Source: an uncultured Planctomycetaceae bacterium
GTDB lineage: Bacteria > Planctomycetota > Planctomycetia > Isosphaerales > Isosphaeraceae
NCBI GenBank assembly: GCA_963833985.1
Contig: CAWIAD010000002.1
Span: 1,760,001 to 1,824,000, forward strand
DNA length: 64,000 nucleotides
Reading direction: 5' to 3'
The stretch's first letter is position 1, and each line of letters starts with the position of its first letter. Positions 1-64,000 of this stretch are shown here, one piece after another. The notes under the pieces were generated by a model. The model worked only from the letters and a program-made list of their open reading frames with translations, did not search any database and was not told the origin of the DNA. The position numbers and the translations under genes were made by a program.

Positions 1-1909
1 CAGCGCCGCGATCGTCGAGCGTGATTTCCCATTCCAGGAAATCCGTCGCCAGGGGCCGTGCTTCGCGGCCGTTGACGACGACACGCGCGACGCGGCCGTT
101 GTCCACGGTGGTCCCCCGGACCAGCACGCGCCCGTCGGCCGACTTGCCCACCGACGTGATGATCGTGCACGGCGGACGGTCATCGATTCCCACGGGCAGA
201 GGCGTGTCCTGCCCCGGCGCGGCGGTTGGCCCCGTCAAGAGGAAGCTCGGTTGATTGACGCCCCGGCCGGTCATCCGCCCGTAGGGCCGCACCTGCGGAT
301 CGCGTCGAGGCATGAAGATGGCGTACTTGGCGTTCCGGACGTCGATGCCGTCGAGCACGATGGACGGCGCCCCCGGCTGAAATGCCCAGAGCGATTCCCA
401 GATCTTCAGGTCTCGAATCAGGAACGGGTGGCGCTCATCCGGCCCGACGCCGCCGGCGCCTTCGCCCATGTTCATGCCGCCGAGTTGCGCGTGGGCCTCG
501 TTCCCCTCGAACCTCAAGAACGGTAAGGTGCGGATATCCACAGGCTCGGTCCGTCCGTCCGCCAGCAGCACGGGCCGCAGCAGAGTGCCCGAGGAATCCG
601 CAACCGCCTCGTAGCGATAGCCGTAGCGATCGCATTCCACCGCGACATTGCGCGTGAAGCTGTTCAGGCTGTTGGCCCACCAGAACCCCGCTCCCTCGTT
701 GCGATCGAACTCCAGGAACTGGCCGGGCAAAGGCTTGCCGGCGAAGGCCTGGACCGCCAGGTTGCGATCGAGAATGTTGCGGGTCTCGCTGCCATCCTCC
801 AGGTAGAAGCCATGGCCGACCGAGCGGTAACCGACGCAGTCCCGGACCAGCAGATCATTCGTGCCGTGGATGGTGATCCAGCGGTTGCCGCTGTCCCAGA
901 TCGACGCACCGACGACCGAGCTGCCGCGCATCGTCTCGCCAACCTGGTGGAAATGCAGGCTGTATTTGCCCAGCACGCCCTCCTTGCCCAGATGCCGGAA
1001 TTCGGCGTACGAAATGGAACCGGCGGAGCCGCGGTGATACATCGTGTGGCCGCGCCCGCGTGCAGGGTCGGCCGATTCGACCACGACGTTGCGTGTCAGG
1101 TTGGCCACCTCGGCGCGGCCGTCGGACGATGCTTCATGAGCCAGGCCGAGCGGGAGATCGAGCTCGAGCCTGCGGTCAGCCACGACCTTGACGATCCGCT
1201 CCTCGGTGAACGAACTCCTGCCGCCCGCGACGCCGGCGCGCAGCGTGCCGCGCTCGCGGCCGTTGTTGTGCGTCTTTGTGGCCGTGATGATCACTCGATC
1301 GCCGGGTTGCCATCCGCGTACGGGTTCGGCCAGCACGACGGCACGGTCTCCGGGCCGGGCGGGCGCTCCCAGCTTGACCCAGGTTCGGTTCATGGGCGTC
1401 CGTGCAATTCCATGCGTCCGCCGCAGCAAACGATCGCCGGGCAGGTGTCGCGATCCATACCCTCCAGCGGCACCAGCCGGATCAGAGCGCGGCAGCCGGC
1501 GCACGGGCTGCTCGGCGGTGCCCACCAGAAGTGACGGCCTCGGACCGGCAGCCACCGGGCGCATCAGGTGAGCCGTGCAATCAAACCCGTCCGCGCTGAG
1601 CTTTTCCCCGGCCTCGATCCGGATCAGTCCCGCGCACAGCTCCGTGTCGCGGTCGGGCGCGAACGCAAGGGTGCCGGCGATGTGAATGGAACGGATCGCC
1701 TGGTTCGAGACCAGGTCGTAACGAACCGTGTGCCCGGCGCGGATGAGCACCACGGCTCCCGCGCCCGGGACCTTCCCTTTTTCCCAGGTTGCGGGCTCGG
1801 ACCAGGAGCCGGTGCGGGCGGACCGCAGAGGCGCTGGCTGGCCCGGGGGTTCCCCGGCAAGTGCGCAGGCCGTGCCGGCGAGAACGACGAACAATGCGAT
1901 GGCTGGCAT
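1..1909 (-). CDS. Secreted G8-domain protein with parallel beta-helix repeats (3' end outside window; two compensating frameshifts near 1501 and 1397)
   Basis: Manual translation from ATG 1909: signal peptide MPAIALFVVLAGTACALA, then SGSWS-like 'RTGSWSEPATWEKGKVPGAGAVVLIRAGHTVRYD' (G8 start), later 'PAIVCCGGRMELHG' and 'SYAEFRHLGKEGVLGKYSLHFH'. Missing from the ORF track because it runs off the window edge. Confidence 0.8.
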   Translation of the reverse strand, partial: MPAIALFVVLAGTACALAGEPPGQPAPLRSARTGSWSEPATWEKGKVPGAGAVVLIRAGHTVRYDLVSNQAIRSIHIAGTLAFAPDRDTELCAGLIRIEAGEKLSADGFDCTAHLMRPVAAGPRPSLLVGTAEQPVRRLPRSDPAGAAGGYGSRHLPGDRLLRRTHGIARTPMNRTWVKLGAPARPGDRAVVLAEPVRGWQPGDRVIITATKTHNNGRERGTLRAGVAGGRSSFTEERIVKVVADRRLELDLPLGLAHEASSDGRAEVANLTRNVVVESADPARGRGHTMYHRGSAGSISYAEFRHLGKEGVLGKYSLHFHQVGETMRGSSVVGASIWDSGNRWITIHGTNDLLVRDCVGYRSVGHGFYLEDGSETRNILDRNLAVQAFAGKPLPGQFLEFDRNEGAGFWWANSLNSFTRNVAVECDRYGYRYEAVADSSGTLLRPVLLADGRTEPVDIRTLPFLRFEGNEAHAQLGGMNMGEGAGGVGPDERHPFLIRDLKIWESLWAFQPGAPSIVLDGIDVRNAKYAIFMPRRDPQVRPYGRMTGRGVNQPSFLLTGPTAAPGQDTPLPVGIDDRPPCTIITSVGKSADGRVLVRGTTVDNGRVARVVVNGREARPLATDFLEWEITLDDRGA

Positions 1910-2256
1910 GGTGCTGAACAACCTCACCGGCGCTGCGTTCCGGTACCCCGCTCATGGAGAGACGTTCACGCGGACAGGAGGATATGATGATCGCCTCTGC
2001 CGGTTTTATCCACCCTGCTTCCGACCGCGATTCGTGGCCATGTCCGGAGGACCGTTTGCGGCTTCGGAACACCCGCGAAGGCCCGGGAGTTCCCGGGGCC
2101 GCCGAGGCGACGCTCGACCCATGGCCAAGCGTGACGCGACTGGGTTATGCTGGGAGTCGAGTTTCGATCTGCCAGAGAGCGATCCACCCGTGACTGACAC
2201 GAAGGGGACCCGCGCGGAGCCGATTCATACCGGACCATTTGGGGCGAGGGAACGAC

Positions 2257-2655
2257 GTGGAAGCGACCATCGTGGTGGCCGAGGATGATGCCGAACTGCG
2301 CGGTCTTTACGCTCGCCTCCTCCGTCAGGCCGGCCACAAGGTCTGGGAAGCAGCCGATGGTGCCGAGGCACTGGCGGCCGTGGATTCGTACCGGCCGGAC
2401 CTGCTGCTGCTGGATATCTGGATGCCCATACTGAACGGGCTGGAAGTCCTGGAACGCCTGCGCTGCGCCCCGCCCAGCGTGAGTCTCAAGGTGGTTGTGC
2501 TCTCGCACCAGGGAGACTCCGACACACGGCTGGAAGGGTTCGCACTGGGTGTCGCGGATTACTGGACCAAGGATCTGTCGCTCGCCGAGCTGAGCGACCG
2601 GATCGAATCGCTGCTGCGGACGCCTCCCGCGGCCGGCTGCGTCTCCAACGATTGA
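2257..2655 (+). CDS. Single-domain response regulator (receiver)
   Basis: VVAEDD...PDLLLLDIWMPILNGLEVL...VVVLS...DYWTK receiver motifs; GTG start at 2257 assumed. Confidence 0.9.
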   Translation: MEATIVVAEDDAELRGLYARLLRQAGHKVWEAADGAEALAAVDSYRPDLLLLDIWMPILNGLEVLERLRCAPPSVSLKVVVLSHQGDSDTRLEGFALGVADYWTKDLSLAELSDRIESLLRTPPAAGCVSND

Positions 2656-2758
2656 AGGAATTCGCCCTGTTCGCGGGCCGAGAACGCAACTGGCGGGAGT
2701 GCCCCCGGACGCCAGGACGGGTCATCGCCCGGGGGAGAGCGGGAGCTGCCTGACTGAC

Positions 2759-4156
2759 ATGCCGACGGAATACCAGGATCGCCTCGACTTTCTGTATGGC
2801 CGGCTGAACTACGAATGGGTGGGGATGCCGCGAATTCCCAGCGAGCTGCGGCTCGGGCGGATGCGCCGGCTGATGCGGAATCTGGGAGATCCTCACCTCG
2901 GCTTGCGTGTCATTCACATCGCCGGCACCAAGGGGAAAGGCTCGACGGCCGCGATGATGGCCGCGGCGTTGTCCGCCGCCGGCTTCCGCGCCGGCCTCTA
3001 CAGCTCGCCCCACCTGCACCAGCTGGAAGAGCGGTTCAGCGTGGACGGACGCCCTGCCTCGCCGGGCGAGCTGGTCAGCCTTGTGGACGAGGTACGGCCC
3101 GCCGTCGAGAAGCTGGAAATGGACGACCCGCACCTGGTGAACCACCGGGGCGCGACGTTCTTCGAGATCACCACGGCCATGGGACTGCTGCACTTCGCCC
3201 GCCGCCAGGTGGATGTCGTGGTCCTGGAGGTGGGCCTGGGGGGGCGGCTGGACTCGACCAACGTGGTTCACCCGACCATCGCCATCATCACCAGCATCGC
3301 CTTTGACCACGTCCGTCAGCTCGGCAACTCACTGGGTGCGATCGCCACCGAAAAAGCCGGCATCCTCAAGCGGTCGCGGCCGGCGGTCAGCGGCGTGACC
3401 GAGCCAGAACCGCGGCAGGCGATCGCCCGTGTGGCGACACGGCGGCGCTGCCGGGTTCGCGAGCTCGGCCCCGATTTTCAGTACCAGGCCACATTGCCGA
3501 CTCAGCCGCTTTCCGTGCCAACGCCCGCCAGCGTCGAGGTCAGCACCTGGCGATCGAACTGGGGGAGCATCGAGCTGCCCTTGCTGGGGGCTCACCAGGC
3601 GCGGAACGCGGCCGTCGCGCTGGCCGGGCTGGACCTGCTGGCCGAAGTGGAGCCTGCGCTCCAGGTCGATCGCGCGGCGGTCCTCCGCGGCTTCGCCGGC
3701 CTGCGCTGGCCTGCCCGGGTGGAGGTGCTCGGAGAATCGCCCTGGATGATCATTGACGGTGCTCATAACGTGGCCTCGGCCCAGGCACTGGCCGACACGC
3801 TGGTGAGCTGTTTCCCGGCGCTGCCGCGAACGCTCATCTTCGGCACGACGCGTGACAAGGACCTTCAGGGTCAGCTCCGCCTGCTACTTCCCCTGTTCGA
3901 CACCCTGATTGCGACCCGCTACGTGGAAAACCCGCGCGCGGTGGCCCCCGAAGACATTGCCCTGGCGATCGCCGCCGTGGATGGACGGACCGCGCGCGTC
4001 ACCCAGAGTCCCGCCGAAGCTCTGGAGCTGGCGCTGCGCTCCAGCAGTGCCTCGTCCCTGGTCTGCGTGACTGGCTCGCTCTTTCTGGCCGCGGAAGCCC
4101 GGGCCATCGTGCTTGGCCTTGCCTCGCCACAGCCATTCCGCGGAGTCGTGATCTGA
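2759..4156 (+). CDS. folC: Folylpolyglutamate synthase/dihydrofolate synthase
   Basis: IHIAGTKGKGST, YSSPHL, TFFEITT, LEVGLGGRLDSTN, DGAHN, GSLFL motifs. Confidence 0.95.
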   Translation: MPTEYQDRLDFLYGRLNYEWVGMPRIPSELRLGRMRRLMRNLGDPHLGLRVIHIAGTKGKGSTAAMMAAALSAAGFRAGLYSSPHLHQLEERFSVDGRPASPGELVSLVDEVRPAVEKLEMDDPHLVNHRGATFFEITTAMGLLHFARRQVDVVVLEVGLGGRLDSTNVVHPTIAIITSIAFDHVRQLGNSLGAIATEKAGILKRSRPAVSGVTEPEPRQAIARVATRRRCRVRELGPDFQYQATLPTQPLSVPTPASVEVSTWRSNWGSIELPLLGAHQARNAAVALAGLDLLAEVEPALQVDRAAVLRGFAGLRWPARVEVLGESPWMIIDGAHNVASAQALADTLVSCFPALPRTLIFGTTRDKDLQGQLRLLLPLFDTLIATRYVENPRAVAPEDIALAIAAVDGRTARVTQSPAEALELALRSSSASSLVCVTGSLFLAAEARAIVLGLASPQPFRGVVI

Positions 4157-4224
4157 GTGCACCGCCCCGTGTGCGGGAGGGACCCCGGCAGCCGGCTGCC
4201 GGACAACCGATGGGAGAGAGGGTC

Positions 4225-4608
4225 ATGAGAGACGGTTTCTGGTTCCAGATCGGCTCGGTCTGGGGCTTCCTGGCCGTGGCCATGGGAGCCTTCGGTGCAC
4301 ACGGCCTGAAGGAACGGCTCACGGAGCTGGGACAGGCCGCGACGTTCCAGACCGGCGCGAACTATCACATGTACTGTGCCCTGGCTTTGCTGGCGCTGGG
4401 GCTCCTGGTGATGACGGGCCGGAACGGCACGGCCGCGAGCATTGCCGGCTGGTCGCTGCTGGCCGGTTCGATCATCTTCTCGGGAACGCTGTACCTGCTG
4501 GCCGTGACGGGAATCAGGTGGCTGGGGGCGATCACGCCGATCGGCGGCGTCGCCATGCTTGTGGGCTGGGCCGCCCTGGCGGTGGCCGCCGGGAACAGCG
4601 GGCGGTAG
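4225..4608 (+). CDS. DUF423 (YgdD/TMEM256) membrane protein
   Basis: GAFGAHGL, FQTGANYHMY, IFSGTLYLLA, LGAITPIGG. Confidence 0.9.
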   Translation: MRDGFWFQIGSVWGFLAVAMGAFGAHGLKERLTELGQAATFQTGANYHMYCALALLALGLLVMTGRNGTAASIAGWSLLAGSIIFSGTLYLLAVTGIRWLGAITPIGGVAMLVGWAALAVAAGNSGR

Positions 4609-4654
4609 TCATGAGCTTGCAAGCGGCCCTTCCTGCTCCATCGAGGTATTCCGC

Positions 4655-5254
4655 ATGAGCCAGTACATCATCTCCGTGACGGCGGCTGACCGCGTCGGGA
4701 TCGTCTACTCGGTCACCGGGGCGCTTCTGGATCTGGGCGGGAACATCCTCGAGCTCAGCCAGACGGTGATGCGTGGGTATTTCACGATCATTCTGGAGGT
4801 TGAGTTCCCCGTGCCGCACTCGGCGCGGGAGCTCGCCGGGACGATCCTGGATCGAGGCAAGCGGTTCGACCCCCAGGTACTGGTGACCGAGGTCGCCAGC
4901 GCCAGCGAGCCGCAGGCGGGGTCGGCGGGGGAGCGATTCATCCTCACCGTGCTGGGCGACGACGCTCCGGGAATCATCCACGGGATCGCCGGCTGTCTCG
5001 CCGCGCACGGTGTCAACATCGTTGACCTGCACGCGCGACTGGAAGCCGCGCGGTTCTCGATGGTGATGGAGGCGATGATTCCGCAGGACCTGACCCCCGA
5101 GACCATCCGCTCCGAGCTCGAGCGGTTCGGCAGGGCGCAGAAGGTGGAGGCCTACGTCCAGCACGAGAACATTTTCCTGGCGACCACAGAACCGCGCCCC
5201 GTGCGCGTGGGCCCGGCCGCCAGAGCCCAAGGAGACGCCCTTGCACCGCACTGA
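4655..5254 (+). CDS. Double ACT-domain protein (GcvR-like)
   Basis: ISVTAADRVGIV...GGNILELSQT and LTVLGDDAPGII...VNIVDL; C-terminal QHENIF; overlaps the DUF711 gene. Confidence 0.85.
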   Translation: MSQYIISVTAADRVGIVYSVTGALLDLGGNILELSQTVMRGYFTIILEVEFPVPHSARELAGTILDRGKRFDPQVLVTEVASASEPQAGSAGERFILTVLGDDAPGIIHGIAGCLAAHGVNIVDLHARLEAARFSMVMEAMIPQDLTPETIRSELERFGRAQKVEAYVQHENIFLATTEPRPVRVGPAARAQGDALAPH

Positions 5255-6617
5255 AGACGTCCTGGCCACGCTCAGCATGATCCGCCAGTACAAGCTGGAT
5301 GTCCGCACGGTGACGATGGGCATCGACCTTCAGCCCTGTGCCGCGCCCGATCTTTCGACTCTGTGCGAACGGATTCGCGACCGCCTGGTGCATTACTCCG
5401 GCCGGCTTCGCGCGGTCTGCCGCGAGGTTGAGAGCCGCTACGGCATCCCCATCGTGAACCGCCGGATCGCGGTCAGCCCGATCGGCTGGGTGGCCGCCGG
5501 CCAGAAGTCGGAAGGATTGGTGGCCATCGCCCACACGCTCGACGCCGTGGCCGCCGAGGTGGGCGTCGACCTGGTCGGCGGCTTTTCCGCGCTGGTGCAG
5601 AAAGGGTGGACCGAGGCGGAACGCCGTCTCATCATCGCCCTGCCCGAGGTCCTCTCGACCACCCAGCGCGTCTGCGCGTCGGTGAACGTGGGCACCACAG
5701 CGGCCGGAATGAACATGGATGCCATTCTTGCTCTCGGACACGTGCTCAAGGAAACGGCCGAGCGTACGCGCGACCACGACGGCTTCGGATGCGCGAAGCT
5801 GGTGATCTTTGCCAACGCGCCGAGCGACAACCCGTTCATGGCCGGCGCGTTCCACGGACCGGGTGAGCCTGACTGCGTGATCAACATTGGCGTGAGCGGA
5901 CCCGGTGTCGTGAAGGCGGCCGTCGAGGACCTGATCGCTCATGCGCCCACGCGGCCCACGCTGGGCGAGATCGCCGAGGAGATCAAGAGCACGGCGTTCC
6001 GCGTGACGCGGGTGGGTGAGCTGATCGGCCGCGAGGTCGCCGCGCGCCTGGGCGTCCCGTTCGGCATCGTGGACCTGTCGCTGGCTCCCACGCCGCAGGT
6101 GGGCGATAGCGTGGGCGAGATCCTCCAGGCCATGGGCGTGGTCCGGATTGGCGCACCGGGATCAACCGCGGCGCTGGCGTTGCTGAACGACGCCGTGAAG
6201 AAGGGCGGGTCGTTCGCCTCGTCGAGCGTGGGCGGGCTTTCGGGGGCGTTTGTGGCCGTCAGCGAGGATGCCGCGCTGGCACGCGCGGTGGAAGTCGGCG
6301 ACCTCACGCTCGCCAAGCTCGAGGCCATGACCGCCGTCTGCTCGGTGGGCCTGGACATGATTGCCGTTCCGGGCGACACCGACGCGGAGACGCTGGCCGC
6401 TCTCATTGCCGACGAGGTGGCCATCGGCGTGATCAACCACAAGACGACGGCGGTGCGGGTGATCCCCGTTCCCGGCAAGGCGGCCGGCGAGCGCGCGGTC
6501 TTCGGCGGCCTGTTCGGCGAGACGGCCATCCTGCCGGTCCATGCCGCGGGCGGTTCGACCCTCTTCGTCCGCCACGGCGGACGCATCCCCGCGCCCCTGT
6601 CAAGCCTGCGCAATTAA
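5241..6617 (+). CDS. PFL family / UPF0210 (DUF711) protein
   Basis: LDVRTVTMGI, GIPIVNRRIAVSPI, DNPFMAGAFHG, KLEAMTAVCSVGLDMI, GGRIPAP. Confidence 0.92.
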   Translation: MHRTEDVLATLSMIRQYKLDVRTVTMGIDLQPCAAPDLSTLCERIRDRLVHYSGRLRAVCREVESRYGIPIVNRRIAVSPIGWVAAGQKSEGLVAIAHTLDAVAAEVGVDLVGGFSALVQKGWTEAERRLIIALPEVLSTTQRVCASVNVGTTAAGMNMDAILALGHVLKETAERTRDHDGFGCAKLVIFANAPSDNPFMAGAFHGPGEPDCVINIGVSGPGVVKAAVEDLIAHAPTRPTLGEIAEEIKSTAFRVTRVGELIGREVAARLGVPFGIVDLSLAPTPQVGDSVGEILQAMGVVRIGAPGSTAALALLNDAVKKGGSFASSSVGGLSGAFVAVSEDAALARAVEVGDLTLAKLEAMTAVCSVGLDMIAVPGDTDAETLAALIADEVAIGVINHKTTAVRVIPVPGKAAGERAVFGGLFGETAILPVHAAGGSTLFVRHGGRIPAPLSSLRN

Positions 6618-6738
6618 AAAAATCCGAAAAACCTTTTGGCGGAAAAGCCGAGGCTCGGTACACTTTCCGCCAATCGGTTCGATCGCATCGGATGCACTTG
6701 CTCGGATAGCACCCCAGGCATCAGCGGAGGATGGAGTC

Positions 6739-7614
6739 ATGATGACGCCCGCACGGATCGTGCGTACGATCGGTATTGCGGCCCTGATCGGCTGGATGGG
6801 CATGGTCGGCTGGGTTGCCAAGACCACCATGGCACAGAACGGCGGCCAGAGCCCCGCGCCACTGCCTCCTGTCGCGAGTGTGGATCCCGCACCGGTGGCA
6901 CCTCAGGCAGATGTCAAACCGCAGCGATTGCCGGGGGATGCTCTGCTGGATGCCCCAGGCGCCGGCTCGGCGGGGAAGGCCGCACGTCCGGCTGACGCCA
7001 CTTCCAGCCCGCCTTTACCAATGCCCGTCGCCGCGAAGACCGGCGAGCCGCCGGCCATTGCGCCGGCCCTGGCCGACGCTCCCGCCGCCGCTTCGGCCGT
7101 GAGTGTGCCCTCGGCGCCACTTGCCGCCGCTTCGGGCCTGACTGTACCCTCGCCGCTCCCTGCCGCTCCCGCCGAGAGCCAGTCCGCCCCACCCAGCGAC
7201 GACCCCGAGCAGGCCGCACGGACTTTCGTGGAGCGGAACCAGAGGGAAGCCGAGGAGCACCTGAAGGCCCTCACCGACGAGGCCCAGCAGCTTCGCGCCC
7301 GCCTGGCCAAACTCGAGTCGGGCATCAAGAAGTGGCAAGCCCTGGTCACGGCGCTGAAGGGTTCCCAGGCCCAGTCCGTGAACTCGGCGGCCATCACGCC
7401 CGGGGCCGAAGATGCCGGGGACCTGGAGCCGATCAGGCCGGCAGGCCCCGGCGGTATGCACTCGGACAAGCGCGTCAAGTGGGCCAGTGCATCGGCGGCG
7501 ACCGCGGCCGCGGACATGGCCCCAGCCGCTCAGCCGCAGCCGGTGGCGAACCCGGAACCAGCCGTCCAGGTTCCCGTGGTGCAGCCGGCGCAGGTCTTGC
7601 CCGGACCACGCTGA
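6739..7614 (+). CDS. Exported or membrane-anchored Pro/Ala-rich protein with a coiled coil
   Basis: N-terminal hydrophobic segment, low-complexity linker, 'DDPEQAARTFVERNQREAEEHLKAL' heptads; GGAG before the start. Confidence 0.65.
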   Translation: MMTPARIVRTIGIAALIGWMGMVGWVAKTTMAQNGGQSPAPLPPVASVDPAPVAPQADVKPQRLPGDALLDAPGAGSAGKAARPADATSSPPLPMPVAAKTGEPPAIAPALADAPAAASAVSVPSAPLAAASGLTVPSPLPAAPAESQSAPPSDDPEQAARTFVERNQREAEEHLKALTDEAQQLRARLAKLESGIKKWQALVTALKGSQAQSVNSAAITPGAEDAGDLEPIRPAGPGGMHSDKRVKWASASAATAAADMAPAAQPQPVANPEPAVQVPVVQPAQVLPGPR

Positions 7615-7645
7615 GAAGAACCGAAGTGCGGGCGTCGGGCTCGTT

Positions 7646-8404
7646 TCAGGCCGCAAGCACTTCCGAGAGCAAGGCTCGGGTGGCCTCCTGGCTCGGTTCC
7701 TCGAAGATCTGACCGGGCGGGCCGGATTCAATGATCTTGCCCTCGCCGAAGACGTGCACGGTGTGCGCGACGCGCCGGGCGAACTGCATGGCGTGCGTCA
7801 CAATCACCATGGTCAATCCGTCCCCGGCCAGGTCGGTCATCACTTCCAGGACCTGGCCGGTCATCCGTGGGTCGAGGGCGCTGGTCGGCTCGTCAAAGAG
7901 CATCACCTTCGGCTCCATGGCCAGCGCCCGGGCGATCGCCACCCGCTGTTGCTGGCCGCCGGAAAGCTCGCGCGGCCGCGCCTCTTGCTTGTCGATCATG
8001 CCCACTCGCGCGAGCAGCCGGCGCGCCCGCTCCATCGCCTCGTCGCCGCCCAGGCCCAGCACGTGCACAGGGCCTTCCATCACGTTCTCCAGCACGGTCC
8101 GGTGCGGGAACAGGTTGAAGGCCTGGAAGACCATGCCGACACGCCGGCAGACCTGGCCGAAAGTCCTGGTCCGCTCGCCCTGGCCATCGCTGGCGGAGAC
8201 GTGCAGTCCGTCGATGCTCAGGGAGCCGGACTGGAACGTCTCCAGTCCGTTCAGGCAGCGCAGGAACGTGCTCTTACCGCTTCCCGACGGTCCGATGATC
8301 GCCGCCACCTCGCCGCTCCGGACCGTCAAGCTCACGCCCTTCAAGATCTCGGCCGAACCGTACCACTTCCCCAGGCTGCTCACCTCGATCATGCTCGTGC
8401 TCAT
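7646..8404 (-). CDS. Polar amino acid ABC transporter ATP-binding protein (GlnQ-like)
   Basis: GPSGSGKST, LSGGQQQRVAIARAL, FDEPTSALDP; ATGA overlap with the upstream gene. Confidence 0.95.
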   Translation of the reverse strand: MSTSMIEVSSLGKWYGSAEILKGVSLTVRSGEVAAIIGPSGSGKSTFLRCLNGLETFQSGSLSIDGLHVSASDGQGERTRTFGQVCRRVGMVFQAFNLFPHRTVLENVMEGPVHVLGLGGDEAMERARRLLARVGMIDKQEARPRELSGGQQQRVAIARALAMEPKVMLFDEPTSALDPRMTGQVLEVMTDLAGDGLTMVIVTHAMQFARRVAHTVHVFGEGKIIESGPPGQIFEEPSQEATRALLSEVLAA

Positions 8405-10110
8405 TGCGAAGCCCCTCCATTCGCGGCGGATCCGCTCATTCGTTGTTCTGACCACCGAGAGAACCAGGACAGTGGCAAGCTCATCATCAGGTAGAGCACC
8501 GAAGCCGCCAGTGCGAACTCGACGGCTCCTCCGGTGCTGTTGCCAAGAATCGAGTACTCCTTGGTGAGCTCGATGAGGGTGATCACCGAGCAGACCGACG
8601 TGTCCTTGAACAGGGCGATGAAGTCGTTGGTGACGGGCGGGATCACGATCCGCACGGCCTGGGGAATGATGACCCGCCGCAAGGCCTGCCAGCGTGACAT
8701 CCCCAGCGCGAGTGCGGCCTCCATCTGCCCGCGCGGAATCGCCTCCAGTCCGGCCCGGTAGATCTCGGCCTCGTAGGCGGAATAATTGATCGCCAGGCCG
8801 CCGATGCCTGCCACCCAGGGAGGCAGCTTGAGCAGGAAGAAGAGCACGAAGAGCTGGAGCATGAGCGGCGTGCCGCGGATCAGCTCGATATATCCCGAGA
8901 GGAGCACCCGCAAGGGCCCCGGTCCATGCAGCCGGCCGACCGCGATCATGAGCCCCAGCAGCATGGCCAGCGGCATGGAAGAGACCGCCAGGATGATGGT
9001 CACCCCGGCCGCTTCCAGCAGGCGCGAGGCGTACCGGTTGACCAGGGGCCAGCCGCGTTCGTCCGTCTCGCCGGAGATGACCGCCAGCGGTCCCGTGAAG
9101 CTCTCCAGCTCGCGCTGGGCCTCGGTCCAGATGCCGTACTTCTCGTACAGCCGGCGCAGGAAACCACTCGCGATGAGCCTGCCCAGGGAGGCGTCGAGCG
9201 CGTCGCGCAGCTCCTCGTTTCCAGCCCGGGCGTAGATCACGTAATAGCCGTGAGACACCGGCGCGCCCGCCTGCTCCAGCCCGGGGTATCGACCGCCATA
9301 GAACCGTGCCGCGGGAAGGTCTTGCAGGGTCGCGTCATACTGCCCGTTCTGAACGGCGGTCATGGCGTCGGTGGCGCCGCTGAACTGGACGGCGTGGACG
9401 TTGCCATTGCCCGCACCGGCGATGAATGCGTCGGCCGACGAACCAGCCAGCACGCCCACGGTCCAGCGTCCTCCGCCGGGACGGGCCTGCTTCAGGTCGT
9501 CCCAGGAGCGAAGCTTGCTGCCGCGTGGCACCATGAGCTGCAACTGGTAGACGTAGTAAGGGCGGGTCGCCAGGTAATCCCGGGCCCTCGGCTCGGTCCA
9601 CTCGTAGCCGTTCAGGACGATGTCGCTCTGGCCCAGGTCGAGCAGCCGCAAGAGCATGTCCCACTGGCCCTGGCGGAACTCGGGCCGCACGCCCAGGTCC
9701 TGCGCCAGCATGCCCATGAGCTCGACCTCGAAGCCGGTGACGTCGCGCGGCGATTCCGGGTTCGGGTACGCGTACGGTCCTCCGCCCTCCATGTCGCTGC
9801 CGTAGCGGAGCTTCTGCGAAGTGCGCACGCGATCCAGCCCGGCGTCGCCAGCCAGTGCGCAGTACGGCACGGCCAGCAGCACAAGGCCGGTCAGAAGCAG
9901 GCAGAGAGTGGTGCGGCATCCCGGTGGCCGACCAGTCAGTCGGGTGGCGAAGCAGACCGAGGTTCGGTCCAGCAGACGTGAGACAGGCCGGAGAGGCCAG
10001 GGGGAAGCGGAATGAGCCGTCAGGGGCTCGCGACTCGGTTGAGGGTTCGGGTCGGAAGGGTCAGAGGACGATGCATCGGATTCCGATGCGCCAGGGTCTT
10101 CTTCCATCAA
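8401..10110 (-). CDS. Polar amino acid ABC transporter, fused substrate-binding + permease protein (start uncertain)
   Basis: SBP family 3 (GFEVEL...) followed by permease motifs RGTPLMLQL, SAYEAEIYRAG, GQMEAALALGM, FKDTS. Confidence 0.92.
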   Translation of the reverse strand: MMEEDPGASESDASSSDPSDPNPQPSREPLTAHSASPWPLRPVSRLLDRTSVCFATRLTGRPPGCRTTLCLLLTGLVLLAVPYCALAGDAGLDRVRTSQKLRYGSDMEGGGPYAYPNPESPRDVTGFEVELMGMLAQDLGVRPEFRQGQWDMLLRLLDLGQSDIVLNGYEWTEPRARDYLATRPYYVYQLQLMVPRGSKLRSWDDLKQARPGGGRWTVGVLAGSSADAFIAGAGNGNVHAVQFSGATDAMTAVQNGQYDATLQDLPAARFYGGRYPGLEQAGAPVSHGYYVIYARAGNEELRDALDASLGRLIASGFLRRLYEKYGIWTEAQRELESFTGPLAVISGETDERGWPLVNRYASRLLEAAGVTIILAVSSMPLAMLLGLMIAVGRLHGPGPLRVLLSGYIELIRGTPLMLQLFVLFFLLKLPPWVAGIGGLAINYSAYEAEIYRAGLEAIPRGQMEAALALGMSRWQALRRVIIPQAVRIVIPPVTNDFIALFKDTSVCSVITLIELTKEYSILGNSTGGAVEFALAASVLYLMMSLPLSWFSRWSEQRMSGSAANGGASQ

Positions 10111-10200
10111 GATACCTCTTTCGCCCCGCGGGCGCAGGATGTCCAGACGGATGGAATTCGATGGAGCCGGAGATAATCATTGGATCCGAGCGGACCGGAT

Positions 10201-11523
10201 TCAAGAGGCGTCTTTCGGATAGTGTGGATTTCGCGGAGACTCGGACCAGAACCGCAGCCGCGAGCCGAGCTCGCGGAGCCGGCTGGTGTCGCTCTCGCGC
10301 CGGTTCTCGGCGGGGTTGCCATGTTGCGTGCGGTACTTGCGAACACGGCGCACCCTGCGCCGGACCTTGCGGGTGACGCGGGCCTGGCGCAGCCGCGTGA
10401 GCCGGCCAACGTGGAGCCGGTGGCCCCGCCACTGGACGCGGGTGTTGACCATGGCGTCAAACCAGAGAGGCAGCAGGAGCACATCCTTGATGGGAGAGAA
10501 AAGCAGCTTTCGAAGTCCCGGAAACCTACCGCTCAGCCAGCGCGTCTGGAACGCATCGCGGGCCATGCCCAGGCCGACGAGACCCGCCAGCCCGCCCCAG
10601 GCAATGCCCGAATCGCCAGAGAACGCCCAGACCAGCCCGACAGTCGCCAGGTTGGCCATCGGCTCGGACAGAAACGTGTACAGCGCCATCTGGCGGCGGA
10701 TCTTGTACCACCGCGAATGCCGGTTCAAGAACCAGTTGAACCCGCGCCGGCAGTTGACGTTATCAATCACGTGATGCGAGAGGCGAATGGAATAGCCGGC
10801 CTTGCGGACCAGGACGCCGATCACCTGGTCTTCCGCCAGCAGGTTGCGCACGCGTGCGAAGCCGCCGATGGCTTCCAGCACCTTCACCGGCATGAGCATC
10901 GACTTGCCGACGACGCAGGTGATCCGCAGCAATGACGCCAGTGCCATGCCCCCGGCGATGTACCCGTTGAGCTGGAGGTTCTCCATGATCGCGCCGGAGC
11001 GGACCTCGCCCACGCCCGCGAACAGGTTCGTCACCAGCCCGACTCCCGGCTCGGCCAGGTACGCGGCGGTCTCACGCAGGTAACAGGGCCGCACCCGGAC
11101 GTTCGAGTCGGAAATCAGAATCACGTCGTGCTTGCGAAACCGGTCCATCGACGCCAGGTTCTCGACCTTGGGGTTCAGCCCGAAGGCCGGCGCACCGACC
11201 ACCAGCCGGGCGTCCTGATCGGGGTACTCGTCCATCAGTCGCTGCACCACGGTAATCGCCGGGTCGTTCGCCTCGGCCACGCCGAAGAGCAACTGGTACT
11301 CCGGGTAGTCGAGGTGGAAGAAGCTCCGAAGGTTCGCTTCCAGCTCCTCGTCGAGCCCCTTGAGCGGCTTGAAGATGGTCACCGGCGGCGTGTAGTCGGG
11401 CAACCCCCGCCCCCGGCCGCGCCGTGTCACCCATCCCAGGGCCGCCATCGCGAGCAGAGTCGATAAAACCGCCACGATGGCCACCAGGCCGAGCAGCAGA
11501 TTCACATTCAGCGAACCGGGCAT
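10201..11523 (-). CDS. Ceramide glucosyltransferase / HpnI-like GT2/GT21 glycosyltransferase
   Basis: KPLKG, NPKVENL, ISDSNV, LAED, RHSRW (QxxRW-like) and N- and C-terminal TM segments. Confidence 0.85.
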   Translation of the reverse strand: MPGSLNVNLLLGLVAIVAVLSTLLAMAALGWVTRRGRGRGLPDYTPPVTIFKPLKGLDEELEANLRSFFHLDYPEYQLLFGVAEANDPAITVVQRLMDEYPDQDARLVVGAPAFGLNPKVENLASMDRFRKHDVILISDSNVRVRPCYLRETAAYLAEPGVGLVTNLFAGVGEVRSGAIMENLQLNGYIAGGMALASLLRITCVVGKSMLMPVKVLEAIGGFARVRNLLAEDQVIGVLVRKAGYSIRLSHHVIDNVNCRRGFNWFLNRHSRWYKIRRQMALYTFLSEPMANLATVGLVWAFSGDSGIAWGGLAGLVGLGMARDAFQTRWLSGRFPGLRKLLFSPIKDVLLLPLWFDAMVNTRVQWRGHRLHVGRLTRLRQARVTRKVRRRVRRVRKYRTQHGNPAENRRESDTSRLRELGSRLRFWSESPRNPHYPKDAS

Positions 11524-11701
11524 CTCAGGATCCTTTCTGGGTGGCTTTGAGTGGCGGGTGCGGTGTGGCGACTGCTGAGCCAGCGCGCCCGATTGAGGGC
11601 ATCGATCGGTCTTGCTGTGGGCTGATGAGCCCTGATAGGCCAGCGGCTGCTGGCCGCCTGCTGGTGGTCACTCGTCACAGTCTGGACAACACCGCTAGCC
11701 A

Positions 11702-12196
11702 CTATTCCCTTCCTGGTTTCATTCTCAGTTCCATCGGACCCTGGCAGCACGGGCACTGCTGAGGGAAACGAACGCTGATGGTGCAGATATTGCAATAGTA
11801 TTCGGGCGTTTGCAGTTTGCCGTCCTGCTCGATCTTGAAGTTCACCACCTGAAGATAGGGCAAGCCCGGATATTTCTTGCCACGCACCTCGGTGGGCCGG
11901 TCACGCAGCCGTTCATCCAGGAACAGGGCCCGGCTCGACTCGTCGCGGAGCAAGGGAGTGATCGTACCCCCTTCCTCCAGTAATACGATGGTTCCGCCCG
12001 TCGGTTCAGCATCCACGCGAATTCCCAGCCGCTTCGCGTTCAGCGCGGCCGCCAGCGTGACGACCCTGCCCCGGAGCACAACATCCTGCTCAGTCGTTCC
12101 GGCTTCCAGGCATGCGGCCAGGCCGCACACCACGCATCCCCAGGCCAGCAAAAGGATAAGGAACGTACGCGAGACGGTTCTCTTGCTCCGGAACAT
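11702..12196 (-). CDS. Exported hypothetical protein with a C-terminal Cys-rich metal-binding motif
   Basis: Signal-like N-terminus; C-terminal YYCNIC...QCPCCQGPMEL. Start uncertain (12265 or 12196). Confidence 0.65.
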   Translation of the reverse strand: MFRSKRTVSRTFLILLLAWGCVVCGLAACLEAGTTEQDVVLRGRVVTLAAALNAKRLGIRVDAEPTGGTIVLLEEGGTITPLLRDESSRALFLDERLRDRPTEVRGKKYPGLPYLQVVNFKIEQDGKLQTPEYYCNICTISVRFPQQCPCCQGPMELRMKPGRE

Positions 12197-12587
12197 GGGA
12201 GGCCAGCGAGTTGGAGTGGTGCGATCGGGATCGGTTCGCCGCCGAATTATATCGATCGCCACCATGGCTTCCTAGCCGGTTTCCGCTGTCCCGAAGTCAT
12301 TTCGTTCCCGGTCCCGGGTCATTGTTGCGATTCTTCATCCTGCTTCGTTCCTGTTTCGCGAAGCCTGACTCGGGCTTGTCCACTTCACGCCCACCCGAGG
12401 TGCAAGCGTGAGTGCCCGCAAGTCGTTGGCAGGACGGGAGAAACCCTCGAATGCACGTCGGGTTGGTATCGGGTGTCATCGTTGTGCTTTACGAACGATC
12501 CGAGGCGGACCCGGCCGACACTGATCGCCGACGGGTGCAGGGAGTGTCCCGACAGCGCGCCCGCCTGATCCGAAAGGACGGCCCGGC

Positions 12588-13691
12588 TCACTGCGCAGCG
12601 GAGACCGAGCCCATGGGGCTACCGCGGATCGTCATCCCTTCGGGCAAGGGCCTGCCGGCGACGCTGAAATTGCGGGCGACGAGCTCCGCGCGGAGGCGGC
12701 GGTAGATATCGAAGCTGTCGGGGTACACCCAGAATGTGATGACGGCGCGGCCGGGGCTCAGCCGGTTGACGGCCCGTGCGTATTCCGAGACCGGGTTCCG
12801 TGTTGCCTGGAACGTCTCACCGCGATTCTGCGCCTCCGGGATGATCTCCCACCCCTTGAGGTCAAAACGGATACTCTGGCGCTGGATCAGCTCCTCGATC
12901 CCCGAATTTGCCCTGCCCAGCACGTAGCTCAGGGAGAACGCCCCGATGGGACCGACCTGGGACTGGATCAGGCCCGAGCGGTCCGACATGCGGATTCGCA
13001 CCTGAGCGTCCGCCTTGGCGAGGTCGAGCAGGCGGTCCAGGTTGATGTAGCAGACGCGGTTGCGGTGCAGCTCGAAGTGGTATTCGTCGCTCGCGGTGGG
13101 CCGTGCCACCGGGCTCTTGGTGAGGACCGTCGTGGCCTTGGGCCGCGGCATGGTCCTCAGGGTGCTGATCTCGGTCCTCAGCTTGTCCAGCTCGCCACGC
13201 AGGAAGCCTCCGCGCGCGGCCACGCGGCTGATCTGTGCCGACGGATCGCGAATCCGGAAGCCCAGCTTGCGGGCCAGGGCCGCGTCGAGCGCAGCCTGGT
13301 TGGCGGCCGCTCGAAGCCGGCTGGCGGCGTCGTCGGCGCGGGCTTCCGCCCGTGCCCGATCGCGGCTGGCCGCATCCAGCTCCGCCTCGGCTCAAGCCAC
13401 CGCGGCCTTGTCGAGACCGGGCGCAACAGCCGGTGGAGACATGGTTTCCGGAACCTGGACCTTGTCGATCGCCGCAACGGCTGGTCGGGGCACGGCCGGT
13501 TGTACCACCACCTGCGGTACGGGTTCCGGCGGCTTCTCCGCCGCCACGTGCGGTTGCGGCAACCGCGTCTCCGGCTCGGTGCGGACCTGCACCCAGAGGC
13601 TCATTCCCACCACGATCGCGAGCACGCCCGCCAGTTGTCCAACAGGACGGAGGCGGCCTGGCCCGGACCAGTTCATACGGTCATTCCCCAT
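12588..13691 (-). CDS. Membrane-anchored coiled-coil protein interrupted by a single in-frame TGA (13392-13394)
   Basis: ORFs 13392..13991 and 12588..13223 are in the same frame and the segment between them is open; ATG 13691 overlaps the upstream stop (TGATG); TM + Pro linker + coiled coil + 'TFWVYPDSFDIYRRLR' domain. Confidence 0.7.
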
Positions 13692-16495
13692 CACCAGGTT
13701 TCCTTCCCCAGCACATGAGGATCCTGGGCGCCTGCCACTTGCAGCGACATCGGCCAGCCCAGGCCCGAGAAGAGGATCTGCTTGCGCACGGCCCAGAAGC
13801 TCTCGCTGCCGCCATTCTCGATGAGGAACTTGACCCGGGGCCGTGGCCGGATCGACGGGTCGGATTCCGCCCGGCGCTGGGCCACGGCGACAAGCTCGTG
13901 CACCATGATGCTCTCCCTCTTGCCGTTTTCCAGCGTTCTGCGCGTGAGCTGGTAGCCGCCGGGATGGATCATCACGCCCCCAGGGCCGCACACCACCACG
14001 ATCTCGAACGGCACGTCGATCGCGTTGCTCGGCCGGTCCGGGATGCGGCTCGGGAACATCGGGTCACCCAGGGCATCCTTGCTCGCGGCCGATGAGGCCG
14101 AGGAGGGTGAGGCGCTATCGGCTCCGAAGACGAGACCGGACGCGCCGCTGGCCGCGGTCGCGGTGCCGCCCAGCATCGAAGCCAGGCTCGAAGCCAATTC
14201 CACCAGGTGGCGGGCTGGCCGCCCGGGGGTTCGCACTCGATGATGACGATGACGATGCCGAGCCGCTGGCAGTGAGTCCGGCCGCCGATCCGGAGCCGGC
14301 CGGAAGGTCGCCGGCAGGCCCGGAAGGTTGCCGCGGAGTTGCGGGGGCCGAACCTGGGCTCGAGCCAGCAGCCAGGCCCGAATCCGGGCTCGAGCCAGCA
14401 GCCAGGCCCGAATCCGGGCTCGAGCCAGCAGCCCGGCCCGAATCAGGGCTTGCCTCGAGCCTGAGGCACTGGCGGCCGCGCCGCTTGCCGTGGCGGCGGA
14501 TTCCTGTCCGCTGAAGCTCCCGTCCGGTCCGGATGCGGGAGGCACGAAGCTTCCTGCCAGCCCGGGGCCGCCGTCCTGTGGATCCGCGGTCGAACCCGCG
14601 TTGTTTCCTCGTCCGGGAACCAGGGACGTGCTGAGAGAGCCAACCGGTGCTCCGGCTACGCCCGAGCCCTCTGGAGGAGGAGGAATCACAGCGCCGGCGG
14701 CCGTATGCTCGCCGGCGGCCCGTCCGCCGCCGGGCCTTCCATCCTTGCCAGGTCCCGCACCACGCGCTCCGGCTGCTGGCCGCCCCGGGAAGGGCCCGGC
14801 CCCGTGGCCGCCGGAACCGGTGGCTTCCGCCAGGGCCGCGAGTGGCGGCGGCGCTCCCGCGGAGGTGTCGACCTCGGTCTCGCCCGATGCGTTGCCGGCT
14901 GGCTCCAGATCCGGCACGAGGGCGACTCCTTGATTGTTCCAGGCTCCCCTGGAACCCGTCCTGGATGCCTCTCCCTTCGGACCTCCCGCCTCGCCATCCC
15001 TGCTGCCCGGTGCTCGACCTGCATTCCCGCCCGCTAGCCCGGCACGGTCCCCCAGCGCGCCCGGCTCTGGCCAGGGTCTGAGCGCGGGATCGGATCGGAG
15101 TCCTGAGGGAGAGCCCGCTGCGCGTCCGGGTGCGGGGATCGATGCGGGGACCGGTGCCGATGCCAGCTCCGATTCCGATTCTGGTCCGGGCTGACCCGCC
15201 AAGGCGTCCTGCCGCCCGCCCGCGCCGGACGCGCTCGAGGACGATGCCGGGCCGGGAACATCCGCCATCCCGCCGGCGGTCGCACGGCGACGAGCTGGAA
15301 GTAGGTTTGAGCCGCCGGCATGGAGGTTCTGGCCGCCGGGCCGCGACGGCCACACGTAGTCGTTCGGCGCGGGACCACCGGCGTCGGGACCCTGTTTGTC
15401 CTTTCCGCTGTTGCCGCCAGATCGGCCGGCGAGCGGGCTTTCCGCCGAGGCGGAACGTACCGGCGACGCCGGTCCCGCGGAGGGCCAGGCCAGGCCGTCG
15501 CTCCCGCCGTTGCCTGCGCCCCGGGCGCCCCGAGCAACGGCTCCTCGATCGGAATGGTTCCGTCCCAGGTGGCCAGATTATCGAAGTCGGGAACATCCAC
15601 CTTGAGCCTCCTGGTCGATGAGCTCGTAGCCGAAGGCGATTCCCAGCGGCTCCAGCCGGGCGCGGATCTCGTAGTACGGGCGGATGCCGTCCGGCCGGAT
15701 GAGGAAGACAAAATAGGGGATGACCGGAGCGCCGTCGGGCGTATCGGAGGTCTGCACCTTGAGCAGCTCTCGCGCGATGGCCAGGATCACCGGGCTGGAA
15801 CGAGGATTGATCATGGTCGAAAGATCGACGAGCGTGAATGTCGGCCCCTTCGGACGCAGGGTCACGGTACCGTTGCTGCACTCCAGGACGATCGGCCGGC
15901 GCCAGGTTCCGTTGCTCCCCTTGTACGGAAGCACCGCGTACGTGCCTTGCCCTTGCTGGCCCCTGGCCACGGCCGCCTTGAGTGCGTCACGTTCCTGGGC
16001 CAGTACGTCGCGCTCCGCGGCCAGCGAGTCGATCTGCTGATCAATCTGTTTGGCGCGCTCGACGAGCGAGCTGACCTGCTGCTTGACGAGCATCTCCCTG
16101 CGCTGCCATCGCTCGGATTCGGCAACCGCCTGGACCCTGGCGCGCTCCAGTTCCTTGGCGCGGCGGTCTGCCTGATGGGCGGCTGCCAGCTCCTGCTCGG
16201 CGGTTGCTTGCAGCTCGGCCAGAGCCTTGCGCGTCGGATCTTCGGGGACCGGAGCCGGCGCTCTGGGCGGAGCCGGCGGCGGACTGGCAGGGGCAGAGAC
16301 CGACGGAACTCCCAAGGTCGGTGCAACGTCCGCGGGAACGCTGCCGGCACTGACCTCGGTAGCGACAAGCGGTACAGGAGCCGCATCGCTTTTTTTCCGG
16401 GTCGCAGCGGCCCGGCGATGAACGGACATTACCAGGTTCAGCGTTCCTCCGAGGCTGGCCAGGAACAGCACCAGGAGCGCACGCTCGATCCACAT
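13691..16495 (-). CDS. Large membrane-anchored coiled-coil protein with a Gly/Ser/Pro-rich linker (several frameshifts)
   Basis: MWIERALLVLFL TM, coiled coil, 'PYFVFLIRPDGIRPYY' domain; after a frameshift near 15605 it continues 'LKVDVPDFDNL' and ends with 'PRVKFLIENGGSESFW...GKETW'. Confidence 0.6.
14357..14450. repeat. Intragenic 30-bp tandem repeat (about 3 copies) encoding SSPDSGLAAG
   Basis: gggctcgagccagcagccaggcccgaatcc repeated with few mismatches. Confidence 0.9.
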
Positions 16496-16730
16496 TGTGC
16501 CTCGGGGCTGCCGCATCAGGCCCGAACTCCCAAGTCCCGCCGTTGATCCATGTCCGCCATTTTCACTCGCCTGGCCAGCTACCGGCATCCCGCGGATGAA
16601 AGCAGAGCGCGAGCCCTGCGCGAGATAACGCTTAGATCGGCAGCGCCGGATGCGGGTCTTGAACCGGAAGGAGGGGATGAGCCGGAAAGTCGAGGATCAG
16701 GGGTCGACCCACGTTACCCATTCGCGAATA

Positions 16731-17948
16731 TCAACCGGAGCGTACGGCATCGAACATGGCGACGACGTTCCGCGGAGGGACGTTGGCCATGATGTTGTGC
16801 ACTTGCTGGAAGACAAAGCCGCCGCCGTGGGCCAGCAACCTTACCTGCTCACGCACATGCTCGCACACTTGATGGGGCGAACCGGAGGGGAGTTCCGTGC
16901 GTGTATCGCAGCCGCCGCCCCAGAATGTCAGGTCCTTGCCGAATTCCCGCTTCAGCTCAGCCGCGTCCATACCCCGGCAGGAAATCTGGACGGGGTTGAT
17001 GGCGTCCAGACCAGCCTCGATCAAGGCAGGCAAGAGAGGTCGCACACCGCCGCAGCAATGGAGCATCACCTTGACGTCGGCAAGCTCCCTGGCCCGCTTC
17101 CAGAGCGCGGCGTGGCGGGGCTGGAAAAATGAGCGATACATCGCGGGCGACATCTGAGGGCCGGTCTGCATGCCCAGGTCGTCGCCGAAGACGATGATAT
17201 CGATGAATGGACCGACTGCGCTCAGGAACCGTTCAAGGTTGGCGAGGTGATGTTCCGTGAGCCGATCCAGGAAGGCGAGCGCCCGGGCCGGCTCGCTGGC
17301 CAGGAGCATCAAGAAATTGTCGTTGCGGTAGAGAAACTGGCCGGTCTCGAGCAGATTGCCGCCAAAGAGGCCGAGGATGGCCCGCCTGGAGTGCTCGCGT
17401 AAACGTCTCGCCCCGGCGGCCAGCTCCGCGGCCGTCGATCCGGGGATTCCCGGAGGTGCCCGCATGGTCGTCCACATGCTTTCGGCCAACGCCTCGACGA
17501 GGTGGTCGGGATCGTCCTGCTCGAGGAACGGCCAGTGGCATTGTTCAAAAAAGAGGGCGCCGTCCGGCATCCGGCCGATGACTCGCCCACTCGCTGAACG
17601 GAACACCCACTCATCGGACCGCCGTTCCGGCAGGGCCCAGGCAGGCATCTGGCAAGGCGTGCCATCGGGCAAGGTCCAGTCGGCCCAGGAGTCGTCATCG
17701 AGCGCGAAGCCGCGGCCGAGTTCGATGGTGTCGACCCCGAAGCGGTCCAGCACATCCTCGTCCACGATCGCGAGCTGCTGGATCGGGTCATAGACGCGAA
17801 TGGTCTTCGGCGGCAGCCCGAGACAATCCCGCAGTCGGGGGTATAGCACGGCGGCCACGCCCGAGGACCGATGGCCAGAGAAGTCGATCGGCACCAGATC
17901 CGGCTCACGGTGGTCGAGGGCGGCCAGCACGCGTTCGCGTGACGTCAT
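16731..17948 (-). CDS. Uroporphyrinogen decarboxylase (URO-D/MtaA) family protein
   Basis: MTSRERVLAALDHREPD, GDDLGMQ, HCCG, LTFWGGGCDT, GGGFVFQQVHNI. Confidence 0.9.
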   Translation of the reverse strand: MTSRERVLAALDHREPDLVPIDFSGHRSSGVAAVLYPRLRDCLGLPPKTIRVYDPIQQLAIVDEDVLDRFGVDTIELGRGFALDDDSWADWTLPDGTPCQMPAWALPERRSDEWVFRSASGRVIGRMPDGALFFEQCHWPFLEQDDPDHLVEALAESMWTTMRAPPGIPGSTAAELAAGARRLREHSRRAILGLFGGNLLETGQFLYRNDNFLMLLASEPARALAFLDRLTEHHLANLERFLSAVGPFIDIIVFGDDLGMQTGPQMSPAMYRSFFQPRHAALWKRARELADVKVMLHCCGGVRPLLPALIEAGLDAINPVQISCRGMDAAELKREFGKDLTFWGGGCDTRTELPSGSPHQVCEHVREQVRLLAHGGGFVFQQVHNIMANVPPRNVVAMFDAVRSG

Positions 17949-18207
17949 GGGCGCTCCTCCTGCTGTTTTCAGCGAACCTCGTCCATCATAAGGGGAATAA
18001 CGCTTGGTCGCAACGGGCCGGACTTGCAGGTGGTTGCACGCGTGTGTTGACGCATGAATTGTTCGGTCTGGCGAGCGCGGTTTCTGCGAATGCCGGCCAG
18101 GCTCGAGCGAATGGACTTGAAAGCAGAAGCAACTTCACAGACGTGGAAATCAGAGATTGGAGAAGATCATGAAGCCCTTGTTTGTCAGCATCCGAGAAGG
18201 TCAGCGC

Positions 18208-18423
18208 ATGATTCACTGGAAGAAGATGATCGCGGTTTCCGTTGCCGTGATCGCCTTGTCCGTGGGCCTCGTGGAAGCGATCTGGTGGCTGGTCTTCGGG
18301 ACTCTGAGCCAGGGCGCCCTGGTACTGACGCTCGTGGTGGGCGTTCTCGTGTTTGTCCGTCTGGTTGCCCGCGCGGTCACTTACCAGGAGCGAGAGCTCG
18401 AGGTGACGGCGGAGCCGATGTGA
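18208..18423 (+). CDS. Small two-TM membrane protein
   Basis: Two hydrophobic segments; GAAGG upstream of ATG 18208. Confidence 0.55.
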   Translation: MIHWKKMIAVSVAVIALSVGLVEAIWWLVFGTLSQGALVLTLVVGVLVFVRLVARAVTYQERELEVTAEPM

Positions 18424-18528
18424 GGCCTACGGGGTTCTCGTCGGCTCCCTCCGTGATGCCGGGCAGGCCGGTCTCGCCTGCCTCGGCTGTGGTAATGGCC
18501 GTGCGCACGCTCGCGCCGGATGCGGGCC

Positions 18529-19086
18529 TCAGCGCTCGGCCTGCTGGTGGGCCTCGACGAACCAGAGCCACTTGTCGATGCCGCGCGAGACTTCGGTGAA
18601 CAGGTCGGCGGTGTCCAGGTCGCCCAGCTCGTTGGCCTCTTCGATCGCCTTCCGCGCGGTCTTGCCGAAGACCGCCAGCACAGTCGACAACGCCTCGACG
18701 TGGCTCTGGCCGTCCGCCGCATGAAGCGGGTATTCCGGCAGCGTGCTGCGCTGGGCGACCTGCCGGGCCGTGCCCAGGGCCACGCCGCCGAGCTGGACAG
18801 CACGCTCGGCCAGTTCGTCCACATATTCGCCCACGTCCCCATGAATCTTGTCAAACAGCTCGTGCAGGCCAATGAAGTTCGGCCCCTTGACGTTCCAGTG
18901 GGCCTGCTTGATCTGGGTCTCGAGGTCCTTGCAGTCGGCCAGCCTGGCGTTCAGCAAGTCGATCATCCTGCCGCGCGTGGATTCGGGTAGATCGTTCTTG
19001 GTTCTGAACACTGCCGCTCTCCTGGTGGCCTTCGGGGATGTGTTGACGACACGAGCAAATTCTACACCGGTGGAGACCGCCGTCAA
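18529..19086 (-). CDS. dps: DNA starvation/stationary phase protection protein Dps
   Basis: KQAHWNVKGPNFIGLHELFD, DELAER, DLDTADLFTEVSRGIDKWLWFVEAH. Confidence 0.95.
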   Translation of the reverse strand: MTAVSTGVEFARVVNTSPKATRRAAVFRTKNDLPESTRGRMIDLLNARLADCKDLETQIKQAHWNVKGPNFIGLHELFDKIHGDVGEYVDELAERAVQLGGVALGTARQVAQRSTLPEYPLHAADGQSHVEALSTVLAVFGKTARKAIEEANELGDLDTADLFTEVSRGIDKWLWFVEAHQQAER

Positions 19087-19358
19087 TGACGGACCATCCC
19101 CCCGACTGCTCGCCTGAGCCGCATCACCTTGTGTTTGATCATATACCGTTCTGGATGTGATGAGCCGTCGCTTGGAGGATCGAGGTTGATTGCCTCTGGC
19201 ATGAGAGTTGCACTTATGTGCCCCGATTAGCCTAGGTAAAGACAGGGGCCGGATATCCCCGTGGGACGCTCGCGCGGGGCTGGTCGGACGAAATGGGGCG
19301 TGGCCGCTCGAGCGTCGCTGGCTTGTACAGATGAACTCACCGGTCCAGAGAGGTCACC

Positions 19359-20033
19359 ATGAACGATCCGATCACGACGGGGACCGCGAAGTCCGCCTCG
19401 CCATCGGCTGCCGCGGCAGTCTCGGGCGCCCTTGCGCCGAATACGAGTGCGGGCCCCATGCGGGCGCAGGGAGAACTCAACCCGGCCGCGCAGGAACAGT
19501 CGCTCGGTGTCGGTACGGAAGGCGAGGTCTCCATCTGGAAGGGCAGATACTCGCTCAAGAACTTCATCCTGCGTACCATCGTGCGTGTGCTGGTGACAGC
19601 CGCCTGGGTGGGACTGCTGGCTTACCTGGGCGACCGCTACCACCGCCCGGGGCGCATGGACTGGGAGATCTTCGTCTGGATCACCGGGACGGCAATCGGG
19701 CTCTACTGGCTGCTGCTCCTCTGGCAGATCGTTCGTGCTCGCTTCGGTCATTTGTACGAACTGACCAACCGTCGCCTCTTTATCAACACGGGCTTCTTCC
19801 AGCGCAGGCGTGACCAGATCGAGTTGCTGCGGGTTCAGGACGTGTATGTCAAGCAGCAGGGGTTGTTGCACCGGATGCTGGGCGTCGGTACGGTCGTCAT
19901 CGAGTCGAGCGAGGAGCGGCTGCCCATCCATTATCTCACGGGTGTGAGCAACCCGGTGCCGCTGATGGACCTGATCTGGCACCATGCCCGCAAGGAGCGC
20001 GACATGCGCAGCGTGAAGGTGGACGAGGTGTAA
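19359..20033 (+). CDS. Membrane protein with a bacterial PH domain (bPH_2-like)
   Basis: Two TM helices then YELTNRRLFINTGFF...IELLRVQDV...RMLGVGTVVI. Confidence 0.85.
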   Translation: MNDPITTGTAKSASPSAAAAVSGALAPNTSAGPMRAQGELNPAAQEQSLGVGTEGEVSIWKGRYSLKNFILRTIVRVLVTAAWVGLLAYLGDRYHRPGRMDWEIFVWITGTAIGLYWLLLLWQIVRARFGHLYELTNRRLFINTGFFQRRRDQIELLRVQDVYVKQQGLLHRMLGVGTVVIESSEERLPIHYLTGVSNPVPLMDLIWHHARKERDMRSVKVDEV

Positions 20034-20172
20034 GGATCACTCCCGCTCTTGAGCGCACTCGCTCTGGCAAGCCGCTGGCTCGGCTTGATCTGAGTGAGAC
20101 CGGTTTTCACCCGGATCGCAGACTGCCCCCCTATCAAAACTCAGAAACTGCCTGCAACCGTTAGAAAACACC

Positions 20173-20691
20173 CTAGACCGAGGGGAATGGCAAGAGGTCT
20201 GGACCGGCGGGGTGGCCGGACGGATGATCCGCCTCCGTCTGGCCGCTGGTTAAGGATTTACCGTGAGGCTCGTCGGTCCGCTCCGCACCCTGGCCCATGA
20301 ACTGGAGCAGGATCTGCCTGGAAGGCGGGTCGTCGCCATCAAGGGCCGCCGGATCGGCGGCCACCAGGTCCGTCCCGTGAGGTGCATCGACGAAGAAAAG
20401 AACGCGGGACCTGTCAGCGTCCACCACGCCGAGGGAAACGGAATCGCCGATCGGCACCACTTGCTGATTCACCAGGGTTAAATGGCAAACTTCCATGCCC
20501 GGCGGATTGGCCCTGGAAAGAGCATCCTGCCGCTCTCGCTGGTCTTTCCGCTCCGCCCCGCGGGTGAGTTGCAGGCTGCGCGGGGCGGTGAGGCGGACGC
20601 GGACGGTGGCCTTCGCCACGGTCAATACCTCAATGCGAATCATGCCATCAATCAGGATGGCTTCATTCTTCTTGCGTGACAGAACCACCAT
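20173..20691 (-). CDS. Divergent CsrA-like protein with two tandem CsrA-like domains
   Basis: MVVLSRKKNEAILIDGMIRIEVLTVAKATVRVRLTAP matches the CsrA pattern; second repeat HLTLVNQQVVPIGDSVSLGVVDADRSRVLFFVDAP. Confidence 0.75.
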   Translation of the reverse strand: MVVLSRKKNEAILIDGMIRIEVLTVAKATVRVRLTAPRSLQLTRGAERKDQRERQDALSRANPPGMEVCHLTLVNQQVVPIGDSVSLGVVDADRSRVLFFVDAPHGTDLVAADPAALDGDDPPSRQILLQFMGQGAERTDEPHGKSLTSGQTEADHPSGHPAGPDLLPFPSV

Positions 20692-20851
20692 GCAGGCCTT
20701 CCGAGTGTGCTTGCCGAGCTCGCCAGGTTGGGCTGGACCTGGGTGGCGCGGCGCCAGGCAAATTCGACCTCGACGTGACTGCGCAAGAGTGCCGACCTTC
20801 GGGACCGGGCACTCTTGCGAATGACCGGCAGGGGCGAGCACTGGTGACCGT

Positions 20852-21319
20852 TCACGCTTCGAGTGCATCGGAGCGGTAGTCGGCTCCCTGGTTGAGCCGT
20901 TCGATCATACCGCGGAGGTTCAGCTCCTGGGTTCCGGCAAGTGGTTCAAGGTTCAAGAGCAGGTTCTCGCTCAGAATCGAGATTCTGATGGTCGCTCGAC
21001 TGCGGTCGACGGCCAGCAATTGCAGCTCGATGAGCCCGGTACCCACCTTGATGCGATCCCCACCCCGGAGGGTCATCGCCAGGTTCGTGAACTGCCGCGC
21101 CGGCCTCGTTGAGGTCGCGGGCGGCTGCCCGTTGCGGGCCCCTTCGCGGATGATGTGGACATCGGAGCGGCCCACGAAGCAAAACTTCGCGGATCCACCG
21201 CGGAACTGGACCGGTAGGAACGTGAGCAGATGCTCGTGGAGCAAGGTTCCATCCGAATGCCTCACCACGCGCTTGAGGTCAACGGGGTGGTCACGTCCGA
21301 TCTGAGTAGACACGTCCAT
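20852..21319 (-). CDS. Highly divergent CsrA-like protein (one clear and one degenerate domain)
   Basis: LAMTLRGGDRIKVGTGLIELQLLAVDRSRATIRI resembles CsrA beta1-5; N-terminal RGGSAKFCFVGRSDVHIIRE resembles the CsrA C-terminus; AGGAG SD before ATG 21319. Confidence 0.55.
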   Translation of the reverse strand: MDVSTQIGRDHPVDLKRVVRHSDGTLLHEHLLTFLPVQFRGGSAKFCFVGRSDVHIIREGARNGQPPATSTRPARQFTNLAMTLRGGDRIKVGTGLIELQLLAVDRSRATIRISILSENLLLNLEPLAGTQELNLRGMIERLNQGADYRSDALEA

Positions 21320-21326
21320 GCGGATA

Positions 21327-21388
21327 CTCCTGCCTGATGTTGTGCGGCCCCGGTGAAGATCGAGACCTTCCTGGTGCAATCCTTTGCA
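21327..21388 (-). promoter_or_regulatory. Putative CsrA-binding GGA hairpins in the leader of the csrA-like pair
   Basis: Minus strand TGCAA-AGGA-TTGCA (21375-21388), ACC-AGGAA-GGT (21365-21375) and SD CAGGAG (21327-21332). Confidence 0.5.
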
Positions 21389-21560
21389 GCCGGTCGATGC
21401 GCCGGCTGGTGCTCGGCAGGACCCAGTGAGTCATCAGTGACCCGGGTGCGGAGCTTCAGTATGAGTACTCCATCCGCACTTCTCCGTCAAGCGGTCTTTG
21501 AAGTGTGAGCAATATGCCGATATGCTGCCGATATGCGCTATCGCGGTCGAGCTGGGTTGA

Positions 21561-21791
21561 TCACGAGTCGAGCAGCTCGTCGGCGGACTGGGCCGAGAAG
21601 ATGTTCGCTCCCCAGCGCAGGAGCGTATCGGGGTCTGCGGCGCGGAGCCGCTCGCGCTGGGGTTCTTCCAGCACGCCGAAGCGCTGTTCCAGCTGTCGCA
21701 TCAGCAGGGCGGCCTCACCCTCCTGCCGTCCTTCGATGCGTCCCTGCTGCTTCCACTCTTCGGTCCATTCGAGCACGCGCTGGGCGATCAT
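21561..21791 (-). CDS. Putative internally initiated small antitoxin (RpnS-like), 76 aa, copy 1
   Basis: In-frame AGGAGGT-acgaagc-ATG (SD 21799-21805) inside rpn. Confidence 0.7.
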   Translation of the reverse strand: MIAQRVLEWTEEWKQQGRIEGRQEGEAALLMRQLEQRFGVLEEPQRERLRAADPDTLLRWGANIFSAQSADELLDS

Positions 21792-22508
21792 GCTTCGTAC
21801 CTCCTGAAGGTCGTTGACATCCGGCAATTCTACCCCGGGCATGCGACCCGGCAAGAAGACCCGTTTCAGCCAGACCGCGAAGGCGCGGCGGAGCGAGTCC
21901 TGCTCGGGCGATTCGAGCCACAGCACCAGTGCCGCCAGCACCTCCTGCACGGCTTCGGGGTTGCGGCTGTTCTCGATGCGGAAGAGTGCGGCAGCGAGGT
22001 TGCGTAGTCCGGCCAGTTCGCTCTCGGCATAGCGTCCTTCATCGACGAGCAAGTAGCGGAATTCGGGGCGGTATCGCTCGAGTCCCGCGGGGACAGCCCC
22101 GATGAGTTCCGCGAGCGTCTGGGGAGCATCCCAGCGTGGCAGGCCGTTGTACAGGACCAGAGGCAAGACTGGAGGCAGCTTCCCCTCGGGGGTGAGATTT
22201 CCCGTGCGGATGAGATCCTGGTAGAGCAGTCCCAGGTAGGCCATCAGACGCACGGCCATGAACAGGTCGATGGTGGATTGGAACTCGATGAGCAAGTAGA
22301 CGTAGAGCCATTGGTTTTGCAGGCGGACGCGCCAGACGAGGTCGTCCTCGCGTTCTCGGAGTTCATCGGCGACATAGCTGCCGCTGACTTTTTCGAGGGT
22401 GTTGAAGTCGAGTTCAGCGACCCATTGTTCACGGACGAAGCCGCGCAACAGGTCGGTCACCATTTCGGGGTGTGAGAAGAGCAGCTTGTAGCTGTGGTCG
22501 TGGTCCAT
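21561..22508 (-). CDS. Rpn-family recombination-promoting nuclease/putative transposase (RpnL) with C-terminal DUF4351-like domain, copy 1
   Basis: DHSYKLLFSHPEMV, REREDDLVWRV, LLIEFQS, MAVRLMAY, LPPVLPLVLYNG (Transposase_31/PD-(D/E)XK); GRxE repeats. Confidence 0.93.
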   Translation of the reverse strand: MDHDHSYKLLFSHPEMVTDLLRGFVREQWVAELDFNTLEKVSGSYVADELREREDDLVWRVRLQNQWLYVYLLIEFQSTIDLFMAVRLMAYLGLLYQDLIRTGNLTPEGKLPPVLPLVLYNGLPRWDAPQTLAELIGAVPAGLERYRPEFRYLLVDEGRYAESELAGLRNLAAALFRIENSRNPEAVQEVLAALVLWLESPEQDSLRRAFAVWLKRVFLPGRMPGVELPDVNDLQEVRSMIAQRVLEWTEEWKQQGRIEGRQEGEAALLMRQLEQRFGVLEEPQRERLRAADPDTLLRWGANIFSAQSADELLDS

Positions 22509-22583
22509 GCAGCCAGTCTACGGCAACACTTCCGCGTGATAAACGCATTGCTCCATGGACCCGAAGCGGTCGGGCTGGATTGA

Positions 22584-22862
22584 TCACGAGTCGAGCACCT
22601 CGTTGACGGACTGGGCCGAGAAGATGTTCGCTCCCCAGCGTAGGAGCGTATCGGGGTCTGCGGCGCGGAGCCGCTCGCGCTGGGGTTCTTCCAGCACGCC
22701 GAAGCGCTGTTCCAGGAGGCGCATCAGCAGGGCGGCCTCACCCTCCTGCCGCCCTTCGAGCCGCCCCTCCTGTCGTCCTTCGAGCCGCCCCTCCTGTCGT
22801 CCTTCGATGCGTCCCTGCTGCTTCCACTCTTCGGTCCATTCGAGCACGCGCTGGGCGATCAT
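22584..22862 (-). CDS. Putative internally initiated RpnS-like antitoxin, 92 aa, copy 2
   Basis: SD AGGAGGT at 22870-22876, ATG 22862. Confidence 0.7.
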   Translation of the reverse strand: MIAQRVLEWTEEWKQQGRIEGRQEGRLEGRQEGRLEGRQEGEAALLMRLLEQRFGVLEEPQRERLRAADPDTLLRWGANIFSAQSVNEVLDS

Positions 22863-23579
22863 GCTTCGTACCTCCTGAAGGTCGTTGACATCCGGCAATT
22901 CTACCCCGGGCATGCGACCCGGCAAGAAGACCCGTTTCAGCCAGACCGCGAAGGCGCGGCGGAGCGAGTCCTGCTCGGGCGATTCGAGCCACAGCACCAG
23001 TGCCGCCAGCACCTCCTGCACGGCTTCGGGGTTGCGGCTGTTCTCGATGCGGAAGAGTGCGGCAGCGAGGTTGCGTAGTCCGGCCAGTTCGCTCTCGGCA
23101 TAGCGTCCTTCATCGACGAGCAAGTAGCGGAATTCGGGGCGGTATCGCTCGAGTCCCGCGGGGACAGCCCCGATGAGTTCCGCGAGCGTCTGGGGAGCAT
23201 CCCAGCGTGGCAGGCCGTTGTACAGGACCAGAGGCAAGACTGGAGGCAGCTTTCCCTCGGGGGTGAGATTCCCCGTGCGGATGAGATCCTGGTAGAGCAG
23301 TCCCAGGTAGGCCATCAGACGCACGGCCATGAACAGGTCGATGGTGGATTGGAACTCGATGAGCAAGTAGACGTAGAGCCATTGGTTTTGCAGGCGGACG
23401 CGCCAGACGAGGTCGTCCTCGCGTTCTCGGAGTTCATCGGCGACATAGCTGCCGCTGACTTTTTCGAGGGTGTTGAAGTCGAGTTCAGCGACCCATTGTT
23501 CACGGACGAAGCCGCGCAGCAGGTCGGTCACCATTTCGGGGTGTGAGAAGAGCAGCTTGTAGCTGTGGTCGTGGTCCAT
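22584..23579 (-). CDS. Rpn-family nuclease (RpnL), copy 2
   Basis: Nuclease domain identical in protein sequence to copy 1; six GRxE repeats (22743-22814). Confidence 0.93.
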   Translation of the reverse strand: MDHDHSYKLLFSHPEMVTDLLRGFVREQWVAELDFNTLEKVSGSYVADELREREDDLVWRVRLQNQWLYVYLLIEFQSTIDLFMAVRLMAYLGLLYQDLIRTGNLTPEGKLPPVLPLVLYNGLPRWDAPQTLAELIGAVPAGLERYRPEFRYLLVDEGRYAESELAGLRNLAAALFRIENSRNPEAVQEVLAALVLWLESPEQDSLRRAFAVWLKRVFLPGRMPGVELPDVNDLQEVRSMIAQRVLEWTEEWKQQGRIEGRQEGRLEGRQEGRLEGRQEGEAALLMRLLEQRFGVLEEPQRERLRAADPDTLLRWGANIFSAQSVNEVLDS

Positions 23580-23654
23580 GCAGCCAGTCTACGGCAACAC
23601 TTCCGCGTGAGAAACGCGTTGCTCCATGGACCCGAAGCGGTCGGGCTGGATTGA

Positions 23655-23897
23655 TCACGAGTCGAGCACCTCGTTGACGGACTGGGCCGAGAAGATGTTC
23701 GCTCCCCAGCGCAGGAGCGTATCGGGGTCTGCGGCGCGGAGCCGCTCGCGCTGGGGTTCTTCCAGCACGCCGAAGCGCTGTTCCAGCAAGCGCATCAGCA
23801 GGGCGGCCTCACCCTCCTGCCGCCCTTCGATGCGTCCTTCGATGCGTCCCTGCTGCTTCCACTCTTCGGTCCATTCGAGCACGCGCTGGGCGATCAT
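23655..23897 (-). CDS. Putative internally initiated RpnS-like antitoxin, 80 aa, copy 3
   Basis: SD AGGAGGT at 23905-23911, ATG 23897. Confidence 0.7.
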   Translation of the reverse strand: MIAQRVLEWTEEWKQQGRIEGRIEGRQEGEAALLMRLLEQRFGVLEEPQRERLRAADPDTLLRWGANIFSAQSVNEVLDS

Positions 23898-24614
23898 GCT
23901 TCGTACCTCCTGAAGGTCGTTGACATCCGGCAATTCTACCCCGGGCATGCGACCCGGCAAGAAGACCCGTTTCAGCCAGACCGCGAAGGCGCGGCGGAGC
24001 GAGTCCTGCTCGGGCGATTCGAGCCACAGCACCAGTGCCGCCAGCACCTCCTGCACGGCTTCGGGGTTGCGGCTGTTCTCGATGCGGAAGAGTGCGGCAG
24101 CGAGGTTGCGTAGTCCGGCCAGTTCGCTCTCGGCATAGCGTCCTTCATCGACGAGCAAGTAGCGGAATTCGGGGCGGTATCGCTCGAGTCCCGCGGGGAC
24201 AGCCCCGATGAGTTCCGCGAGCGTCTGGGGAGCATCCCAGCGTGGCAGGCCGTTGTACAGGACCAGAGGCAAGACTGGAGGCAGCTTTCCCTCGGGGGTG
24301 AGATTCCCCGTGCGGATGAGATCCTGGTAGAGCAGTCCCAGGTAGGCCATCAGACGCACGGCCATGAACAGGTCGATGGTGGATTGGAACTCGATGAGCA
24401 AGTAGACGTAGAGCCATTGGTTTTGCAGGCGGACGCGCCAGACGAGGTCGTCCTCGCGTTCTCGGAGTTCATCGGCGACATAGCTGCCGCTGACTTTTTC
24501 GAGGGTGTTGAAGTCGAGTTCAGCGACCCATTGTTCACGGACGAAGCCGCGCAGCAGGTCGGTCACCATTTCGGGGTGTGAGAAGAGCAGCTTGTAGCTG
24601 TGGTCGTGGTCCAT
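23655..24614 (-). CDS. Rpn-family nuclease (RpnL), copy 3
   Basis: Identical nuclease domain; three GRxE repeats (23814-23849). Confidence 0.93.
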   Translation of the reverse strand: MDHDHSYKLLFSHPEMVTDLLRGFVREQWVAELDFNTLEKVSGSYVADELREREDDLVWRVRLQNQWLYVYLLIEFQSTIDLFMAVRLMAYLGLLYQDLIRTGNLTPEGKLPPVLPLVLYNGLPRWDAPQTLAELIGAVPAGLERYRPEFRYLLVDEGRYAESELAGLRNLAAALFRIENSRNPEAVQEVLAALVLWLESPEQDSLRRAFAVWLKRVFLPGRMPGVELPDVNDLQEVRSMIAQRVLEWTEEWKQQGRIEGRIEGRQEGEAALLMRLLEQRFGVLEEPQRERLRAADPDTLLRWGANIFSAQSVNEVLDS

Positions 24615-24620
24615 GCAGCC

Positions 24621-24648
24621 AGTCTACGGCAACACTTCCGCGTGAGAA
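24621..24648 (-). promoter_or_regulatory. Putative leaderless sigma70-type promoter of rpn (repeated at 22515-22542 and 23586-23613)
   Basis: TTCTCA (TTATCA in copy 1)-N16-TAGACT-N6-ATG; no SD before the rpnL ATG. Confidence 0.5.
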
Positions 24649-24778
24649 ACGCGTTGCTCCATGGACCCGAAGCGGTTTACGTAACGGAAGCGCCAGGAAC
24701 CGAACGGGGGGTGGATCGTTCCCTCCAGGATTCGGTTTCTGGCACTTGAGGTTTGCTCGTGCCTGCTGATGGCGCGGA

Positions 24779-27114
24779 TCAGGATCCGCTGTTTGCCGGG
24801 GGATGAGTCTCGACCAGCGGCCTTGCTGCGGGTTCGGAGGCGCCGGTGCCGAGGGCGCCGGCCGTGGCGAGATTCAGGTCATTCTTGCCGTTCGGCACCA
24901 GGCCGACATTGGCCTGCATGGCCTCCTCGATGTTCTTCATGGCGTCCTGGGAGATCTTGTCGGAGAAATCCTGGAGCACATTACCGCCTGGCAGGCTGGC
25001 GATGTCGAAGCCCGATTTCTCGGCGACGAGCAGGCTCAGGAGCATGCCCATCAGCCCCGTGCCGGCGGTTGCGCTGGTGCCAATAGGCAGCCCGTCGGCC
25101 GCATGGCCGTTGCCGCCGCCTCCTCCTCCGGCGATGAAGACCCGCTCGGGCACCAGCGGTTGGCTGCTTGCGCCAGGTTCTGCGCCACGATGGAGAGTGC
25201 GTACAGCCGGGGATCGGTGAATGACTGGATCTTGCGCACCAGCACCGAGGCCTCGGAGAGACCCTCCTGGAGGATCCGGGCGCCCTCGCCGCGGCCGGCG
25301 AGAATGCGCTGCTGGCTTTCGGCCTGGGCGGTGATGATCTTTTGCTCGGCCTCCTTGCGGGCCTTGGCAAGCTGGGCCTCCGCCTCGTTCTCGACGATCT
25401 GCACCTGAACGAGCGAATTGGTCAGCTTGGTTTGCATGGCGGCCGTGGCCTGGGCTTCATTGAGAGCCCGCAGCTTCTCCGACGCGGTCACCTGCTTGGC
25501 GTAGGTCTCCACCTGCTCCAGCGAGAGTTGCCGCAAGCGGAGCTGCTCGAGCAGGGTCTCGATCTTGCCTCCAGCCTCTGCCGTATCGGGCTTGCCGATG
25601 AGCACGTCCACGCACTCGATGTCGAAGTTGTGGAACTTGCGTCCCAGCTCCTGGCTCGACTCGTGCTGGATGGCGTCGCGTTCCTGCAAGAGCTCGAGCA
25701 TGGTCCGCTTGTGGGCGACGTCGCGGAAGTAGGCCGAGAGCATCGGATCGAGCGTCTGCGTGATCAGCTTCTTGACGTCGCCAAATCGCTGGATGACGCT
25801 GGGCGCTTTCTGGTAGTCGATATGGACCACGACCGACAGCGGCAGGGTCGGCTCGTAGGCGTCCTTGGTGACCAGGTCGATCGACCGCAGGCTCTCGTCG
25901 TAGCGGTGCGTCTCGGTTCGCCCGGTCACCCAGTGGAGGACGAAGTTGGTCGTCGGCACGAGCACGATGTTGCCCGCGTAGGTGTTGAAGGCGTACTTGC
26001 CCGGGCCCAGTGGTTTCTCCAGCACGCCGCGCTCGCCCTCGCCCACGCGCTCGCCGTGGCGGAACGTCTGGCCCGAGATGTCCGTGCCCGTTCGTCCGTA
26101 GTAGCTCACGATCACGCCCACGTAGCCGATCGGCACGATCGTCTTGGGAATCGACTCCACCGTGGCGAACCAGCGATTGATGAAATAGGTTCCGTCGGTG
26201 AGCGGCACAAACTGCAACCCGCGCCGGCCGCCGGCGAGCAGAAACGCCTCGGGATCCTGGTAGTTGTTGTGGTAGAACTTCTCGTTGCGTTCGGTACCCA
26301 CGGCCGGGGCGATGATCTCTCCGGGGGGCAGCGAAGGGCCGTCATGGACGGTAATGATCCCCATACTGTCCACAATGGTCTTCTTGTCGGGATTGAGCGG
26401 ATCAATCGTTTCGATCGGACCGCCGATGACCACCGGGTTGAAGCCGTCCACGTCCGCCAGTTCGGTCTGCCAGTTCAGCAGCGTCTTGAGCTCCTTCTGG
26501 CCGCCGGTGTCCAGGCGGTAGACCGTGTCCTCGGTGATCACATAGAACAGCGCGAGGTTCACGGCGTACACGCCCTCGCGGAAGATGGCCCGCTGCCGGC
26601 CGCGCTGGCCGGCGACCGTCTCCTGGTCGGGGCCGACCTGCTCGCCCACCAGGAAGCCACGCGCGTCCTGGAAGTTGTTGCAGGCGACGACGCAGCCCAG
26701 CGTCTGGCTGGGTGCCAGCGGCTGGCCGTCGCGGGCGTACACGTAGCCCACCTTGCCCTGTGGCACCGTCACCAGGGGAACGCGATGGATCCGGTACTGC
26801 CAGCGCCAGCGGCCAAGATGCAGTCCGCCGCGCAGGATCTCCGACTGAAACCCCGCCTCGCCGCGGAGCGCCATGATCTGCCCTTCAGGAACCGAACCCT
26901 TGAACGACCAGAGCTTTTCGACGATGCCCACGCGATTGTTCGAGATGTACCTCAGCCCGCACAGCTCGCACAGCACAACCACGCCAACCACCAGGCCCAC
27001 CAGCCAGAACAGGCCGGGGGGCAAGTCCGCGAGGTCGGCGAGAACTGGCCCCAGACCCGGTCTGCCAGTACCCGCCCAGAACGATGCCACATGAGAGAAG
27101 AGTGGCGCTCCCAC
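24779..27114 (-). CDS. Long SPFH/flotillin-like (band 7) protein; frameshift near 25165
   Basis: N-terminal TM, repeated 'GEAGFQ/GQRGRQ/GRRGLQ...L.PG.Y' units, SPFH 'VVVHIDYQKAPSVIQRFG...LDPMLSAYFRD', coiled coil; continues 'QPLVPERVF' in ORF 24779..25153. Confidence 0.85.
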
Positions 27115-27484
27115 AATTCAGCTCCTTCGGTGAACGAGTGCGTGAAAGCTGCTCGAATCGGAACAGCCCGCGGAGCCCGTCAGCTTCGCGCATTTTACCT
27201 GATACCCAGGTTTCGGAGGGTCGTTCATCCCCCCCGTATCGGACGTGTATTCGCCGGCCGGACGGAATATTCGGCCCATTCCGTGCCGCCACGCTCTCCC
27301 GGCCGCCCGGATGAGTCTTTTTTATTTGGCCGGCTGCCGCCGGTTTCGCCAGAATCGGAAGAGTTCTGATGTCACATGGAGAGTGAGTCTCATGGCGCGG
27401 CTGTGGGCGAACCCCGATGCGGCCTGGCCGACCACTCCCCCGGCGCCAGGTCAGAACGAACCACCATCTCTCGGGAGCAGCCTC

Positions 27485-30400
27485 ATGACCAGCATCGATA
27501 CGGAGCGTTACCTCGCGACGCTGGAACGAGCTGAGGCCTTGAAGCTGGCCGAGATGCTCCGTTTCCCCACGCCCGATGAGAGTGTCCTGCTCGAGCAGCA
27601 CCTCGGGGAGCAGCGATTCCGCCGGATGCGCAAGATGGCCCAGACGACCATGGCGCGCGTCGAGGCGGCCGGTGCGCGCGGGCACGTGGTTTTCTTGCCG
27701 GGTCTCTGCGGCAGCGAGCTGACCGCGTTCAGCCTGGGAGGAGGCCAGGAACCGCTCTGGCCGAAGGTGCGGCGCCTGGCCGACGACGGGATCGATCGCC
27801 TGAAAGTGGCCGCCGAGCCAGGCGCCGGCCTGGAGGGCGAGTCTCTCAGATCCACGGGCGTACTCAAGCGCTACTATGGTGCGATCCTGCTCCACCTGGC
27901 GGCACGCTGGACCGTGCGCTCGTTCCACTACGACTGGCGGATGGGGCTCGATGAGGTTGCCGAAGAGCTTTTTACCAGTCTATGCGACCCGAACTGGCTG
28001 CCTCCTGGTGAACGGGTGCATATCGTGGCGCACGGTACCGGGGGTCTCATTGCATGGGCGCTGCGGGCCAGGCACCCCGAGCTCTGGGAACCATTGCGGC
28101 GCTGCGGGCGGGTGATCTCCCTGGGCACGCCATCCCGCGGAACCTACGCGGCGGTCCAGGCGCTTGCGGGAGTGGCCGGTCTGGTGAAGAAACTCGCCGC
28201 GCTGAAGGGGGCCATCGATCGTGATGGACTGCTCAAGGTCATCCTCTCGTTCCCGTCGCTTTACCAGTTGTTGCCCGCGCCTTCCCTGAACGCCCAGGCC
28301 GAGATGCTCTACGAGGCGAACACCTATACCGACCTGGAAAGCGTGGACGTGGAGGTTCCCCAGCGCCATCTTGATCGGGGCCGCGCGTTTCACGAGGGTC
28401 TCGCCGCGCTCAAGGAAGTGGGCGGCTTTTACACCATCCTGGGGACGGGCGAGCCCACGATTTGCGGCATCGACAACATCAAGAAGCTGGACGACCTGGG
28501 AGCCTACTCGGCCGGATACCAGGGTGATGGACTCGTGCCCCTTGACCTGGCTCGCCTGGAATGGGTTCCCGAGCCTCTCAGGCGAGAGAACTCCTATCTG
28601 GTTGCGGCGGAGCATGCCGGGCTGGTGTCCAACCCCGAGGTCCTGGCTGCCGTCGACGACCTGCTGGCGCAGGGCGGCACCGACCGCCTGGCCCACTGCA
28701 CTGATGAGCAGCTCTCTCCGGAAGCTGCCGTCCCGGGCGGCCCACACGGCGCACGAAGAGTGACGAGGTCTCCAGGTTGGCTCGGGGGCGCGGCTGACCC
28801 GGAGAAAAAGGCCTGGCACATGGTCTCCTTGCGTGCGGACCAGGATCTCCGCAGGACCGATAAGCTCACTCGTCAGGTCCGTCTGGCAGCCGATGGCACG
28901 CCCCCAGGCCCAATGGATCGTCAACTCGAAGAATGTCTGCTGCGCGACCTGTTGACTCCCGGCCAGGTTCTGGCCAGGTCCGTCGAGAGGTCGCCGCTGC
29001 CACTGAACCACCCGAGGGTTCAGCTCAGCCTGGCGTGCTTGAACCTCGCCGGCATGGATTACGAGGCATACGGTGCCAGGGCCGGCCTTGCCGTCGACGC
29101 GATCGCCGTCGGCCATTACCTGGGTGTCAAGCCGGCGGGCAAGGAGCGCGAGCTCGATGAGCAAATCTCTCGAGCGATCCTGAAACTCGGCCCCGGTCAA
29201 AAGCTTGCGGAGGCCGACCTCGTTTTGAGCCAGTTCGCCGAGCGCGGCATTCTCCGCGGCGAGCTTGGCCAGCCCTTCTGCTTGCCCGACCCGCGTGATC
29301 CCACGGGTAGGCGTCTGATCATGATCGCCGGCATGGGATTGCCGGGAAGATTCGGTGCGCCGGAGTTGGCCGTGCTGGCTCGCGAACTATGCTGGGCGGC
29401 AGGCCGGCTGGGCCGGCAACATCTGGTGATCGGTTCCATCGGTGCCCGTTACAATTCCGTTGGCCCCGGCGAGGCGATGCGCGCCTGGATCCGGGGATTG
29501 AAGAACGCGATCACGGGCTCGTCGCAGGACGAGAACCGCCACATCCAGCGGCTCACGATCCTCTGGGACGATCCGCGGCACATCGAGGCGGCCCAGATGG
29601 CCATCCTCGACGAGATCCGCGAGCTCCTGGCGCGGCAGCGCATGGAGATCGAGTTCACGCCCTACGATGAAGCCGAGCTTGCCAGGCATCGCGAGGACGG
29701 CTTCCAGCGCGACCGGGACGAGCTGGAAGAGGAGCTGAAGCGAAGACGGGAATCCGCGGCCGGGCTGCGTGAGATCGATCCTCCGCCGATCCGGGTGACT
29801 CTCGGCCTGGAGGGCAACTCCTACCGTTTCGGAGCGCTCACGGAAGATGCGTCGATCCCCGAGCGATCGATACCGCTGGACCCGGCCCTGGTGCAGGAGG
29901 CGAACGCGCTGATTGCCGCGGAGCCTGACCCCGACCATCAATTCTGCAACGGCGAGTTCCTTTCCCGCTTGCTCGTGCCCGAGGAGCTGCGCGTGGCGCT
30001 GGAGGGCCCTGCGCCCCTGGTGATGATGCTCGACTCGTTGACCTCGCGGATCCACTGGGAGATGGTCGTCCGCCCGGATCCGGTGGATACCGGGGGGTAC
30101 GGCTACCCGGATGCCGATGAGTTCGAGGACCCGTTTGATCGCAAGTTCGAGTATGCCGATGCCTTCCTGGGAACGAGCCGGGGTTTCACCCGGCAGCTGC
30201 GCACGGCATTGGCGCCTCCGCCCGAGCCTCCTCCGCCGTTGCGGCGTCTGCTTCGCGTCCTGGTGGTTGCCAACCCGGCCGAGGATGCGCCGCTCCCCGG
30301 CGCTGAACGCGAAGGCCACGAAGTTGCCGATGCCTTCGAGGCCTTCAACGCGATTTATGAGAACTGGTGCGACAACCGTGTTGAGGTGGTGCGTCTCATC

Positions 30401-31168
30401 GGGCCGAAGGAGGCGACACGCACCAAGGTGCTGGAGCACCTCATGATCCGCCGCTACGATGTGCTGCATTTCGCCGGGCACTGCTATTTTGACAGGGACA
30501 ACCCCACGCTCTCCGGCTGGATCTTTCACAAGGCCAAGGACCAGCGGATTTCCGCCTACGAGCTGAACCGCATCGATCGCGTGCCCAGGTTTGTCTTCTC
30601 CAACGCGTGCGAGTCCGGCGTGATGGCGGAATCGTCCAGGCCGTATTCGCCAGCACTGGCACCAAGCTTCGCCGAGGCCTTCTTCCAGCGCGGCGTGTCC
30701 AACTTCGTGTGCACCGCGTGGCCGGTGGACGACAGCGCGGCGCTGGAGTTCGCGCTCTGGGTCTACTGTTACTTGCTCGGCCTGCGGCCGCGCAGTGGCA
30801 AGGGGCCGAAATACATGAACGCTCCACCCGAGCCGATGCACAGCGCAATGCGCCAGGCGCGGCTGCAAATCGCCGGCCAGCCGCACGGCGTTCGGACATG
30901 GGGTGCCTACCAGCACTACGGCAACCCGTACTACCGCTTCTTCGATCCCCAGTCGATGAACGGTTCCACCAGGGTCGTCTCGAACGCGGCGGACTTGAAT
31001 GGACAGTCTGCCAGTGCACCTTCTGCCGATCCGCAGCCGCGCACCGGGGATGTCCCGGCTAGTCCAACTCCGGCCCCCGCCCCCGGTCAGCCTGCCAGGA
31101 ACGCGTCCCCGGCCCAGCCTTCAAGAAATGGACCCGCACGCAAGAAGGTCAAGCCGGTCACGTCCTGA
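27485..31168 (+). CDS. Multidomain protein: alpha/beta-hydrolase (LCAT-like) + M17-N/macro-like domain + CHAT (caspase HetF-like) protease
   Basis: FLPGLCGSEL, YDWR, IVAHGTGG, LGTP, SLYQLLP, GDGLVP, EH (hydrolase); AVGHYLG...IAGMG (M17-N-like); LRVLVVANP, LPGAEREG, VLHFAGH, FSNACESG, WPVDD, WGAYQHYG (CHAT). Start uncertain. Confidence 0.85.
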   Translation: MTSIDTERYLATLERAEALKLAEMLRFPTPDESVLLEQHLGEQRFRRMRKMAQTTMARVEAAGARGHVVFLPGLCGSELTAFSLGGGQEPLWPKVRRLADDGIDRLKVAAEPGAGLEGESLRSTGVLKRYYGAILLHLAARWTVRSFHYDWRMGLDEVAEELFTSLCDPNWLPPGERVHIVAHGTGGLIAWALRARHPELWEPLRRCGRVISLGTPSRGTYAAVQALAGVAGLVKKLAALKGAIDRDGLLKVILSFPSLYQLLPAPSLNAQAEMLYEANTYTDLESVDVEVPQRHLDRGRAFHEGLAALKEVGGFYTILGTGEPTICGIDNIKKLDDLGAYSAGYQGDGLVPLDLARLEWVPEPLRRENSYLVAAEHAGLVSNPEVLAAVDDLLAQGGTDRLAHCTDEQLSPEAAVPGGPHGARRVTRSPGWLGGAADPEKKAWHMVSLRADQDLRRTDKLTRQVRLAADGTPPGPMDRQLEECLLRDLLTPGQVLARSVERSPLPLNHPRVQLSLACLNLAGMDYEAYGARAGLAVDAIAVGHYLGVKPAGKERELDEQISRAILKLGPGQKLAEADLVLSQFAERGILRGELGQPFCLPDPRDPTGRRLIMIAGMGLPGRFGAPELAVLARELCWAAGRLGRQHLVIGSIGARYNSVGPGEAMRAWIRGLKNAITGSSQDENRHIQRLTILWDDPRHIEAAQMAILDEIRELLARQRMEIEFTPYDEAELARHREDGFQRDRDELEEELKRRRESAAGLREIDPPPIRVTLGLEGNSYRFGALTEDASIPERSIPLDPALVQEANALIAAEPDPDHQFCNGEFLSRLLVPEELRVALEGPAPLVMMLDSLTSRIHWEMVVRPDPVDTGGYGYPDADEFEDPFDRKFEYADAFLGTSRGFTRQLRTALAPPPEPPPPLRRLLRVLVVANPAEDAPLPGAEREGHEVADAFEAFNAIYENWCDNRVEVVRLIGPKEATRTKVLEHLMIRRYDVLHFAGHCYFDRDNPTLSGWIFHKAKDQRISAYELNRIDRVPRFVFSNACESGVMAESSRPYSPALAPSFAEAFFQRGVSNFVCTAWPVDDSAALEFALWVYCYLLGLRPRSGKGPKYMNAPPEPMHSAMRQARLQIAGQPHGVRTWGAYQHYGNPYYRFFDPQSMNGSTRVVSNAADLNGQSASAPSADPQPRTGDVPASPTPAPAPGQPARNASPAQPSRNGPARKKVKPVTS

Positions 31169-31220
31169 AGGTCGGCCATCAAGGGCTCGCCAGCTCCTGG
31201 GCAGGCAGGAGGAAAGGCTC

Positions 31221-33050
31221 TCAATAAACCCCGTGTAGTGGACCGCCGGGCGCGGCCAGCGCGTCGACCCGGCGCTCGATGGCCGGGTCATCCACCAGGG
31301 GCGGCGCGTGCTGAGGCTTGATGCGTGCGTCGATCACCAGCGGGCCCCGGCAGCCCCAGTGCTTACGGTCGATGAATGGATCGATCCCCTCGATATCGGC
31401 CGCCGGGTCGGACCGGGTGAACGTCACCCAGAGGAAGTTCCCGATGTTCCGCGCCGTGAAGTCGCTGTCGTCGACAATGACAATGAGCGGAAAGTCGCGC
31501 AAGGAATCATCGCTGTGGCTGTCGCGGCAGAATCGGGCGACGTCTGCTGCGCCCGGGTCGAACTTCGGTCCCTGGACCGCGAGCATGCCCGGCAGCACCA
31601 CGCGCGGCGCCCGGAACCCGTCGGCAAGGCGGGTTCCCGCTCTCATCTCGCAGGGCAGCTCGCGCCGTCTCGGGCCGGCGGCCGCCATGACCACCTTGGA
31701 TCCCTGGTTCAGCCCATGACCCGAGTAATCGAGCGTGTCGATCGTGGTCCGGGTGTGGAAATGCAGGTCGTTCTCCCAGTCAATCCGCTCGAGCCAGTGC
31801 CGCAAGAAGGCCGGGATGTCGTGGATGTCGAGTGCGGGGTCGTCCTCGCCCGCGACGATGAGCAGGTACTTGGCCAGCGAGAGCTGTCCCTGGCCAAGGA
31901 TGGCGCAGGCGATGGTGAGCATTTCCTGAGGCCGGCGGACCGTGGAATACGGCACATACCGTTCACTGGCGATCGCCAGCAGGAGCGGATGCACTCCGGC
32001 GGCGTCCACCGCGTGCACGGCTCGGACGCCCGGGATCACCGTCGGGATGATCGGTCCGGTCAGCTCGTGGATCAGGGCACCGAAGGTGGTGTCCTCCTGG
32101 GGCGGCCTCCCCACCGATGTGAACGGCCAGATGGCACTCGAGCGGTGATAGACCCTCTCCACGCGTAGCACGGGGAACTCGTGGGCCAGGCTGTAATAGC
32201 CCAGGTGGTCGCCGAAAGGGCCTTCCGGCTTGCGGATGTCTGGGTCGATCGTGCCGGTGATCACGAAATCGGCCTCGGCGGGCATGGGGAGCGATCCAGG
32301 AAGCGTCACCATGGCCACCCGGCGTCCGCCCAGAGCGCCGGCAAAGGCCAGCTCCGGCAGTCCCTCGGGCAAGGGCATCACCGCGGCCAGGGTGAGGGCA
32401 GGGGGGCCTCCCACGAACACGCAAGCACGTAAAGGCTGGCCTCGGCGGATGGCGGCCGCGTGGTGTACGCCGATGCCGCGGTGAATCTGGTAATGCAGAC
32501 CAATCTCGCGGTCTGGCTCGTATGCGTTGCCGGCAAGCTGCACGCGATACATCCCCAGATTCGAGCGTGCCAGGCCGGGGTGGTCCGGGTCCTCGGTGTA
32601 CACCTGCGGCAACGTGATGAACGGCCCGCCGTCACCCGGCCACGACTGGATCATCGGCAGGCGGTCGATCGTGGTTTGATTCTGGAGAATCGGCCCGTGC
32701 CGCACATTCCTGGGACGCAGGTGCCATAAGGTTCCCGGCACCCCGCGATAGCGCCAGGGATGTCTCGCGGCCGCGGCGGGATCGACCTTCAGCTCGACGA
32801 GCCGGTGCACGGCCTCGAGCGTGTCGCGGAAGAGGAACCGGGCCCGGTCGATCGTGCCGAACAGGTTGGACACCAGGGGAAATGGCGTCCCCAGGACCCG
32901 CTCAAAGCAAAGGGCTGGCCCGCCCGCCTGGTACACCCTGCGCTGGATGGCCGCGGCCTCGAGGTAAGGATCAATCTCCTGCCTGATGACCACAAGCTGG
33001 CCGGTCTGCTTCAGGTCGTTCACACAGGCTGCCAGCGATCGATAGCCCAT
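31221..33050 (-). CDS. UbiD-family (prFMN-dependent) decarboxylase
   Basis: NLFGT, DGGPFITLP, NLGMYR, EGPFGDHLGYY, GRPPQED. Confidence 0.93.
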   Translation of the reverse strand: MGYRSLAACVNDLKQTGQLVVIRQEIDPYLEAAAIQRRVYQAGGPALCFERVLGTPFPLVSNLFGTIDRARFLFRDTLEAVHRLVELKVDPAAAARHPWRYRGVPGTLWHLRPRNVRHGPILQNQTTIDRLPMIQSWPGDGGPFITLPQVYTEDPDHPGLARSNLGMYRVQLAGNAYEPDREIGLHYQIHRGIGVHHAAAIRRGQPLRACVFVGGPPALTLAAVMPLPEGLPELAFAGALGGRRVAMVTLPGSLPMPAEADFVITGTIDPDIRKPEGPFGDHLGYYSLAHEFPVLRVERVYHRSSAIWPFTSVGRPPQEDTTFGALIHELTGPIIPTVIPGVRAVHAVDAAGVHPLLLAIASERYVPYSTVRRPQEMLTIACAILGQGQLSLAKYLLIVAGEDDPALDIHDIPAFLRHWLERIDWENDLHFHTRTTIDTLDYSGHGLNQGSKVVMAAAGPRRRELPCEMRAGTRLADGFRAPRVVLPGMLAVQGPKFDPGAADVARFCRDSHSDDSLRDFPLIVIVDDSDFTARNIGNFLWVTFTRSDPAADIEGIDPFIDRKHWGCRGPLVIDARIKPQHAPPLVDDPAIERRVDALAAPGGPLHGVY

Positions 33051-33283
33051 CCGGCCGATTCCCCGCAACATCGAAGTAGACGCGAGTCTCCCAGGTGAGC
33101 GTAGTCAGTACGATGGCAGACGCCCAGAGAGGAACCCCGATGCCAGGATGCATTCACGTTCTGGTTCTGTGCGTGGGCTCAAGATCAAGCGTCCGGCGAC
33201 GAATCCCTCCATGTGGTTCCCTGCACGCCGGCGGAGAGATGACGCGGGCCTGCGCGGGGTACGATTTGCAAGGATTCGGTCCC

Positions 33284-33628
33284 ATGGATCCGAGAGCGCC
33301 GCTGGCGATACTTGCTGTTGGCACAATCTTCTATTTGGCTCTGCGCTGGCACTTCGCACGCGCGGCAGCCATCCTCGAGCGCTGGGCCGAGGCAGGTGGG
33401 TTCGTCCTCCTGGAAAAACGGTACTGCCACTTCTTCAAGGGGCCGTTCTTCCTCCGGACGACGGAGCATCAGGCGGTTTACCGGGTGACCGTGCGCGACA
33501 AGGCCGGGCGCGTGTCCAGCGGCTGGGTGGCTTGCGGTTCGTGGTGGTTCGGACTCTACTCCGATCAGGCACAGGTGCGATGGGACGTGGAACCGGAGAC
33601 CGCGGACGCCACGGTCAAGGCCCGCTGA
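33284..33628 (+). CDS. Small membrane-anchored hypothetical protein
   Basis: N-terminal TM followed by 'QAVYRVTVRDKAGRVSSGWVACGSWW'; AAGGA SD. Confidence 0.6.
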   Translation: MDPRAPLAILAVGTIFYLALRWHFARAAAILERWAEAGGFVLLEKRYCHFFKGPFFLRTTEHQAVYRVTVRDKAGRVSSGWVACGSWWFGLYSDQAQVRWDVEPETADATVKAR

Positions 33629-33778
33629 GCGCACGGTCCGGAGTCCTCGACTCACAGAAGCTGTCAGGCGTCTGGAATTGTCGAGCCTGTCCTGGCTCGT
33701 CGCGGCTCAACATGCGGAACCGCACCCCTCGCAAAGAGTACGCCATCGTCTGCATCGCGATTCTCGTGGCCGCCTCGA

Positions 33779-33967
33779 TCAGCGCTCGACGGCCTTCGCG
33801 ACGCTCATCTCGGGAACCTCGAACGCGATCTCCTCGCGGCGGATCGGCACTTCGTCCGGGGCTTCGATGCCAATCCGCACCGCGTTGTTTTCGATCCGCA
33901 CCACCGTGATCCGGACCTTCGTGCCGACCCGGACGCACTCTCCCGGCTTCCTGCCCAGTACCAGCAT
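33779..33967 (-). CDS. csrA: Carbon storage regulator CsrA
   Basis: MLVLGRKPGE...ITVVRIENNAVRIGIEAPDEVPIRREE; GGAGG SD. Confidence 0.93.
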   Translation of the reverse strand: MLVLGRKPGECVRVGTKVRITVVRIENNAVRIGIEAPDEVPIRREEIAFEVPEMSVAKAVER

Positions 33968-34219
33968 GGCTTCCTCCGTTCTGATTGGACGCCCCGTAGC
34001 GCCACGGCCTCTTCATTCACCCGCCATGGTCGAACGGCTGGCGGAAGCAGGTTGGATGCCAAATCGTCCGCGGAATCGACACTTTCGATGAGATCGGACG
34101 GATTGCAACGCCGAACCAACCGGTTTCCGAGGCCGGGACGAGACGCTCCCATCGCCACAACCGTCCCTTGTGTAAAATGGCGAACGCGATTGTAAGGAAT
34201 TCCTTCAGCCACGAAGGTT

Positions 34220-36772
34220 GTGGTGACCGTGAGCCGCTTGATGAGAAGCTTGATGGCATCCAGCCGACCCCATCGCCCGTTGCCGGCACTTCTGCTCACG
34301 CTTGGCGTCATGCTGGGCTGGCTCTGGCCCTTCGGGATCGGCGGCAAGATGCCGGTGGGCGGCGATGTCACGCAGTTCTTCCTCGGCCTGATGGGCTTCC
34401 TCGGAGAATCCCTGGGGCACGGGCGGCTGCCGGTCTGGAACGACCTCTGGGGCTATGGTTTTCCGGGCATCGGCGAGAGCCAGATGGGGGTGTATTACCC
34501 TCCACACCTGCTGCTCTACGGAGCGCTGCGCGTGGAATGGGCCTATGTGGCGAGCCTGGTACTGCATACCCTCTGGGGCGCGCTGGGGGCCTGGTGGGCG
34601 GCGCGGCGGTTCGGCGTCTCGCCGATCGGCTCGAGCCTTGCGGCCCTGGCATTCTCGGCGTCGGGCTTCTTTGTCATTCACATGCCCCATCCCTGGGGCT
34701 ACACGGTCGGTTCCTGGATGCCCTGGGCCTGGGGGCTGGCCTGGTCGCTGCTGAACGAACCGCGCGTCAAGCTTGCACGATCAATCGCCTTTCTGGGCCT
34801 GGCTCTGGTGCTGCAAGTCCTGCCCGGGCATTTCCAGCTCGCGTTCGTGACTCAGTCCGGCATCATGCTGATGCTCTGCTGGTCCGTGATTGAACCGTGG
34901 ATCGTGAGAGCCACGGTGGATCGGAACACCGGGTCGCTCGAGACGGCAGGCCAGAGACGTCGGGCCGTCGTGATCCTGGCCTGCGTGCTCGCGGTCTTCC
35001 CGCTGGCCGCTCTCCAGCTCTGGCCGACCTTGCGGCTGGCCCGCCTCGCCGCGGCCCAGCGCGACTTCGACTACCTCTCCGGGTTCGCGGCCACGCCCTG
35101 GCACCTCGTCAACTATGTCGCGCCATTACTCTTTCACGGTTCCGAGCTGTGGCGGCCGCTCGTCTGGGATCCGCTGCACACGACACCCGAAGAGCAGCTC
35201 GGCTACGTGGGACTGGTACCTTTGTTCCTGGCGATCCTGGTCGTCTGGCACGACGTCCGCCACGACCGCGCGGTGCGGATGCTGGCAATCCTCGCAGTCG
35301 CCACGCTGCTTCTGAGCCTTGGTCCCTACGTTCCTGGCTTCCGGCTGCTCATCATGCTGCCGGGATTCTCATTTTTCCGGGCCCCAGCGCGCTGGAGCCT
35401 GGCCACGGCCCTGGCGCTGGCGATCCTGGCGGGAAAGGGGCTGGATCGCTCGAGATCGTGGCCCCGCACCGGGCGTGCGCTGGGCGCGTTGACCGGGCTG
35501 TCCGCCGTCTGGGTCGCACTGGTGCTGGGAATCATCGAGCTGGCGCTGGCGAGTGCCACGGTGGGAGCTCATCCGTGGCTGTCGGATGCGTTCGAGCGGG
35601 TGTTCCAGACGCGCCCCTGGACGGGCGACGCAGGGTTTGCGGCTGTGGCGGCCGAGGCGCGCAAGCCCGTGGGCGCCGCGAAGACGGCCCGCTCTTTCGC
35701 AGCCACCCGGACGGAGATCTACCACCGCGAACTGGCCGGTACGGCGGGATTGTTCGTGGCCATCGGCCTGGCGTCCTGGTGGACGGCCGCCGGCGCGCGC
35801 CGCCGCCATTTGCCCGCATGCCTCCTGGTTCTGAGTTGTGCCGATCTCTTGCTCCTGGGCCAGCACCGGGTGGTGGCGATCGGGCCGCTACGGCCGCTGG
35901 CGAGCCAGAGCCCCGTGCTCGCGGAACTCGCCCGCGCACTGCGCGGGACGCGGGTCATCAGCGGCTTGCGCAACTTGCCGATGCTCGTGCGACTGGAGCC
36001 GGTCGCGGCTTACCGCACGCTCGACCTCCCCGCGCTGGAGCCGCTCACCAGGCTGGCGCAGGGCTCGCTGGGCGATGGCCGATCCGGCCCCGCCACTCGC
36101 AAGGCCCTGCGCACCGCGGGTGTGGGCGTGCGCGTCCTTGACCCCATGGAAACCGCCATCGAGCGAAATCTCGCCCGGGCAGAGGGCGTCGCGGCAGAAC
36201 CTGAGACGATCGACGATCCGGCCCTGGCCGGCTGGCTGTTCGGCCCGCGCTGGGCCGCGAAGCGCGGGCCCTGGTCGTCGCGATTTCGGGTTCTCCGTCC
36301 TGAGCCGGAGCCGCACCGCGCCTGGCTCCTCCCCTTGACCGCCGTGAGCCGCCCGGACATGCTGGACCACTGGTCCGGCGACCTTGGACCCCTGCTGGAT
36401 CTCTTCGACAAGGCCTTACCGCTTGCGGCCGAGGCGGGCGATCCGGGAGTCCTGGAACTGGCTGTGGACGCTGAGGCGCCGGGATGGATCCTCATCACGC
36501 AACTGGCAGACCCGCAGTGGCAGGCACGCTGGCGCGATCGGGACGGCCAGGGCGAGTTTCCGGCCGACATCGTGCCGAGCTTTCGCATGGGCAAGGGCGA
36601 TGGCGGCTGGCAGCGCGTCCGGATTCCCGGACCCGGGCGCTGGAGCCTGCATTTGCGGTACGTGGCCGATGACGTCGCGGAAGGACTGGCGATCTCGGCC
36701 TTCGCGTGGCTTGCCGGGGGCCTGATCCTCGCCGCGGTTGCAATCCGGGAACGACGAAAGGACAGAGCGTGA
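34220..36772 (+). CDS. Large polytopic membrane protein, YfhO/GT-C-like (start uncertain)
   Basis: GRLPVWNDLWGYGFP...QMGVYYP, GYVG, FRAPARW, DPQWQAR, many TM helices. Confidence 0.75.
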   Translation: MVTVSRLMRSLMASSRPHRPLPALLLTLGVMLGWLWPFGIGGKMPVGGDVTQFFLGLMGFLGESLGHGRLPVWNDLWGYGFPGIGESQMGVYYPPHLLLYGALRVEWAYVASLVLHTLWGALGAWWAARRFGVSPIGSSLAALAFSASGFFVIHMPHPWGYTVGSWMPWAWGLAWSLLNEPRVKLARSIAFLGLALVLQVLPGHFQLAFVTQSGIMLMLCWSVIEPWIVRATVDRNTGSLETAGQRRRAVVILACVLAVFPLAALQLWPTLRLARLAAAQRDFDYLSGFAATPWHLVNYVAPLLFHGSELWRPLVWDPLHTTPEEQLGYVGLVPLFLAILVVWHDVRHDRAVRMLAILAVATLLLSLGPYVPGFRLLIMLPGFSFFRAPARWSLATALALAILAGKGLDRSRSWPRTGRALGALTGLSAVWVALVLGIIELALASATVGAHPWLSDAFERVFQTRPWTGDAGFAAVAAEARKPVGAAKTARSFAATRTEIYHRELAGTAGLFVAIGLASWWTAAGARRRHLPACLLVLSCADLLLLGQHRVVAIGPLRPLASQSPVLAELARALRGTRVISGLRNLPMLVRLEPVAAYRTLDLPALEPLTRLAQGSLGDGRSGPATRKALRTAGVGVRVLDPMETAIERNLARAEGVAAEPETIDDPALAGWLFGPRWAAKRGPWSSRFRVLRPEPEPHRAWLLPLTAVSRPDMLDHWSGDLGPLLDLFDKALPLAAEAGDPGVLELAVDAEAPGWILITQLADPQWQARWRDRDGQGEFPADIVPSFRMGKGDGGWQRVRIPGPGRWSLHLRYVADDVAEGLAISAFAWLAGGLILAAVAIRERRKDRA

Positions 36773-37797
36773 GCGGGCAGGTGGGAGTGGCCATCGTCGG
36801 TGCCTCTGGCTATGCCGCGCGCGAGCTGATCCAGATCTTGCTGCGCCATCCGCGGGTCAAGCTCACCATGGCGACGTCGCGGCAGGATGAGGCCCCGCGG
36901 CTCGACGCGCTGCATCCCAGCCTGGCCCGGCGGATTGACCTGGCGTGCGAGCCCTTCGACGCCGACGGCCTGGCCGAACGCGCCTCGTTCGCCTTCCTGG
37001 CCTTGCCCCATACGGCGAGCCTGGCCGTGGTGCCTGCCCTTCGCGCGCGCCATGTGCGGGTGATTGACCTGAGCGCGGATTATCGCCTGACCGATCCCCA
37101 GGTCTACGCCGACTGGTACGGCCACGAGCATACCGACGTCTCCGGTCTGAAGCATGCGGTGTACGGCTTGCCGGAGCTCTTCCGCGACCAGATCCCGCCG
37201 GCCCCGCTCATCGCCAACCCGGGTTGCTACACCTCCACGAGCATCCTCGCGCTGGCGCCTCTGGTCGCACACGACCTGGTGGAGCGGACCGGGATCGTCA
37301 TCGACGCCAAGAGCGGAGTCTCGGGTGCGGGGCGGTCGCCGAAGTTGAATTTTCACTTTCCCGAATGTAACGAGAGCTTCTCCGCCTACAACGTGGGCCG
37401 CCACCGGCACACGCCCGAGATCGACCAGGTCCTGACCACGATGACCGGCGGGCGCGGCGAGCCTGTGGAGGTGATCTTCACGCCCCACCTGGTGCCCATG
37501 GACCGGGGCATCTTCGCCACCATCTACGCCCGTCCCCGGCAGGCCGCCGTCGAGCACGACCTGCTGGCGCTCTACCGCTCGTTCTACGCCCACAGCCCGT
37601 TCGTCCGGGTCGTCTCCCACTTGCCGGCCACCAAGGATAGCGCCTACACGAACTATTGCGACATCACGCTCCGCGTCGTGCGCGGGCAGATCGTGGTCCT
37701 GGCCTGCCTGGACAACCTGATCAAGGGTGCCGCCGGCGTCGCGGTGCAGAACCTGAACCTCATGCTCGGCTGCCCGGAAGAGACGGCACTCTCCTGA
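36769..37797 (+). CDS. argC: N-acetyl-gamma-glutamyl-phosphate reductase
   Basis: GASGY, FLALPH, IDLSADYRL, IANPGCY, SGVSGAGR, HRHTPEI, DNLIKGAAG; GTGA overlap with the upstream gene. Confidence 0.96.
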   Translation: MSGQVGVAIVGASGYAARELIQILLRHPRVKLTMATSRQDEAPRLDALHPSLARRIDLACEPFDADGLAERASFAFLALPHTASLAVVPALRARHVRVIDLSADYRLTDPQVYADWYGHEHTDVSGLKHAVYGLPELFRDQIPPAPLIANPGCYTSTSILALAPLVAHDLVERTGIVIDAKSGVSGAGRSPKLNFHFPECNESFSAYNVGRHRHTPEIDQVLTTMTGGRGEPVEVIFTPHLVPMDRGIFATIYARPRQAAVEHDLLALYRSFYAHSPFVRVVSHLPATKDSAYTNYCDITLRVVRGQIVVLACLDNLIKGAAGVAVQNLNLMLGCPEETALS

Positions 37798-37853
37798 TGC
37801 ACGGCCACGGCTTCCGCTCATCGACTCCCTCTGGAACCTGGACCCAAGAAACC

Positions 37854-40638
37854 ATGCCAAAAATCATCGGCTTGCTCGTCTGCCTCTTCCCTGCACTCCT
37901 TCCGGCCGCGGAGCCCGAGCCGAAGATGCCCCGGCTGGACATCGAGTCCTACCGCTTGCCCAACGGGCTGAAAGTCGCGCTCCACCGCGACGCCAGCGTG
38001 CCCCGGGTGGTCGTCTGCGTCGCCTACCACGTGGGCTCGAAGAACGAACGCGCGGGCCGCACCGGTTTCGCTCACTTTTTTGAACATATGATGTTCCGAG
38101 GCACGAAGAACGTGCCCAACTATGACATCCCGCTCCAGGAGACCGGTGCGCAGTCCAACGCTTTCACGTCGGAAGACATGACGGTGTACTTCGAGACCGT
38201 CTCCAGCGAGTACCTTGAGCGGGCGCTTTACCTGGAGGCGGAGCGGCTGGCCTTCCTCTCCTCCGCGCTCGACCAGGCCAAGTTCGATACCGAGCGCGAG
38301 GTGGTCAAGAACGAGCGCAGGCAAAGTGTGGACAACGTGCCGTACGGCCTGGTGGAAGAGACGCTGCTGGCCCGGGTGTTTCCGCATGGCCATCCTTACT
38401 CGTGGTCGGTGATCGGCTCGATGAAAGACCTGAACTCCGCGTCGCTCGACGATCTGCGGGCATTCTTCGCCGAGTTCTACCACCCGGCCAACGCGACGCT
38501 CTGCCTGGTGGGCGACTTCGACCCCGCCAGGGCGAAGGAGCAGATCGGCCGTTACTTCGGGCCGCTCGCTGCTGGCCCGCGTCCCGCCCGGGTGGCGGCA
38601 CCGCCAGCGCCGGCGCAAGCCGTCCATGCCGAGCTGGCCGACCAGGTGAAGCTGCCCCGGATCGTCTGGTCGTGGCCCACGGTGGCCGATGATCACCCCG
38701 ACGCGCCTGCGCTGGACCTGCTCTCCACCATCCTCGCTGGCGGCGAGACCTCGCGGCTCTACAAGACCCTCGTACGCGACCTGCGGCTGGCCAAGGACGT
38801 CTCCGCCGACAGCGATACCAAGGAAATCGCCGGACTCTTCAGCCTCGAGGCCACCGCGGCCGAGGGGAAGACCACGGCAGCCATCGAGGCCGAGTTCCAC
38901 AAGGAGATTGCCCGCCTGCGCCGAACCCCCGTCCCAGGCCGAGGTGACGCGGGTGCTCGCACGCATCGAAACGTCCCTCTACACCCGGCTCACCCGGGCG
39001 CTTGGCCGCGCGATCGCCATCAGCTCGGGGTTCGCCCAGAAAGATGATCCCGAATACTACCGCAAGGATTTTGCTCGCTATTTTCGGGTCACTCCGGCGG
39101 ACATCCGGCGCGTCGCCGCAGAGTACCTCACCGCGGATAAGGTGACCTTGCTCGTCCGGCCCGTGAAACCCGGCGAATCCAAGTCCGCACCAGCCCCCGT
39201 CGGCCCCGACCCGGATTCCCATACCAGGACGGCGCTGAGCACCCGCCCCCCGGCGCCCGGGCCCGACTGGTCGAAACTTCCCGGTTCCACGGCGGCGCCC
39301 TCATTTCAGCCTCCGAGCCATGTCCGCAAGGCCCTCTCCAGCGGCCTCGACGTCTGGATTGCTGCCTGGAAGACGCTGCCGGTGGTTCAGGTGTCGCTCA
39401 CGGTGCCGGTCGGCACCGGCGACGACCCCGCTGGCAAGGCCGGACTGGCAAACCTGATGACCCGGTTGCTCGACCAGGGCACCAGCCAGCGCACGGCGAC
39501 CGAGCTGGCCGAGGCGTTCGAGGGGCTTGGCACCCGCCTGCGCATCGGCGCGGACCACGACGAGACTTCGATCGAGCTGAGTCTGCTGGCCCGGAATCTG
39601 GAGCCGACAATGAAGCTCCTGGCCGAGATGCTCACGTCGCCCCGGTTCGATCCCGGCGACTTCGATCGCGAACGGACCCAGCAGATCGCGGGCCTGCTCC
39701 AGGGGCCGGACTCGGCCGGCTGGCTCGCCCGCCGCGCCTTCCCGATTGTGGTGTATGGCGATGCCCACCCCTACGGCAAGCCGGCCGAGGGGTATCCCGA
39801 GGCCGTCAAGAACCTCTCGCTCGAGGACGTCAAGGCCTTCCACCAGCGCGGCTTCGGCGCCAGAGGCGCCCGGCTCATGGTCAGCGGCGACGTGGACCCC
39901 GACGCCGTGGCGCGCATGCTCGAGCAAACCCTGGGCCGCTGGGCCGCGAGCAACGCCGGACCAGGTGACCGGCCGGATTCCCAGGTCAAGCCGGAACCGA
40001 AGGTCATTCACCTGGTGGACAAGCCGGGCGCCGTGCAGAGCATCATCCGCGTGGGCCGGCACTGGGTGGACCGCCGCGACCCGGTCTACATGGCGACCCT
40101 CGTGGGCAACCATCTGGTGGGCGAGGATTTCTTGAGCCGGCTGAACAAGAACCTGCGTGAAGACCACGGCTACACCTACGGCATCCGCTCGGCGTTCGAC
40201 TACCATCGCCACAAGAGCCTCTGGAGCGTTTCCTCAGCCGTCCGCGCCGATGCCACCGTACCGGCGCTCAAGGAGGTCCTCAAGGAACTCGACGCCATTG
40301 CTCAGGCCCGGCCGATCACCGCCGAAGAGCTGGAAACGGCGCACTCCGCCGAATCACGGACGTTCCCCGACGCGTTCGAATCCCCTTCCGGTATCATCTC
40401 GGCCCTCGAGGAGGTCGCCCGGTTCGGCCTGCCCGCCGATTACCTCCAGACCTTCTTGCCCAACCTCGAACGCGTCACCCTGGCCGAAACCCAGAAGGCA
40501 ATGACTGAGGTGGTCGCTCCGCCTGCCCGGTTCATCCTGGTCGTCGGCGAACGCAAGACCATCGAACCGGAGCTGGCGAAGGCCGGATTCACCAGCGTCA
40601 AGGTCATCACCTACGACGGTAAGCCCGTGGACAAATGA
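37854..40638 (+). CDS. M16 family zinc peptidase (pitrilysin/PqqL-like); frameshift near 38925
   Basis: GFAHFFEHMMF (HxxEH), NAFT, EREVVKNE; second half has SRLNKNLREDHGYTYG. Confidence 0.92.
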
Positions 40639-40689
40639 AGAAAAGGTCGCGGCCAGCGCCGCGTGGCAGGCACCGGCGCGCTGTCCGCC

Positions 40690-41553
40690 TCAGGATCCTG
40701 GTGCCGCCTGGCGAGCCCAGCGCAGCGCGATCTCCGTTGCCAGCTGGGCCGCTCGCCCGAGTGCTTCCTGATTGAAGGCGTCTTCATCCGCGCCACTGAG
40801 GCTGCCAGCCAGGACGACCTGGTCCAGCCCCTTCGTGGACGCAGGCCAGAGCCGGCCCAGCCGCATCCGCAGCCGCCAGCTCAACGGCTGGGCCGGCAGC
40901 CACAGGCTCTCGGCCGCCTCCGTCGCGCGCCCGAGCATGGACCTGGGCTGACCCTGAATTGCCAGCGTCGGTCCCACGCCGGGGGCGAGAATCATGATCA
41001 GCAGCGTTGGCCTGGTGCGCCATGCGTCCTCGGACAGGCGTACGAGCTCGCGGACCCCGGCCATGCCGCATGTCATGCCCCCCGCTGCCGCGAGCACCGG
41101 CTCGAATCGTTCCAGCCGGTACCTGGGCCAGGTCCGGGCCATTTCCAGCAGCAGGGCCGCCCCGGCGCTCGCGGCCAGCCGCGACGATTGCCACGCCAGG
41201 TCGCCGAGATTGGTCAGCAACACGACGCGGCCGGGCGCTTGCGGCGATTCCGCTCGGCCAGCGATCACCAGCGGGAACCGGCGAACCCGGTGGCGGTGTG
41301 CTCGGTCCAGCCCGAGGAGCGCGGCACGCCCGGGCGCTTCGATCCGCTCGGTGCTCCAGCCGGCGGCTGCGAATTGATCCATGAGGAACGATGCCATGCG
41401 CGCTTCGGCCCCCAGCCCGGCATCGTGGCACGCGGCCAGTTGTTCCACCGTCTCCATGGCTCGTCCACTTTGAAAGGGCATGGCGCTTCTGATCGCCGGC
41501 TCCAGAGGTTTGCGACTCAGCTTCGCACGGCATTCGCTGAATCGACCGATCAT
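40690..41553 (-). CDS. Hypothetical protein, degenerate M28 peptidase-like fold (start uncertain)
   Basis: 'ASAGAALLLEMAR' and 'GGMTCGMAG' align by eye with M28 motifs but lack the metal ligands. Confidence 0.45.
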   Translation of the reverse strand: MIGRFSECRAKLSRKPLEPAIRSAMPFQSGRAMETVEQLAACHDAGLGAEARMASFLMDQFAAAGWSTERIEAPGRAALLGLDRAHRHRVRRFPLVIAGRAESPQAPGRVVLLTNLGDLAWQSSRLAASAGAALLLEMARTWPRYRLERFEPVLAAAGGMTCGMAGVRELVRLSEDAWRTRPTLLIMILAPGVGPTLAIQGQPRSMLGRATEAAESLWLPAQPLSWRLRMRLGRLWPASTKGLDQVVLAGSLSGADEDAFNQEALGRAAQLATEIALRWARQAAPGS

Positions 41554-41726
41554 AACCAGAATCGCGGGTGGCTGGCTCTGAACCTGGTTCTGTCCGAACC
41601 TGTCCGGACTGCTGGGGTTCTTGACGTTCCTGCGACGGCCGTAGTATCGTGATCGGCCTGGGAAGCTCCATCGAAAGTGATGTCCGGAACCGACTTTGCG
41701 GCTGTGAGCCAGGCGACAGAACGACC

Positions 41727-43484
41727 ATGCTGCTGAAACGCACTCATACCTGCGGAGAGTTGACGAAAGACCAGATTGGCCATGCCGTTGTGCTCAATGG
41801 GTGGGTCGACGCCTGGCGCGACTTCGGCGGGCTGGTGTTCATCGATCTGCGCGACCGCTACGGCGTGACCCAGGTGGTCTTCGAGCCGGACGCGGGTGCG
41901 GAGCTTCAGGCCCGGGCGCGCGACCTGCGGAACGAGTATGTCATCGGGATCAAAGGGGCGGTTGCGCCCCGGCTGGCCGGCAAGGAGAACCCCAAGCTCA
42001 AGACCGGCGATGTCGAGGTCCGTGCCACCGAGCTGGTGCTTTACAACGCCACGCCCACACCCCCGTTCGAGATGCACGGGCCCGAGCCCAACGAGGAGCT
42101 TCGCCTCAAGTACCGCTTCCTCGACCTTCGCCGGCCGGACCTCCAGCGCGTCTTCATCGTGCGCCACCGGCTCTGCCAGCTCATGCGCAACGCCATGAGC
42201 GAACAAAACTTCCTGGAAGTCGAAACGCCCGTGCTGGGCCGCAGCACACCCGAGGGTGCGCGCGATTTCCTCGTTCCCAGCCGGGTGCATGCGGGACATT
42301 TCTATGCCTTGCCGCAGTCGCCGCAGCTCTACAAGCAGTTGCTCATGGTCTCGGGCTTCGACCGTTATTACCAGATCGCCCGGTGCTTCCGCGACGAGGA
42401 CCTGCGCGCAACCGCCAGCCCGAGTTCACGCAGCTTGACGTGGAAATGTCGTTCGTGGACGACCAGGACGTCATGAGCACGATGGAGCACCTGGTTGCCT
42501 CCATGGCCCGGGAGTTTCAGGGCCAGGAGGTAGCGTTGCCTCTCCCCCGCCTGGAGTACCACGACGCCATGGAGCGGTTCGGCAGCGACCGGCCCGACCT
42601 GCGTTATGGCCTGGAGCTCAAGGACGTCGCCGACATCGCCGGGCAGACCGAGTTCAAGGTGCTCCAGCAGGCGCAGCAGTTCGGCCACCGCATCCGCGGA
42701 CTCTGCGCCAGGCGGAGCCGAACGGTACAGCCGCAAGGACCTCGACGGCTTGACCGAGTTCGCCGGTTCATTTGGCGCCAAGGGGTTGATCTGGCTGAAG
42801 GTCGAAGGCGCGGCGTGCACCGGCCCAACCGCCAAGTTCTTCCCCGCGGAGGCTCAGGCGAAGCTCCGCGAGCGGTTCCAGGCGAAGGCCGGCGACCTGA
42901 TCCTGATCGTCGCCGATACCCAGGCCGTCACCAGCCAGGCACTTTCCAACCTGCGAGCCCGGCTGGCGGCCGAGCTTTCCCTCTTCGACCCCGGCTCGTT
43001 CCATTATTCGTGGATCATACACTTCCCCCTGGTGGCCTGGGATGCCGAGGAAGCCCGCTACGTCGCCGAGCATCACCCGTTCACGATGCCCATGTTCGAG
43101 GACCTGCATCTGCTGGATTCTGACCCGGCCAAGGTGCGCGCCCAGGCTTACGACCTGGTCATCAACGGCGAGGAGGCCGGCGGCGGCACCATCCGCTGCC
43201 ACGATCCCGCAATTCAGTCAAAGATCTTCGCACTCCTGGGCCTGACGCCCGAAGATGCCGAGGAGAAGTTCGGATTCCTCTTGAGCGCCCTGCGCAACGG
43301 AGCACCGCCGCACGGCGGCATCGCCCTGGGTGTTGACCGGCTGGTGATGCTCTACTCGGGCCTCACGAACATCCGCGACTGCATCGCCTTCCCCAAGACC
43401 GCCAAGGGCACCGACCTGATGACCGGCGCTCCCGGAACCGTCGAGCCCCGCCAGCTCAAGGAGCTGCACCTGAAGCCGTCGTGA
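41727..43484 (+). CDS. aspS: Aspartate--tRNA ligase; frameshifts near 42410 and 42710
   Basis: RTHTCGEL, FIDLRDRYG, TPEGARDF, LPQSPQLYKQLLM, RCFRDEDLR, RQPEFTQLD, HHPFT, GAPPHGGIALG, IAFPKT. Confidence 0.96.
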
Positions 43485-43656
43485 GCACCTGGAGCGCCAG
43501 GTCAGGCTTCATTGTCCATGTGATGCGCATCGATTGGCTCGGGATGGCAAGGATTTCGATCCGCCTCGTTTCAGTCTGTCCAAGCAGATGGCATGTCCGT
43601 GTTGCGATTCCATCCAGTCCGCTGGACGACTCCTGTTCGTTCGGTCCGTGCCGACA

Positions 43657-44064
43657 TCAGAGAAAGGGGTCGAGCACCGGAACGCCCGCCTTTCGAAAAT
43701 CCCGGACATTTCGCGTGACGACCGTGAGGCCATGTGCCAGCGCGGTCGCGGCAATCATGCTGTCCAGCAAGGGAAGCGCCTGTCCCTTTGCTCGTAGCCG
43801 CGCGACCATTCGTGCCCAGCGGTGACTGGTGGCCGCATCCCACGCCAGGCAATCGATCCGGTCCACGACTTCCTGAAACCACCGCTCAAGCTGAGCGCGC
43901 TTGCGTCCACGCGGCAGCAGGTGAATGCCGAGAGCGATTTCGCCAAGGATCACGGAGTCCACGACGAAGTCTGCTTCGTGTGCACTCAGCCAGGCGACCA
44001 CCTTGGCGTCGGGGCCTTGTTTGGTTAGCTCGCACAGGATATTTGCGTCGACCAGATAAGTCAT
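43657..44064 (-). CDS. vapC: VapC (PIN domain) toxin
   Basis: YLVDANIL, EIALG, DSMIAATA, VVTRNVRDF, DP. Confidence 0.93.
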   Translation of the reverse strand: MTYLVDANILCELTKQGPDAKVVAWLSAHEADFVVDSVILGEIALGIHLLPRGRKRAQLERWFQEVVDRIDCLAWDAATSHRWARMVARLRAKGQALPLLDSMIAATALAHGLTVVTRNVRDFRKAGVPVLDPFL

Positions 44065-44312
44065 CCCAGCTTTGGCATCGCGATGTCGTTGCTCGTTTCT
44101 GACCGATCGGCCGGCTGGAACCAGCCTTTGAGCGGACAGTCGAGCAGGAGCTGCACCAAGCCTTCATTGCGCCGCCGCTTCATTCGCTTCAGCAAGTATT
44201 CACCTTGATCAAGGCGCTGGACCTCGAATTCTTGGCCGGACTTGATGTCATCCTGCTGCCGGATCGCGGCGGGCAAGACGATCTGTCCCTTGCTGGAGAT
44301 GGTGGTCTTCAT
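44061..44312 (-). CDS. vapB: AbrB/MazE/SpoVT-family antitoxin (VapB)
   Basis: MKTTISSKGQIVLPAAIRQQDDIKSG; ATGA overlap with vapC. Confidence 0.9.
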   Translation of the reverse strand: MKTTISSKGQIVLPAAIRQQDDIKSGQEFEVQRLDQGEYLLKRMKRRRNEGLVQLLLDCPLKGWFQPADRSETSNDIAMPKLG

Positions 44313-44317
44313 GCCGG

Positions 44318-44348
44318 GTAAGATATCGTCTTACGAGCCGTGCGTCAA
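44318..44348 (-). promoter_or_regulatory. vapBC promoter with palindromic operator
   Basis: TTGACG (44343-44348)-N17-TATCTT (44320-44325)-N7-ATG; GTAAGA-N5-TCTTAC inverted repeat at 44318-44334 over the -10. Confidence 0.8.
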
Positions 44349-44548
44349 ACGCGCTGCGGACCGTCCACCGCGCAACGAACGTCCATGCCGTTACTGGTAT
44401 TTTACGATATCGCGATCGGTTTGATCGAAACGCCCCCGATCGTCAGGAGGAAACGGCACCCAGCCTTTCTCGTGGAGTGCGTCAAGCGGAGCAACGACAC
44501 ATCGCACCTCGAGCCTGACCTCTCCGAGCGGGGCTTACGACCTGAGAG

Positions 44549-45787
44549 CTACGCCAGGTCTCCGCGCCGGGCGCCTCGTTCCCCATTCACGGGCCGGCTG
44601 GTTGTCGGGTTCGTCTTGTTCTGCAACAGGGCGCCGGGGTTGATCCCGGCTGTGGGCGGGCCGCCGATCCAGAAGTCGAGCACCGGAGAGGAATGGTCCC
44701 CGAGCGCCAGAGCCGAGACGGCGGGCTCGCGGTGCACCGGCGACGGAGCTGAAGCCGTGGACGGAGCCGCAGGGATGGGCCCCGAGCGTGGCACGGCGGG
44801 CGGGTCGGGCTCGGATCGCGGGACGGGCTCAGCCGGGTCGCCGCGTTCGGAACAGCGGACCATGGGGAGATCGCGCTCCTTCCGCAGCCGCTCCAGCTTG
44901 GTCCAGGCCGAGCGGAAGAGCCGATCGGCCGCCATTTCATAGCGGTGCAGCCGCGTCCCTTCGGGACCCAGGTCGATCTCCACTCCCGAGCGCCAGTCCT
45001 GCAACTGCGGCTGCTCGACCCCCTCCCACACCTCTTCATGCCGGCCTTCGAGCGCGGCCACTTCTTCCTCGATCATCTGCCGCAACCCGACCACACCGTC
45101 GTCCGAGCCCGTCCGGGCCTGCACGCGCAGCGCTTTCAGCCGGGCGGTCTGATGATCCAGGTGCCGCAGCTCCGCCGGCACCCCCAGCAGGTCCAGCGCC
45201 AGGGCCAGGTCGGCCTCGGTCCAGGTGCAGCCCGGCCCGCCCTCGTCGTCGCCGCTGAGCAGGCCGTTGCCCAGCAGCGTCCAGCGGCCGATGAGCCAGT
45301 CGCAGCCGGCCGAGCTGCGCATCAGGCGGAGCACGGTTCCCTCGGGATCGTCGCTCAGCTTGCGGCCGAGCTCGGCAGCCGCAAGCTGCTCATCCTGCTC
45401 CCAGTTGGCGAACCGGGCGGCATTCCTGCGGGCATCATGCCGGATGATCCGCACGGCCAGCACCTCGCTCCTCCAGGCCCCCAGCGCCATCTGGCGCACC
45501 AGCTCGCGTTCGACCGTATTGCGGGGCTTGAACACGCGGGCATATTCGGCCGCGCGGCGTTCGACCTCCGCGGCCCCGTCCGGCGGCAGGACGATCCCCG
45601 CGCCGGTGAGCCCCTCCTTGCAGCCGTTGCGCCGGCTGCGTTCCTTCCCCTGGTCCGAGGTCGGCCCGCGTGACAGCCGCCCATTGGCCCGGCTGGCCTC
45701 GGCCCGTGCGGTGCTGGGACCAGGACAAATCGTCGTGGCGGTGGACGTGGAAGTGGAATCGAGCGGTTCGGCGAGCGCGGCGAGCAT
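44549..45787 (-). CDS. Hypothetical protein with an N-terminal 'RANGRLSRGPTSDQGKERSRRN' motif
   Basis: 412-aa ORF, AAGGAG SD, helical core and Pro-rich tail. Confidence 0.75.
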   Translation of the reverse strand: MLAALAEPLDSTSTSTATTICPGPSTARAEASRANGRLSRGPTSDQGKERSRRNGCKEGLTGAGIVLPPDGAAEVERRAAEYARVFKPRNTVERELVRQMALGAWRSEVLAVRIIRHDARRNAARFANWEQDEQLAAAELGRKLSDDPEGTVLRLMRSSAGCDWLIGRWTLLGNGLLSGDDEGGPGCTWTEADLALALDLLGVPAELRHLDHQTARLKALRVQARTGSDDGVVGLRQMIEEEVAALEGRHEEVWEGVEQPQLQDWRSGVEIDLGPEGTRLHRYEMAADRLFRSAWTKLERLRKERDLPMVRCSERGDPAEPVPRSEPDPPAVPRSGPIPAAPSTASAPSPVHREPAVSALALGDHSSPVLDFWIGGPPTAGINPGALLQNKTNPTTSRPVNGERGARRGDLA

Positions 45788-45879
45788 CGGCGGCTCCTTG
45801 TCGAGGTGGAAGGGTTGTGGTGCCCCGGGGCTCGCTCCCCGCCCCGATTGATACGCCGGCCTCGTCGCCGGATTAAGCT

Positions 45880-45907
45880 ATTTTAAGCGATCAATTAGGA
45901 AAGTCAA
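45880..45907 (-). promoter_or_regulatory. Near-consensus sigma70 promoter for 44549..45787
   Basis: TTGACT (45902-45907)-N16-TAAAAT (45880-45885) in an AT-rich patch. Confidence 0.7.
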
Positions 45908-45943
45908 ATGGCGCTCGCTGAGCATATGGTTTGATCCAAAGTT

Positions 45944-47162
45944 TGAAACCACGTCGCCGCGGCCGAAAAGCGCGGTTCGGACGGGGGAACCCTCCAACCT
46001 CGCCCGTCAGGGCGACCCGGTTCACGTGCAGGTCGGGCTCGCGCCCGAGGTTGGCGGCTGCGCCCGTCCGAACCACGGCCTGACGACCGTGGTCACGGTT
46101 TCCCGACTTCCGTGCTGTCTGGAACCGAGTGGTCCCAGCCGAGAAGCGCGGTCACCACGTCCCTCAGTCCGCTGAGCACGGCTTGACGACCGTGGTCACG
46201 GTGGCCGGACTACCGCGCTGCCTGGAACCGATTCGCCCCAGCAGAGAGGAGCCGTGAGCACGTCTGCCAGTCCGCTCACCACGTCCGTGCGATTGCGATG
46301 ACCACGTCCGTGAGGGCGTGGTTCGGACGGGGGAACCCCCCAACCTCGCCCGTGAGGGCGACCCGGTTCACGTGCAGGTCGGGCTCGCGCCCGAGGTTGG
46401 CGGCTGCGCCTGTCCGAACCACGGCCTGACGACCATGGTCACCCTGGCCGGACTCCCGCGTCATCTGGAACGGGGTCGCCCCAGGCGAGAGGAGCCGTGA
46501 CCCCGTCTGTCAGTCCGGTGACCACGTCCGTGAGGGCGTGGTTCGGACGGGCGCAGCCTCCAACCTCGCCCGTGAGGGCGATCCCGCCGGTGGCTCGAAC
46601 TCTCCACCAGGGCAGAACTCCGCGATGCATGTCCTCTTTCCATGCTCTTTCCATGTCCGTGTGCATGCCAGGGCAGAACTCCGCGATGCATGTCCTCTTT
46701 CCATGTTTCGAACTCCGCAATGCATGTCCTCTTTCCGTGTCTTTCCGTGTGTGTCCTCTTTCCATGCATGCCAGGGCAGAACTCCGCAATGCATGTCCTC
46801 TTTCCGTGTCTGTCCTCTTTCCGTGTCCTCTTTCCGTGTCCTGAAACCACGTCGCCGCGGCCGAAAAGCGCGATTCGGACGGGGGAACCCTCCAACCTCG
46901 CCCGTGAGGGCGACCCGGTTCAAGTGCAGGTCGGGCTGACGCCCGAGGTTGGAGGCTGCGCCCGTCCGAACCACGGCCTGACGACCGTGGTCACGGTGGC
47001 CGGACTCCCGCTGCCTCGAAATGAGCCGACCGAGCCGAAAGCGCGGTGACCACGTCCGTGAGGGCGTGGTTCGGACGGGGGAACCCTCCAACCTCGCCCG
47101 TGAGGGCGATCCGGCCGGTGGGTTGTCGCTTGGGCATCAACAGTCCGCCAGGGCAGAGCTCC
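45944..47162. repeat. Nested palindromic (REPIN/MITE-like) repeat array
   Basis: Two super-units (45944-46621, 46842-47162), both starting TGAAACCACGTCGCCGCGG and ending CCAGGGCAGARCTCC, contain about 145-bp palindromes with about 50-bp imperfect arms. Confidence 0.9.
46607..46841. repeat. Satellite-like cluster of CCAGGGCAGAACTCCGCRATGCATGTCCTCTTTCC and TGTCCTCTTTCC fragments
   Basis: Full 35-mers at 46607, 46668 and 46771; partial copy at 46710; 12-mers at 46752, 46811 and 46824. Confidence 0.9.
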
Positions 47163-47194
47163 TTGATGAATCGCGGCCGCGAAGACGCCACCGC

Positions 47195-47223
47195 TTGACG
47201 CCGCGTCGGGCGTACTCGATAGT
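47195..47223 (+). promoter_or_regulatory. Putative sigma70 promoter of the fluoride operon
   Basis: TTGACG-N17-GATAGT just upstream of the riboswitch. Confidence 0.55.
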
Positions 47224-47239
47224 AGATGAATCGGATTTC

Positions 47240-47290
47240 GGCGATGGGGTTCGCCCTGGAACCGCCGCTCATGCGGCTGATAACCCCTAC
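47240..47290 (+). ncRNA. Fluoride (crcB) riboswitch
   Basis: GGCGATGGGGTTCGCC...AACCGC...GCTGATAACCCCTAC matches the aptamer consensus; lies upstream of crcB. Confidence 0.92.
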
Positions 47291-47330
47291 CGGAAGGTTC
47301 AACCTTCGGGTGGGGCTCGTGATGAGGCCA

Positions 47331-47366
47331 AGGCCCTTGGGAACCTTCCCGAGGGCTTTCTTGTTG
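47331..47366 (+). terminator. Intrinsic terminator-like hairpin in the riboswitch leader
   Basis: AGGCCCTTGGGA-ACCT-TCCCGAGGGCTT followed by TCTTGTT. Confidence 0.6.
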
Positions 47367-47428
47367 GTCGGCCACACCGCGGCCGATGGTCACGCGTCCC
47401 GGCAGCTCCTCAGGAACACCGGCCTCCC

Positions 47429-47837
47429 ATGTCTCGACTCACTGAAAACCATGGCCGCCATGTCGTCCAGACCTTTCTCAGCATCCACAGGCGCCTGGCC
47501 GAACTGGAGGGGCTCCTCGCCCAGAGCGGCACGGAGTCGGTCTTCTCGCAACTGAACACCGATCTCCCGCCCGCGGAATCCCGGGTGCTCCAGGATCACT
47601 TCGCACGGATACGTGCCGCGAGGCGCGCCGCCGTCGATGACCTGGCCCTGCCGCTGGAAGCCCGCAAGACAAGCCTGCGCCTGGATCCTGGAAACGCATC
47701 TCATGCAGATCCAGGTTTCCGTGGATGACATGGGGCCCAGGCAGATGGCCGCCTACGGGCCGCTGCCGGCCGAGGGAGCCTTGATGACCGAAAAGTCCAG
47801 TCGTCCTGGGAGACCAACTCGTGGAGACGTGGGTTAA
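47429..47837 (+). CDS. Helical hypothetical protein (frameshift near 47680), possibly a remnant N-terminus of a dynamin-like protein
   Basis: MSRLTENHGRHVVQTFLSIHRRLAELE... continues WILETHLMQIQVSVDDMGPRQMAAYGPL in ORF 47613..47837; CAGGA SD. Confidence 0.5.
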
Positions 47838-48351
47838 GGTTCTGGCGTTATCGCTGGGTGGCGTGGCGGGTGTCAATGCGCGCTACTGGCTTGGAGTCTG
47901 GATCAACCGCTGGGCCAGTTCGCAGTTCCCCTGGGCGACGTTCGCCATCAACGTCTCCGGGGCGTTCGCGATCGGCTTTCTGACCGCGCTGCTGGCCCGG
48001 TGGTCGCCCCACTCCTATCTCCGATTGTTGCTTCTGGTCGGGTTCCTGGGTGGTTATACCACCTTCTCGACCTTCGCCTTCGAGACCGTGACCCTCTGGC
48101 AGCGCGGGGAGTTGGCATTCAGCCTGACCTATGCCCTCGGGAGTGTGGCGGGCGGCTGCGCTGCCGTGATTCTTGGTGCGGTGCTGGCACAGATGATCGT
48201 CCAGCCCACTTGGAGCCGGTCGCTGCGGATGGGACAATACGAGAGCCAGACCTCAGACCTGGGATCGCCGGAGATTCGGCGCGCGGACCCCCAGCGCAGT
48301 GGCGGTGATTTCGTGGCCTCGTCGGCCGAGCTCGGAGAGACAACCGAGTGA
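47821..48351 (+). CDS. crcB: Fluoride efflux channel CrcB/FluC
   Basis: GGVAG..ARY, FPWATFAINVSG, GFLGGYTTFSTF. Confidence 0.95.
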   Translation: METWVKVLALSLGGVAGVNARYWLGVWINRWASSQFPWATFAINVSGAFAIGFLTALLARWSPHSYLRLLLLVGFLGGYTTFSTFAFETVTLWQRGELAFSLTYALGSVAGGCAAVILGAVLAQMIVQPTWSRSLRMGQYESQTSDLGSPEIRRADPQRSGGDFVASSAELGETTE

Positions 48352-48370
48352 ACCGGAGGGCGTACAGGCC

Positions 48371-49129
48371 ATGAACATCCCCCAGGAAGCCGTGCAGCTT
48401 TGTCTTTATCTCAATGCCAGCGATCGGATCGAAGGCAAGCCCGTCTATCGCCGTGCCGTCGAGACGGCGCGGGCGCTCCATCTGGCGGGTGCCTCGGTCT
48501 TCCTGGTTGATTTCAGCTATGGCGTCCATAAGAGGATTCGCGATGCCAGGAGCGAGTATCTCTCGTTCGAGATCCCCGTCGTCGTCGAGGTCGTCGACGC
48601 GGCCGAGAAGATCGGTCTCTTGCAAACGGCCCTCGATACGATGATCGGCGAGGGACTCGTCGTCACCCGTCCTGTTCGCGTCCGGCACTACGCGGGACAC
48701 CTCCTTCCGGCGCCTGGCCATACGACAACCACCGAAAACCCTGCGACGGCGGCTCTGGCGAGCGGGAGCTCGGGCACCATGAAGATCGAAGGCGAAGCCC
48801 AGCGCGTGACCGTGTATATCGGCAACAGCGACACCTGGCACGGCCGCAACCTGGTGACGGCCATCGTCGAGAAATGCCGCGCGATGGGCATCGCCGGTGC
48901 CACGGCGGCCGTCGGAGTGATGGGTTTCGGCAAGACCTCCCGGATCCACCGGGCCGGGCTGCTGGGCCTCTCCGAGGACTTGCCGGAACGGATCGAGATC
49001 GTCGACCGTCGCGAGCAGATCGAGCGGCTCCTCCCCGCGCTCGAAGAGCTCGTCCAGGGCGGTCTGATCGTGGTCGAGGATGTCCATGTCGTCCGCTACC
49101 TGCATGATGCGAAGCCGTCCCGAGGGTGA
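48371..49129 (+). CDS. Tandem DUF190 (PII-like) protein
   Basis: Two repeats: LAGASVF...LSFEIPVVVEVVD and IAGATA..GVMGFG...LSEDLPERIEIVD; typical crcB neighbour. Confidence 0.88.
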   Translation: MNIPQEAVQLCLYLNASDRIEGKPVYRRAVETARALHLAGASVFLVDFSYGVHKRIRDARSEYLSFEIPVVVEVVDAAEKIGLLQTALDTMIGEGLVVTRPVRVRHYAGHLLPAPGHTTTTENPATAALASGSSGTMKIEGEAQRVTVYIGNSDTWHGRNLVTAIVEKCRAMGIAGATAAVGVMGFGKTSRIHRAGLLGLSEDLPERIEIVDRREQIERLLPALEELVQGGLIVVEDVHVVRYLHDAKPSRG

Positions 49130-49136
49130 GTTCTCC

Positions 49137-50345
49137 TCAGCTCAGGTTCGACCGCGCGGCTTCACGCCGGACCATCCACAGCAAGGGCAGGGCAGCGAGC
49201 TGCACGACCACGGAAAAGCCGACCAGGGCCGTCAGGGACCGGTCATAGAGCATGCCCATCGCTGCGCTGCCCGCGAACCATGCCAGGCCGAACGCGGTGC
49301 TGAACACTCCAAAGGCAGACCCGCGCCGCGCGGCAGGGACCATACGCGCGACCGCCGCGCGAAGGATGGACTCCTGGGCACCCAGGCCGATGCCCCAGAG
49401 GATCATGCCCAGCAGCGCGGACGGCCATCCCCCAAGGAACACCAGAGGTGCGAAGAACGCCGAGCCCAGCACGGCGCAGCCAAGGACTGTGAGGCCGAAG
49501 CGGTCGAAGAGGCGGCCCAGTGCCAGCGCCGCGAGGGCGTCCACGGCCATGGCCAGGGAATAGACCGCGGGGATCCAGCCGGCGGGAACGAGCGCCGCCT
49601 TGCTGAAGTGATAGGCGATGAGCGGGAAGTCGGCATAACCGGCGGCAACGAGTGCGGAAGCGGCCATGTAAATCCAGTAAACGCGGGGAAACGCTTGAGG
49701 GCCGGGTGCGGGGCCCACGGGCTCGAGGTCGCGGGGGCGCGGATGGAGCCGCCTGGCCACAAGGAGGATCGCCACCGTGGCCAGGGCCGGAACGAGCAAC
49801 ACCGCGAAGGCCTGGTTATAGCTATGCCCGGAGGCCAGAACCGCCACGATGATGAGCGGGCCGACGACGGCCCCGACCTGGTCGAGTGCCTCGTGCAGGC
49901 CGAAACCCTTACCGTGGCCGACCTGGTGAGTGGCGTGAGACAGCATGGCGTCGCGGGCCGGTGCGCGGACGGCCTTGCCGGTCCGTTCCAGAAGCATCAG
50001 CACCACGGCAATTTCCCAGCGGCCCGCGAGCGCCAGCAGGGGCACCGCGAAGAGGTTCACCGCGTATCCGGCCAGGGTGATCAGCCAGTGCCGGCCCGTG
50101 CGGTCCGCGACGTACCCGGAAACCAGCCGCAGGCCATGACCAAGCAGCTCGCCGAGCCCCGCGGCCACGCCCACCACCGTCCCGCTCGCTCCCAGTGTGG
50201 CCAGGAACGGACCGGTGATGCTTCGGGCCCCCTCGTACGTCATGTCCGCGAACAGGCTTACGAGGCCCAGCAGAACAATGAAACGAAAGGCGGTCGCCTG
50301 ACGAAGGCCCTCGCCCGCCGAGGTGGGTTCAGCACGTGGAAGCAT
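49137..50345 (-). CDS. MFS transporter
   Basis: LVSLFADMTYEG, SGYVADRTGR, ERTGKAVRAPARD, GRLFDRFG; about 12 TM helices. Confidence 0.92.
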   Translation of the reverse strand: MLPRAEPTSAGEGLRQATAFRFIVLLGLVSLFADMTYEGARSITGPFLATLGASGTVVGVAAGLGELLGHGLRLVSGYVADRTGRHWLITLAGYAVNLFAVPLLALAGRWEIAVVLMLLERTGKAVRAPARDAMLSHATHQVGHGKGFGLHEALDQVGAVVGPLIIVAVLASGHSYNQAFAVLLVPALATVAILLVARRLHPRPRDLEPVGPAPGPQAFPRVYWIYMAASALVAAGYADFPLIAYHFSKAALVPAGWIPAVYSLAMAVDALAALALGRLFDRFGLTVLGCAVLGSAFFAPLVFLGGWPSALLGMILWGIGLGAQESILRAAVARMVPAARRGSAFGVFSTAFGLAWFAGSAAMGMLYDRSLTALVGFSVVVQLAALPLLWMVRREAARSNLS

Positions 50346-50674
50346 CAGGGATCACTCGAACGGCCGGCGGCCGTGGGGTCGGCCGAAGTCAGCGTGTCTC
50401 TTCTCCTCCAGATCATCCGCAAAGCGGACCAGGAATGCCACTGCGGGTCATGGTGCTGGAAGCACCGGAGTGGTCTCCGAGGCATCGTTGCCATGGCATG
50501 CCATGCGCCGGCGCCGCTGCCGGCAGGCGCGTATCGACACAGGGGAAGGGGGTTGCTCCAGGCCTGGAAGACTCTTCTACTGTCATTTGAGGAACATGAC
50601 CGTTGTGCGCGCGCTGCGCTGCGTCCGCGTCCGCGTCTCGTCGCCACGACACCGCCTCACAGCCAGAGAGGACC

Positions 50675-51981
50675 ATGCCGATGAAAGCCAGCAGCAATAT
50701 CACCCGCCGGCAGTGCTTGTACAGCGCGGCCGCAAGCGCCATCGGGGTGCCGATGATCATCCCCGGCCGCGCTCTGGGCAAGAACGGCGCGACCGCACCC
50801 AGCGAGCGGATCACGGTGGGGTTCATCGGCTGCGGCAAGATGGCCAACGATTATCACTTGCCCGAGCTGCTCAAGTTTGGCGATGTCCAGGCGCTGGCGG
50901 TCTGCGAGGTCGACCGTTCACGCCGGGAGCACGTGCGCCGGCGGGTCGAGAAGGCCTACGAAGGGAAGACACCTACTCATGCCTGCGATGCGTATACCGA
51001 CTTCCGCGAGCTTGTGGGCCGGCGCGACATCGATGCGGTGTGCATCGCCACGCCCGAGCACTGGCATGTCATTCCGGCCATCGAGGCCATGAAGGCCGGC
51101 AAGGATGTTTACTGCGAGAAGCCGCTGACCTTGACTCTCGCGGAAGGCAAGCGCGTCATCGACGTTGCCCGCAAGTACGACCGCGTTTTCCAGACCGGCA
51201 GCCAGCAAAGGTCGAACGTGTTCGGCCACTTCCGCGAGGCGGCGGAGTTCATCCGCAGTGGCCGGCTGGGCCAGATCCAGACGGTCACCGTGGGCGTGGG
51301 CGGTCCCAGCCGCTGGTGTGACCTGCCCGGGGAGCCGATGGAGCCCGGTCTGGAGTGGGACCTGTGGCTTGGCCCTGCCCCCAAGCGGCCCTATAACCAC
51401 ATCCTCAGCCCGCGTGGCGTGCACAAGCACTTCCCCGCGTGGCGTGATTATCGCGAATACGCCGGGGGCGGCCACGCGGACATGGGCGCCCACCATTACG
51501 ACATCGCCCAGTGGTGCCTGGACATGGACCACTCCGGACCCGTTGAGATCTTGCCCCCCATGTCCCGCAACGCCCACCACGGCGTGACCTACCGCTACGC
51601 CAACGGTGTGGTGATGGTCCACGGCGGGCCGAGCGGCTGTACCTTCACCGGGAGCAACGGCACGCTCCGCATCGACCGCGATCATCTCACCAGCGACCCG
51701 GCCAGCATCGTCAAGGAACCGCTCGGCGCGAAGGAGGTCCATCTCGAAAAATCACCGGGCCATCATCGCAACTGGATTGATTGCATCCGCTCGCGCAAGC
51801 GCCCCTGGCCGATGTCGAGATCGGCGCACGGTCGGTGGCCATCACCATCCTGGGAAATCTCGCCTACTGGAACGGAGCGGCACTGCACTGGGATCCCGTG
51901 AAGTGGGAGTTCGTCGACCCCGCACAGAATCGCTGGCTGGACCGTGAGCGCCGCGATCCCTGGCAGCTTCCCGCCCTCTGA
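50675..51981 (+). CDS. Tat-exported Gfo/Idh/MocA oxidoreductase; frameshift near 51805
   Basis: TRRQCL Tat motif, GFIGCG, IATPEHWH, YCEKP, QTGSQQRS, DMGAHHYD; C-terminus in ORF 51781..51981. Confidence 0.92.
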
Positions 51982-52179
51982 TTCTGATTCATTCATCAAG
52001 TTATTGATAAATGGATCATTGACTGCGACCAGCATTGCGGGCAGGACTGGCCCTGTGCATCATCAGAAACAAAATCATCGATAAGACGTATTCACCCTGT
52101 CACAAACATGGATGTTTTTCGTAGGCCGTGCGGATGCTCCTCTTTTCCCTGCACATTGAGTTCAATTTCCAGGAGTGAG

Positions 52180-52395
52180 ATGATGCCGGAGACTGTCGTT
52201 CACTTTCAGGTCCGTATGCCGCCAGACATCCACGAACGGTTGGCAAGCTGGGCAAAAGATCACAAGGCCTCGATCAATCAACTCGTTGTCGAAGTTCTCG
52301 GCAAAGCGGTGGAGCAACACCAGGAAAAGCTTCAGCCAACGGGCGCTCGTGACACCATTGGTGCCGGCGCGGCCGGGTCGCACCTGCACCGCTGA
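52180..52395 (+). CDS. Small ribbon-helix-helix (Arc/HicB-like) DNA-binding protein
   Basis: FQVRMPPDIHERLASWAKDHKASINQLVVEVL; AGGAG SD. Confidence 0.8.
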   Translation: MMPETVVHFQVRMPPDIHERLASWAKDHKASINQLVVEVLGKAVEQHQEKLQPTGARDTIGAGAAGSHLHR

Positions 52396-52470
52396 GCACG
52401 GAATCAGACATGATGCCCGTTTCCTAGGGTCAGGCGGGCGGGCCTAAATAGCTCCCCGTAAGAGGGAAAG

Positions 52471-52524
52471 TGTGGGACGGCCGCCCTCGGCCGTCCTGAG
52501 CCAGCCGAGGGCGGCTGGCCCACA
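52471..52524. repeat. REP doublet (GTGG-footed inverted pair)
   Basis: GTGGGACGGCCGCCCTCGGCCGTCC and its inverted copy CAGCCGAGGGCGGCTGGCCCAC. Confidence 0.75.
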
Positions 52525-52887
52525 TTAGAAGAGGCGAGGATTTATTTAGTCGCTTCCACGAACCGGGGTGCGTCCTCGTTGTTCGATACGTGGTCGGAGC
52601 CGGTTTTTCTTTTCACGACGCGGAACGCCTGTTGCTTGATCGATCAGGGGGCGCGAGCTAGCCGCTCGCGGCAGCGTCGTGGTTCGCCGGTTCGACTCCC
52701 GCGATGTGAGCCCCCGCGCCCACTGGTGAGATGCGCCTGGACCGGGTACAACGGAACTCTTGCGACTTTCGAGCCACCCGATCCATGGTCCTGGCGATGG
52801 TTGCATTTCTTCAGGGAGCCGAAGGTGTCGATCGACGTTCGCAGGCGCACCTCCGGCTTTTTCGGTCACCGGCAACTTCTGGTCCTG

Positions 52888-53817
52888 ATGACAGCCGTGC
52901 TGGCACTCATGCTGTCTGCCGGTATGAGAGGGCGGATATTCCCGCCCGGTGAGCTGAACGGTGGGCCGGGCGCGGTCCGAGAGGATGCGGGCGCCGCGGA
53001 TCGAGCTGGAAGGTCCGCGGTTGCTCTCGAGCCCGCGCAGCTTGTGCATCTGCCTCCGGGGAGCCTGCTGGAGAACGGCGATTCGCCCCCGGAAGGCTGG
53101 ACCCATCTGGCCATGAAGTCCGTTCCCGTGCTGACGACGGGCGACCTGGACACGGTTGCCCCCCAGTCATTCCACACGGCACGCCGGATCCGCCCGCTCA
53201 TCGTGGCCGAGGTGCGCCGGTCCCTGCTGGCCGCCGGACCGACATTTCATCTCGTACGCGTGGGGCTGGGCCTTTGCGCTCCCTCGACCGACGGCCTCGG
53301 CGATCGCGTGATTTCCCCCACCTCGCTGGAGGGGACACAGGGACCGTGGAACGCGAAGGAGCGCATCATCCTGGCGGCCATGGCATTCGAGGTCTCGCGC
53401 AGCACGATCACCGCGGCCACGCCCACCTTCGCCCTGGTCCGTTCGCCGAACACCTTCCTGGTCGACGGGTCCCACCGCAGCGCGGAAACGGCTTACGCAC
53501 TGCTGGTCGATCCTCTCGTCGGCTCGCTTCGGGTCCTCGTGTGGCGCGATGGTGCCCGTGCGGCAAACTCGGAAGTCGAGCAGACAGAGGCACGCTTGCT
53601 GGCCACTCCGGTCTTCGAGTGCCCGCTGGACGTGCATGCCAGCCGCGTGCTCGGAACGCCCATCGCGTGGTCGTTTGCCATCCGGCAATTACCGCCCGGC
53701 CGGGAACTGACGTTCCCGCGCGATCTCACGGCCGCGGTCAGGTCCGGGTCCCACGGCAGCACCGACGCCGCAACGCTCGAGCTGGAGATTCGCCGCTGTC
53801 TTGGCGGTCAGAATTGA
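52888..53817 (+). CDS. Exported hypothetical protein (start uncertain)
   Basis: Long ORF with a hydrophobic N-terminus and 'PPEGWTHLAMKS'. Confidence 0.6.
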   Translation: MTAVLALMLSAGMRGRIFPPGELNGGPGAVREDAGAADRAGRSAVALEPAQLVHLPPGSLLENGDSPPEGWTHLAMKSVPVLTTGDLDTVAPQSFHTARRIRPLIVAEVRRSLLAAGPTFHLVRVGLGLCAPSTDGLGDRVISPTSLEGTQGPWNAKERIILAAMAFEVSRSTITAATPTFALVRSPNTFLVDGSHRSAETAYALLVDPLVGSLRVLVWRDGARAANSEVEQTEARLLATPVFECPLDVHASRVLGTPIAWSFAIRQLPPGRELTFPRDLTAAVRSGSHGSTDAATLELEIRRCLGGQN

Positions 53818-53839
53818 GCGCAGCGCCGGCCGGCGCGGA

Positions 53840-54927
53840 TCAGAGGCTCTGCGCACGCCGGAGGGGCTCGTCCGCTCCGGAATGTGCGGCCGGCGCGTGA
53901 TGGTTGGCCGCCTCGAGCTCGAGCAAGGCGTCCAGGGCGCGATCACCAGGATCGTGTCGCCGGCGTCCAGCCTGGCGTCGCCAGCGGGATTGACATCGAC
54001 TCCGCCGGGTCCCTGGTGCATCACGATGTTCACCCGGTTGCCTGCCTGGATCTCTCTCACGGTGTGCCCCGCCAGCCTGCCGGTTGCCGCGATCGTCACG
54101 TCCGACAGGTGCACGTACTGACCGGCGAGCTGGAAGCCCTGGTAAATCTTCCGCCCCGTGGCGGCCGCGATGAAGGCCGGTGCGGCGACCTGCGCGGTGG
54201 AGATGGCGGGCATGGCGAAGGCGCCGGCGACCTTCGTGGCGAGCGTCTCATCAAAGAGCCGCAGCACGATCCGGGCCTGGCCGTTCAGGTCTCTGGCGGA
54301 GAGGGCGATGTCGAGGTTGGTCAGGTCGTCCCCGGTGGTCACGATCACGGCCCGGGCATCGGCGATGTTGGACTGCTCGAGCACGGCGGTCAGCCGGGCA
54401 TTGCCCTGGATCACGGGGATGCCGCTTTCAAAGAGTTCGCCCAGCAGCGGCGCCTCGCTGCACTTCTCGACGGCCACGATCGACTCGCGCAGCTCGAGCA
54501 GTTCCTTGATCACCAGGTAGCCCACGCGTCCCACGCCCACCACCACGAAGTGATTCCGACAGAGCGAGGCGAGCATGCGGTTCCACTCCGGTTGGTTCTG
54601 CTTGCGGCTGAACATCAGGAAAGCCAGCCGGATCACCGAGTCGGCGATCGCGCCCAGGCCGACCATCGGCAGCAGGAAGAAGAGCGGTTGAAGATACCAT
54701 TCGTCCGGAAAGCTGATCGAGGACTCGAGAAAGATCATGAGGAAGACCGCGTGGCAGGCGCGGCTGAATGAGAGCGGCTCATGGCCGTAGAAAAGCCAGA
54801 GAATCGTGCCGCCCCCCAGCACCAGCGTCGCGAATACCCCGAGCGCCCAGCGGAATTCCCAGAGGAGATATTGCACGAAGCGGAGGTACGTCTTGAGCTT
54901 CGTGGGAATGGGCAGGTGGGGAATCAT
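53840..54927 (-). CDS. Potassium channel-like protein with TrkA-N and TrkA-C (RCK) domains; frameshift near 53935
   Basis: TM segments, NHFVVVGVGRVG, DDLTNL, IVLRLFD, GRLAGHTV, LDAGDTILVI. Confidence 0.88.
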
Positions 54928-55133
54928 GGTCGGCTGCTCGATCGGGACCGGTGAGACTGACTCAGGATATCCGGCCCGATCACCTGGTTCCACCCGGTGG
55001 AGTACGTCGCCTGGTGAGCTGAGCTGAGCTCAGCCGGGCCGGGGCGGGCGGCTGCCGCGGTTTCACTTTCATTCCGGCGGCCTGCCCTTTAGGATAAGGG
55101 GCAGGGCCACCGAGGTGGCCAATCGCAGGAGGC

Positions 55134-55331
55134 ATGATCATGAGCGCAGCAGACATGAGGCCGCCGGCCGCCTCCGCGGAACAGGGTCGAGAGCAGGAGC
55201 AACCGCCGCTCGATCCACCCCGGCCTGCCTGCCCGGTCTGTGGAGCAGGGCTCACGGAGCGCCGGGGCAAGCTCATCTGCACGCGCTGCCACACCATCTG
55301 CGAGACCTGCTGCGAGGGTGGCCGCGGCTGA
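55134..55331 (+). CDS. Small zinc-ribbon protein
   Basis: CPVC-x10-CTRC-x3-CETCC; AGGAGG SD. Confidence 0.7.
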   Translation: MIMSAADMRPPAASAEQGREQEQPPLDPPRPACPVCGAGLTERRGKLICTRCHTICETCCEGGRG

Positions 55332-55359
55332 AGGATCCACACGAAGAAAGGACGCTTCG

Positions 55360-56396
55360 ATGACGTTCGGTTCCATGACGGCTCTGCTCTTGACCGTCAC
55401 CGCTCTGACCCAGTTGCCGGCATCGCCGGAGCCATGGTTCCCGGTCCCATCGGCCGGGGGAGACTACACCGCCGCCTTGCCGGCGCGGCCAAGCTCCAGC
55501 ACGCGGCAAGTGCCAACCGCGGGGGGCACGGTGGAACAGCAAATCCATTACTGCCGCCAGGGAGGAGCGCTCTACTCCGTGCAGAAGATCCGCCTTGGTA
55601 GTGCGGTGCCGGCGGGTCAGGTTCCGGCCTGGCTGGCGTCGCAGAGGAAGAGCTATTACCAGGCGGGAGCGACGCCAGGGGGCCAGCAGGTGATCGTGCG
55701 CGATGAGGTCGCCGGCGAGGACTTCCGCTATTCTGCGTCGGCGCCCGGTGGCAAGGGGACCGTGACCAGCCGGACGCAGCATTTCCTGCGCGGTCAGAAC
55801 TACTACGCGCTGACCGTCATGTCGCCGGCCGGCGCCGCATTGCCGGCCGACGCCGATCGTTTCTTTTCAGCGTTCCACTTCCTGCGGGCGCAGGCACGAA
55901 CGGGCGGCCCCGCCGGACCGGCAGGAGGAGTGCCGGCAGCCGGGGCGCCGGCCGCGCCCGGGTTGCAGGCCATGACCGCCGATCAAACCCCCGAGGACGC
56001 CCTCAAGTCGTTCGTGCTCGCCATGGCCACGCACGACGTCCGGATGCTGCGGTCCGTGACCCTGCCCGTGCCGGAGTTCGAGTGGCTGACTGCCGGCGCC
56101 CCGCGCCGGCCAGTGTGATCGGTGATCTGAAAGCGCAGCTCGCCCGGCAGAGATGGCGGAACCTGAAGGCTGGCGATCGGTTCGCGCTTCCGGACGGCAC
56201 GGTGAAGGTGGTCGAGGCCGGAGAGGTCGGCCCGGACCGGGCGCTGCTGCTTCCTGAAGGGGCAAGCCTGCCCACGCACTTGCAGCGGGTCGAAGGACAC
56301 TGGAAGGTTGATGCCAGCGGCATCATCGCCGGCCGCAAGGCCGCCGAGGAGGCGCGGAAGCGCGCCCCCTCAACCAGGCCCGCCCGGACCGGCTGA
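55360..56396 (+). CDS. Exported hypothetical protein; frameshift near 56100
   Basis: Signal-like N-terminus; 'ADADRFFSAFHF' domain; 'TPEDALKSFVLAM...LQRVEGHWKVDA' domain. Confidence 0.6.
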
Positions 56397-56423
56397 CCTG
56401 AGCACCCGAGAGGACGCATTCCC

Positions 56424-57683
56424 ATGGCCCTGGATCGCCTGGCCGAGGAGCTGACGAAACTCGACCCGGCAAGCCCCCGCTATGCCAGCCTGGCCGTCGA
56501 GCGGCTTCTGGCCAGGGCCAGGGAAGTCGGGGCCAGCGACCTGCACGTGCAGCCCGGCGCCGCTGGCCTGGAGGTGCGCTGGCGGGTCGACGGCGTGCTC
56601 CAGCCGGTCACCACCTTGCCGGCGCGGCTGGCCCCCAACATCGTGGCCCGGCTCAAGGTCCTTGCGGAGCTGCTCACCTACCGCACCGACATCCCGCAGG
56701 AAGGCCGCATCCGGGGCGTCCCGGGCGCCCTGGAGATGCGTCTCTCCACCTTTCCCACGCTGCACGGCGAGAAGGCGGTGGTGCGGCTGTTCGCGGGGTC
56801 GGACCGGTTCCTCCGCCTTGTGGACCTGGGCCTGCCCGACGAGGTGTTCGACACGCTCTCCGCGGCGCTCGATGAGACCTCGGGGGGCATCATCCTTTCC
56901 GGCCCGGCCGGCAGCGGCAAGACAACGTCGCTGTACGCTTGCCTGCGCGAGCTGGCCGCGCGGTCGCGCGGCGAGCGCAGCCTGGCCACGCTCGAGGACC
57001 CGATCGAGTCCGACGTTCCGGGCGTGGCCCAGTCGCAGGTGAACGCCGCGGCCGGGTTGACGCTGGAAGACGGCCTGCGCGCCCTGCTGCGGCAGGATCC
57101 CGAGGTCATCGCCATCGGCGAGATCCGCGACCGGAGCACCGCCGAGATCGCGCTTCAGGCCGCGCTCACCGGGCACCTGACGATGACCACGTTCCACGCC
57201 GGCAGCGCCTGCGAGGTGATCGGGCGCCTGCTGGACATGGGCCTCGAGCCCTATGCGATTCGCAGCGGTCTGCGCGTGGTGGTGGCCCAGCGCCTGGTGC
57301 GGCGTCTCTGCCCGGCCTGCGCCGCGGCGCCGGCGGCGCCCGCCGGGCTGCTCGGGCTACCCGTCACCAGGGCACTCGAGGCCCGCGGCTGTGAAGCCTG
57401 CGGCCGGACAGGCTACCAGGGCCGGCTCGTGCTGGCCGAGCTGCTGCTCCCCGCCGAGGAAGCCTTCGGCCGCGCCGTGCTGGCGCGGCGCGACGTGCAC
57501 ACCCTGGAGCACGTCGCCCTGCAAGGCGGCATGATCAGCCGCTGGGAGCGTGCCTGCCGGGCGGTGGAACAGGGGCTGACCTCGCCCCGCGAGATCCGCC
57601 GCGTGCTGGGCGTCTCCAATCCACCACGGTTCGACCAGGGCCACCGGGCAAGCGTCAGCGAAGCAGCTGCACGCCTTGATTGA
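56424..57683 (+). CDS. Type II secretion/type IV pilus assembly ATPase (GspE/PulE/PilB family), short N-terminus
   Basis: ASDLHVQP, RVDGVL, PQEGRI, GPAGSGKTT, LEDPIE, LRQDPEVIAIGEIRD, CPAC...CEAC, GYQGR. Confidence 0.95.
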   Translation: MALDRLAEELTKLDPASPRYASLAVERLLARAREVGASDLHVQPGAAGLEVRWRVDGVLQPVTTLPARLAPNIVARLKVLAELLTYRTDIPQEGRIRGVPGALEMRLSTFPTLHGEKAVVRLFAGSDRFLRLVDLGLPDEVFDTLSAALDETSGGIILSGPAGSGKTTSLYACLRELAARSRGERSLATLEDPIESDVPGVAQSQVNAAAGLTLEDGLRALLRQDPEVIAIGEIRDRSTAEIALQAALTGHLTMTTFHAGSACEVIGRLLDMGLEPYAIRSGLRVVVAQRLVRRLCPACAAAPAAPAGLLGLPVTRALEARGCEACGRTGYQGRLVLAELLLPAEEAFGRAVLARRDVHTLEHVALQGGMISRWERACRAVEQGLTSPREIRRVLGVSNPPRFDQGHRASVSEAAARLD

Positions 57684-57856
57684 AGCCGATTCCCCGGCCG
57701 CTCCGGCGATTGGTCCAGGGGCCGGCCGGCGGATCGTCAGTTTTTTTCGGTGCGGGCTTGACTGCCTCGGACAGATGTGGTGAGATGAGTCTGTCACAAT
57801 TGTCATAGGCGCGGGTCCGGGTTCGCAGCAGGGTTCGCGCCGGGAGTGAATGGGAG

Positions 57857-58942
57857 ATGGGAGACGCCGCGCAGGGGGAGGGTGGAGCGGGACGGATCTC
57901 GATGCACGAGCTGGCCGCTCTGAACGAGGAAATTGCCGCGCTGGTGCGGGCGGGAGTGCCGCTGGATCGGGGCTTGCTGGCCGCGGGAGCCGACCTGCCG
58001 GGCGGCCTGCGGCAGATTGCCACGGTGCTGGGCAAGCGGCTGAGCCAGGGGGAAAGCCTGGCCGAGGCGCTCGATGCCGAGAAACGCGCCATTCCGCCCC
58101 TGTATCGCGCCGTGGTCGAGGCCGGGGCGCGCTCGGGCCGCCTTGCCGTCGCGCTCGAGGGCCTGGCCCGGTTCGTGCGCAGCTATTCCGAGGCCCGCAC
58201 CGCCATTGGCGTGGCCCTCTGGTATCCGCTGCTGGTGCTGAGCCTGGCGTACGGCCTGTTCCTGGGGTTGCTGGTGGTGGTCATTCCCCGGTTCATCGGG
58301 GCCTTCGAGTCGCTGGGGCTGACGGTGGCCCCGCCCCTGCGCTGGCTGGAGACTCTCGGGGAGCAGGTGCCCTACTGGTGGCCGGCCTGGCCCGTGATCC
58401 TGGTGCTGCTGGCGCTGGCCTGGTGGCGATCGGGCATTGCGGCGACGTTCCAGAGCCGGTCCTGGTCGCTGGTGCGGATGTTCCCCTGGATGCGATCCAT
58501 GCTTGCCGATTACGAGTCCGCCAGCTTCGCCGAGCTGCTGGCTCTGCTGCTGGAGCACCACGTGGCCTACCCCAGGGCCGTGGAACTGGCGGCCGAGGCC
58601 ACCGGCAACCCGGCGATGATCAGCGGCGCCACGCGGCTCGCCGGCGCGCTCCAGCGCGGCGAGCCGGCCGAGCAGGCCGTGCGTGAGCTGCCCGAGCGCG
58701 CGTTCCGGCCCCTGCTGCGCTGGACCATGGCGGGGACCGCGAATCAAGGATCACTGGTGGCTTCCCTCCGGAACCTGGCGCCCATGTACCGCAAGCGGGG
58801 CACCTTCCAGGCTGAAAAACTCCAGGTTTTCTTGCCCACCCTGCTCATGCTCGTGCTCGGCGGATCGGCGACCCTGTTCTACGCGCTCACTCTGTTCGTG
58901 CCGCTGGCCAGCATGCTGCGCGGACTGTCCATGCCCACGTGA
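57857..58942 (+). CDS. Type II secretion system F-family protein, paralogue 1
   Basis: LVRAGVPL, GESLAEAL, AGARSGRL, ALWYP, VIPRF. Confidence 0.9.
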   Translation: MGDAAQGEGGAGRISMHELAALNEEIAALVRAGVPLDRGLLAAGADLPGGLRQIATVLGKRLSQGESLAEALDAEKRAIPPLYRAVVEAGARSGRLAVALEGLARFVRSYSEARTAIGVALWYPLLVLSLAYGLFLGLLVVVIPRFIGAFESLGLTVAPPLRWLETLGEQVPYWWPAWPVILVLLALAWWRSGIAATFQSRSWSLVRMFPWMRSMLADYESASFAELLALLLEHHVAYPRAVELAAEATGNPAMISGATRLAGALQRGEPAEQAVRELPERAFRPLLRWTMAGTANQGSLVASLRNLAPMYRKRGTFQAEKLQVFLPTLLMLVLGGSATLFYALTLFVPLASMLRGLSMPT

Positions 58943-59015
58943 TCGGGCCATGGACCGCGCGGATTCCCGTGGAGGCAAGAGCCAGGCTTCCGCGGCTTTT
59001 TGGGAAAGTGGAGCG

Positions 59016-60085
59016 ATGGCGGATTCTTCGGAACAACTTGAGGCCACGGGCACGCTCACGCCCGCGGAAGCCGGGCAACTGAGCGAGCAGATTGCCAGTC
59101 TGGCCAGCAGTGGACGGCCGCTCGGCCCGGGGCTGGCCGCCCTGGCCAGCGAGCTGCCCCGCGGGCGGCTGCGACAATCGCTCTTTCATCTCTCCCGCGC
59201 GCTCGAGCAGGGCAAGCCGCTGGACAAGGCCATGGAGGAGCAGAGTGAGCGCATCCCGCCCCACCTCCGCGGCCTGGTGCTGGGAGCGCTGCGGAGCAAC
59301 CGGCTTGGCGATGTCCTGGGCCGGTTCTCTGCCTACATGAGCATCGGCACCGAGCTGAAGCGCAAACTCTGGCTCAGCCTCGCCTACCCGATCATGTCGT
59401 GCCTCGTCGCGGTCACGCTCTTCGTGCTCGTGAACGTGATGCTGGTCAGACAGTTCGAGGTCATTTTCAAGGACTTTGGCGTTCAATTGCCCGCGATAAC
59501 AATCGGCATGCTCCTGATCTCGCACTGGCTCCAGTCAGGGTGGTCCGCCCTGCCGGCGGTGCTCGGACTGATCGTGGCCTTGTGGCTGCTCTCGCGGATC
59601 TTTCTCAGGGCGCCGGACCGCCGCAGCCTGGCCGCGCAGATTCCGGTGGTCGGGAAAGTGTGGAAGTATACCTCCTGGGCGGAATACTGCCATTTGCTGG
59701 CACTGCTGCTGGAGAGCCACCTGACCCTGCCCGAGGCCCTTCGGCTGGCCGGCGCGGGCGTGCAGAACAGCGATCTCGATCAGGCCAGCCAGATCATGGC
59801 AAACGAGGTTGAGCAGGGCGCCTCGCTGGCCCAGGCCATGGCCAGCCGGTACCAGCTCCCCTCGAGCCTGCGCGCTTGCTCGGCTGCGCCAGGAAGCAGC
59901 ACGCCACCGCCGAGATCCTGCACATGGCGGGCGACATGTACCAGGCCCGCGCCAGCACCCAGGCCACCTTCGCGGGAACGGTGATGATGGTGCTCTCGGT
60001 GATCATTGTGCTCTGGGGCGCGATCTCCATCGTCGGCGGCCTGATGCTGCCCCTGGTCAATCTGATCAGCCGGCTCTCCGGTTGA
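59016..60085 (+). CDS. Type II secretion system F-family protein, paralogue 2; frameshift near 59870 (start 58950 or 59016)
   Basis: SSGRPL, LEQGKPL, SLAYP, QFEVIFKDFGVQLP, LMLPLVNLISRLS. Confidence 0.85.
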
Positions 60086-60183
60086 GCGCTGGTTTCTGTG
60101 ACAGTCACTCGCCCTCTATCCTGTGGATCCGCCATGCGTCATCCGTCGTTTGATTTCCTGGTTCCTGCACCCGGGAGCATCCC

Positions 60184-61470
60184 GTGACGAGCGATCGACC
60201 GGAACCGGAGACCCCCTACGAGCCGCCCGGCGCCCCGAAGCCCGAGGCGGGCCAGGAGTCTCTCGAATCCTGGATGGCCGAGGAGCAAGCCGCGGCCAGC
60301 ACCCGCAGCTTGCGGCTCTCGCACCTGATGTGGCTGGTGGCCGGATCGGCCGTCGTCTGCTGGCTGATCGTCAAGATTGGCCCGATCGTCGTCGGCGGCA
60401 GCATCGTGGTCCTCTTCGCCATGGCCGTCGGTGCCGGAGTGATCCTGGCACGGAGGCGGAGCACCCAGCAGGATTCGCTGCTCTGGATCCTGGCCATCGC
60501 CGCCGAGGGGAACATGCCGCTGGCTCAGACGGTCGCGGCATTCGCCGACCAGTACCGCGGCAACTACCGCCGGCGCATCATGAACCTGGCCGCCGAGCTC
60601 CACGCCGGCCGCTCCGTGCCCGATGCGCTCGAGAGCATACGGCGGATCGTCTCGCGGGACGCCCTGCTGCTGGCCCGGATCGGCGAGCAGACCGGCCGGC
60701 TGCCCGAGGCCCTGCGCATGGCGGCCTCGTCGCGGGCCTCGCAGTTGCCGATCTGGACGGCCATCGCCAGCCGGCTGGCCTACCTGCTGGGCATGTTGCT
60801 CATCATCCAGTCCATCTGCGGCTTCATGCTTTACTTCATCGTTCCCAAGTTCGAGGCCATCTTCAACGATTTCGGGGTCCCTCTGCCAAACGCCACCATC
60901 TGGCTCATCCAGGGATCACACTTCATTATCAAGTATTTCTTCCTCACCGCCTGGGTCGCTCCTCTGGAATTCCTCATCCTGCTGTTCTTGCCCTTCTCGT
61001 TCGCCGGCTGGGTGAATTACGACATGCCGTTCTTCGACCGCCTGCTGAGCCGCCGGCACACGGCACTGGTGTTGCGGGCGCTCTCGCTGGTGGTCGAGAG
61101 CGGCAAGCCGATCGAGCTGGGCATGATGACCCTGGCCAGCCACTACCCGACCCTCTGGGTCCGGCGCAGGCTGATCAAGGTGGACGACCGGGTGCAGCTT
61201 GGCGAGCCCTGGATTCCCACGCTCTACCGGCAAGGGATCATCACGGCCAGCGATGCGCAGGTGCTGACCTCGGCGGCGGACGTCGGCAACCTTGGCTGGG
61301 CCCTTCGCGAGCTGGCCGAGACGGCCGAGCGCAGGCTGGCGTTCCGCTTCCAGACCGTGATCCAGACGCTCTTTCCCCTGGTGGTCATCACCCTGGGGCT
61401 GTTTGTCCTGTTCATGGCGGTGGCGTTCTTCATGCCGCTGGTGACGCTGCTGGGGAGGTTGTCGGGATGA
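60184..61470 (+). CDS. Type II secretion system F-family protein, paralogue 3
   Basis: IGEQTGRLPEAL, IVPKFEAIFNDFGVPLP, VGNLGWAL, FFMPLVTLL. Confidence 0.9.
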   Translation: MTSDRPEPETPYEPPGAPKPEAGQESLESWMAEEQAAASTRSLRLSHLMWLVAGSAVVCWLIVKIGPIVVGGSIVVLFAMAVGAGVILARRRSTQQDSLLWILAIAAEGNMPLAQTVAAFADQYRGNYRRRIMNLAAELHAGRSVPDALESIRRIVSRDALLLARIGEQTGRLPEALRMAASSRASQLPIWTAIASRLAYLLGMLLIIQSICGFMLYFIVPKFEAIFNDFGVPLPNATIWLIQGSHFIIKYFFLTAWVAPLEFLILLFLPFSFAGWVNYDMPFFDRLLSRRHTALVLRALSLVVESGKPIELGMMTLASHYPTLWVRRRLIKVDDRVQLGEPWIPTLYRQGIITASDAQVLTSAADVGNLGWALRELAETAERRLAFRFQTVIQTLFPLVVITLGLFVLFMAVAFFMPLVTLLGRLSG

Positions 61471-61925
61471 GACGCGATCCGCGCCGAGCACCGAGAGCAA
61501 CGAAGGCCGGCTGGCCGCGACGCGCACGCCGCGGGTCGCTGCTGGCGGAGGTCGCCGTCTCGGGCGTGCTGCTCATGGTGGCCATGGGTCTGACCGTGAA
61601 GGTGCTGGGCTGGATGGCCACCGAGCGCCGGGCCTGGGACCGCCGTCAGTGGGCCGAGCAAGAGGTCTCGAACCTGATGGAAGAGGCCACCAGCCTGCCG
61701 TTCGCGGAGGTCACCGCGGCGCGGCTCAAGAGCCTGAAACTCTCACCCCAGTCGGAGTCGCTGCTGCCCGCCGCCGAGTTCAGGATCGATGTCACCGACA
61801 ACGATCCGGCCGGTGGACCGGACTCGAAGCGGGTGGCGATCCATCTCCGCTGGCGCAACCGGGGCGGTGAGCCGGACGCTCCGGCGCGGCTGACCACGTG
61901 GATCTATCGCGGGAGGACCGAGTGA
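61467..61925 (+). CDS. Minor pseudopilin (GspI/PilV-like)
   Basis: RRG|SLLAEVAVS prepilin-like site; ATGA coupling to the upstream gene. Confidence 0.7.
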   Translation: MRRDPRRAPRATKAGWPRRARRGSLLAEVAVSGVLLMVAMGLTVKVLGWMATERRAWDRRQWAEQEVSNLMEEATSLPFAEVTAARLKSLKLSPQSESLLPAAEFRIDVTDNDPAGGPDSKRVAIHLRWRNRGGEPDAPARLTTWIYRGRTE

Positions 61926-62529
61926 TGCGCTCTCCAGCAGCCGGACCTTTCCGTGCGGGGCGGATGATCGGCGGGCCGTGCACGCCGGTCTCCCGGTTCC
62001 GGCGTGGCGTGACGATCATCGAGACGATCGTCCTGATGACCTCGGTCGCGGCCATGCTGGGCCTGAGCGTGATCATGCTTCAACTGCTCATCAAGCTCGA
62101 CGGCGATCTGCGCGGGCGGCTCGACGCCGCGAGCGTGCTGGCGCGGCTGGCCGAGCAGTTCCGCCAGGATGCCCGGGGCGCGGCCGGGGCCAGGCTCGTG
62201 GAGCCGAAGCCTCAGGAAAGCGCACTCCGTTTCGAGCCCGAACCCGAGCACGTGGTGGAGTACCAGGTGAAGGGCCCGGGCCAGCTCGTCCGCGTCGAGA
62301 CCACGAAGGGCAACCGGCTGCGGAGCGAGATCTACAAGGTGTCTCGCGGCGGCGCGGTCGTCCTGGGGATCGACGAGAAGAACGGCCGCCGGTTCGCCAC
62401 ACTGAGCGTCGACCGCAAGGCCGCGCCGAACCGTACCGATCCACCGCGCCTCTTCCGGGTGCTGGTGGAACTGGGCAGGAACACCAGCCGCAAGAGCGCC
62501 AGCCGCCGGCCGCAGGGGGGATGCCATGA
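61925..62529 (+). CDS. Minor pseudopilin (GspJ-like); probable frameshift near 62510
   Basis: RRG|VTIIETIV; probable true stop overlaps ATG 62526. Confidence 0.7.
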
Positions 62530-62978
62530 ACGTGAACCGCGGCCAGGAGCCGCGCCGGGGGCTGACCACGGTGGCCGTGCTGGTCTGCCTGGTCGTCATC
62601 CTGCTGATCTCCGGAGTCTTGCTGAAGATCGGCGTGGCGCATCGAGAGACCGTGCGCGCCGCGGAGCGAGGTCTCCAGGCCGAGTGGCTGGCGCAAGCGG
62701 GGCTCGAACGGGCCCGGGCACGCCTGGCCGCCAGCGCCGGGTACGCCGGCGAGACCTGGCAGCTCACCGCCGCTGATCTCGGCCTTGCCGATCGGGCGCA
62801 AACCGCACCGGGCAAGGCCGCCGTCGTGCGGATCACCATCGAACGATTGCCCGGCGACCCTGCGCGGCGATCGATCCAGGTCCAGGCTGATTTTCCCCCT
62901 GACCCACCTTACCGGGCACGTCGTTCCGCACGCATGGTCGTGGAGCCCGGTGCGCCGAAGACAGGAGACTCGCGATGA
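62526..62978 (+). CDS. Minor pseudopilin (GspK/PilX-like)
   Basis: RRG|LTTVAVLV without E5; QAEWLAQAGLERA. Confidence 0.75.
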   Translation: MNVNRGQEPRRGLTTVAVLVCLVVILLISGVLLKIGVAHRETVRAAERGLQAEWLAQAGLERARARLAASAGYAGETWQLTAADLGLADRAQTAPGKAAVVRITIERLPGDPARRSIQVQADFPPDPPYRARRSARMVVEPGAPKTGDSR

Positions 62979-63913
62979 TTCGACGTTCGGATGTGCCTGG
63001 TGAACCTCGCTTCCCGAGCACCCGGAGGGCCCGGCCGCAGGTCCCCGGCTTCACGCTCATCGAGCTGCTGGTGGTGATCGCCATCATCGCGGTCTTGATC
63101 GCGCTCCTGCTGCCGGCGGTGCAGTCCGCCCGCGAGGCGGCACGCCGCGCCCAGTGCTGCAACAACCTGATGCAGATGGGCCTGGCGCTGCAAAGCTACG
63201 AATCGGCCCACGAGGCACTGCCCCCGGGAGTGGTGAACGCCACCGGGCCGGTGCTCGACCAGCCCAAGGGATACGGGTTCGGCTGGATGACCCAGGTCTT
63301 GCCGTACATGGAAATGAAGAACGTGTACAACCATTTCAACCTGCGGATCGGCCTCTACGAGCCCGAGAACTCGACCACGCGGACGAACCTGGTGCGCAGC
63401 TTCCTCTGCCCGTCGGACGGCGGTCCATCACGGGACAAGAACCGGGTTGCCATGACGAATTACGTCGGCGTGCATCACGACGTCGAGGCGCCGATCGACG
63501 CGGACAACCACGGCGTGCTCTTCCTCAACAGCGCCGTGCGCTACGAGGACATCACCGACGGCAGCTCGCAGACGCTCTTCGTGGGCGAGAAGCTGAACGA
63601 CGGGCTTGACCTGGGGTGGGCCTCGGGCACCCGCGCAAGCCTGCGGAATACGGGCCTGAACGTGAACCGCATGCCGCGTCCCGGACGAGCGGCCGCCGCG
63701 CAGAACTTCGGGCCTGGGGACGAAGCCGCAGCCCTGGCCAAGCTGGGCACGCCGGAGTTCGTGGGCGGTTTCGCCAGCAACCATCCCGGTGGCAGCAACT
63801 TTGTGTTTGGCGATGGATCGGTGCGGTTCATCAAGTCGAGCATCGCCGCGAAGGTCCTACAGCGGCTGGCCAACCGGGCCGATGGCGAGACAATCGACGC
63901 GGACCAGTTTTGA
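62975..63913 (+). CDS. DUF1559 prepilin-type protein with C-terminal H-X9-DG motif
   Basis: GFTLIELLVVIAIIAVLIALLLPAVQSAREAARR, FLCPSD, ITDGSSQT, SNHPGGSNFVFGDGSVRF. Confidence 0.95.
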   Translation: MIRRSDVPGEPRFPSTRRARPQVPGFTLIELLVVIAIIAVLIALLLPAVQSAREAARRAQCCNNLMQMGLALQSYESAHEALPPGVVNATGPVLDQPKGYGFGWMTQVLPYMEMKNVYNHFNLRIGLYEPENSTTRTNLVRSFLCPSDGGPSRDKNRVAMTNYVGVHHDVEAPIDADNHGVLFLNSAVRYEDITDGSSQTLFVGEKLNDGLDLGWASGTRASLRNTGLNVNRMPRPGRAAAAQNFGPGDEAAALAKLGTPEFVGGFASNHPGGSNFVFGDGSVRFIKSSIAAKVLQRLANRADGETIDADQF

Positions 63914-63972
63914 ACGTATCCAGGCCCGCGCGGGCACTGCCTTTGTTCCAGCGAGAGCCAGGTGCATCTCCC

Positions 63973-64000
63973 ATGAAAATTCGCCGCGGTTTCACGCTCA
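63973..64000 (+). CDS. Start of another prepilin-type (probably DUF1559) gene, truncated by the window edge
   Basis: ATG AAA ATT CGC CGC GGT TTC ACG CTC = MKIRRGFTL. Confidence 0.75.

Follow-up and report, generated by a model that had tools for sequence, protein, structure and literature searches.

A tandem triplication of an rpn nuclease gene with predicted internal antitoxins, probably insulated by repeat number

Introduction

Three near-identical genes stand head to tail in a 64,000-nucleotide stretch of DNA (the window) from an uncultured Planctomycetaceae bacterium, and each combines a constant nuclease part with a variable tail. The locus raises the question of what the tails do and how the copies arose. 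A sequence-only reading had assigned the genes to the Rpn family, with the tail as an antitoxin or sensor, and had proposed an undescribed system. The available part of Zhong 2023 (PMC10400941) already describes tandem rpn arrays formed by direct duplication (Fig. S1B, Parabacteroides), as well as an RpnS antitoxin that is translated internally and whose repeat number sets toxin–antitoxin specificity. The accessible text of PMC9403480 reports three rpn arrays, with 11, 3 and 3 members, in Thermosynechococcus TA-1, whose genome is also rich in Uma2 genes; the present genome likewise combines a tandem rpn array with Uma2 genes. The novelty claim is thus not upheld, and the triplet is an ordinary Rpn array of a kind already described for the family. 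The locus is probably best explained as an Rpn gene triplication whose copies would each specify a toxic DNase (RpnL) together with a predicted antitoxin (RpnS), with repeat number insulating the pairs from one another.

Organization of the array

The array lies on the minus strand and consists of three repeat units delimited by the junction word GCGGT at positions 21543, 22566, 23637 and 24672. Unit 1 (21543–22565; 1023 bp), the last in the direction of transcription, adjoins unit 2 (22566–23636; 1071 bp), which is followed by unit 3 (23637–24676; 1035 bp and, at 24672–24676, the 5-bp junction word that closes the array). The units are 94–98% identical pairwise over more than 1 kb, far above chance. 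They contain the genes for RpnL copy 1 (21561–22508; 315 residues), copy 2 (22584–23579; 331 residues) and copy 3 (23655–24614; 319 residues), which carry two, six and three four-residue repeats, respectively. The unit lengths, the junctions and, on recount, the GRxE repeat numbers are those of the sequence-only reading, which had also correctly noted the difference between SADELLDS and SVNEVLDS.

The differences between copies are concentrated in the tails. Codons 1–255 encode the same protein in all three copies, so that the identity first placed at ∼240 residues extends further, and the few synonymous SNPs mentioned then number three, all private to the copy at 21561–22508. Besides repeat number, the proteins differ at only four residues. 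The tails contain eight polymorphic sites in 159 nucleotides, compared with three in 765 nucleotides of the heads (Fisher p = 7 × 10−5); outside the repeats, and counted as events (three in the tail vs three in the head), the excess is not significant (p = 0.07). Across 31 nearest-neighbour pairs, tails diverge ∼2 times faster than the nuclease part in DNA and ∼3 times faster in protein. The codons that had been singled out as CGA CAG, CGC CTC and CGC TTG are codons 271–272 (21693–21698, 22716–22721 and 23787–23792, minus strand). Each of the four copies in the genome carries a different pair, and the variation is mostly silent. The pair is not a family-wide hotspot, with 0.39 and 0.42 changes per codon, similar to the remaining tail. 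It is also rejected as the target of a diversity-generating retroelement (DGR), as the changes involve all bases rather than adenine specifically and no donor for the variants was found elsewhere in the genome.

Joining of alleles of related strains during metagenome assembly is a very improbable origin of the triplet. The assembly has a contamination of 3.9%, and one sequencing run, possibly related to the source sample, offered neither reads nor contigs that cross the array. This run yielded two 151-nucleotide contigs over 21313–21613 and one unrelated 46-nucleotide piece and leaves the array interior uncovered; the two contigs reach only the 3′ junction of the last copy, with zero differences from the assembly. 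Long reads, however, are suggested by the assembly of the genome into two contigs (3.5 and 6.6 Mb), and all three array open reading frames are intact. At the inner junctions, the trailer of one gene meets the leader of the next at the 5-bp word, an adjacency without counterpart in a single-copy genome. Moreover, another tandem Rpn pair, 1149 bp apart, is present in L176, and complete genomes also contain arrays.

Nuclease part

The array proteins combine a predicted PD-(D/E)XK nuclease with a DUF4351 tail. Matches to PF04754 (110 bits; cut-off 21) and PF14261 (27.9 bits) both exceed the Pfam cut-offs, and a match to the NCBIfam model TIGR01784 (40.5 bits) falls below its cut-off of 52.1. All five active-site residues of RpnA (D11, D63, E82, Q84 and R94) have equivalents (D4, D56, E75, Q77 and R87), and D4, D56 and E75 are invariant across 43 sequences. 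The position of RpnA D165 is occupied by Ser. In the predicted RpnL model (pLDDT 84), an α-helix (residues 234–277) holds the repeats and is followed by three short helices. The best structural neighbours of residues ∼1–160 are PD-(D/E)XK nucleases, restriction-like ones among them, but the matches are weak (Z = 6.9 to 2vld; all Z < 8). RpnAS (7TH0) is not among the 50 structural matches listed; this absence is not counter-evidence. A search by sequence for solved relatives found none, and the PADLOC models gave no match to the Rpn protein.

Compared with the RpnL/RpnS systems in the available part of PMC10400941 (E. coli RpnA–E and RpnP2), the array shares PF04754, the RpnA active-site residues, a patchy spread and tandem arrays. 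It differs in its 25% identity to RpnA and in its longer, DUF4351-type tail. The assignment to the Rpn family with a constant nuclease part and a variable antitoxin tail is backed by Pfam, the active-site residues and the internal start and repeats described below.

Predicted antitoxin and repeat helix

Each copy contains an internal start at Met240 from which a separate RpnS protein is predicted on the minus strand. An AGGAGG ribosome site at 21800–21805 lies 8 nucleotides before the ATG of RpnS copy 1 (21561–21791; 76 residues), and equivalent sites at 22871–22876 and 23906–23911 precede RpnS copy 2 (22584–22862; 92 residues) and copy 3 (23655–23897; 80 residues). The arrangement is conserved: the internal Met is preceded by a ribosome site in 97 of 100 homologues, and 90 of the 100 have strong internal sites, compared with a mean of 43 and a maximum of 53 under synonymous recoding. 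A consensus scan identified a candidate internal RpnS promoter (9 of 12 matches) at 21827–21854, 22898–22925 and 23933–23960 on the minus strand; the three matches are one site repeated with the copies. The promoter signal is present in 21 of 100 homologues (recoded mean 9, maximum 16).

The 12-bp units that encode the GRxE repeats occupy 21720–21743 (two units), 22743–22814 (six units) and 23814–23849 (three units) on the minus strand. The four-residue repeats begin 16 residues past Met240, within the predicted helix 234–277; the accessible text of PMC10400941 places repeats in the first helix, at a distance of 8–20 residues from the internal Met. The array resembles the systems covered there in its repeat position and in the Met with its preceding ribosome site, and the candidate internal promoter would be a further likeness. 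Five distinct 12-bp units with synonymous differences occur among the repeats, which excludes recent slippage alone as their origin. On these sequence features, the variable tail is likely the separately made antitoxin of each copy. The RpnA/RpnC specificity rules are extrapolated here because the array RpnS is of the longer DUF4351 type.

The proposal that the tails are phage sensors, with three variants that extend the range of triggers, is improbable. The faster divergence of the tails favours it, as does the suggestion in Koonin's commentary that copies may target different phages. According to a proposal in the same commentary, repeat variation prevents the copies from inhibiting one another. 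What has been published demonstrates that toxin–antitoxin pairs are insulated from each other, and the present locus gives no sign of wider trigger recognition. In the available part of PMC10400941, repeat number is linked to toxin–antitoxin pairing, and the release mechanism of RpnL is stated as unresolved. The small number of differing residues and the mostly silent, unexceptional changes at codons 271–272 also argue against sensor tails.

Start of the toxin gene

A −10-like hexamer, TAGACT, is located 6 nucleotides before the RpnL ATG of each copy (22515–22520, 23586–23591 and 24621–24626, minus strand), from which a leaderless transcript is predicted. A −10-like hexamer is found at exactly this spacing in 18 of 32 homologue clusters (80% identity; background maximum 1) and in 37 of 65 distinct upstream regions of homologues, compared with 30 of 3533 long open reading frames of the host contig. 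Only three of the 32 clusters have a ribosome site before the toxin start. The toxin transcript of this Rpn clade therefore looks leaderless, unlike that of E. coli rpnA, whose toxin start has a ribosome site. No leaderless Rpn toxin start was found in the literature.

Fourth copy, distribution and neighbourhood

A fourth Rpn copy, absent from the sequence-only reading, resides on the other contig (contig 1) between 7-bp direct repeats and is 99.4% identical. It is mosaic, with a head like copies 2 and 3, a tail like copy 1 and two repeats, which fits the earlier idea of homogenization by recombination. It shares only 16 nucleotides upstream with the array, and the shared part stops before the stop codon. 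The available part of PMC10400941 reports that target-site duplications were not found; the dispersed copy differs in its flanking 7-bp repeat, and the array itself offers only the 5-bp junction word. An insertion sequence (ISNCY-like transposase) is rejected as the carrier, since the copies have no terminal inverted repeats or fixed ends in common.

The Rpn gene is patchily distributed, occurring in one of 13 same-genus genomes and in 20 of 151 genomes of a phylum sample. The sites of the array and of the fourth copy are empty or occupied by other genes in relatives. In a tree of 24 rows, the gene of the window sits on an open fork, so that the donor cannot be named. Phage records gave nine weak Rpn matches (25–32% identity).

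The neighbours of the array are housekeeping-type genes. PADLOC found no match for three of four neighbours, a CHAT protein had one weak BovA match, and no defence families were found among 20 other open reading frames of the window. The locus is outside a defence island. A ∼70-bp intergenic repeat at 20097 is rejected as a nuclease-linked element, because only two of its 48 copies lie within 2 kb of nuclease genes.

Other duplicated nuclease genes

The genome contains 32 near-identical tandem duplications, ten of which, including the triplet, hold Rpn, Uma2 or DUF4058 genes; these genes cover 0.5% of the genome. Solo PD-(D/E)XK nucleases of the Uma2 type (COG4636) occur as tandem cassettes of paralogues (PMC2701414), as in the present genome, and no internal antitoxin is described for them. 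Two nuclease families for which no internal antitoxin is known show the same kind of duplication here, so that defence selection specific to Rpn is not needed to account for it.

This bias, together with the dispersed fourth copy and the location outside a defence island, suits a selfish, self-amplifying nuclease that nicks near its own gene, so that repair duplicates or relocates it, with an addictive antitoxin and new repeats that create an addiction of their own and bring no phage benefit. RpnL-driven duplication is raised as a possibility in the available part of PMC10400941, yet the same text reports that RpnP2 protects against phage, that rpn genes are enriched near defence genes and that there is no sign of autonomous transposition. 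Furthermore, the chance level of the 7-bp direct repeat, 0.005 if tightly anchored, is 0.13 if loosely anchored, and the ends of near-identical pairs vary in other genomes. A purely selfish element is unlikely, and it is partly compatible with the preferred reading.

The Uma2 and DUF4058 pairs are near-identical save one swapped helix, which is a more interesting lead than the Rpn triplet. Changes of every type occur in the swapped patch, with many C–G and C–T among them; DGR-type mutagenesis is rejected because the changes are not adenine-specific and the genome yielded no donor. A swapped N-terminal helix between near-identical Uma2 copies was not found in the literature. Among 11 tandem sets in five genomes of relatives, L257 has few changes, located in the patch region, L261 is mosaic, L265 is near-identical without a patch, and the other eight are old or unrelated neighbours.

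Discussion

In the preferred reading of the array as insulated toxin–antitoxin pairs, each copy would produce a toxic RpnL DNase and, from the internal start, an RpnS whose repeat number bars it from neutralizing other pairs. By analogy with E. coli, RpnS would bind and block RpnL through the repeat helix, and released RpnL would damage DNA and limit some phages. A leaderless transcript may keep the toxin at a low level, and the antitoxin would be expressed from a promoter of its own with the help of a strong ribosome site. The array may have been born by microhomology-mediated duplication and unequal crossing-over, after which recombination among copies would hold the nuclease part uniform and let differences survive in the antitoxin helix. 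Concerted evolution with a divergence peak, in which gene conversion keeps duplicates alike except at a selected site, is described in PMC3924837; that case concerns eukaryotic duplicates, whereas the process here is deduced from one genome. The fourth copy, with two repeats, would be cross-neutralized by copy 1.

More speculatively, and with little probability, solo PD-(D/E)XK nucleases (Rpn, Uma2 and DUF4058) might share an undescribed diversification engine. The enzymes would cause their own genes to duplicate and relocate, conversion would erase all differences but those in one interaction or specificity helix, and the copies would become insulated toxin or defence units, with a leaderless toxin message set against a strongly translated antitoxin in the Rpn clade. 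In Rpn, the spared helix would be the one with the repeats; in Uma2 and DUF4058, it would be the one that follows the conserved His.

With 2, 2, 3 and 6 repeats on an identical nuclease part, the four genes form a natural matched set that allows a direct test of insulation and phage range, questions left open in the available parts of PMC10400941 and PMC10400984. A simple reason for the low RpnL:RpnS ratio, the control of which is called unknown in the accessible text of PMC10400941, would be the predicted leaderless start of the toxin. In Uma2 and DUF4058, two very large families whose function is unknown, the swapped helix points to what is likely the specificity element.

Structure of the rpn array

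Three units of 1023, 1071 and 1035 bp, arranged head to tail and each bounded by GCGGT, make up the array at 21543–24676. Each unit contains an intact minus-strand ORF (copies 1, 2 and 3 at 21561–22508, 22584–23579 and 23655–24614, encoding 315, 331 and 319 aa). These sizes and junctions agree with those described in an earlier sequence-only reading. The constant N-terminal protein of ~240 aa claimed there holds over 255 codons, in which the only differences are three synonymous changes, all private to copy 1. The GRxE repeat numbers of 2, 6 and 3 and the variable codons 271–272, different in every copy, are likewise present. Over 159 nt, the post-repeat tail contains 8 polymorphic sites once a fourth copy from the same genome is counted in, an excess that is significant when counted by sites (p = 7e-5) and not significant when counted by events (3 vs 3; p = 0.07). 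Codons 271–272 are no hotspot in 31 homologue pairs.

The source assembly comprises 10.16 Mb in two contigs and is 96% complete and 3.9% contaminated; its gene content makes a planctomycete the likely host. A sequencing run (X1) agrees exactly with the last 3′ junction (21313–21613), the region that it reaches, and no read crosses the whole array. An assembly artefact, in which the triplet would be a product of assembly, is very improbable.

All three proteins pass the Pfam cut-offs for Transposase_31 and DUF4351, score below the NCBIfam TIGR01784 cut-off and have no match among the PADLOC models. In an alignment with E. coli RpnA (25% identity), residues D4, D56, E75, Q77 and R87 of the array protein correspond to RpnA D11, D63, E82, Q84 and R94, which were tested according to the available part of PMC5350276. 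A structure model built from 43 sequences (pLDDT 84) contains a mixed nuclease core, a helix (residues 234–277) that carries the repeats and codons 271–272, and three short terminal helices. Restriction-like nucleases are structural neighbors of the core, with weak Z scores of at most 6.9.

No defense island was found in the neighborhood of the array. A CsrA-domain gene and a ~154-aa gene without a Pfam or NCBIfam match (20173–21379) lie just downstream of the variable slot and are kept together in most relatives among the matches listed. A ~70-bp intergenic element (20097–20170) has 48 partial matches across the genome and is not associated with nuclease genes. The gene at 27245–31168, which is oriented divergently from the SPFH gene, encodes 1307 aa ending in a CHAT protease domain, and its product weakly matches the PADLOC BovA model.

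Predicted toxin and antitoxin starts

In all copies, TAGACT is located 6 nt before the ATG of the full-length nuclease, RpnL. For genes whose aligned start is an ATG, TAnnnT occurs at exactly this spacing in 26 of 42 distinct upstream sequences taken from genome loci, in 37 of 65 in a larger set and in 18 of the 32 clusters formed at 80% identity; among these clusters, no other offset accounts for more than one. A ribosome site precedes the RpnL ATG in three of the 32 clusters, never alongside the hexamer. In the control set of long ORFs from the host, the hexamer has the same spacing in 30 of 3533. E. coli rpnA, in contrast, has a ribosome site in place of the hexamer. The RpnL transcript of the array looks leaderless, a prediction from its upstream sequence, and nothing relevant to a leaderless rpn toxin start was found in the accessible portions of the literature.

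Each copy also contains AGGAGG 8 nt before Met240, the predicted start of the short product RpnS (76, 92 and 80 aa in copies 1, 2 and 3). A candidate promoter, identified by consensus match, ends 36 nt before Met240 and represents one site repeated three times. Homologues comprised 105 distinct full-length genes, of which 100 remained after exclusion of four from the same genome and one lacking the internal Met. A ribosome-site-like word precedes the internal Met in 97 of these, and a strong site in 90, versus a mean of 43 and a maximum of 53 upon synonymous recoding. A −10-like hexamer lies 30–40 nt upstream in 21 (recoding mean 9, maximum 16). In the available sections of PMC10400941, RpnS is translated from an internal start and inhibits RpnL; we infer that both would occur in the array. 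Internally deleted rpn copies at four loci (L240, where they stand in tandem, L075, L112 and L117) consist of the promoter and first ~40 codons followed by the RpnS region and are likely stand-alone antitoxin genes.

A fourth copy and its possible mobility

The fourth rpn copy, 99.4% identical, is located on the other contig of the source genome (G000:C1:746709–747656; loci L001 and L006). Its identity extends from 16 nt before the ATG, at the hexamer, to just before the stop codon. Because it combines the head of copies 2/3 with the SADELL tail and two repeats of copy 1, the rpn copies have recombined. Codons 271–272 form a fourth pair, giving four pairs among four otherwise near-identical genes. 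ATCTAGA direct repeats flank the copy (746708–746714 and 747716–747722); this word occurs 53 times in the genome, and the chance of such flanking is 0.005 under tight and 0.13 under loose anchoring. The 7-bp repeats provide the stop codons of both the fourth copy and its upstream gene.

Among the matches listed, the slot of the fourth copy holds another gene, presumably amidohydrolase-like, in the relatives G001, G002, G004 and G010 and a shortened one in G005, and is a gap of <160 bp in G006, G007, G009 and G011. The array slot, among the matches listed, is empty in G007, G008 and G009 and occupied by other genes in G002, G003, G005, G010 and G011. Of 13 genomes from the same genus, one was found to carry the gene; the family occurs in 20 of 151 genomes sampled across the phylum. 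In other genomes, near-identical rpn pairs show swaps of the upstream or downstream flank, and their ends vary. A selfish, self-amplifying nuclease is an unlikely explanation of the array.

Tandem nuclease duplications in the genome

Self-comparison of the genome (minimum length 400 nt and identity 85%, offset 0.4–4 kb) yielded 32 tandem duplication loci, 10 of which hold two or more genes for Rpn or for Uma2 or DUF4058, two other PD-(D/E)XK nuclease families. These families comprise 95 genes, 0.5% of the genome, and a rough binomial estimate of the enrichment is p = 4e-10 at an assumed 2%. Many remaining loci resemble, by inspection, repeats within large proteins or transposase-like duplicates. 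A 443-aa ORF duplicated in tandem at 99.8% identity (G000:C2:3185578–3189090) is one that we take to be transposase-like.

The GRVE repeat number differs (3 vs 4) in a distant rpn-like tandem pair (L254, G000:C2:171321–175472). This pair and a lone gene whose repeats read GRNE/GRAE (L030, C2:5148797–5149735) belong to a second rpn-like clade. The first copy of the pair is split by a ~2.2-kb insert holding a 580-aa ORF, presumably transposase-like. Two Uma2 arrays of two and three copies (C2:2060839–2063008 and 5676198–5678822) have identical nuclease domains and differ in the number of C-terminal 7-residue repeats, and so closely parallel the Rpn triplet. Uma2 cassettes are already known from the part of PMC2701414 available.

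Tandem pairs of DUF4058 (C2:423849–425764, 598781–600673, 1719809–1721793 and 6476193–6479257) and Uma2 (C1:2728141–2729674 and C2:3406587–3408038), together with L258–L260, are nearly identical outside a sharply bounded patch of 13–29 residues in the helix around and after a conserved His. In five in-frame Uma2/DUF4058 pairs, where the densest window was taken as the patch and a sixth pair, frameshifted within it, was excluded, 63 amino-acid differences fall in the patch versus 15 in the other 1054 positions. Conserved codons are silently changed at 25 of 44 positions inside and 34 of 995 outside, and silent sites inside are saturated. No donor for the patches was found in the genome, and the changes are not adenine-specific. 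The pattern fits conversion with a divergence peak, as outlined in the accessible text of PMC3924837, or import of a distant allele. It finds thin support in relatives, where 2 of 11 tandem sets resemble it, and the patch was not found in the literature as far as accessible.

Relation to known Rpn arrays

The array is probably a toxin–antitoxin array in which repeat number would insulate the copies from one another and recombination would homogenize them, with a weakly expressed leaderless RpnL toxin and a well-translated internal RpnS antitoxin; from translation onward, the steps are ones that we infer. In the excerpts of PMC10400941, repeat number sets RpnL/RpnS specificity, RpnP2 protects against phage, and rpn arrays arise by tandem direct duplication. 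PMC10400984 proposes insulation among rpn copies together with distinct phage targets. That the C-terminal tails are sensors that widen the phage range is a quite improbable alternative to such insulation. Arrays of 11, 3 and 3 rpn genes appear in the portion of PMC9403480 available, and no later Rpn study was found in the literature as far as accessible. As represented in these sources, each element described in the sequence-only reading is therefore already in print, and its proposal of an undescribed system does not stand, since arrays, internal antitoxin and repeat-set specificity have been published (PMC10400941, PMC10400984 and PMC9403480). The triplet is a further example of the already described Rpn arrays, and the swapped-helix nuclease pairs are the strongest lead and merit separate study.
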